The notes under the pieces were generated by a model. It ran no database searches. It saw nothing but the letters and a program-made list of their open reading frames with translations, and was not told the origin of the DNA. From NCBI RefSeq assembly GCF_964355755.1, contig NC_092670.1, forward strand, positions 12,882,795 through 12,946,794: a DNA stretch of 64,000 nucleotides, read 5' to 3'. Positions within the stretch are counted from its first letter, which is position 1. Each line of letters starts with the position of its first letter. Positions 1-64,000 of this stretch are shown here, one piece after another. This DNA comes from Antedon mediterranea (lineage: Eukaryota > Animalia > Echinodermata). Made by a program: the position numbers and the translations under genes.

Positions 1-111
1 CCTCAAATCCAAAACCGGTCCGTTATGTGGAATTGGCGTTAAACTGACTTCCTCATGTAAAAGAAACTGCAGCAGCATTGATTGTTGATTATTTTACATT
101 TTTGTTCATAG

Positions 112-2865
112 GTTTCCCTTGCTGTACGAGACAATCACCGGAGGGCGTGTTTTAGCTGTGTTGTTTTTCTTTGCTCTGTCGTTAGCTGGATTGAGCTCCA
201 TGATTGCTAATGTTGAGTTGTTCGTTCATAATGTCAAAGATCTTGGAGGTACTGTAAATTATTTATGAATAGCATCAAAAATGTTTTTGTATTTTATTTT
301 TAATATATAATACCCTCTATTTTCTATTTGGGTTTCTATGAGTTATTTTGAGAAATCACTTGATATCATTTCATCTCTGTACAACAATTTTCGGTTTCAA
401 CATCTATTTACACTAGTAATTAAAAGTAATAAAGTTGTTAAGTATAAAATGAATTAATGACGTGATACTAAAAGTAATGGAAAATGAGTTTTTATTGTTA
501 TCTCATGATCAACCGTCGCCAACAAAAGATAAAATTGAAAATAAGCTGATAAAATGTTGTTTTGATATAGAAAACAAAATTAACAGTTTTCATTCATATT
601 GATTGTGCCATGCAAACCTTAAAACAATATATTACAGAACTTTCTCTACTACATGTGAAATAGACAAAGTCATTGAAACCTTCTCATAAGTCCTTGCTCA
701 GGTTCGAGTCTCTTCTTGTTGTTCATAGTTATTGCGGTTCTTTCTAAGCTCTGTCTGCACTATCAAACTTTATGCGACAAAAAAATGTGATGTGCCAATA
801 CAGCATATGAACATGATGATGTCATATTATTACCATATTTAGACATATACAGTAACTACCATATTTGGGCACTTTTTTTTGTCAAACTAGTTTGATAGTG
901 TAGACAGAGCTTTAGGGAGGGTAAGCACTGGAGGTCCAGTGTTGTATATCTCTGCCTTGCAGCTTGTAAATACATCTCTCTGGAGAGTGAAAGGGTGTTA
1001 TTCCTGTGTTCTCAGTACCCTGTCCTGGATAAAAACTTTTTGTCACCTGAGTGCTAAGGGGAGAAGAAAGTTGTCTGGGCTGTTTTTTTCTGTAGGATAC
1101 AAGTCACAATTCATTCCTACCTACCTTCACATTTACATAAAGTATAACATATTTTTTTTTTCAGTGAAACGATGGCAAGCCACGATTGGATGTACTATTA
1201 TCATATTTTTAATAGGTGTTGGTTCAGCTGTCAACTTGCAATTCTTACTTAACCAAGTAAGATACCACACAATTTTTCTACTAAATGGCTTTGCATAGAA
1301 ATGATGAAAGTATTTAATTAATTTAACTCATTGAAATATATTACAAAATAAAAGGTCACTGCTGTAAACATAAACAGTTTTTCCAAATAATTGTATGTGT
1401 ACATAATTTGTAGTTACTGCAGTAACTGCAGTAGAATAATTTTAAACAGCGTTCATAGAACTTTTTACTCTCACCTGCTTCATACCACTGTAGAACATTT
1501 CTGTAAAATATTTCTGTTTATGAGAAGTTACAAATCTTTGTCATAATTATTAAATTATTATTTACACAATTTTCTCTTTTAAAGGATTTTGTTTGGGGAT
1601 TCGCATTAATTATATCTGGAACCTTGTTCCTGTACATGATTTATAGATATGGAGTTAGAAATTTCCGCCAAGATATGTTTAATAACTACAGCATATCTGA
1701 CTGGCAACTTCCTTTAGTTTGGGAATGGATTGTTAAGTAAGTCTGTGTTTGGATACTTATTCTAGATGTGTTTTTGATTTCTGATGACTGACGACCCAAC
1801 TATATAATGTTAGTTCATTGTGCGCATACAAGAATATTGGGACTTGCTTTCTCGCTCCCCCCACTTTAAGACAGGTTTAATGGTTTCTAGGTCCAGGCGA
1901 TGACAGACGACACATTCATTGATTGACCTGACCTAGTTAGATTGTTGGTTGTCACATATTTTCCCTATTGTTTCATGCAGTACCTTTTTCCCTTCAACAA
2001 CAATGTCCTCAAATTGCAAACAAACAATACAACAACTTACTGTAAATTTCTTGAATTGAAAGTTTAATTATAGAATGTCCAAAAGCTGATCATGCATTAG
2101 AACAATTGATTAGAACTTCTACCATAAAATAGAACTAAATAACATCACTTGAAACAAAATAAACAAATTTCATTGATGATAATTTTAAATATTTTATATT
2201 TATTCTCTACTTCTCTAAGATTCATTGCACCTATTGAGGCAGTTGGACTGTTGGTGTGGTGGGCAATTGATACCATTTCAAATTCTGACGGTGAGGAACC
2301 GTGGTATGGGTTTTCACCTGAGAGTTTTATGGCGTGTATAGTTCAGGTGAGATTTTATACAATTTGGCCCTCTATAAATAAACCTATAGTAACAACAAAT
2401 CTTCTATACTACGAGTCGTCTGTCGAAAGAACTTTAAACATGTTTAATTTTCTCCCAGGGCATATGGTAGACACTGCATTGTGGATGCTGTGGGGGGTCA
2501 TAGGCCTTATCTGTATTAATATTTGTTCATTTCCAGTTAAAATTATTTTTTTACATTGGTTACTTTACCGTACTGTAGCAATGCATTTTCTTTTTGTAGG
2601 TTAGTTTTAACCAATGAAACTATAAAATTATGTATAAATTATTATTTTTTTTTTTCATAAGTGGGTTGGTTTCATGGCAATATTGGTTACTATTAATCTG
2701 CTGTATGTAAAGTATTGGCTAAATGTGAAACAAGAAAAGGAAGATAAAAACCCTCTGAGCTCTCACGACACACATGCTAACTCACACTTAAGTCTACACT
2801 CAAGTCTACACTCAAATTCCAATCCAAGTTATGGTACGTACGGAGACGAAGAAACCAAATACTGA
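112..2865 (+). CDS. SLC6/NSS-family sodium-dependent transporter, prokaryote-like (YocR/MhsT-type); 3' exons only, 5' part outside window
   Basis: GT-AG exons at ~112-248, 1165-1256, 1585-1736, 2220-2346 and 2662-2865 splice in frame to FPLLYETITGGRVLAVLFFFALSLAGLSSMIANVE...DFVWGFALIISG...WEWIVKFIAP...WVGFMAILVTINLL...EETKY*. The FF..L..AGLSS...E segment is the NSS TM8 motif. Confidence 0.8.
747..911. mobile_element. MITE family GCTCTGTCTACACTATCAAACT...AGTTTGATAGTGTAGACAGAGC
   Basis: Terminal inverted repeats, with copies at ~6643-6765, 7441-7545, 19289-19417, 38276-38415 and a partial copy at 45568-45665. Confidence 0.75.
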
Positions 2866-4987
2866 AGTTTAGTAAGATCTGATATTTCTGAAAGGCTAAA
2901 AGAGAGTTTTTAAAAAGCCTAACGAAAAAAAACTTAAACTTTGACCTTAACTCCTTGCATCCAGTATGTAAATGCTACCTTTACATTCAACTCAAATTGA
3001 ATAATTGTACATCACAAAGTTTTGGTTTAAATTTAAGATCAGCTAAAAACAACAAACATGTCTGTAAGTGTACATATTGAGAAATCACAACTCTATCCTA
3101 TAGAATAACTACATCATATGAAACATATTTTTATAAGATTATGTTTATATTATAATATATAGCAATTATATTTGATAACAAGAAAATGGAGAAACAGTAT
3201 GTAATACAATAATACTAATTAATATTGTATATTATGATTATGCAATGTTTTAATCATTCCATTATTGATTCAAATATTCTATTTTATTTTGGCAATATCA
3301 AACTGCAATATTATGATTTTATTTTGCAATAGATAATCATATATTAATTATATATAATAGGACTAATAATATAAAAATTTAATTAGTAAAGTATTGACAT
3401 ATATTTTTAAAAATTATTAATAATTATTATACTGACTTTGTAAGCCAGTCTGGTGTAAAAAAAGTAAACATGAGTAAGGTATTCTTTATGAACGTGAACG
3501 TAAGCTAAAAAACAAACAAAAATAGAATTTAAACAAACAAAAATAGAATTTTTGCACACAGACGGTAGAGCAGAAACCTGCTCAGGATATATACAGATTC
3601 TATGTAGGACAAGCTACTCGGTTTACCGTTACCACTCATATTTGATTGATCTTCATTTTGTACTTCATTTCCATGCCGCTTTAACCTCCCATTATTTTTC
3701 GACCAGGCTCTCATTTTCAACTGAATGAACTTCAAAAAATTGAACTCTGCTCTTTCTGTATGATAGGTTTTCTGCTTACTGTTACCGCCCATCTGCATAA
3801 ATTGGTCTTCATTTGGTACTTCATTTCCATGCCACTTTAACCTCCCTAGTATTTTTCAACCAGACTCTCATTGAATTGATTGGACTACACGAATTATACT
3901 CTTCCCTTTCTGTATAATAGTCAAATGTCTTAACCACTCGGCTACCTTAACTCTATATGGTTCCAATCTTATCAGCCATCCATGTGTGTATATTTTGGTC
4001 CACTTAACCAGGAAAGAGTGACTAACTTAATAAGGTGGTGATTTTAATTCAAGTCAATGCAAATGCAAAAACAATAGCAATAATTCTACTCAGGGTTAAC
4101 TATGCAAATCTTTGTTTGTAAATTGAGTAAAAAATGTCAATGAACTGTGTGTCTTGACAAAATCATAGAAGCTGTTCAGCCATAGTTAGTTAGCGATAAA
4201 CTGTGCCCATGAAACCAACTTACATGGAGAAATAACTACAGTAAGTCTGAACTATCCCTCCTTTTGGACACCTCTATTAAGGGGAAACTCATATTCAAGA
4301 AACACCTCTTTTCAAGAGACACCTCTATACAGGGAACACCACTATTCATGGTAAACCTCGATTCTGAAGGTGTCTCCTAATACAGGTTCTACTGTACTAC
4401 CACCTGCATTTAAGTATTGTGCAATTGTGTTTTAGGCTGAAGTTATGATTAAATATTTAATGAACGTTATACGGTTACGACGGTCGTTTACTATGGAAAA
4501 ACAATCCACCATGAAATATGCTAAAAATTAACAAAATAAACAAAATAGAAAATATCCTCTGCATACTGCACTGATAAAGGTTTAACTTTATTAAGAATAA
4601 TTATAAACAAACCTTCTTTTGCATTAAACCAGCTATACATTATTGTAACTTTATATCGAATACGTAAATAAATAAATAATAAAACTTATCATATGGTTTT
4701 AATTGTTTTTGTCTACGAAATTACAATATTATAAACATAGGTAGATTGACTATACTGTATAATAGGAATAAATACATTGTTTTTTAAAATCTAAAATGAA
4801 ATCCACTATTACACAAACTCACGAATGAGAACAGATTCGGCGAACCTGGGTTAATGTATTTGAGTATTTTTAAAGTATATTCGAACGTCCGCTCTCGGCG
4901 CTGTTTTCGAATCAAATATTTAATTGTCACTCACTAATATTGTTTTTTTATTATTATATCTATTCTGATAAATAATGATTTGTTGTT

Positions 4988-7358
4988 TTATGGAAATGAC
5001 GTAGCAAACGTGATAAGTAACTCCGTTGTTGACGCGATCGTCATAAATATTCCAAATAGAAACGCAATGACAGCAATTGTAACGCAAGTGATAATTTGAA
5101 TATTTGACATGTACTGGAATTTAAGTTTTATATAAAATATGCAGGGACATATGAAGCTCATCCAGGGACTAACCAAACTACCAATGAACCCCATGAATTT
5201 GGCGAAATGTGGAACTATCACTGCAAAAAATAAACAACTTAGGACGATGACAGCTCGGAAAATGGTAGCCCAAACTGGAGGTGGGTCTTTTGGGGTGGGA
5301 CCATAACAAGGGGGTAACGCGTTGACCCTTAGTAGGTCAAAGTTATCAATGATAAAGAAAAGAAAGAGAGGATAAGTGAAAATAGCTTTGAGAACCAGAA
5401 GCAAACTAACCGCAATGAAAACCGGTCCTGCGGGCATATTATACACAATGAATTCTTTTACATCATTTCCGAACGCAATGTAAGGTGTGATTGAGTAAGC
5501 TAATAGAAGAATTGTACAGAATCCATACGAAAAGTTAATCATAGAATCGAACTTTGACCGATCTTTCATAGTTTCTTCAACACCAGCAATGGCAAAACTC
5601 GCTTCAAAGTTGAATAGGAGTACTCCACAGCTGACAGTGAACGCCCGGATGCCAACGTTCGGTGTGTATTCAAATTGCCAGGTGCTTGAATTAATCTCCA
5701 TGGCTGAATAGACTATGACACTTATAAACATACTAGAAATGGCAAGAATGGCTATGAAACTGCTGATGGAGATCTTGATTAAAGTCCTTAAGAAGATACT
5801 CGGTAAAACCAACACTGTTGTTACGACAGTCCACCACAGTTTGGAAAGTCCGAGTTTTGGAAACGTTTCTACCAACATTGCTCCTGCTAGTTCGAGATAC
5901 AGAGTTGCCACAGCCATACAGTATATGATTTGAATGATAACGATGAACCGTCTGCCGTGTTCTCCCCAGCATGCCTGTGCTATATCTGCATAACTTGATC
6001 TGGTCCTTACTTTCTTAATCTTTCCATCTGGTGTTTCAACATCATCGTACAAACATCGTGCAATCAACTGAATAGAAAATCAAAACTGTCATTATTCGTA
6101 AAGGCACATTAACTTATTTAGCTAAGGTAACAATAGATACATACAGCAGAACGATAAGCCTTCTGACATATGCCTATTATGTTATGTTCAAGTTTTCTGT
6201 AAAGGTTCGCGATTATATCAGGTAATTTCTTTTCCTATTTTAAGACAACATGAAAAATAATTCAATATTGATGCAGACATAACCAACTTTAATTGAATTA
6301 GCCCTATAGACAAATGACTAAATATAGCTCAAATATTAACCTTTTTAAAATAAATTGCGCATGCGCACATACAATTAGTAAGATTCGATGGATGATGACG
6401 TACAAGAACTGTAACTAACAATCGTTAAACACTTACCTTACTCGTGTATACTAAAACGATACAGGCTAAACAAAATATTACGATTGCTGCTACAAGTCCA
6501 CCCTCCTTAAATGCGTAAGGAATACTCAATATACCGACACCAAATATGCAGTTACATATATTACAAGCAGCCTGAAAGGCGGAGCCTTCTCCAAAGTCTC
6601 CAAATCTTCCACTATTTACTGCAAAATATAAATGATCAAAACCTGTCTACACTATCAAACTAGTTTGTGATATATCCAAATATGATGATATGACATCATC
6701 GTGTCCATTATTATGGGCACATCACATTATTTTGTCGCATTAAGTTTGATAGTGTAGACAAAACTTTACATATCGAATCAGTTTATTATCACTTGCAATC
6801 ATTTTCAGGTCCAATTTATCATTAACAGAATGTAATCACCAGTTACAGCATTAGAGAGCTTAATAATTGCAGTCCTTCTTTTGTTCACACATTTCAAGTT
6901 TTCAAGTTCAAGTTTATTGTTTCACACAATACAATACAATAGAACAGTAACATAAATTAATAAAAACAATTGTGTGAGGAGGACGCATTAAGCCAAGGCT
7001 TTAAGTTTGGTCCTCCAGATAATTAATATATTTAATTATTTAATTTAAGTTAATTGACAAGTTAATATTTTATAGTATGTCAAAACGTTACGTCTCGCAG
7101 GAAGAATTACGAAGGCTTAGAGAACATAACTCTACGTAGAGTTCTATGCAAGCCATTTTAAGCTTCCGTATAAAATGAATGAAACTTACTTCCATCAAAG
7201 TTGATAAAAAACGTTCCGTTGGTTTGTGAAAAATGTACAGTTGGATCTTGACTACTTGCAGGAGATTTTTGTTTCGTTGTATCACAAGTGATTCCGTTTG
7301 AGGTTTCGTCAAATGTTGAAACGAGTTTTGTCTTTTCGTTGTAGTCATCTAGCTCCAT
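4988..7358 (-). CDS. Vesicular inhibitory amino acid transporter-like (SLC32/Aa_trans family), ~476 aa, 3 exons
   Basis: Exons 7358-7190, 6618-6437 and 6067-4988 join in frame: MELDDYNEK...AFQAACNICNCIFGVGILSIPYAFKEGG...YTSK|LIARCLYDD...SYADIAQACWG...KAIFTYPL...PHFAKFMGFIGS. Multiple TM helices of the Aa_trans family. Confidence 0.85.
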
Positions 7359-9350
7359 AGTTTACCTGTGTGTAAAGAGAATAAACTTCATGCAACGAGA
7401 AAGTTCTAAAACAAAGTATTCAGATTGATAACAAAGAAAGGTCTGTCTACACTATCAAACTAGTTTAACAAAAAAAATATGATGTGCGCAAATATGGTAG
7501 TGATATGACATTTTCACATAAAATTTGATAGTGTAGACAGAGCCTAAGTCAAGTAGAATAGTTTATTGAAGGCAAATAGTATAGTATGTAAAGTCATTGA
7601 CATCACGAATAAACACGCACCGCGTATTACCATTTTATCAACTTTTGAGCGTGCGCGTAAAAAGCCGCACCATTACAACATTGTTTAAACGCATTGTTAA
7701 GATCAATTTTATTAACAATTTATCATGAGGGGATGCTATTTGTATAGGTTATCTGTAATCGTTTGTTGTAACTTAATTTATGTTTGTAAATCACACAAAG
7801 CCTTCTGAATTAAACAGTTTCCTAAGTAAGCGTAATTTGATTTTCTCAATTAATAATATTGAGTTTCCATTCTTGATCGGTATTATTGTTAATATAATTT
7901 ATTTAATTAATATTAGAAATTCTTTATAATAGTTTCAATGAAGCGTTGATACTGCGACAGATAGGAGCCTACTAGTCTGAGAAGAACCGTAATAAGTATA
8001 ATAATTGTAAAATCTTAAAGATCATTGCACCGAGACAGCCATCCACTTTTTCATGGATCCAATTTTCTTCACCATTGGAGAGAGTTTTCGATCTGCAACG
8101 TTAAACGTTTGCGCATGCGTAATTACATTCATAACTTTTAGGCTAGGCGAGTTAATTCACATATACTGTATGACGTACCATCAGACAATGCAACTACAAC
8201 TACTGACCAATCAGAAACAACATATTATTAACACCACGGCCAAGCCGAAACACTGAATCATCGACGGTAAGGCAAAACAAAATTAGAAAGAAACTACTGT
8301 AAAAGAACTGTAATAACTTAGGCCTAATGATAGTTTTTCTAACTTTACGGAGATGGGTATTAATTTCATTAGCTATATAGCACCAGTACTAGACTATGAA
8401 ACAAACTGCATTTAGTTTTACTACCAAGAAAATGGTATCGAATCTCGTATCTATTCATACATTGGCCTAAGCTAGGCCATCCTACGTGGAACTGAGCTCA
8501 ACCAAGCAAACAAAGCGATGGGCTGCTGTGCGTAATATGTGTGAGCGATCTAGGTACTCATTGTCAGGCTCAAGTCATATCGTCTGGCAGGGGAGGAGAA
8601 TGACTTATTCGTCATAGATAATAAATACATTGATAATGTATTGCAGAACTCAGTTTGAGGATGATCGTCTGACGATTGTTCAGCTTGTATCGAAAGCTAA
8701 GCAAAAGGAAATGTTCTAGGTTCCTAAGGCTTATTAGGCCCTATATTATTGTCACGCTGATTGTTAAATGTGTTACAATACGACATATCCACCCACCCCT
8801 CCCACTCATCCCTTCCCACACACCGTATTTGGTTCCCAATTTGACGCAACGGAATCACGTAAGTACAACGCAAGTGAGTTGATAAAGAGTTCGAATCTAT
8901 ATATAAATTTACGTAAGGGCAAAATTCGGTAAATCGCGCCTTACTTCTAGAATTTTTACTCGATGGTATATAAAGTTGGTTCGTACTTTCGGTACTGATT
9001 TTAACCACCTGATTTAACCCTGTTTACTAATTAAATTAAGTTAGATAATTAGTTATTGACGATTAAAACGAATTTAGGTTCAACGATTTGCCCCAAATAG
9101 GGGTGTTTTCCGATCGTGGTATACACTGTCTAATGGATGTCCATCTTGAAAAATACCCGCCACAAAAATGCGAGGAGGCTTCGCATTTTCCTATCTCCTC
9201 CTACGATAATTGTTTTTAATAGCTGAAAACCGGTTGAACAGTTCGAGTACAGCATCATAATGTTGAAGACAGGCCGATTTTCTTTAAAAAATACTATTTT
9301 GATACATTTAATATACGTTTTTACAAATGTATTGATTTGTGATGAATGGA

Positions 9351-9875
9351 ACATTCCAAATTATTTGGTTTAACCATACAGGTATAAATTTAGATTTATG
9401 GGCCCCCTTGGAGAATAAACATAAATAGTATTGCAATGCTGTACAATACTGTTAAGGTATTAACCACTTTTGATCGCAATTTGAATCGCAAATTTCTTAC
9501 TGTGAGTGTTGGTACTGTTAGATGTAATATAAAAATATATACAAATAAACTTTATTACTGTGAGTGTGGGTAGGCCCTACTGTTAGATTATAAAAATATA
9601 ATATACAAATAAACATTCCAAATTATTTGGTTTAACCATAGAGGTATAGATTTAGATTTATGGGCCCCCTTGGAAAATAAACATAAATAGTATTGCAATG
9701 CTGTACAATACTGTTAAGGTATTAACCACTTTTGATCGCAATTTGAATCGCAAATTTCTTACTGTGAGTGTTGGTACTGTTAGATGTAATATAAAAATAT
9801 ATACAAATAAACTTTATTACTGTGAGTGTGGGTAGGCCCTACTGTTAGATTATAAACATATAATATACAAATAAA
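9351..9875. repeat. Tandem duplication, 2 x ~262 bp
   Basis: ACATTCCAAATTATTTGGTTTAACCATA... starts at 9351 and again at 9613, and the units are nearly identical. Confidence 0.9.
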
Positions 9876-10416
9876 TAAACGTTATTACTGACAGTTGCTT
9901 CTCAACGTTTGTATTAATTAATAATTAAAAAATATATAAACGTCGTAGTGGTGTATCGTTACATGTACTTTACTATTTCAATCGACTATGACAGTGAGAG
10001 TTTTAACAAAGTACCGTATTAAATCGTAAATGTTTTACTGTATTTAGTGGTATATTATTTATAGGCCTATAAAACATTAAAAACAATATTTCGTTACTGA
10101 GTGGATAAGAATATATTTTAAAATGTTTCCTCTTTGTACCTATCTTCTTCCCCCATCCCTCAACCCTTAATGTTACATACAAAACACAAATTGGGTTTGT
10201 TTAAATGAGTCCAAATAAAAAAATTTGACTCATTTTGTTTCTCTCTCGGAAGTAATTCTCAGGGTGCTAATTTTGGTTGACTACATAAATCATTGTGTAT
10301 ATTTATTCGTTTCTGTAAACGACAATGTATTATAGTCCTGCGGTACGTACATTTGAAATCTCCATTTTTTTCTCGCTGGAAATACTGTGTATTCGAGAAC
10401 CATCTGTGGGCACGAC

Positions 10417-10454
10417 CTAGATGGTACGCGAGCGAAGCGAGCGTGCCATCTAGT
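10417..10454 (+). mobile_element. Helitron/Helentron-like terminal hairpin
   Basis: CTAGATGGTACGC-GAGCGAAGCGA-GCGTGCCATCTAG followed by T: a GC-rich hairpin ending CTAG|T. The other end was not identified. Confidence 0.45.
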
Positions 10455-13400
10455 AATAATAATAATAATAGCTCGTCATAGTGAGAGAACCAAGCTTTAA
10501 ATTCCATAAAACACACGTAGGCCTACTCATGTGGTGCATTGTTGATGTAGGTCTATTAGCAACTTTAGTAATAGTAACTGAAAGTACGTCATGTGTATTA
10601 GAAGATTATTAAATTTCAAGCGACCTTGGCTTTTTGATCAATATGAAATGCAGCAGACAAAACTTGTCGGGTATTTTGTAGTAATTCAATCGATTCTGTA
10701 ACATCTCACTAGATTTAACTGTTTCTGATAGTATCTTATTAGTAACAAACACATCGGACACAGGAGCAAATGCACTCTTGAAAGTTCAACGTCCACCTCA
10801 AACATTCGCACTAAAGAAATTTAACTTCATGGAGCTTGAATTGTTTAGTAGGCCTATACTTAAACTTCTTAATGATGCAATCCTTGGAATCCTCCCGACG
10901 ACACAAGTAGGTAGGCCTACGTATAGATAAGTCTAGTGACAATTATACAGCCTGCAGTTAGTTGGCAACAATCTAGAAGTGATGACGTGTTTGTCACACA
11001 TCTGTGTCACATTCAAACTATATTATGCATCTTTTAAATCAAATCAGATTTAAAGTAACAAATGAAATATATAATAAAGAAGAAAATATATAAAATTCCC
11101 AAAAACAATTTTTTAAACTAATTAATGTTACTTTACAATGAAATTAAAGTACAGAGCACCTTAACTTTTGAACTATTTCAACTTAATATTGTGATACAAC
11201 CCACGATAATCATTTCAACGAAACTGCGTATAACATATTCGATCGTTATTAAGTGCGAAATTTCATTTATTAAATAAACACGATCTTCAAGGATTTATAA
11301 TACCTTTAATTAGATAGATCTTCAATTTATCTTCTAAAGAAAGTTTCCGCCTAATTTGTTTAGTCCGGTTGAGTACCCACAATCTCACAATAACTCTTCA
11401 TTTGTCAATTGTAGCCTGAACTCTGTTCGACATGCTTCCGTATTATCTGTATTGATCACGTAAATTAAGACTGTCACTCTGGCTATTTATTATCATTGAA
11501 ACGTTTTAATGGATTTCGCAAAATTTACATAGACAGTATTAATTTCGGATTAGATCGTCTTAACTGTTATTCTTCTGTTTGTACTGTACTTAATACCATT
11601 TTTGTATTTTATTAAGGTAATTGATGACGGTGTGTTATTGGTTTTAATTAAACAAATCGGTCTTTAATTCAATTGTGTTTGTTTATTCTGTAAACTATAA
11701 TTTGTGTTACGCACCTACTCACATTTTAACACGTCTACACATTACATTAAATTGCCGTTGGAATGTGTAGAGAAAACGCAAAAATAGTGCAAAATATTCA
11801 ATAACAACAAAGACGATGATGATAAATCAATAAAATCTTCCAGAATTAACAAGAAATCGTTGTACATAGGCTAATAAAACAATAGAGCATTTTCATGATT
11901 CGAAAGAAGATTAGATCCAAAAATTAAAATTCACTTAAAAATTTAAATTAGACAAAATAACTTGAATCTTGAATCCACTCAATTCACTAAGATCATGGTT
12001 TAGTTTAAAGTCTACAGATATTTGACAAATATAGTGTAAAGTAGGCCCCTATACATTAATTTCCAAACTCGATTAATGTAGTTTTGAGTAGGCCTAAACT
12101 GAAATAGATGACAAAATTCATCCGATTTGTAGCAGCCTGTTGTTCTCTCCTTTTGGAGCTGTGATGTTGAGTCTATGATAAATAGAGCCTAATTTTGGAT
12201 AAATAGGTTTTTTGGGTTCTGTTGTTAGTAGTTATTTGATGTTATGTCCGTATTTTGTAGGTAGGCCTGTTTGTAATTAGATATTTGGTAGACTACTACC
12301 GTCTATTGTGTTGTAGCGATTGATAAATTTAATTGACTAACTTTATTCACCAGGAGTAGATTGTTTTCATTGATGTAGTAATATCGAAAAATATTCTAAT
12401 AACGACAGATTGTGAAATGAACCTTCATTAACCTTCTTGTATTCATTATTGTAATTCAACCAATTAAATACATGGATTGATTAACAAGATAACACTTCTC
12501 GCGGCTATTTAGTGAAACATTATTCTGAAAGACTTAAAACAGCAGCGCCTCCAAGTGTGCAGATGATAGATCAGTACTATAGTAAGGCCAGTATTATATC
12601 TTGAAGATCGTTACTGATATCGGCGCGGGAAACCAAGCTAGAATCGATTGATAAAGCCAGGGGTTTTATGGCACCAGAGCTAGATAATGCAAAAATCAAT
12701 GTGTAAACTTGTTTTCGTAAAACATTTAGCACATGGACTATGATTGACAGCGTTTACAAACCACGGTGCAAAAAGGATGTTACTACATGTCTTAATTAAA
12801 AGTTTGTACAAATAAGAGTATGTTATATATCGCAATTTGTCTACAAAATAAATTAAGTAAAATAATTAAGTTGATGGAACATATCAGGGGTATTTTTAAT
12901 TATAATTATGGCTATAAATGGCGAATGGTTTATCCTCATTTAGAGATGATTATCTAGAAAAAGGAAATGTCGCTCGAAATCATCAAAGATTCTTTTTTAA
13001 ACCGACGTTCGTTCATGACTCAGTACACAATGGATTATGCTGTAGGCCTAAACAGGCGACCAATCGATACCTTACTAAAAATACCAAATGACAGAAACCA
13101 TTGTTATTAAGCTATTAAGATTATACTAAATATAGATAGGCGTACTATTTTGATGGTGAAAAGATAAATGTGCTGTACCCACGAAGATTATCAGCTATTA
13201 ATTGGCAAACATTTTTTTTATATTCTCATTGATTTGCTTTTTACTTATGTTTACAATGATCAACATTCCAAATTTTCAGTTCAGTTTTACAGTTTGAGAA
13301 ACATTAGGCCAAGATTAAAAAGATCCAGAGTCGATGGCAGTGATATTGTTACTAAATAAATCTAAAATGTAAAAAGTTCAGATTTGATGGAGAAAAAATT

Positions 13401-15231
13401 GAATAGCGTAGATTAAAACAAACAACAAACATTTAAACATACCGATGTTAGTTGCACACTTTTGGTAAATGTTTGACTTTTGAAAATTTAAATTCGTAAA
13501 AATAAAAACAGTTAGGAAATTAAGAGGCGATGGTAAGAAGAAGTGGAAGAGCGTACCAATTTATTGACACAGAGAGAAAACATTGGTGCCGCCGAGGTCA
13601 AGATTTGACATTTGCAATTGCAAAAACACCAGTTGTTTTCAGACTATTTTGAGCAGACGGAAAACCTTTTTTTCAGTTTTGTGCATAGCCTAACTGTGTT
13701 GGCAAAAATCTAATTTAACAGAATGTTATGCATATAGAAAAAAAGTAAAATTTAGCAAAGTTAAGTCTAGTTATTAAGTCAAGACATATTACAAATACAT
13801 ACCTTTAAAATACCACCACAGAATATTCGTTGGAATGTTGTTCGTTGATGATGAATCACAACAATATAAAACAATAAAATAAACTCTCCTCGGAACGATC
13901 AGATCGAAGCGCGTGCTCTCAACTAACTTATTAAGTTTGATATTTATTAATCATGTCATAGAGCTATCCGACAAGGAGGAGCAAACCAATGATGGTTTGA
14001 TCAAGCGATACCCTTATATTATTGAAACTATTGATGAGTTCAATCGAGTAGAAAACCAGTTCTAACCGCGACCGTGTTGTGACGTAGGTGCGTATTCTTA
14101 TGGTCATCGACGCGTAAAATTCTTACGTCTTATTTAAGCCGATAAACATTAATAATTACAAGGCGTTAAAGCAAAGTGAATTAGAAGTATCATGATGTAT
14201 CTATTGCAAACTGACATTTACCGATGTAAAAAACAGGATAACACAATTTAGGAAAATCCAATAACATAACTTTCAAGATGCGTTTAGCCTCCGAATATCG
14301 CTGCGCTTAACACAAACAGCGCATACGTTATTCGTAACTGCAATGGGAACCATGATATTGCGCCGGGACACCAGCTTCAATTATATATGCAGTATTTAAA
14401 TACCGGTAATAAATTTGATTTTAAGTACCGTAATTGCTGCATAATACGCCAATACATAATTACGGCTTATTTAATACAACACTATTTTGTTTTAATTAAT
14501 TAAATTAACGGCTTATTGATCAATGGAATACATATCATCAGAGAACGTAAGTGCATGATGATTGTAATAAATCTATTTAAAATAGTCGGAGCTGAGCTAA
14601 TAAAAAAAGTAAGCTTACTAAACTTGTTTGTGTCCAGAACAGCTACAATAAAGATACGCTTTAAATTTCGTTTTTGTTTCGTTGAAGAATTCGGATAATT
14701 ATCAAAGACGTCAGGCTTTAACGTGCTTCTTTTTAAACGAAAACAAAGAACATAAGAAAAGAGTCACACAAACTGCCTTAAAATGTAAATGTGACATGTT
14801 TCGAGAAACTATTCTCATCAACAGAACATAACATTAAAATAGAAAACAACCATTCACCTTTCCAATTTCTTGCCTTGTATTACATTGTAGTTTATCAAGC
14901 GTTTTTCACAATATTAATTATGTAAATAAAATATTATTTCAGAAAATATTTACATAAATAACACATATAATTACTAGTGCAACAAGTGGCATTTTACTAT
15001 CAGAAATTGATTTTTAAATTTAACCCATAACCAGAAATATTATTAGTTGCTTTGAAAATCCAGCAATATTCCTTTAGGCCTACTATAATAATGGAACACT
15101 CACAACTATAATCATCCAATGTTATATCAAAAATACAGATATTAAATGGAAAATGTACTTCCTAATTCACTTTCAATTCATTTTTAGATGCTCAGTATTA
15201 TCTAACTGGATTTGTTTTACAGATTTTCGTT

Positions 15232-18200
15232 TTATACTGCAGTTGCAAACCCCACTCTGTTGTTTGCTCGGTCAAACACGGTATAATATCGTCTCATGAA
15301 CGGGTGTCCCAAGATCCACAATGGACTGTCTGTTTTTTGAACATCATCTCGACGAATGAATGCACTTAGGCATTTTGTTGATACCTGATATAAACAAGTG
15401 ATAGCCATTATTTTAGCAAAGAAAAGAAATTAGAAATTACCGTATATGTTACGTTGAATTTTAATTATATTTTGCATGAATCATTTACCTGAAGTACGTA
15501 ATATCTGCTTTCAAGTGTAAACCTGTATGTATTGATGGAGAAGGTAATGTCTGGTAGGGTTGGTATCTTATCGCATGGAATGATGTACTAAGAAACAAAA
15601 GTAACAACCTTATAATAGCCATCAATTTATAATAATAGTTTGTTTGTAGAAAGCAAGTATGTTAACTGAATTTATATTGTTACACCACATAGGCCCTACG
15701 TACCTGTCTTTTTCCAGCTGGAATTGCACCAATTAATGAGTTGATAGCATCGATCTCCGCATCAGGACCAGTAATCATAGAGCTACCCGTATCAGCGATG
15801 GCCTCACATCCACCATCACAGTAATGTTTTGATACCCTGTAACCACTAACGTTAATCCTTGAAAATAATAATATTAATTTAAGCGCTGATTATAAATAAA
15901 CTGAAAATCAAATTAGTTTTTTGCTTTGTTGTTTCGTGACTTCAGATTATTCCAAAGTACCTAATTGAATTAAAACAAGTCCGTTGAGGACTTTTGTTGG
16001 TTATCCCTGGATGGCATATCGCTATATTTAAAAAAATGTTTTTGATGTTTCGATCTGGAAAAAAGGGAGAGGTAGACCTCACTCGAGATGGAGGAGTAAG
16101 CTCGTCAGACAGACCGGTACAACAGCATGACCAAGATTTACGAAGGATAGGAACAACTGGCACCAATTGGGAGAGGAACTTTCTCACCAGTGGGACGATA
16201 TGACCTAATGACTGAACAATATTAATGGGTTAGCGGTTAGGTTAACGATAAATGTAGGCCTAGTGCTGGTGATCACACGTAATAATTATATTGTCATATT
16301 GTCCATGGTCGAGTACCTCCGCTGCAAAGCCAGGAGACAGCGCATTAAAACAAGCAAGATGAAAAATTCAACCGGACACAGTTTTTTTATAGAAAATCTG
16401 ATTTTCAGGATCATTTTAGAAGGAATTAAACAATATTTTTTTCTGTTAGACAATTACTCATTTTTACATACCCGCCCATCTTAAACTGCCAGTAACCTTG
16501 CTTAGAGACAGGGACATAAGTGAAGTCTCCAGTATGATATATTCGGTCTGTACCTCCAAGGATCAGTTCGCCTCCATCAGCATCACTAGACCTACAATTT
16601 TAAATTTCAAACGAAAAAGTGAAACTTATTTCTTACAATTATGTCACCCTTCCACCCTCGGCAAATATACAATGCAAAAAGATTTAGTTTACAACGTAAA
16701 TTACCTGTCAAAATAAAATGAAAATTCATGTGCTTGCAGCAAACGCTGCTGATACAAATTTTCAATGAAAGGAAGAGCATTATCATAGGATTGATGGTTT
16801 CCTAAACCAACAACGCCATCAAACTTAGAATTTATAAACTTTTTAGGCATGGTGGTTACTTGTGTAAACACTTGGGATTTCACAGTGGCTCCGTCAATCT
16901 AAAAAAAAAAGGAAGAGGAAGAATAAGAAATAGAAGTGTTTTTTATTTGCATGAAGCTCTATCTACAATATCAATGTTTACGATGTTATACCACTACTAT
17001 ATTTTGGCAATCATGAGGATAATAACAATAACAAGTAGTATGCCAATTGCTAACATGAAATAATTTAAAAAAAAGGATACAGATTGCTTCTTTTTATATT
17101 TTCCTTTTTTCGTTTTGTGGTCTAAATATATAGGAAGTTCTCATTTTGTGATTATGATGTTGCAATCAAATCAAGCATATTGATCATCGAACAAAAGCTA
17201 CATTTTATATCAATGACTTTGGTAGGATGCGCAGTTCAACCCACAGAGCCGTATTTATGGAAACAAAATGTTCGATTTTTTGTTGTTGAATATGCCATTT
17301 TGATGTTTCATAATTTGAAAATCCGAAAAAGCTGTAATTTAAAGCAAAAAATAGTCCCATTGTCTGCAAGTGAAAACTTTATATTTTTTTCTGCGGAAGT
17401 GATTAACTTTATTAAAACTACAAAACCTGATTTTATTAATCAATACATCTTGAACCATTACTATATACTTACTGAAACATGGTCCTTAATTAGGTAACCA
17501 GACATCTCCTTAGATTTATAACAGAATTCAACTGCATTTCCAACCTGTTCGTGAGTTGATGATTTTGTCCTATCATACTTTCTAAGTAACGCTAGAATAA
17601 AAATTATTTTTATTCATTAAAGATCAAACAGAGGCCGATGTAAAAAAAATACAGGATCGCCATGAAATACAACCTAAAATGTGATTAAAATAACTTTGAA
17701 TATTAACCCTCAGTTTCATTGGACAAAACAACAAAAATACTATTTTTACATTATAATTAACACGAGAATATTGTTTAAATATTGTAATTTAGTATTTACT
17801 TAAATACATAATTCATATACGACTATGCTATTAAACCATGAAAGTCTGTTTCAACATGTAGGCCTAGATGGTAAGATCACAGTATGGTAATTAGCAGAAT
17901 TGGACATTTTATTTTATTTTATTTCATTTTTTTTTATTCAAACGAAACCAACAGCGATAATTACCGCCACTAACAGGTTAGATCCAAACAAAGCCAGGAC
18001 TGTTTCTTGACCTTGATTGGTCCTAACATTGATCAAGGGTCCTTGTCCAGTGCCCACCTTGACCAGAGGAAAGGCATAAGCCAATGCACTTCTGAGGCAG
18101 ATACTAGATGCAGGGGCTGCCATAAGAGTTATCATTTTCTATTCAGGATATGGATTACAGAGAGGACATTATAAGCATACCTTAGTGTTACTTTACTGAT

Positions 18201-21065
18201 GACAAAAAGAAAAGAAATAGGCCTAAAGAAAGAAATTGGGCTCTATTAAACTTACCACAAGCAGCATCTACACAATGTTCTGATGTAATCAATACGTTTG
18301 AACTGCCAGTGTCGAAAAGTACTTGGAACGTCTGCGGTGGTGTTCCAATTGAAATGGTTCCATAATATTGGGCCTGGGTGCAGAGGAAATCAATATAATT
18401 GAACACCCAGTATATCTAATATGACACCTTCTTTGCCACCGTTTCAAACGGAATTACAAATTTACTAAACACAAAATGCCATATGTCTTACACACATATT
18501 AATATTTGTTTGATATAGTTCTGATCACTAAAGATCAGTTTGATGCCAGGTAAACACACGTTTATATATAATGAGCAGGTCGAGGTGTTGTCGAGTATTT
18601 CACCCTGGCGATTTATTTAGGGGTCACACCCATTAATAGAATATCTTAATATCAGAACTTACGACCTTTCTCCCTAAAGCGTGGTTCCCACTAGCGACGC
18701 AACACAAGGACGTAACGCAACGCAAGTAAATTGACCAATCACAAGCGATGGCTTATTCGCTTGTGATTGCTAACTGTCTATAACTTCGCTTGTCATTGGT
18801 TAAAACGCTTGCGTTGCGTTTACGTCCTTGTGTTACGTTCTAGTGGGAACCAAGTTTAAGCTGGAGTTTCGTCGCAACAGCACCGCTTTCATTCTCAGCA
18901 TGTTTGGTTCCCACAACGCAAGGACGTAAGCGTAACGTAAATGATATGACCAATCACAAGCGATGGATTATTCGAACTGTCGCTTGTCATTGGTTTTACT
19001 AATAGTGGAACCAAGCTTTAGTGTGTTTCATAACATGGGTTGTAAATATACCTCCTTGGCGGAGGTAAATAAAGGCATTAATGTGGTTTTTTTTTTTGTG
19101 TTTTTTTTTGCATTTTTGGTGATGTTCAACGTAATCTCTGATAGGACAAAAACGCTGCCTTTTCGATAATTTACTATATACTGACCAATCAGAAACAACT
19201 TCTAACCATTCGTTATCATTACCGCCGTACGCGCCGACATCACAAAATCTAAATCCCATAATAATGAAAATGATTTAGCTATTTTTAAGCTGTGTCTACG
19301 CTATCAAACTTTAGGTGACAAACATGTGATGTGCCCATACATAATGATGATGTCATCACTACCATATTTGGGCATATCACTACCATATTTGGGCACATCA
19401 CACTGTAGACAGAGCTTTATACCAACATTCATTTATTCACGTACATCCTGGTAACTATGATCTTCATTTCCAACTTCTTCTTGTGTCTTATGCAAAGTGA
19501 TTCTGTACAATTATATTTAAAATACAACATTTTTGTCATTCATTATAGAGATGTAATGCATATTTTTTAGAAGAAATTATTAGTTAGTAAGATGTTTATT
19601 ATTGCACTACATCTTGATTTAGGCCTAAAGTCGGACAGCAATGTATTTCCACCAAGGAACACATATTTGGAATAATTTAACAGATTATATAAAACAATCC
19701 ACTCTAAGTTTGTTTAAACAGAGATTAAAGCAACATTATAACAATAGAAATATTTAAGTTAAGTAAATCGCATTATGTTATTTTGGTTTGTTCTTTTTTG
19801 TTTGTACAAATGTTTGATCTGTTTTGTTAGGGTTACATGCTTAAAGCACTTGTTAAAGCACTTGCTTAAAGCACTTGTGCTTATTTTGTATCCCATTCCA
19901 TTATCATATTATTTGTATTGTATTTATATATGTTTTGTATATTGATTATTGGATAAAAATGTCGATGATTGATTGACTTGTCTTTGTGTCTTGTCATGTG
20001 CAAAGGAATCTTAGTTAATTAGACACTTTTCGGTTAAATTGAAACAGGATGAAAAATAAAAGCTAAACATTTAGTTATGTTAACACGTTGAATACCAGAT
20101 GAGCATCAAAAAGAGCATTCTTATGAACCGATGCAATATATAGGCCTATAAATAATCTTGGTACTGTGCATATTTTGTGCACACAGGATTAAAGATGTAT
20201 TGTTCCCCTGAAAAATAATTTCTGAACATTTTTTTGGTTGAATATGCAGCGCCATTTTAATGTCACATCATAGTTATCTTCTTTGACCAAAAATTGGATG
20301 GGAAAATGTATATTTACCTGAAAAAAACTCATATTTAAAGAAAAAAATAGTCGAATTGGCTGCCAGTCAATGATGTTTTGGTTTATTTTTTTTAACTGGA
20401 TTAAAACTACAAAATAACCTATTCAAAATCTGATTTTATAGTTAGTCTTAATTGTTCATGGTTTTGGAGGACGATACATCTTTAATAATATTTCATAGTA
20501 ATATACGGTCAGTGTCAGTAAACCAGTCTAAACATTCTGTAATCAAAATTCTTAATCATTATCATTATCAGTGAAATGATTCATTCATCTATGTTGTATT
20601 TATCTGTTGACCCCTCATGGAGTATGATCAACACTTAAATATTTGTATGAGAGACGTAGGCCTACAGTTAAAAAAAGCGTAAGTATACTTCTCAACACTA
20701 TCTTATCACAAATGCACCTAAACATAATATATACAAGTCTTACGTCGAAATAGTTAGGGTGTTTTAATAGTATTTTAAACATATGTTCTCCGTATATTTT
20801 AGGCTTAAAGCAGAACCCTTAAAAACATAATGTATTTCATTGTCTATACAAAGTGCGCAAAGTTTACTTGATTCAACTGGGAAAAAAAAAGAGAGTCTTT
20901 AATGTGGTTAACTTCTGATTTCCACAACGAAAGATTTATTTTACAATAAATAAAAGAATGGATATTTACCAGTTAACTAAGCTAAATTGTGGAAATACTT
21001 CATACGAACCTTAGCAGACCATAGCATACAGAAATGCACATCACCAGTACAATTGCTACTTTCAT
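15232..21065 (-). CDS. Cathepsin D-like aspartic protease, diverged paralog 1 (intact, 9 exons)
   Basis: Exons 21065-21010, 19502-19445, 18373-18256, 17591-17473, 16898-16705, 16591-16472, 15857-15704, ~15588-15490 and 15384-15232 are all in frame. Signal peptide [16 protein letters not shown], catalytic DTGSS and DTGSS motifs, ends [18 protein letters not shown]. Confidence 0.9.
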
Positions 21066-21579
21066 TGTTCTTATCGATTCAACAGTAATTTGTGTTCTGT
21101 ATGATCCGAAATCCGAACTGCACTTCCACACAAAAATCACAGCCGATCGCGAATTAAAATTGAGGCAAAAATATATGCAAGACTCGATTTTTTAGTGATT
21201 AAATTAATTTAATTTGTTTGTTATGGTAATGGTAACTAACAATAAATTCGTGTATAATTTGTTTTTATTAAACTCAATTGAGCGCAGAGGTGCACATGTG
21301 GCAGTTTCAGAGGTGAATATATTTGTTTAATTATCAGCTTTGCACAGCCAGCAATTTTTCTTTCCAAAATACTAAAACACTCTGTATTATTATGCGTAAA
21401 TACTGTAGGCCTACCTAGAGCAATTTCAGCAATACAATCAAACGTACACATTTTCAATAAATCTTACTTCATTGTAGGCCTATACATTATCAAATTTAAA
21501 TTTGCAATATTCACGTTCAATTATTCGCAGATGTTTTAAAATATCTAAAAAGAAAAAACCTTCTACTCAAATTTCGTTT

Positions 21580-26569
<4,990 letters not shown>

Positions 26570-27175
26570 TGTTCTTGTTGTATTTTTAAAATACACAGTA
26601 GTCCTACACTCAACTCCAAACACTGCACTAGTCAACACCAGAACAGAGCCGATCAAATTGAAGTTTAAACAAAATATTCAAGTTTTAGTAATTACATTAA
26701 TTCAATTTGTTTTGTTATGGTAATTTAATAAATGTAACAATTAATTTGTGTATATATATTTTTATTTATTAAACCCTATTAAGTGCAAACTGTGTTTAAT
26801 AACCTGATGGCATTTACGTAACACAGACGTGCATAATGTGGGTGAATATGAAATTAAATTTATGACCAAAATTATAAGTTATAATTCGATTTGAATTACT
26901 AATGTCAGGCAAAACATATGGCAAAAAGTAGCAAATTTAACAATAAAAATGGACATATAATTTTGGAGAGAACTGGAAACAATGAAATGATTTATAATTA
27001 TACGATTTGTGGTTAGCCATTACATTGAGACTATTTTTTTTATTGAACGCAACAATCAATTTGTCCATGCATGCATATTTTTTTTTATTAAGTAGTGTAG
27101 TTCAAAATATTTAAATGAAATACCTGTTTAAATTATTATCGAAGTGCATCAAAACAGTTGCAAATGTATAAGTTA

Positions 27176-27361
27176 AGGCCAATTCAGACAGCGTCGGGAG
27201 AAAATTAAACACGAGTAGGAGTTCCCGCGACGACCTAAAAAACTACGCCCGACGCTATTTTATGACGACTCGTCTCGTCGGGATTCAACTCAGACAACAC
27301 TGCCGACGAGTCAAGTCGTTTCGTCAGAGGCCTCGTTGTACGACGCTGTCTGAGTTGAACT
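27176..27361. mobile_element. Small Harbinger-like MITE
   Basis: Imperfect TIR (A)GGCCAATTCAGACAGCGTCG / CGACGCTGTCTGAGTTGAAC(T) in a TTAA context. Confidence 0.55.
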
Positions 27362-27576
27362 TAAAGCTTGGTTCCCACTAGAACGCAACGACAGGACGTA
27401 ACGCGATGCAAAGTGATTTGACCAATCTCAAGCGATGGATTATTCGAACAGTCGCGTGTAAATGGTCAACGTCCTTGCGTTGCGTCCAGTGAGAATGAAG
27501 AGGCTGCCGCATTTTATTAAAGTTTGGTCACACTTGAACGCAGCACGAAATTTGCCTAATCACGACGCATGGGTCA

Positions 27577-30500
27577 CAGTGGTGGCGCCAGACGGGGGCT
27601 CTAGCCCCCTCGTCGGGGAGCCTAGCCCCCCCCCCCCCCCCGTCGGGGAACACGGGTACTTTTTGTCGGAGAATATAATATACAGTAAAAAACGTTCGCG
27701 TTCACTTCATAGCTTCAGTGCCTAGAAAACCACGACGTTCCATTGACCGTGAGTACGTCAGAGGGCTAATATGCACTTTTATGCATTCATTTATTGCCAG
27801 CGATCTAACTTACTACTAAACATTAGCTAGGTACGCACTTGTCTGGCGGTATCCCTTTGTACGAATCGTTCAACGTTGGGTGAGACGCGTGATATCAAGT
27901 TCCATCCAGGTACCAAAATGTGTAATGTAGTTATTTTCCAGGCGAAGTTTACCGACGGTTACCGAAGGGAACACGGGTACTTTTTGTCGGGGAATATAAT
28001 ATACAGTAAAACGGGTTCGCGTTCACTTCGTAGCTAGCTTCAGCGCCTAGAAAACCGCGACGTTTCATTGACCGTGAGAGTACGTCAGAGTGATATTATG
28101 CACTTTATATGAATTCATTATTGCCAGCGATCTAACTTACTATAGAAAACAATAGCTAGGTTCGCACTTGTCTGGCGGTATCCATTTGTACGAATCGTTC
28201 AACGTTGTCGAGACGCGTGATATCATGTTCCATCCAGCGACCAAAATGTGTACTGTAGTTATTTTCCAGGCGAAGTTTACTGACGGTTACGTCGTGTACT
28301 GCGTCGACGTACGCTACACTACAGCAAAAACGAATTATGTTAATTGTTCGTATGTTCACCAATTTTTTTAATTTACAAGTAACCTTCTGTACCGTGGGGC
28401 ACCTGAAATAAATTTTTCATCCATTACTAAACAAAAAACATGCAACTTAATTTTCGCTTAGCCAACATCTTATTATAGCTAAGTTATTACATTTTCAATG
28501 TCCTGTGTATGTCATGAATTTCTCACCACTCGGAAGTCCAGATGGTACGCACGCATACACTTGGGAGGAATAAACTTATTTCCCCGACTGAAAAAGGTCT
28601 ACGCTTGCCAGCGTTGCCAGCGATAAAATTTAAATTATGCCGTATCCTGTCTCAATAATGCCAGATTGGGAAAAATAATGCCAGATCCCCAAAATGTGGC
28701 CCTAAACAGCGCCACCAACGGTTGTATGTCTAATAAACGTTTGTAAAACCCCAACTGACACAAAATAGGGCCTAAATTGTATCCCTATGTCGTTCAAAAA
28801 TTGTATTTTTAGTTTTGTGAGTAATAAATAATAATTCTAAAAATATCTGGGGTGCGAAAATGGTAATTGCAAATGACACAAACACCAATCCACGAACCCT
28901 TCTCCCCCCCCCCACCCCCCACAAAAAACCTGTTACAGCCATGGAAATTTAGAATTTTTGAGCTGAAATATGAGAGCTGCTCGATCTTTGCACTTAATTT
29001 CAAATATGAAAGGATCTTAGCCCACCATAATTAGAAAATGGCAATTATAATTTAAAATAGGAAATAAATATATATTAAGTGTCTCCAGGACCTCAGCCCC
29101 ACCGTGGTTGATAAGAAAATTTTGAAAAATGCTGATGGCCGGAAATGGCACTTAATTTCAGATATGAAATAAAAATATATTTATTAGTACCTCCAGGATC
29201 TTAGCCCACCATAGTTCGAAAATGGCAATTATAATTTAAAATAGGAAATAAAAATATATATTAAGTGTCTCCAGGACCTCAGCTCCACCATGGCTGGTGC
29301 TGAGGTAAGAAAATTTGGAAAAATAGAGCTGCTCAATGGGCGAAAATGGCACTTAATTTCAAATATGAAATAAAAATATATTTATTAGTACCTCCAGGAT
29401 CTTAGCCTATCATAGTTTTGAAAATGGCAATTATAATTTAAAATAGGAAATAAAAATATATATTAAGTGTCTCCATGACCTCAGCCCCACCATGGTTGGG
29501 GCTGAGGTAAAAAAAATTGGAAAAATAGAGCTGCTCGATGGGCGGAAATGGCACTTAATTTTAAATAAAAATTACCTCGCCCACATGGTCACTACTGGGG
29601 CTGAGAGGTGAAGAACATTTGGAAAAATAGGGTTGCTACGACGATGCAAATGGAACATAATTTGAAATATGGAAAACAAATTCTCCTAGAAGAAATTCTT
29701 TTTAAAATTAGAGCTTATAGTTACTGGAAATTGCCATTTCAAGGGTTGGGGTAGGGGTGCGGCCACTTTATGAACTGAAACAACAAAACCCCTTTCATAA
29801 TGTTTTCGTTAAATTGTCTCTATATCTGGGGATCCAATAACCTGCATGGTCTCTGAAATAGAGCAACATAATTGGCCAATAGCCTCTTCGGATTTGTTGT
29901 GCTGCCTATATCGCACACACGGTAGTTTTCGAGCAGCCTTCCTATCCGAAGAGTCTATTTAAGTCCGAAACAAAAGGATGGAAGAACTATTGTACGGAAA
30001 ACCCGAACAGATCTGTTTTGTACGATATGATATTGTGTAAGGTGATATGTATTAAATTGCAAAAATTAAATAAAATATTTTATTTTTGTTCTGTGGTATA
30101 TTTTTTTTGGTTGTTCAAAAAACACAAAATTATGCCAGATTATGCTAAAAACGGCTAAATAATGCCGCGGCATTATGCCAGATGCCGTGGGCCTCTAAAT
30201 AATGCCAAAAAGCATAATAATGCCAGAAATGGCAACTATGACGCTTGCGTTTTTTAAGCCTCTAGGCCTGATGTTTCCAAAGTATAAAATGCAATTTTTT
30301 GAAGACCTGCAGCTCTAGTTTTAAAAATTTTCTTAGCTCAGCCCCAACAATAAAGCTGGTCATATTTCGAAGTACAAGAAATGCATTTTCCGGGACCTAA
30401 CATCTCTATTTTTCAAACATTTCTTAGCTCAGTCACAACCATGATAGGGACTTATATATTTTGTTTCATGTTTTGAAGTATAAATAAGTCCAATTTCCGG

Positions 30501-30836
30501 GACCTCCAACTCTATTTTTCTAAATTTTCTTTGAACTTTTATTTTTTAAATTGAAAAATATGGATTGAATGAAACAGTCATCGCGCATCGTTTTTTTGCA
30601 CGCAGTATTTTATTTATGCATTATAAAAAATGGAAAAAATGGCTACCCTAAATCTGATTAAAATGACCTCAAATGACGCTAGTACGCGTTGCTTCCGGGG
30701 GCTTCGACCCCTGGACCCCCACAGGGGGCCCTTGGCGGCCCCCGGTCCCCCAGCCTAGTGATGCTCGCTTCGCTCGCATAGCCCCCTCGTCGGGGAATGT
30801 AGCCCCCGCGTCGGGAAGATCCTGGCGCCACCCCTG
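27577..30836. mobile_element. Non-autonomous hAT-like DNA transposon (3.26 kb)
   Basis: TIRs CAGTGGTGGCGCCAG / CTGGCGCCACCCCTG; perfect 8-bp TSD ATGGGTCA at 27569-27576 and 30837-30844; subterminal TAGCCCCCTCGTCGGGGA repeats; no transposase ORF. Confidence 0.85.
28609..30240. mobile_element. Second hAT-like element nested inside the 27577-30836 element
   Basis: TIRs CAGCGTTGCCA / TGGCAACTATG; perfect 8-bp TSD ACGCTTGC at 28601-28608 and 30241-30248; ATGCCAGA subterminal repeats; internal ~185-bp tandem repeat at ~28970-29590. Confidence 0.85.
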
Positions 30837-31862
30837 ATGGGTCATCCAAACTGATAAATAACTAAACCTTCACTTTGCTTTGCTAAAGGAAGCGGGTCTA
30901 ATTCTCCCTAGATAGCAGTATGTGTGTGACGTAAAAGAACAGAAACTTACAAAAAATGTCAACATGTCAGTCTTTATTTTCTCAAAAATCACTAATACAA
31001 AAAACTAAATCCGCTAACAATATTAACATCTAGTTGCAAGTGCATGCGATTATTTATTATTATTTTACATGTACAAACTGTGTAATGATTTGATGAAATC
31101 AATACGATTGGTTCTTACCAGAGATGAAACGCAATGACGTAGACACAACGTCAGCGAGCTGACTAATCACAAGAAGCGACAGTTTGAATCCGTGGTTTGT
31201 GATTGGTCAAATGACTTACGTTGCGCTTACGTCATATTGTATCCAAGTTGGAACCAAGCTTTAGAAAAATGACAGCATTCATTCATGCATATCGATGTGA
31301 AAACACAGTAATTAAAGTAACTACAGTACTACTTAAGAGTCCTGTCCAAGAGTTGTCAGACTCCGTCATCAAATTGATGATGTCATGAGGTTTAGGAACA
31401 TCAAAGTGTGACAAACAAAATATGGTGAAACACAACCCTTCACTTTTCCCCTCTTTATACTAATTACTGTAAATAAGCACAATTGCAATATTAATTACAA
31501 AAAAATAAATTATTTCAGAAAAAAACATTGCATCAATAACAATAAGTAGCAGTGCATTATGTGACATGTTCAAATGTGTTAGTTTATTTTTAAATTCAAT
31601 ACTTAACCAGAAATATTACTAATACTAAATTTGTGTTAGTTCACCACTAAATTCTGTATATTTCTATTCCAAATTAACGGAACACTGCTACCCTTATTGT
31701 TTGTGAATATCGCTATAATTGATGGATAATCATCCAACATACAACAAATATAGTTCCAAAACATACTTTTTAAATGTAGTTATTATTATATTCAAATTTG
31801 GATTTGTTAACTTTTCATTAATTTGCAGATGTGTTTTCATTTTTTGTGTGTAGATTTTGGGT

Positions 31863-39599
<7,737 letters not shown>

Positions 39600-39734
39600 T
39601 GTTGTTTTATTGTTTGCAGTGTTTAAATGCAGGAAACAGTGTACTTAATGTGCTCAACAAATACTAACAAAACACCAACACCGCACATGAAAACGAAACA
39701 AGAGAGATCGATCGAAAAAGTCATATGATTTGCA

Positions 39735-39744
39735 GTCACGTGAC
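39735..39744. promoter_or_regulatory. CLEAR element (TFEB/MiT E-box) upstream of cathepsin D
   Basis: Exact palindrome GTCACGTGAC ~135 bp upstream of the cathepsin D ATG, with an adjacent E-box GTCATATGAT at 39720-39729. Confidence 0.7.
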
Positions 39745-40599
39745 GATGCCGATTGAGTACAGAGTAGTCTTTAGTTTCCAGGCACCATTTAATCCTTGGC
39801 TCTTGATGATTATTCATCCTTCCGAGTGGTTAGAAGTTTATTGACATTAATCATCATTACGTAATCGTGATAAACATTGAAAGCATTTAGGCCTATTTAT
39901 CTTTTTTGAGATGTGCTCTCAAATAGTCACTTGGCACTATGGCCTATGTCGTGTCGGAGGAGAAAACCAGATCTATAGGCCTAGTTGTAAAAGATCTTTC
40001 AAGAGAAATTTGTGTAATTTTCGTTTTCTTTTCAGTTCACTGTAATTATTTGAATTTGGAATTCAATTTTCAAAAATAAAATGATCAATCAATCATACAG
40101 TATATTTAGGAAAGAAAAGAAGGAATTGTATCATGTATGTGAGAAAACTATATACAGTATTATAATCGCAGAAGAGACGGTCACTCGCAGATGACGTAGC
40201 CACAGATTGTTGGCTCCCATGATTCCGCGTTATTGATTTTAGATTTCAAATACAATTAAACATGGTAAATATAATAATCCCTTTATTGTTTAAATAACTA
40301 TTTACATTGATTTTATGTTTTCATATTATTGTCCGACTGCTGCCACCCAGTTCAATAGTAAACGTAGGCCTAAGTCTACAAACAAAATCATTCTTCAGCA
40401 GAATATTGGTTTCAAATTGTTCTTATGTTAAAGGTAGGATAAAATTAGTCTAATTTGTCCTTTTATTTTACAGCTCGCACTATATATAATAAGCATATTT
40501 GTTAATTTGCATTTTTGTAAAAACAAACTCTATATATGATTTAAATTGTTTGTGTGCGAAACCGCAATTCTATGCTACAATTGAAATGTGACTTTGATC

Positions 40600-41633
40600 G
40601 TTTAAAATATAAATTTCTTAGTATAGTTGTGTTGACATATTTGAAAAATGTACAGATATAGGCTTTTACAACAATGTTTTTGATAATGATAGTTTAACTC
40701 TTGTTCCTTTCTCAGTTAGCAATGTCGAGCGATGTTTGTCAGAATCATATAAATCAGAGTGGTCAAATAATATAATGCAAAAAACCTCATTAAATTTATA
40801 CTCAAAATTGAAACCTTTCCCTAATTTAGAAAAATATTTACTTGATAAAACACATTTTTATGAGACAAGTCTGAAATTTAAATTAAGATCTAACACTCTA
40901 CCTTTAGATTGTAAAACTTATAAATGGTCCAATGATGTGTCCGGTCTTTGTACTTTATGTGGGAATGGCGAAATCGAAGACATTAAACATTTTTTATTAA
41001 ACTGTAAAGCATTTGATAATATTAGAATGAAAGAATTATCCAATCTACAAATTAATCTTGTACTCTGTAATGATTATGACACATGGAATCGTTACACAAC
41101 AGCAACTGCTGATGATAAATTACAGTATATTTTAGGTGGAGATTCTATCGCGATTTGTAAAGAATCTGAGACCTTTTTTGATTTGTTTTGTAAACAATAC
41201 ACAAGAGCTGCATGGGAGAAACGGTCAGAACTTAAATCTCCCAATATATAGATTGTTTTTCTTTTGTATTGTTGCTTTTATATATTTGTATTTAGATTTG
41301 TAAATAGTATACACCTGTGATAACAACTATAGGTCTTCAGTACCTGATGTTGAAACACAATGGTTTGTAATGTGAACTCTTTACTATATTTTATGTTTAT
41401 TTTTATATACCTCTTTATCAACTCAAACCTATGATACCGTAGGACAATTTAATACAGTACCTATATTACCATGTTGGTAATGATTTTTCTTTTATATTTT
41501 TGCAAACAGTTTAAGAACCTGTATCCGTCATATAATGTATTGTTTTGATGTATTATGTTAAATTGGATGCACCACTTCTGTGTGTGCCACCGATGCAAAG
41601 GTGTCATTTCCTAATAAATTAATTAATTAATTA
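40600..41633 (+). mobile_element. 5'-truncated non-LTR retrotransposon (LINE) relic: ORF2 C-terminus plus 3' UTR
   Basis: ORF 40736-41251 has LEKYL...KFKLRSNTLPL...CTLCGNGEIEDIKHFLLNC (CCHC zinc knuckle downstream of RT, typical of LINE ORF2). It ends in AATAAA + (TTAA)n at ~41613-41633. The 5' boundary is approximate. Confidence 0.75.
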
Positions 41634-41966
41634 AAGCAGAACACCGATATGATATTTTTTTAAAATTTTTGTTTAGATCTTTGACATGTTGATTTGTAGA
41701 AAAATTGTTCTTATGTTAAAGAAAAAGCATGGTTAACAATTAAATATGGCTTGGTCCTCTACGTGGGGAAATGGTGAAATCCACTAAGTGACTGAAGAAA
41801 ATCGTGTCTAAGCATTCTCCATCGTCATGATCCAACCGAAACCGTTGGTTTTCCATTTATAATTGTTTCAATTTCAATCATAATAATGCAGTATTGCCTA
41901 CAATATAATAAAGATATGTTCTTTCTTTTATAGAAGATAAGATCTAGAGAAGAGCGTATGTAAAGT

Positions 41967-44529
41967 ATGACGTCATATCTGCCACAAATAATACAATCGA
42001 AAGGTACGTAAATAATACGTCACTTGATGACGACACACCATAATACTGTATTCCATAATAATTCTACAAAAAATAATTAATAAAGCCGTCCCTGTTCACC
42101 TATTTTTCAGTAAACGATAACAATAATACCATGGCCTACTTATGACCTGTAGGTTTATTTCTTTTTATTTGACATATTAAAAGCATACTGGCAAATAGTG
42201 TCGATTTTTACTTCCCAGCCACACCCACGTCACACCCAAATCCCGGGTCGGCTGCTGTTGTTAATTGTTATCAATAATTCCGTATTTTTAGTTTACAAAT
42301 GCCCAAATCCTCACTGCAGAGCGAACCACGATAAAGACTACAAATACTGCCCAGAATGTGGTACACAAAGAATAGGTGAGTATGTTATCCTTTAGACACC
42401 ACCAAAGTTGTAACATCATCTAAGATTCGACTGGAATTGGTCTAATTTATTAGACATCAGTCTTCTGTAATACAATTAATATCTAACACGTTGTCACAAG
42501 TTTAATTTTGCGAGCCAGTTTTGCTTTTTTCAATTTCATAGTATACCACACGATGATACTTATTTTATTAAAGGTACGTACGTACTACCGTGATAATATT
42601 CACATTACATTTATTTCAGACGAAAACCCGGAATTACCTCATCTTCCTGCTGGTCCGCCTTTAAATATCGTTGTGATTGGAAAAACTGGGCAAGGAAAAA
42701 GCTCAACGGGGAATTCAATCCTATTCCAAGACGCTTTCAAGGATTCATGTTCATCATCGTCAGTTACAAAAGCTTGCCAATGGCAGAGTGTAACAATCGA
42801 TAACCGTGAGTTGCTAGTAGTTGACACCCCTGGTTATTTAGACACAAGTTTCGACAATCCGTTAAATGTAAAAGAAAGCCTGAAGTTTACTAGCGACGAG
42901 GTTGCACGAGGGTTGACAGTTCTAAATGACAACATCCATGCGGTTCTACTGGTCATGAAGTTCGGCGAGCGATGTATTGCGTACGACAGAGCTGTCATAT
43001 TGGCGGCGGAAGAACTGTTCGGAGGAGCTCTTATGGACTATGGGATAGTCTGCTTTTCACATAAAGATGAGATGGAAAGACAGGAACAAAGAAATAAAAT
43101 AAACAAAGAGGAACATTTGAAACAGCTGAAAACGCAGACAATATTTCGAGACATCTTGGGAAAATGTGGAAATCGAGTGGTGTATTTCAATAATCTAGCA
43201 GCCAATGAGGTTGAACAAAAAGCTCAACTGGTTACCTTGATCAAGTTGATTGACAGAACACTAACCAAGAAGGACTTTGTTCCATTTTCAACTGGAAAGC
43301 TTGAAGAGGCAAGAGAAAGAGTGAAACAACGAAAAGAAAAAGAAATGCAAGAAGCAGAAGAAAGAAAACTCAAAGTTGAAGAAAAAAGAAAGGAAGTTGA
43401 CGAAATTATGGAAAAGCAAAAGATAGCCGACGAAGAAAAGACAACAGAAGCAAAGTCAAAACGTAAGATGAGTTTATTAAGAGCTGTGAAAGAAAGAAAT
43501 GATAGAATTAAAGAAGAAGGAAAAACCAGAAAGTTCACACTTAGAAGAAAGTCGAAGTCTAAACCTAAACTCCATGAACTTCCAGAGGACGATAAACAGT
43601 TAGTTGAAGATAACAAGGTCGATGTGGTAGAGAATGGTGAAGCCATCATTGAAGAAAACGGCGGCGTGAGATCATCAGAGCTGACTGAAGGCGAAGAATC
43701 ACATGAAAACAATGAAACAGAATTGAAGGAAGTAGAAGAAAACTCGGATAATAATTCAGAAAAAGCTGTATTGATGGAAATGTCGAGTCTCATACAAGAA
43801 AGAATGATCAGTGTTGAGGAGAAATTTACCAAGTGGTCAGATAAAGAAAAGACTGAGGGAAAAGAGACTGATGGCAAAGAGAAACCAAAAGACCAGATGT
43901 TCACGATAGATGGAGACCTTGAGGATATGGGATGTTTTGCATTTGACAGTAAGGTTATCCTTCGAAGAGGAGAGTGCATTAAAGTGCAGGATTTATGCGT
44001 TGGCGACAGAGTACTCTCTGTTAAATCTGATGGAACAATAGCTTTTGAAGAGGTTTTTATCATAACTCATGTTGTCACCAAAGAAGTGGAAGCCATCAAG
44101 GTCAGCACGGATAAGGGAAGATCAATTACTTTGACGTCAAATCACATGATGCTCATAAACGGAGGCCTTGGCTTTGAATCGATGATTCCCGCTAGAAACA
44201 TCAAACCTGGCCATTTTGTGCTTGTTCTCAACTCGATTCAAGAACTGCAAATTGAGTTGGTTACTGGTGTGGAACCGGTTCTAGTTGCTGGATGTGTTTG
44301 TCCAACTACAACAGGCGGTAGGATTATCGTAGATTCTGTTGTCGTTTCATGTTACCCAGATAATTTCCCGCCATTTCTTCAACACTATGGTCTTTACGCA
44401 CCAATGAGGATGTTCTATTGGCTAATGCCGAATTATAATGCGGGAAAACAAAATGGAATGCCAAAATGGATTTGGTGGCTGAAGAAACTTGTTCATCCAA
44501 CATGGAAAAGGATTCAAGATGCTCTTTAA
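41967..44529 (+). CDS. Zinc-ribbon + AIG1/GIMAP GTPase + coiled coil + Hedgehog-type Hint/Hog domain fusion protein (~676 aa)
   Basis: Exons 41967-42003, 42292-42375 and 42620-44529 (phase-1 introns; in-frame TAA just upstream of the ATG). Zn ribbon KCPNPHC..YCPECG; G1 GKTGQGKSSTGNSIL, G2 SVT, G3 VVDTPG, IHAVLLVM box, G4 FSHKD, FNN; E/K-rich coiled coil; Hint G|CFAFDSKV...VGDRVLS...LTSNH...PTTTGGRIIVDSVVVSCY followed by an SRR-like tail. Confidence 0.9.
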
Positions 44530-45471
44530 ACAAAAACAATTAAGTTCAATTATAAAGTTAACAATTTAACTATTTTATTTCATAATTTTAACAACTTTAT
44601 TGACAAAAGCATTTTAAATTCTAATCTACGGTGATTGAAACTATTTATAAAGATAAATTTCATTTTCGTCATGATTAACCCACCCGCCCTATTAATATTA
44701 AGATTAATAATCTATACAAATATTATTATTTCTCATACAGTGCATTACACATTTAGAAATCCATATTAAATAATACATTACCAAATTTTTTCCAAATAAT
44801 CATTTTATTTGTCATTTGTTTATTTAAAGATGTCTCATTTGAATATAAATGAGAAATCAAACATTATATTTGTATTTATATTAAAATAAAGCTTTATTTA
44901 AGTATACAGCGAAAGAAGCTAAACTTTAGCAATACTTTTTAATAAACATTTACATTTTATGTTTTTAATCATTGTGAGTTGACCATGTACATTAAAAGTA
45001 AAATACATATGAAAACTACTAGATATGTTTATTGTATTTAAAATAAAATAAAAATTCATCATTACTATTATCAATATCCACAGGAAATGAAAGTCCAAGC
45101 AACTAATAACTTTGGGATCATGTCATAATTAATCTACTGCAGTTACTGCAGTACAGTAACTAAATGTTGTTTACTCTCTAATCTCTCTCTTATTTACTGT
45201 CACTGTTTATTTCATGGACTTCTACATTAAAACTAAAATCATGCATTACTGTAATGAAAAAAATAGTTACTGCAGTAACTGCAGTTAGAATAATTTTAAC
45301 ATGATCAAAAATAAAATATCTAAATTCATATATAAGCTATAAAACTAGGTATGCACTCTATACTTTAAAGCAAAGCAATATACAAATAAATATCTGAAAG
45401 AATTGTTTTTTTATAATAAATATATATATCAATACTTGCTCAGTGTATTAAGACTCAGCAGTCCTGTTTAT

Positions 45472-48400
45472 TTAATTTCCTGATGGTGGCCTACCACTCT
45501 TGGTAAATCTTGTGGAATTACCTTCTGCAGAAACAAACATGGTAAAATCAATAACATAATATAATTAAGCTCTGTCTACAAACTAGTTTTAACAAAAAGG
45601 TATGATGTGCACAAATATAGTAGTAACATGACATCTTCATTGTCCATATATGGGCACATCACATTTTTGTGATACATTAACCACAATGCAAGTTTCAATT
45701 GATATATAAATTATTCTCAACAATGATATGTTAGTTAAAAAGTCATATTCTAGTCAGAAAGGTCATTTGACAGCAAATATTGCAATAATTTTGTACTTTG
45801 ATCAAAACTTACTTCTATCGGTATTCCAGTCAAAGCTAGATCCATCATCTGAGGGCGCTCTATGCCATGATCTTCCTCTGTTTGCCAAGTCGCTTGATTT
45901 GGTGGCCGCCTGTGTTAAAATATACAATTAATAGAGTTGGACTAGAAAACATTATTGGTTTTTAAAGCAAATTAATTAATTCATTGTGAAATTGAATGCA
46001 GAAGAAAAGCTCAAATTTCCTTGAAGAGTAACTTTATTTTGCATATACAGTATTGGTCCTAAAACATAAATATTATCACCAGAAATAAAAGCATAATCTT
46101 ATAAACTTTTGTCGACTGATGATTGGGCGTCGCTACATCCTACACTTACTTCGGTTTCAGATTGCTGTGTCAGTGAACACCATCCTAGACTGGTGTGTGG
46201 CGTCTCAATTACATCAGATATTGGGCTCTCTTTGCCACTGGTTCTGAAAAAAAACCAATTATGATTTATGTTATCCCACAAATTAGCATGACTACATACA
46301 TTGTACAAAATTGTTTAAATAATAGCACTAATAAATTAGATTTCCAGAAATAAAACTTACATATGCTGGTGTCTTTGAGATCTTGAAGTTAGACTGGAAT
46401 CTGTCAAAACGGAAATTATATTACTGCATATAACTCGACAATACAAAAGAATCATAATACTATTGTCTATATTGAATTTATATTATTCTAAAGCTTATTA
46501 ATAATTTAATAGAACAAAAATGTATAAATGCTTACCATCAGATTCCCAAACTGGATAACGCTTGAAAGAAAAAGATCACTGAATTATTATTTTAACTACC
46601 GGTATGGTATTAATATTATTTCTTTGCCAATTTATGGTATTTAAAAATAATATGTCAAATAAAGGTAAATATAAACATACTGGTCCTTCAACTTGGGAAA
46701 CACTTTCAAATTCATCGTCACTAAGTAGCTGACTGACTCGCTGAAAGCCACCTGCCTGGCTGTCGGCATAATCACTGGCAGCCCCAAAGCTACGGTAAGG
46801 ATTGGCTGGGCCTCCATACTCACTGCTGTTCTCAGCTCCAGCTAGCCTATAAGGAACAATGCTACTTGTAAAAAGCTGATATGACTGAATACAACCATGC
46901 TCAATTAAAATCCTACCTCCTAATTGACAACAAATTTGGACCACACAAAAATAAAGTAAATCAAGTAAATTGTTAATCCAAACCGAGCGTAAAACTACTA
47001 AATTTCTCAAAATTTCATACCCAAGCACCATGTGTGATAATACTATCATATACAGTATTAATGGTACTATAGGCTGTTGTTGCCTTCTACTTCAAGTGGT
47101 GGTGGGTTCAAATCTTTTCTATGCTCAGTACAAAATGCGAAAAAAGAAAGGAATTGCACTTACTGAATAATGTACAAATGAACTAGGTCAGGCGGTGAAA
47201 TATAGGTCAGTATTCAATTACCTAATTTCTCATTTTGTTTATGCAAATTATTGATTGTTATGCAAATTAGGTGACCTTACCTTGCACACCTACTGCAGAT
47301 GCTAATCTTAACAGTAGCTTCAGGCGATTCAAACTGATCCCGCTGAATAAACAAAACAAAATGTCAATAATTATGCTGTACAGAAATGTTATGGTACATG
47401 GTATTATTAGTAGAAAGTATATAATACATAAAAACACACTCCATACGAATGCCATTGTTACTGAGACCACAGTGTGGTGTTTTATCAAAAAGGATGTAGA
47501 GCTTCTATTTTAAGGGGATACCCAACCAAGTGTCCTCTTAATAGGGGTTTCTCCTGTTCATTCACAGGAAAATTTCCCCTTAAACTCTTTTGAATAGCAG
47601 TTCCCCAAAAGAGGGTTTCACACTGCAAATAGTGTAATAATTGTTATTAAAATCCGGATTCTAAAAATAGATCTGTACTTACCTTGCTAAGCTTATGTCC
47701 AGTTGCTTTAGCATTTACAACACCTTCACTTCTCAAAGCATCAATGTCCTCTGTAAATTTAAAAAGGTATTCTCTTATGTAACCATAGTCATGCCATTTT
47801 AATTTCTAATTTTTCTCTTATATGTATGTAATTAATGTACTGAAGTATTTGGTAAATTGTACGGTATTTAAATATTTAGTCGAAACAATTGTTTTCAATA
47901 AACCTAACATTATCAGTAAGTGTGCACCAAGACTTTGTTGGTGGAAAGGCCCTACCAGCAAACTTTAGTAGGCCTACTGTAGCTACCTCTTTTTGTACTC
48001 CATAAACATGGGAAATATACCTGCTTTATTGTGTTTATTAAATGTCTTTGTATTGATTTACCTAGCATATCAATGGCCGAATCATAATCTCCATCATCAC
48101 CAGTAATAGCATCTTCTCCACCATCCAGATATCCACTGCTGGTGACTTGTTGCTTTGCCAATGCCGCTAATTCTTCTTTATGACCATAACCTCTCTTAGT
48201 TGAGGTCACTTTGGTCTTACTCACCCTTTAACGAAATAAAATGTTTCATTCAAAATCTCATTTAGTATAGATGCTCTCAATAAATTAACCATTAACATCA
48301 TTAAATATCATTGAAGTCTGCTCTTTTGTGAGATTAATTGACCTCTTCATTTATATGATTAAGTAAATAAATAAGACATTGTTTAACACAAATTCCAACC

Positions 48401-51206
48401 AGCAATGAATTACGTGACAATATTGTTCAATTTTATATGTACAAAAAACAATATTACATAAACAAAATACAACAACCGCAAAGCAAATGCACGCAGTGGA
48501 GGCCTAGGCCTACTATTGAATTTATAAATCCACACACTCACATTCTTTTGTCTTCCACAGTTTTACGTCCATATTTCTTTTCCAGTTTGTCTGCAGTGAG
48601 CTCGCCACTGAGTGGATCATCATCATAATCGTAAATTTTTCTGCGGGCTTGTGTCGAGCTGGTGTATTTCAGGTCATCGTCATCATCAATTGCCCACTGA
48701 GCATGCCCAGAAGCACCTTTTGAGAATGCAACAGATTTATTTTTAACTTTCTGTGATTCTTGAAAAAGGTCATCAAAATCCCCAGTACTTTTTGTCACTT
48801 TGTTGTCCCATTCTGGCTTCTCACTTTTCTTATCTGAAAGTATAAAAACATTTATGTGTTATTCTAAAATGTAACAAAAAGAAATATAGACAAAAATAGG
48901 AAGATTCTGTGAAATATCTTGTCTTTTGTAGAATGAAAAATTATAGGGTGGTTAACCTATTTTTATTTTACTCACACCCATCAAGATTTTCGTCTTTCAT
49001 TGTTTTGTGCTTTGGTTTTCTCATGTTACTGGACCACGGTTTTTCGTAGCCTCTATCAGTTTTCAATGCAGAGTCTAAACAGAAAGTATAGAGAAATTGA
49101 AATTTTTAAATCTTAAGATTCAAATGTTCATTAAATTATCAAACAAATACAAATGATTCAGGGAGATTATGAATTAATGAATTTAAGTTAAGTTTTTAAT
49201 TATGAAAACCCACCTGTAATTGAAAAAAACCCCCCAAAAAACAACTATATAAACAAACGTCTGCAACCATCAGACATGATACCAGAAGAAGATATAAACA
49301 AAAAATACAAAATTGACATTAAAATGAACTTTAAAATGTAATTAATTGTTTATTTATGATCAATATTACTATTGTAGGAGTAAGATGATTATAATGAATT
49401 CTGAAGAAATACAGATTTTTCACGCAGGTATGGAAATCCGTCTGTTGTCAGAAGACGTTAGAATAAGCGAGTGTGTTACATACCAGTGGATGCCCACATT
49501 GATTTTGCATCAGCACTTCGACTCAACGGATCGGCGTTCCCGCCAAGAGATTTCCTTCCAGCTGGTAGAGTTGATGATGGCCGCATTTTGTTTAGAGGAT
49601 TTTCCTACAAATGGATTATGAAAATAATATGATTAAAGCAGGGAAGAGTGAGAGTGTAAAATCTCAGTCATCCCAGATTCAAGTAACCTTTTAAAAGATG
49701 TCAAATACTTAAAGCCCCATTCCCTACGTTTTTTAGATTTAATTTAAGATCACAAACTATATTTAATGTAAAAATAATACTATATGGTCCTATTGCGATA
49801 ACTTTTTTCGTCTTTAAATGGTTAAAAATGTGAAAAATAAGTCGATTCTAATAATTATAGTGGCCCGCTATAAATCCCAAAATGCATTGCGCGCGGATTG
49901 ATATTTTTGTTTTTCACCTGTAATTCGCCCACTTTTCGATCGATCGTGAGGCCAAAACAAATGGAAGACTCCTAACTTTTCAGCGAAAATACCGGGTTTT
50001 CCCCAATTTGTATCAACGGAGTCTGGCAAAAATAGAAAGACAATTAATGCAGCAACTATACAACGTCAGGCTAGGTATATAGCTAGCGTACGATGTTCGT
50101 ACGTTACCGATGTTTACCAGCTAGGCCTACAAAACTAAGCCTAGCTAGGCTAGGCCTAAGACCGTCCACGAGAGGTCGATCGCCGCGAGCTACTTAGGTA
50201 GTGCATTGTTTTTCACTTTTTATCATAATTTACCATAAAACGTACATTTAAGACAAGGAATTAATGTTTTTAAAGTGATATATATGTATTATTTTCCAAA
50301 AAACGTCCAAAATTGCAGGGAAGGGGTCTTTAAAACAGTGGCTTGAAATTCACACTAGTAATTTTACTAGTTGGGTTGCTCATTCTTTTTATTTTCTCAA
50401 TGGTTTTCTAGAGGAAAAAAAAGTAAATTTCTAGCCCTGCTTTTCGATTTTTTTTAGAAATTACCTCATGCAAATAAAGTTTTTCTATTTCATGTTTTTT
50501 AATAGTGTACTGTAGTGTAAATCATTTAAATTTTATTTAATATTTAATAAATACAGTACATACCTGTTTTCTTTGATCTATTCTGTTAAGAACTTTCACA
50601 AGATATGGAATTGGTTCTGCTGGCAAGTCCTTTATAAGTCTTGACATCAAGTCCTACAAAAATAAAATATTAATAGCCGGTATATAGAGTTAATCTACGC
50701 CAAGAGTTTTATAATAAAAGATTAATAATCATCAATTATTGCCATTATTAGTTTTTTAAATTAAAATATGCATAAAACATAAATCGTAATATTAAAAAAT
50801 TAATCAATAATAAATCAATTATTATCACAATAAAAATACGTTTGCATGTAGCAAAATAAATATAACATTTTATGTATTACAATACATAACAGTTTTTGTC
50901 ATAACACCCTACACCGGGCTCTGTTGGGCGTAGGTTAATATGACTAATCCGGTCCCCAGGTATGTCATATCATGTAGCCGCCTAGCCTCTAGCTACTACA
51001 AGTACAACTTCTAAGCCTAGCCTAGGGAGGCCTACCTAGGCCTAGTTAGGCTAGGGTCAGGCCTAGCCTAGTAGGCCTAGCCTAGACTCTAGTAGGCCTA
51101 CAAAGCAATATTGTTTAGGTCAGCTGATATTAGGCCATACCTCAAAAAGTCCACCAATCCTATGTTTTTCTAAGAATGATTGTACTTTATGTTGAGATGC
51201 AGCCAT
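45472..51206 (-). CDS. C8orf34: C8orf34-like protein (N-terminal RIIa/Dpy-30-like dimerisation domain), multi-exon
   Basis: Exon 1 51206-51141 MAASQHKVQSFLEKHRIGGLFE; exon 2 50653-50564 DLMSRLIKDLPAEPIPYLVKVL. Later exons encode DRGYEKPW, EELAALAKQQ, AIDMLEDIDALRSEGV and KISICSRCAR, which resemble C8orf34. The last exon ends GRPPSGN* at 45472. Some internal micro-exons are uncertain. Confidence 0.75.
49713..50329. mobile_element. Kolobok-like MITE
   Basis: Imperfect TIR AGCCCCATTCCCTAC / GCAGGGAAGGGGTCT flanked by TTAA. Confidence 0.55.
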
Positions 51207-51529
51207 TATGTTATAATTATATAAACCATAAAAATTTGGTTAAAAATATAAAATTGACGAGCTCGAGAAGAAAGAGCGTCAGAAAACTAAGCGACGTGAT
51301 AGACTTAAATTCCAGACTGCCCGAAATTATAATAATATAAATGAAAATACATTATTTCATTGGTCCTCATTAATATCTACAGTATTTCAAGAAAATTTTG
51401 CTATAATATATCTCTCATGAATATTGGAAGATTTTTGAATACTAATTTCTAGATTTCAATCGCTCATTCTGTCATTTCAATGTGTGTACTTTCTGGCAAT
51501 GTTTTGAACAAGTGACATCACCAATCAAG
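51207..51529. promoter_or_regulatory. Probable bidirectional promoter between C8orf34-like and TM9SF1
   Basis: Divergent start codons only 323 bp apart. The TM9SF1 start lies in CAAGATGGCAGC, a YY1-like AAGATGGC motif. Confidence 0.6.
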
Positions 51530-54500
51530 ATGGCAGCCGCCTTGTTGGCAGTTTTGTGCGTTTTCTGCTATATAAATCCGATTTTATCGGAACATTTTAA
51601 AGACGGAGAAAAGGTAATTACTTAGAATCAATCTCATAACATTTGAGTTTAACTATATTTGTATCGCATCAATATAAATAAATTATATGACTCAGGATTA
51701 GTTAATAAATTGAATCGAAATTGCTAGGCCAGCACCTAACTAAACTAAACACAATCTTTTGTAAATCAGGTGGGTGGTGGTATCTCGGGTGAGAGACGCC
51801 TACGACCCGGCTATGGTATTTACCTATAGATAGGCCTAACTTTTGTTGAAAAACAATAGGCCCTAGTATTCTGCTTTATTTCTTATGTAATATGATCTTA
51901 AGATGCACACAGTTTGTTAACTATTCATTTATTGTCAAATTTATTTTTCGCCGTGGTTAGGATTCCGGCACCGGAACTCAACTGCCCAGCGTTAGGGAAT
52001 CCGACACGCTATTGCGCATGCCCAGAGCGAGGTAATCGGCGACTCTATACTTTAATCAACAGCGAAGGATCATTTCATAGCTGCGCCACGGCGAACCAGC
52101 CTAGATGCCTACTAATACGGGATCCAGTAGTAAATACTAGGCTAGGCCTACCGTACCAGCTAGACGTGACCAGCAGTGGGCCTATTTATTTTGTAATTAA
52201 AAAGTGGTTCATTCATATATAAACTTCATATAATTATGAATTATATAATTACATGACTAGTTTTATGATTTTTCAAGTACAAACTTAAATAATTTCATAT
52301 AACGCATTATAGTTACTGTACATAACATGCAATCACAAGTTGATTTGTTGACGGCAGCCACCGCGTGGATGTGAAAAAACTGTTCGGAAAGTTGGGGTCG
52401 CAACGCTAATTACAGCATTACGATTCTTAGATAGATACATACTGATTCTTATTAATATCATAATAATTATTTTAACGCGTGGCGTAGTCGTATTTTAATT
52501 AAATTAATTCATGTATGGCCTAGGCCAAGTTTCATCCATCGCTCTCTCACTCGCGCAACGACTATCTAGGCTACAGTAAATCCCTATAACACTCTGACTC
52601 TCGGTGGTGTGGTGTGTGGCAGGTGCAAGCTATAATTCACTTCCCAGAGCTCTGGGCATGCGCAATAGCGTGTCGGATTCCCTAACGGTGGACAGTTGAG
52701 TTCCGGTGCCGGAATCCTAACCACGGCGTTTATTTTTAGTCTCTTCTATTTATATAAAAATGCATTTAAATAATCCACATCGCCATCATTGTGGCTAAAG
52801 ATACATTAATTACCGTATCCATACTTCTAAAAACTAAAAGTATGGTAATTATAAATTGCATTCCTAAAACTTGTACCTAAATATAAAACTCGTTCCTAAA
52901 TATAAAACTCATTCCTAAATATTAAAACTCGTTCCTAAATATTACAAACCTACCCTCTAAATAATCTCTCTTAAATTAAAAACTAAAAAAAAATGTCAAG
53001 TAGAGAATCCAACCCCTTAAGCCAGAGCCTCATCACAAGCCCACTAAGCTACACAGCTGGCTTGCTGAAAACCATTGCAATAACCTATTTGATTAACATC
53101 TATCTTACATAGCGCCCTCTAATTACTGTACCTTTAGTTTTTACGATTATTAATTGACATCATATAATCATATTATCATATTATTGGCAAAAAAAACCCG
53201 GACATTATTAAATGAATATTATTATCTCATATCACAAGATAATGAACATCTCGAGATAGGGCCTACTACAGTATATCCTAGAGATAGTTAAAGATATATT
53301 GTCCCCCTAAAAAAATATTTTTTTTGATTTTTTTGTTGAATATGTTATTTTAATGTCACATAATAGTTATTCACTCTCACAAAAAATTGGGTCTGAAAAA
53401 AATTTATTTACCTGAGAAAAATGTAATTTAAGCAAAAAATGGTCAAATTGTCTGGAATACAATGAGTTTTTGGGTAATTTAACTGTTTATTTTGTCTTTT
53501 TATATGCGAAATAATTTTTTCCCCCCGTTTTTTTTCTTTGTAAGTGAACAACTTCATTAAAACTGCAAAATGGCCTATTCAAAGTCCGATTTTAAAAATA
53601 TTTATTTTTCATGATTTTGGGGGTACATCTTTAATTATATTGGTATGGTAGACTGTACACACCTCCAGATAGAGTGCAATATTAATTAAATTAAAATACA
53701 GACATTTACAATAACTTTTCTATTAGACTTTAATGAATCACTCTTATTCCTTAACACTTTGACTGCCAGAGGTTTTTCCAGTTAGAAACTGCCACCGCCA
53801 GCGTTTTTAGCCCAATTTGATGTTTTTATTAAAGCTGATTGAAACTATGTATGTGATCTGATTTACATGTAATTTAGACTAAAATAATCATAAAGATTTT
53901 AGCTTTACAATGGTACCAAGAACGATTTTCAAATCGCAATATGTAAATCGTAATAGTAAAATGAAAGTAACCCACTTTTTTAGTTTTTCGTAGTTTCGCG
54001 CAAGAAAGTCGAGATATTCGCGATTTTGAGCAAGACATCACAATATGAAAATATCGCCCGGTGAGATCAACACACAACGAAAAAGTTACTTACACGGCAC
54101 CGATAGGCCTATAAAAACAAGTTATCACTATCGAAATATGTATTACATTTTATAAATCATAAATCTTACATCAATGTTTCGCCAAAATCCACATAATAAA
54201 GACACCAGGCCTAGTTAACAAGGCCTAAATTTGGTCCGGAGCCGTTTTACGACTAGGCCTAGGCTAGCCTAGTACTACGTACTAGCCTAGCTAGTAAACT
54301 GATGATAATGTTCATACCATTTCTAAACAAGTGTGTTGCGTTAAACTCGGCCACTTACAGTGAAACACCAAAACAATTAGGGTATACATACAATAATAAA
54401 ATTAAAGACTTCATATTGAAAATGCATCCATTATTTTTTATTCAGATAACAAACAAACATGCCAATGCACATAAACATTTGTAATGCTTCGTCGGCATAG

Positions 54501-57500
54501 CTAGCGCGCGACCGATACACAATGCGCCAAACCATCGCTGTACGCGCTACTGTGATGCGCGGTGTATGTTATTTCGACAGGTACCATTTTGACAATCGTT
54601 TGTAACCAGATTAGTTACTTTCAAAAAGTTAAATATTCACGGTCCAGACCGAATATAGTGTCCATATTTATAGTATATACCAATAATTAACCTATCTACC
54701 GGATTTCGTAAAAAAACGCGAAAAACGAAGATCTTCGTGTTTGGCAGTCAAGCGTTGTGTTTCCAAAAACGAAGATCTTCGTGTTTGGCAGTCAAAGTGT
54801 TAACCATCATGTGAATTTGTAAATTTGCATTTATTTTTTAATTAGGTTATAAATTGCTAAACAAAAAAATCCTTTATTTGAAGTATTTTTATTGCAAATT
54901 TGCATTTTAATTGGTAAATAAAAAATTTGATTTCAGGTGGTTTTATATGTCAATAAAGTGGGTCCATATTTCAACCCTCATGAAACCTACCATTACTATC
55001 AACTACCAGTATGTAGACCTGAGAAGGTAAGAATTATTATTGTGGTTTAGTTACATTTTAGGCATTTTTAGATACATTTTTTATGGTTTCCATAAAGCTA
55101 TGAATTTGTCTACTCTCCAACACAAGTGAAAATAAATATTTTTATACATACATTGTATAAATGTATTCCAGTATCAATTTGTCCTTTATCTTTTTTAACA
55201 ACACACAATATTTATTAAAAACTAACATTTAGTATTTTGTATTATCGTGTGAAAAATATTATGTTTTGCGCATTCAAAGTAAAATAAAATAATATATTTA
55301 TCATCATAAAATATGTTTAAAATTCATTTTCGATCATAAAAAAAATACATACAAATTTTAACCATCTGACAATAATTTATTAGTAGATTGTTATACAAGT
55401 ATTCATTAAATTGTAATTACCTTAGTTAAAATGTAATGTAGTCAACTCTAATATTGATGAGTTTAAAAATTGCCATATTGTTGTATAAATAGACTCCCTA
55501 ATCGTGTATAGAAAAGTACACACACTTTTGTATTGTGTAAGAACCTATTGTTTGCCATTTTGTGTATACGTACAGTAGTTTGTAGGTTTGTAGTCAGGAT
55601 TATCACAGTTTGCAAAATATTATGTGAATGTTCAATAGGCAATCATTTCAAATACCAGTACTAAAGGTCCAGAAGTAAAAATTATATAATAATACATTGG
55701 TAGTGGGGTTTAGTGTCCATATAAAAATACACAATTTAAACATACTGTACCTATTGTTAAATAATCCCACGGAATTATACAGTCAGTACATACTGTCGTG
55801 AGGTGGTTTCCCGATTAATCGTACGATCAAAACGGTACTGGGTATGATCAAGGTCAAGTTCAATATTGAATATCGAAACGTGGCAGGCTGAAGGCGCTTG
55901 ACCTTTGACAAGATCGCCTAAATTTTTAGTTTTTAACTTTACAATACTTAGTGTTGTATATTCTGGTACAGCCGCTCCATGATCTCTTTGCTTTTCTTCC
56001 TTATATCTTTACTCTTTTTAAAAGTTTTACTAACGATTTTTATTTTATTTTATTATAGGCTATTTATATTTTTTGCTTTATGTACACGACAACTAACGAT
56101 CAAATAACAGTTTTTTCACATCGCAACTTATACAACGTAATTTTGAAAACTACAACCATTTTTTTCTATATACATACAACGTACATTTCTATTTTAACAA
56201 AAACATTTTTCTAAACTTTCTATTATTTAAAAGTCGAAGATAGCCAGGTCTCGGGTCCATTCTATTGTCGCCACAGATTGATATCTTCATCAGTACTTCT
56301 ATGAATGGATGATTCGGTGGGAACACGAACGCTAGTTGATCATACCCAGTACCGTTTTGATCGTACGATTAATCGGGAAACCACCTCACGACATTATTCA
56401 GTCAGTACATACTGTCTGCTCAGATAATAAAGCTTAAAGAATATGTTATAGTTTTGTACTCTACAATATTATATGTAAATTGTACAATATTATATGTAAA
56501 TTGTAATACTAGTTGATGATAACATATGTTTGTTTAATTATTCATAGACCATACGGTACATTAAGTTTTTACGTATGACATTTTCTGTTGCTTATTTTGT
56601 TTAATTTCATGATTTATTTAAATCTAAATGATAAATATTATTATATATTATTAGTATATTATTAATACAGTATATTGTATTACCATACCAACCATATAAT
56701 ATTACATTAGTGTGTCCCATTAATATACTTTTTTACTGTTATTTATCTTTAACAGGTTGAGACAAGAAGCCTTACTTTAGGTGAAATTCTAGATGGAGAT
56801 CGTATGGCAATCTCCATGTATAATTTAAAATTTAAAGGTAAAATGTTTGAATATTTGATATTATCCATACATTACTGTAGTTCCTCCCAATTAGCATACA
56901 TCACCCAATTCCCTTTAAATCCAGATTACATTTTTTAGTGAATATATTAATTTAGTACTAAGTAACCTTGCAAAGAAGCAATCATAAATTCTAGATTCAA
57001 ATGAAAATCACCATACTAAGTATTCAGAAAGAAGGCAACATATGCCAAGTATGCACTTTTAGTATTTCACTTCTGTTGCATACAGTGAGCCTTGTGCTAT
57101 ATAAAATTAAATAGTCTGATTTGAGTACACATTACATTATATGGCTATTGGTGAAATCAAGTTATGCTTGGATAATTATAATTATTTATAATAAAGATTA
57201 TTTTAATACCTTTAACTCAAAATAATTTCAACCAACCAGTTTTTAAGATTTAAGACACCATGTTTAAATCTTTCAAACTATTTCTTTTTTTACCATATTT
57301 AACGAGGGTGATCCATCCAGCAATTGCTGATCATTAGTGACCCTCATAGATTCACAAGACAAACAAGAGATCCAAAACAAGATGCTCTACATAAACAAAA
57401 GTCTTATTACAAGTCTTTGAAAAAATCCTGACATGTGACAGGACTTGAACCTAGGACCCTAGGTAGCCCAGCATCATAACCACCAAGTCTCACCACTGTA

Positions 57501-60500
57501 CTCACTCATTTTTGTTTCCACATTCAATATTTATAACTTTATATTATTAATTATGTGAAATTATTAAATATTTATAACTTTATTATTAATTATATGTTAA
57601 ATTATTAAATATTTAATATAACTTTGTTTTCTTTTCTAGAAAATTCTGAGAACAATGATCTATGTTCTTTAAGTCTGAAGGAGAAGGATGTAGAGACTTT
57701 GAGAGAATCAATTGAGGATCTGTACTATTTTGAGTTTGTACTTGATGACCTTCCTGTTAGAGGGTTCATAGGTCATCTAGAAGAAGGGGGTTTCATTCCT
57801 CATACTCACAAAATCTACTTATGGATGCACCACCATTTCCACATAGAGTACAATGGCGATCAGGTAACGTTTTGTAAGGCAAATGCAAATTTTGCGGGTC
57901 AAATAGCAAAAAGGGCACAATGCACATAGTGAGAAAGCAAGACAAAAATATAGGTCTGTAGAGCAGTACTGAGTCCAGAAATTCACATGTTTTCAGGTGG
58001 ACTCTATTCACACCCACAAGATCTGCTCCTAGTTTCTGCTATTTCTGCTTCTAAATAACAGCTAAATTTGTTTTTCAAAGTGGCCATAGTATTAACATTT
58101 TTTTACAAAAAAGAAAATTAAAATTTTGCATAGGTGTTTACAGAAAAGAAAGCAAACTAATATTTCATTCTATGACCGCAGGGACCGTCTAATTTACATA
58201 CAGTACATACAAAATTGTTTACACTCAAAACTCTTTCCCTTTTTATTTTTGTTCATAACATCTACAGTAAACTCAAAACATGATCCCCAACAGCAGGTTG
58301 ACCAGGCAGACTAATAATACACTGTTTCTTTCATAGATAATTTATGCAAACATCAGTACACGTGATCGGCAACCCGTTAGCTTGGATGACGTGACCACCC
58401 CACTAGATGTCAAGTTCACTTACAGCGTATCGTGGCATGACACCAAACTAGAATACAAGAACAGAGCCGCTCGTCTTGGCAAAACAAGTTTCTTTCCAAA
58501 GACATTGGAGGTAAGATAATGGTAGTAGATTCTCCCTGCGTATCTAGGCAAACATGTTATTTTTTATAGTATCTTATGCAAATTTCTATATACAGTATTA
58601 CATGTGACATTATTTTTACTTTAATTTTAACCTAACCTTACTAATTCCTATGATAATGTTGTAACTTGTGACACAGAAAATTCATAAGATATTTACTGTC
58701 CATCCATTGTGGTATTTTATTTTCTCCTAAGCAAGAAAACAAAAAAAGATTTTCTGTTTTCATAGGAAGTTACTCCATGCAAATGTTACATGAAATGTAA
58801 AATAAATCTTTTAATTTTGCTTAGGTTCATTGGTTGTCCATTATCAACTCAATGGTACTTGTTTTTCTTCTCATTGGTTTCGTTGTCATAATTATGGTAT
58901 GTATTGGTTGTCAATCAGTAGATAATTAGTAGATTTAGATTTATTTATTCTTTATGTTGAGAAGTCCCTTCAGTACAAGACCGTTCTCCCAGAGGGCCCT
59001 GTCCTGAACCAATATCACCACTCTACACCAGAAGATGATCAAATTCTCCTTTTAAATGAGTGTTCTAGGCTCTTGGTGTACATGTGCAATGTATATGTAC
59101 ATTAGACCAATGGCTGTAAGTCATATCTGAAGGACAAGACAATGAGATTAAATTATCTTGCATAAGGATACAAGAAATATTAGAGAGCCCTAATAATAAC
59201 ATCCGTCTTATTTACATGTCTCCTGATCACTTTTGACCAATGGGTTGTGAGATTATAAAGTGTCAAAAACATTGTTTAACAAGAATACCCACATGACTAG
59301 CCAATTACTGTACAGGATGGGAAAATGCATAGTAACCCTTGTCTTGTATGACATGAGATTGAGCTGGCTGCTTTGGCCATGATTAAAAACCTGCTAATGT
59401 GTCAGAGCCATGGGTTGAACCAAGAACCCTTGGATTGGTAGACGAGAATGCTAAACCACCTAGGTATTGTACCACTAAATATGTACAGTTACAAGGCTCT
59501 ATTCACACTCAGACCACCTTTTATAAATCACTTCTTTTAGATGAGGGTTCTAAAGAATGACTTTGCCCGTTATAATATTGATGAAGAAGATGTAGAAGAG
59601 TTAGATCAAGATGAGAATGGATGGAAGATTATTCACACTGATGTATTTAGATTTCCTGTGTACAAGAACCTCCTTTGTTCAATGCTGGGTAAGTACCAGA
59701 GATATTATATTAGGGAACAATATAAAAGAATGTACTGTATGTAAATTATGCAATTACGTCAATTGTACAAGTCATTGTCAAGCTCTCTATTTCAATTTTG
59801 ATTTGATTGTGACAACCATACACAAACAAATTTTCAAATGAATATAACTGAATCTAAGGTCTTTACCTGGATATAGAATCATTGAAAAGTCCGACAATTT
59901 TGGTCCTCTATCGACCAAATATACATCTTACAAATGGACACCATCTCATAAGAAATTATCAAGATTTGTTTTAATCTCTCTACATTTAAAATATCAGTAT
60001 CAGGCCTGATCAGTATATATCTTTATTAATCCCTCATGGGGAAATTAAACAGAGAAGGAGATGGATTACATCAGCTTACAATAAAAATAAACCATACAAA
60101 CAGTTTTTTATTTACTAAAATATCATATTTCTGCAGGTGTTGGCAGCCAGTTCATTGCGTTAGCTACCTGTATTCTGTTGATGGCTCTACTGGGCATGTT
60201 CAATGTACATCGGCATGGTTCAATGAACACGGCCGCTATTCTTCTTTACGCTTTTACTTCATGTAAGCATATTTTGCATTATTTAAGATTTGTATTGAGT
60301 AATATATTTAAGATCAATAAAGTATTGTGATAGCTTCAGAGACTGTGCCAATTGTCCAAATTTAATTTGATGATAAATGTGTAAGATCTTTAAAAGAATA
60401 TAAATGCACCTCTTTACTGTATGAAAGGTTTGATGAAGCAAAAACTGTGATTTTTAATTACTTGATACACTTGACTGCACAGCATTGCTTGATTTTGAAG

Positions 60501-63171
60501 AAATAACTGTGATTGTTCTCAATATTTTAGAGGTAATATTTTGGTTGCCATATTACCTCAAATATTGCCACTTGATCTTGTTTAATAGGACAACATGGTT
60601 ATAATATTATAAGGTTCTGTGAGTGTCTTTATGAATATTACTGACTATATGCATGTTCTTGTTTAACCAGGTATATCAGGTTATGTGAGCAGCAACATGT
60701 ACAAATGTCTAGGAGGGGATAACTGGGTTTGGAACATCATCCTCACATCTTCCTTATTTTCAGGTAATTGTTTCGTTTTCTACAAAAAAAGAAAACAATT
60801 AAATAGTGATAACTACATTTGAAACTTGCTCTGGGGCAAGTATACTTGCTAGGACTTATAATTGACTTTATTTTATTATGTATAATATCTCAAATATATC
60901 TCTCTTTTTAGTACCATTCTTTTTTGTTTGGAGTATTGTAAATTCAGTAGCTTGGCACTGGGACTCAACACAAGCTTTACCTTTTACAACCATTCTCCTC
61001 CTCATTATCATGTGGATACTAAGTAAGTATTTCGGAACTAAACACATTTACATTTTAAGCATAGGTTATTGTAGTGATGCCGTTCATTTGAACTACTTTA
61101 GGAAACATTTGAGTTATCTACAGTACTTGTTAGTAGACAAGTAATGAACTGTATTATTTTAATACTGTAATGGAAAAACTTTTTTTGACAAATTATAATT
61201 TTCTCCTTGTAATTACCGTACTGACGCGGGTATAAGCCCATACTCGGGTATAAGCCCACCCCCGACTTTTGACTAATTTTCATGAAAAATGAGGCACTCG
61301 GGTATAAGCCCACCCATTAATTCGAAGATCTACAGTGTGTATCGTAATACATTATTTTGTATTTGGCGACGTCCATACACCGAATACACCTACCTTTGAT
61401 AAGGCTAATATAGGCTAGGCTAATATACGCTAGGCCATATGAGGCCTAACGGTCCTGTTTTGTTTACACTCCATCGCGGTCGAAGATCGCTTCACACACG
61501 ACGCTACAAGTCGCCAAAACGGAAAACCACTATTTGGTATCGGCTGCCATAAACAAGCATTAAATTTCTTTGGTACATTTCTATTTAACGAACCATTGTA
61601 TACTTGCTTTTCTGCTTGATAAATTCTTGTTCAATTGATGTTTAAAATATGATATTCTACGATAAATTACACGAACTATAAGCTTAATTTTCCGACACTC
61701 TACACCTCGTGTATTTAGAGGCAACGTCGTACACGTAAGGGCGCTCGCTCGCATGGTGGAATGCACAGTGTACATGTGCTGTTTTTGACGATCTGCATTT
61801 TTGGATCCTCGGGTATAAGCCCACCCCCCAAACTTGACGTGATTTCATGTTCAAGGGGGTTGGGCTTATACCCGCGTCAGTACGGTAAACACAATTTGTT
61901 TTTAAAATTAAATAAACATCATTTCATATTTATATTATTACAGTTGGCTATCCATTGACGGTAATCGGTGGTATTATGGGTAAGAACTTCGCCGGTAGCT
62001 TTGATGCACCTTGTCGTACCAAGAACATTGCTCGAGAGATACCCACTGTACCGTGGTACCGGTCAGTGTTTATGCACTGTGTCATCGGAGGGTTCTTACC
62101 ATTCAGGTATGTAAATGGTGCAAAATTTACCATTTCATTTTTAACATAAATGAGTAAAAAGTCATGATTTTGATATAATAATGATAAGAACAATGGTAGT
62201 CTTGTATAGCGCCTAATACAATGGTTCTAATATGGCCACTGGGTGATTGGTTGACACATTTTTGTTTCTGTTTTACTATGTTATATCTTTATACAAATAT
62301 GACTTAAACCAAATCCAAGCCATATATAATAATAAATAAATTTTTCTTTTTATATTAGTGCTATATCAGTTGAGTTGTACTACATATTTGCCACCTTATG
62401 GGGTCGTGAGCAGTATACACTTTATGGAATTCTATTTGTTGTTTACGGAATTTTATTGAGCGTGACGGCGTGTATATCTGTCGCCCTCACATACTTCCAA
62501 CTATCAAATGAGGATTATAGATGGTGGTGGCGTTCGATTTTTAGCGCAGGGTAAGTACTGTATTATTAAGTTTTTAAAATACTGTTTTCTTTGTAGTATA
62601 AATTAAAACAAACAATAGACTTACAGCAATACATTGTCACAATTGGTTAATCATTATTAGTTAATGTGCATATTTTAAAATAAGGGACCATGTCAAATTT
62701 AATCTACTGCTATTACTGCAGTAACTAAATTTTTGTACTGCAAAATTAATAATAATATAATTTTAATATGTTTCAATGTAAAAGTTTATAAGGCAAAAAA
62801 TCTTGCTAAATAATTGCATAAAAAGGTTAAAGAGTAAAATGAAGTTACTGCAGTAACTGCAGTAGAATAATATTGACATGGTCCTAAATTTTACATGGTT
62901 GAACCATTGTTTTTTTACTTATAATTCAAGAATTTTGTCAGTTTTTAATTGTCTTCATTTTTCTTTCAGATCCACTGGTGTATTTGTGTTCTTGTACTCA
63001 ATTTTCTATTACTACAAGCGTTCCAGTATGTCCGGCTCATTGCAAACCGTTGAATTCTTTGGTTACTCGATTCTCGCTTGCTACATGTTCTTTCTCATGC
63101 TCGGGACCGTATCATTCTTCGCTTCACTGAAGTTCATAAGATATATTTATGTCAACCTAAAGATGGACTGA
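51530..63171 (+). CDS. TM9SF1: Transmembrane 9 superfamily member 1 (nonaspanin), ~13 exons
   Basis: Signal peptide exon 51530-51613. Subsequent exons encode [109 protein letters not shown], and the C-terminus [12 protein letters not shown]. Confidence 0.95.
51949..52728. mobile_element. Mutator(MULE)-like MITE in TM9SF1 intron 1
   Basis: ~80-bp near-perfect TIRs (CGCCGTGGTTAGGATTCCGGCACCGGAACTCAACTG...); 9-bp TSD TTTATTTTT at 51940-51948 and 52729-52737. Confidence 0.8.
53755..54799. mobile_element. piggyBac-like non-autonomous element
   Basis: TIR CACTTTGACTGCCA / TGGCAGTCAAAGTG flanked by TTAA on both sides; duplicated subterminal AAAAACGAAGATCTTCGTGTTTGGCAGTCAA. Confidence 0.75.
55794..56393. 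mobile_element. TGT...ACA-ended TIR element of unclear superfamily
   Basis: ~58-bp perfect TIRs TGTCGTGAGGTGGTTTCCCGATTAATCGTACGATCAAAACGGTACTGGGTATGATCAA, flanked by a 19-bp near-identical direct repeat. Confidence 0.8.
58930..59470 (-). mobile_element. Degenerate tRNA-derived SINE in a TM9SF1 intron
   Basis: On the minus strand there is a tRNA-like head (A-box-like ...GGTGGTTTAGCATT, B-box-like GGTTCAACCC) at ~59410-59465, and a CORE-like segment (plus strand GAGATTAAATTATCTTGCATAAGG) at ~59144-59167. Confidence 0.4.
61216..61885. mobile_element. Tc1/mariner-pogo-like MITE
   Basis: TIR CCGTACTGACGCGGGTATAAGCCC flanked by TA; internal repeats of CGGGTATAAGCCC. Confidence 0.8.
62685..62885. 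mobile_element. MITE family with TTACTGCAGTAAC subterminal motif
   Basis: GGACCATGTCAA...TTGACATGGTCC inverted ends; related copies at ~45115-45305, ~1255-1445 and a partial copy at 32043-32160. Confidence 0.55.
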
Positions 63172-64000
63172 ACAATCTGTATTTATTCTACCAAGATAAG
63201 GATGCATAATAGTATGTGTATAGTGATCAAAATCTGAACTTCAATCCTTAACTGCTGAAAATTATGCAGTAATACTGCCTTTTATAGAGTATCTATTTTG
63301 TAAAGTAATGCAAGGAAAAAAATCAAACAGTGTCTAAATCTGTATTTATTAAGTTATGTAGTTTCATTGATAATGCTAACTTGTTTATAAGAGTTGTAAT
63401 ATTGGATAACAATGTAGAAGATCGAGAGACATGATCCTATTGGGGGCCTGACAATGTGTTCCTTTATAGAAGTGTCCTCCCCTGAATAGGTGATGGCCGT
63501 AGTGCTAAAGTGTGTCCCCTGAATGTCCGTCACTACTGTATTTTACTAGCCAATCATCTGATAATCTATAGCACTGGACAGAAACAACACAGAGTTTGAT
63601 TTGGTAAATCTCCTCAACAGTCCAGTTTACACAACTTTTATTAAAATTCTAATTTTTAGATAGAACTACTAAACCATCTGCATTAATTCTACCAAGATAA
63701 GGATGCATTTGTATGTGTATAGTGACATTAATCTGAATATTACTCCTTAACTGCTCAAATTAATTTAATAGTAAAAAGGTTTGTGTAATTAAAAAATAGG
63801 GTACTTCAAAATGTATGTTTATTTAGATTTAAATTCTTTTTTTTTCCAGATATGTTTCTTAGAAACTATTAAATGTAACAACAATAGGTTCAAACTGCAG
63901 TATTCAAGATGGGTTATTTAAACCCAAAATTTTGCACCATAAGGGTATATTTCATGTTATGTAAGAATAGGCTATATATAAAGTGACTTTAATTAATTAA

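Follow-up and report, generated by a model that had tools for sequence, protein, structure and literature searches.

A Hedgehog-type Hog module joined to an AIG1 GTPase in the crinoid Antedon mediterranea: gene structure, relatives and predicted reaction

A single polypeptide chain encoded in the genome of the crinoid Antedon mediterranea combines a zinc ribbon, an AIG1 GTPase, a coiled coil and a Hedgehog-type Hog module, that is, a Hint domain followed by a tail resembling the sterol-recognition region (SRR). The gene lies in a 64,000-nucleotide stretch of contig NC_092670.1 (hereafter the window, in which all positions are given). It raises the question of whether a GTPase of the GIMAP type cuts itself by Hedgehog chemistry and, if it does, to what the GTPase half is joined. 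The original prediction, made from the letters of the window, was that a cytosolic GTPase ligates its new C-terminus to a sterol or another nucleophile, and that this chemistry serves intracellular immunity. We analyzed the gene and its transcript, the domains of the protein, the distribution and history of its relatives, and the readings of the predicted reaction.

Gene structure and genomic neighbourhood

The gene is real and expressed as a spliced transcript. Its coding sequence occupies three exons (Table 1), and both introns are bounded by GT..AG. One 2373-nt contig of run X1 lacks both introns and runs without interruption through the GTPase and the Hog into the 3' UTR; the predicted three exons are thereby borne out at both splice joints, and the two domains, rather than being split between transcripts, share one. 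In contrast to X1, DNA contig X3 retains both introns. We treat X1 as RNA since GT..AG introns are missing from it both here and in a neighbouring gene, unlike in X3 and X4, and it is the one run that provides the RNA support for splicing. An assembly chimera or a mis-joining of two genes is ruled out by the single open reading frame, the RNA contig, the DNA contigs and the probable orthologue described below. A tblastn search found one copy of the gene within the window.

A 23-nt loose end of the X1 contig matches positions 40405-40427 exactly, with no matches in 100 shuffles, and falls in a non-coding 5' exon; the true 5' end may lie further upstream. An upstream open reading frame of 12 codons, formed by 40425-40433 joined to 41934-41963, is in frame with the main one and stops 3 nt before the main ATG, and could damp translation. 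The intron in the 5' UTR contains a multi-copy repeat (40568-41655) with a weak zf-RVT match at 40622-41248 (E 7e-4) and an AT-repeat tail at 41607-41641. Since DNA contig X4 (record 9) skips this repeat, it is probably a retroelement fragment with presence/absence variation; no target-site duplication was found at it.

The neighbourhood contains a gene for an aspartic protease (about 32000-39600, minus strand), which is divergent from the AIG1-Hog gene and spliced in X1, and which by its motifs we take to be cathepsin-D-like. Exons for an amino-acid transporter and for an EMP70/TM9SF protein are ordinary host neighbours.

Table 1. Features of the AIG1-Hog gene and two neighbouring exons, in window coordinates
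Feature	Position	Strand	Support or remark
Amino-acid transporter exon	4991-6079	-	Aa_trans, 3.7e-44
Non-coding 5' exon	40405-40433	+	GT donor at 40434
Coding exons 1-3	41967-42003, 42292-42375, 42620-44529	+	Protein of 676 aa
Exon with start codon (41967)	41934-42003	+	In-frame stop (TAA) at 41961-41963
Exon with C4 zinc-ribbon-like motif	42292-42375	+	Splice joints in X1
Zinc-ribbon cysteines, C16-x4-C21 ... C32-x2-C35	42300-42359
Last exon: AIG1, linker, Hog, stop (44527-44529), 3' UTR to at least 44809	42620-44809	+	Single X1 contig
AIG1/GIMAP GTPase, residues 55-279	42661-43335	+	Pfam E 1.3e-43
GTPase motif G1	42679-42702	+
GTPase motif G2	42760-42768	+
GTPase motif G3	42823-42834	+
Conserved-box Arg158	42970-42972	+	Aligns with GR of GIMAP7/5
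GTPase motif G4	43057-43068	+
Long helix, probable coiled coil, residues 267-340	43297-43518	+	AlphaFold2 helix
Basic patch, acidic disordered linker, second helix (residues 408-453)	43525-43929	+	Mostly low pLDDT
Predicted scissile bond, G478-C479	43930-43935	+	Aligns with C258 of Drosophila Hh
Hint domain, residues 479-619	43933-44355	+	Pfam E 8.7e-27
H524 (D46 position)	44068-44070	+
T546	44134-44136	+
H549	44143-44145	+
C618 (C143 position)	44350-44352	+
SRR-like helix-loop-helix, residues 620-676	44356-44526	+	Profile alignment, model helices
EMP70/TM9SF exon	57609-57926	+	9.8e-14

Domains of the encoded protein

Every motif quoted in the original prediction was found at its position. At the N-terminus, the zinc ribbon falls below the cut-off of Pfam Zn_Ribbon_1 (22.1 vs 25 bits, E 1.3e-4); all four of its cysteines are also present in P0001, a protein of the crinoid Anneissia japonica. 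The AIG1 domain scores 149 bits against a cut-off of 27, and human GIMAP7 is its best solved relative by sequence (E 4e-27). An AlphaFold2 model was built from an 18-row alignment (mean pLDDT 70.6). In most of their blocks the GTPase and the Hint domain reach pLDDT 80-93; the model also has a pair of long helices and a linker that is disordered. When this model was searched with Foldseek, ranks 1-10 were all human GIMAPs, including GIMAP7 and GIMAP2. The conserved-box Arg, which has a catalytic role in GIMAPs, is present. The GTPase looks intact and may bind and hydrolyse GTP.

Vertebrate GIMAPs (GIMAP7, 2, 5, 1 and 4) share with this protein the AIG1 fold, the G motifs, the conserved-box Arg and a C-terminal helical extension. 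Some of them carry a hydrophobic C-terminal tail, whereas here the Hog stands in its place. Neither residues 280-478 nor the tail showed a hydrophobic anchor or transmembrane-like stretch in a hydropathy scan, the best 19-residue value over residues 280-478 being 0.43; snail AIGs with a transmembrane segment exist, according to passages of PMC7053062. Over residues 280-345 the identity to P0001 is 92%. A basic patch with RKxS/T-type motifs (residues 321-358, about 43460-43570), largely conserved in P0001, may act as a second signal, for the membrane or the nucleus.

The predicted lack of a signal peptide was confirmed. None is expected, because the N-terminus is hydrophilic (best 11-residue hydropathy 0.23) and the in-frame TAA, which sits 3 nt before the ATG, lets no upstream extension add one; the same stop rules out a hidden signal-peptide exon. 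Nor did the 676-aa protein give a Pfam match to the Hedge domain, so that, in comparison with Hedgehog proper, the signal peptide and the Hedge signalling domain are both missing.

The Hint domain, like AIG1, lies far above its Pfam cut-off, and both its profile and its fold are as predicted. After the GIMAPs, Foldseek placed two Hint structures of Hedgehog, 1AT0 and 6TYY, ahead of inteins; the model superposes on these two with an rmsd of 1.4 A, a TM score of 0.92 by target length and 30% identity. The closest solved sequences are PDB 6td6, 6tyy and 1at0, Drosophila Hh being the best. An N-terminal Cys, the TxxH motif and motif J (SCY) are all present. Passages of PMC12054796 describe the Hh active site as C1, T69, H72, D46 and C143, the last being required. 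Here C479, T546, H549 and C618 correspond to C1, T69, H72 and C143, and the D46 position is occupied by His524, as in the engineered D46H structure. Further background passages are found in PMC3417536, PMC5784728 and PMC9695228.

The SRR-like tail keeps H629, P635 and R637, with one extra residue between H629 and P635, and has G-M-P-K-W where Hh has G-I-H-W-Y. When ten Hogs of the family are combined in a profile, it aligns with Hh from residue 258 to 459, SRR included (E 5.7e-35), and sets G-M-P-x-W of the family against G-I-H-W-Y. The tail had been described as amphipathic and parallel to the SRR. Its helices are predicted in the model (pLDDT about 54-73) and the SRR does align, but the HWY motif is absent, and the hydrophobic moments (0.18-0.57) are not above shuffles in any of the five windows (p 0.07-0.46). 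In sum, Hedgehog (Drosophila Hh and human SHH) and this protein have in common the Hint fold, C1, TxxH, C143, the H/P/R of SRR helix 1 and a two-helix tail. They differ in His for Asp46, in P-K-W for H-W-Y, and in the predicted site of the reaction, which is the cytosol here and not the ER lumen.

Distribution and history of AIG1-Hog proteins

The nearest relative is P0001, the product of LOC117119324 of Anneissia japonica, which is annotated as 'uncharacterized' and has the identical order of zinc ribbon, AIG1, coil and Hog. It is 78% identical over its full length (AIG1 90%, Hint 73%) and is, judged by sequence, the probable orthologue. It was the sole fusion recovered by word-index searches with the single protein. 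A HMMER search, whose matches are dominated by tandem-AIG1 proteins, found both domains in 15 of 153 proteins; among these fusions are proteins of crinoid, sea cucumber, amphioxus (4), Lingula, Potamilus (2), Haliotis (2) and Physella (2), and one further member clusters with Bradybaena. AIG1-Hog proteins thus occur in crinoid, sea cucumber, brachiopod, bivalve, abalone, snail and amphioxus. Searching with the Hog profile gave 22 proteins, among them an expanded set from sea cucumber; none of them is a Hedgehog, and none is a named protein of a fungus. The first hit in the Atlas (0.94) is a 59-member cluster, all AIG1 + Hint and mostly from Mucoromycota.

The sea cucumber Apostichopus japonicus has eight AIG1-Hog proteins (P0140 and P0165-P0171), seven of them with CARD; four share one longest-contig value. 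P0173 and P0186, members of one 90% cluster, carry a near-identical Hog behind ankyrin repeats and behind AIG1, respectively, and represent either a recent exchange of N-terminal parts or fragments of a single larger gene. In P0025, P0058, P0074 and P0127, about 300-490 aa precede AIG1 without a Pfam match at E 1e-3; these N-terminal parts, we presume, may resemble MACPF/stonustoxin-like proteins.

The AIG1-Hint architecture is not new, and any novelty of the fusion itself has to be given up: it is in print for a fungus, a coral, a snail and amphioxus. Self-cleavage of the C-terminal domain of the fungal protein GmGIN1 was reportedly described by Requena in 2002. GmGIN1, from Glomus mosseae, is stated in PMC2362128 to join an AIG1-like domain to a bona fide Hog and to have no signal peptide; by this description the order of GTPase and Hog and the missing signal peptide are common to the crinoid and the fungal protein. 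Rhizophagus AIG1/hedgehog transcripts are noted in PMC6956056. For Acropora, a separate search yielded four AIG1-Hint transcripts (PMC3723955, supplementary file S4), and one Biomphalaria AIG gene has a Hint domain (PMC7053062). Passages of PMC12373286 describe the recurrent CARD/AIG1/HINT architectures of amphioxus as found in no other animals and as convergent with fungi; the sea-cucumber protein P0140 (CARD+AIG1+Hint) contradicts the former statement. Unlike these amphioxus proteins, the Antedon gene has an N-terminal zinc ribbon in place of CARD. The Acropora, Biomphalaria and Branchiostoma GIMAPs share the domain pair with the present gene; the passages on them record it as domain hits, and neither an SRR analysis nor biochemistry was seen there. 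Searches of full-text papers, few of them from subscription journals, turned up no experiment on cleavage or adducts for an animal AIG1-Hog protein.

Trees were built separately from the AIG1 and the Hog parts of the 20 fusions whose AIG1 domain is complete. They have 11 of 17 splits in common, including a clade of mollusc rows and neighbours (SH-aLRT 99 and 87). A Mantel comparison of the two domains gives r 0.82 for the full set and 0.67 when it is reduced to 12 representatives, with p 0.0002 in both cases. The trees are unrooted and include no Hh, coral or fungal sequence among their rows. The deep nodes of the Hog tree are left open, and the fusion label needs four changes on this tree; it does not show the fused Hogs as one clade, nor does the test reject such a clade (p-AU 0.28). 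After 20 unfused AIG1 domains were added, picked from 70 once a first tree had been inspected, an exclusive clade of fused AIG1 domains was rejected (p-AU 0.022), because unfused domains nest among the snail-type fusions; the fusion label requires 4 changes on this tree compared to 13.8 for shuffled labels. The congruent trees fit an old inherited family rather than an amphioxus oddity. On these sequence comparisons, an old AIG1-Hog family, inherited at least across bilaterians and with repeated loss of the Hog, is likely, though a few separate fusions of lineage-specific parts could also give congruent trees.

The predicted reaction and its alternatives

Residue conservation was counted in 22 non-redundant fusions and 8 other Hogs, which make up 30 of 58 Hog-bearing rows after near-duplicates were dropped. 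C1 is present in 21 of the 22 fusions and the His of TxxH in all of them; P0058 lacks the C1 region, which may be a gene-model error. The equivalent of C143 is found in 20/22 fusions vs 2/8 other Hogs, and the H, P and R of SRR helix 1 in 21, 22 and 18 fusions. Pro replaces the His of HWY in 21/22 fusions vs 1/8 other Hogs, and Trp replaces its Tyr (the Y435 position) in 16/22. Gly precedes the cleavage site in merely 3/22. His at the D46 position occurs in 22/22 fusions; as it also occurs in all eight unrelated Hog proteins, it is ruled out as a family-specific trait.

Self-cleavage between G478 and C479, into an N fragment of 478 aa and a C fragment of 198 aa and 22.3 kDa, is a fair inference because the Hog active site (C479, H524, T546, H549 and C618) looks intact, and we consider it highly probable. 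By the chemistry of Hedgehog, C479 would form a thioester at G478-C479 with the help of T546 and H549, C618 may take over the thioester as a branched intermediate, and H524 would act as the general base, while the tail helices would bind the membrane and present a lipid. The GTPase half would then be passed to a membrane sterol or a similar lipid alcohol, which would supply on the cytosolic membrane face the anchor otherwise missing from the N fragment. The freed 54.7-kDa fragment may, as GIMAP biology suggests, be a membrane scaffold GTPase. We give this scheme as a whole an even chance; the sterol adduct on the GTPase half, taken by itself and by analogy with Hedgehog, is similarly balanced.

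Several observations favour transfer to a sterol. The catalytic positions align with those of Drosophila Hh and are kept across most fusions. The D46H variant still autoprocesses in cells (PMC12054796), the D303H variant is active with a wider sterol range (PMC9163320), and Hh cholesterolysis is independent of the N-terminal partner (PMC7242414), as far as passages of these papers go. The tail is kept entire, with both helices, which cleavage alone does not require. Cholesterolysis by hSHH in vitro is lost in the H433A and Y435A mutants but survives in Y435F (passages of PMC7242414 and PMC7906309); read against these mutants, the Trp and Pro substitutions mean that the aromatic HWY position is kept and the His is not. 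The lost His counts against the sterol, as do the insertion between H629 and P635, the scarcity of Gly at -1 and the lack of tail amphipathicity above shuffles. Hh cholesterolysis is placed in the ER in passages of PMC4695875, and no natural cytosolic case was seen. His46, shared as it is with unrelated Hogs, lends the AIG1-Hog family nothing special in this respect.

Next in rank, and rather unlikely in our estimate, the tail may only tether the precursor, and water or a small thiol would resolve the thioester to release a soluble, lipid-free GTPase. The missing HWY His and the variable -1 residue are in keeping with such a release. An hSHH mutant without helix 2 still cleaves, without cholesteroylation (passages of PMC7242414), and Hint by itself hydrolyses (passages of PMC4695875). 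What speaks against release is that the general-base and C143 positions, which serve the transfer step in Hh, are nearly always kept, together with helix 1.

That the G-x-P-x-W tail recognises some lipid other than a sterol, a metabolite, or a protein of the host or of a microbe, to which the GTPase would be ligated, appears less probable still. Here the helix-2 signature, which is family-wide and unlike Hh, is the main argument; in addition, the adduct of non-Hedgehog Hogs is stated as unclear in passages of PMC2362128, nematode Hog tails being named ARR for that reason, and His at position 46 relaxes substrate geometry (passages of PMC9163320). Retention of the helix-1 residues that handle cholesterol in hSHH argues the other way, and no alternative substrate came to light.

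A Hog that does not cleave and acts as a passive C-terminal anchor binding membrane or sterol would resemble the C-terminal membrane targeting of GIMAPs without chemistry, and the incomplete P0058 could be read in its favour; with catalytic residues near-invariant while Hog identity to nine relatives is merely 23-32%, we regard it as very improbable. Intein-like protein splicing, suggested for the coral proteins in PMC3723955, has the Hint fold and a weak Intein_splicing match (20.5 bits vs a cut-off of 35.8) on its side, but is ruled out for practical purposes by the Hedgehog-type VVSCY motif, the missing His-Asn splice junction and C-extein, and best sequence and fold matches to Hh (30% identity) rather than to inteins (12-17%).

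A conditional or immune role of the reaction, as the original prediction had it, is unsupported: the three immune-induced GiMAPs of Acropora lack Hint and are distinct from the four AIG1-Hint transcripts (passages of PMC3723955).

To the published record the present work adds the congruent AIG1 and Hog trees and a family-wide Hog signature distinct from that of Hedgehog, and the wider distribution corrects the claim that the architectures are specific to amphioxus among animals. As a tentative proposal, somewhat short of an even chance, AIG1-Hog proteins may be one ancient family, bilaterian at least and perhaps including corals and fungi, in which a Hog with His46 and G-x-P-x-W joins its own cytosolic GTPase to a sterol or to some other specific nucleophile. 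The Antedon gene presents in nature the general-base swap that was engineered as D46H and is, being compact, expressed and conserved, a direct test case for the adducts of non-Hedgehog Hogs. If lipid transfer holds true, covalent sterol modification would extend to a family of cytosolic GTPases and provide a new ligase scaffold, and nature would have, beside Hedgehog, a second class of proteins that lipidate themselves, one that works on the cytosolic face of membranes.
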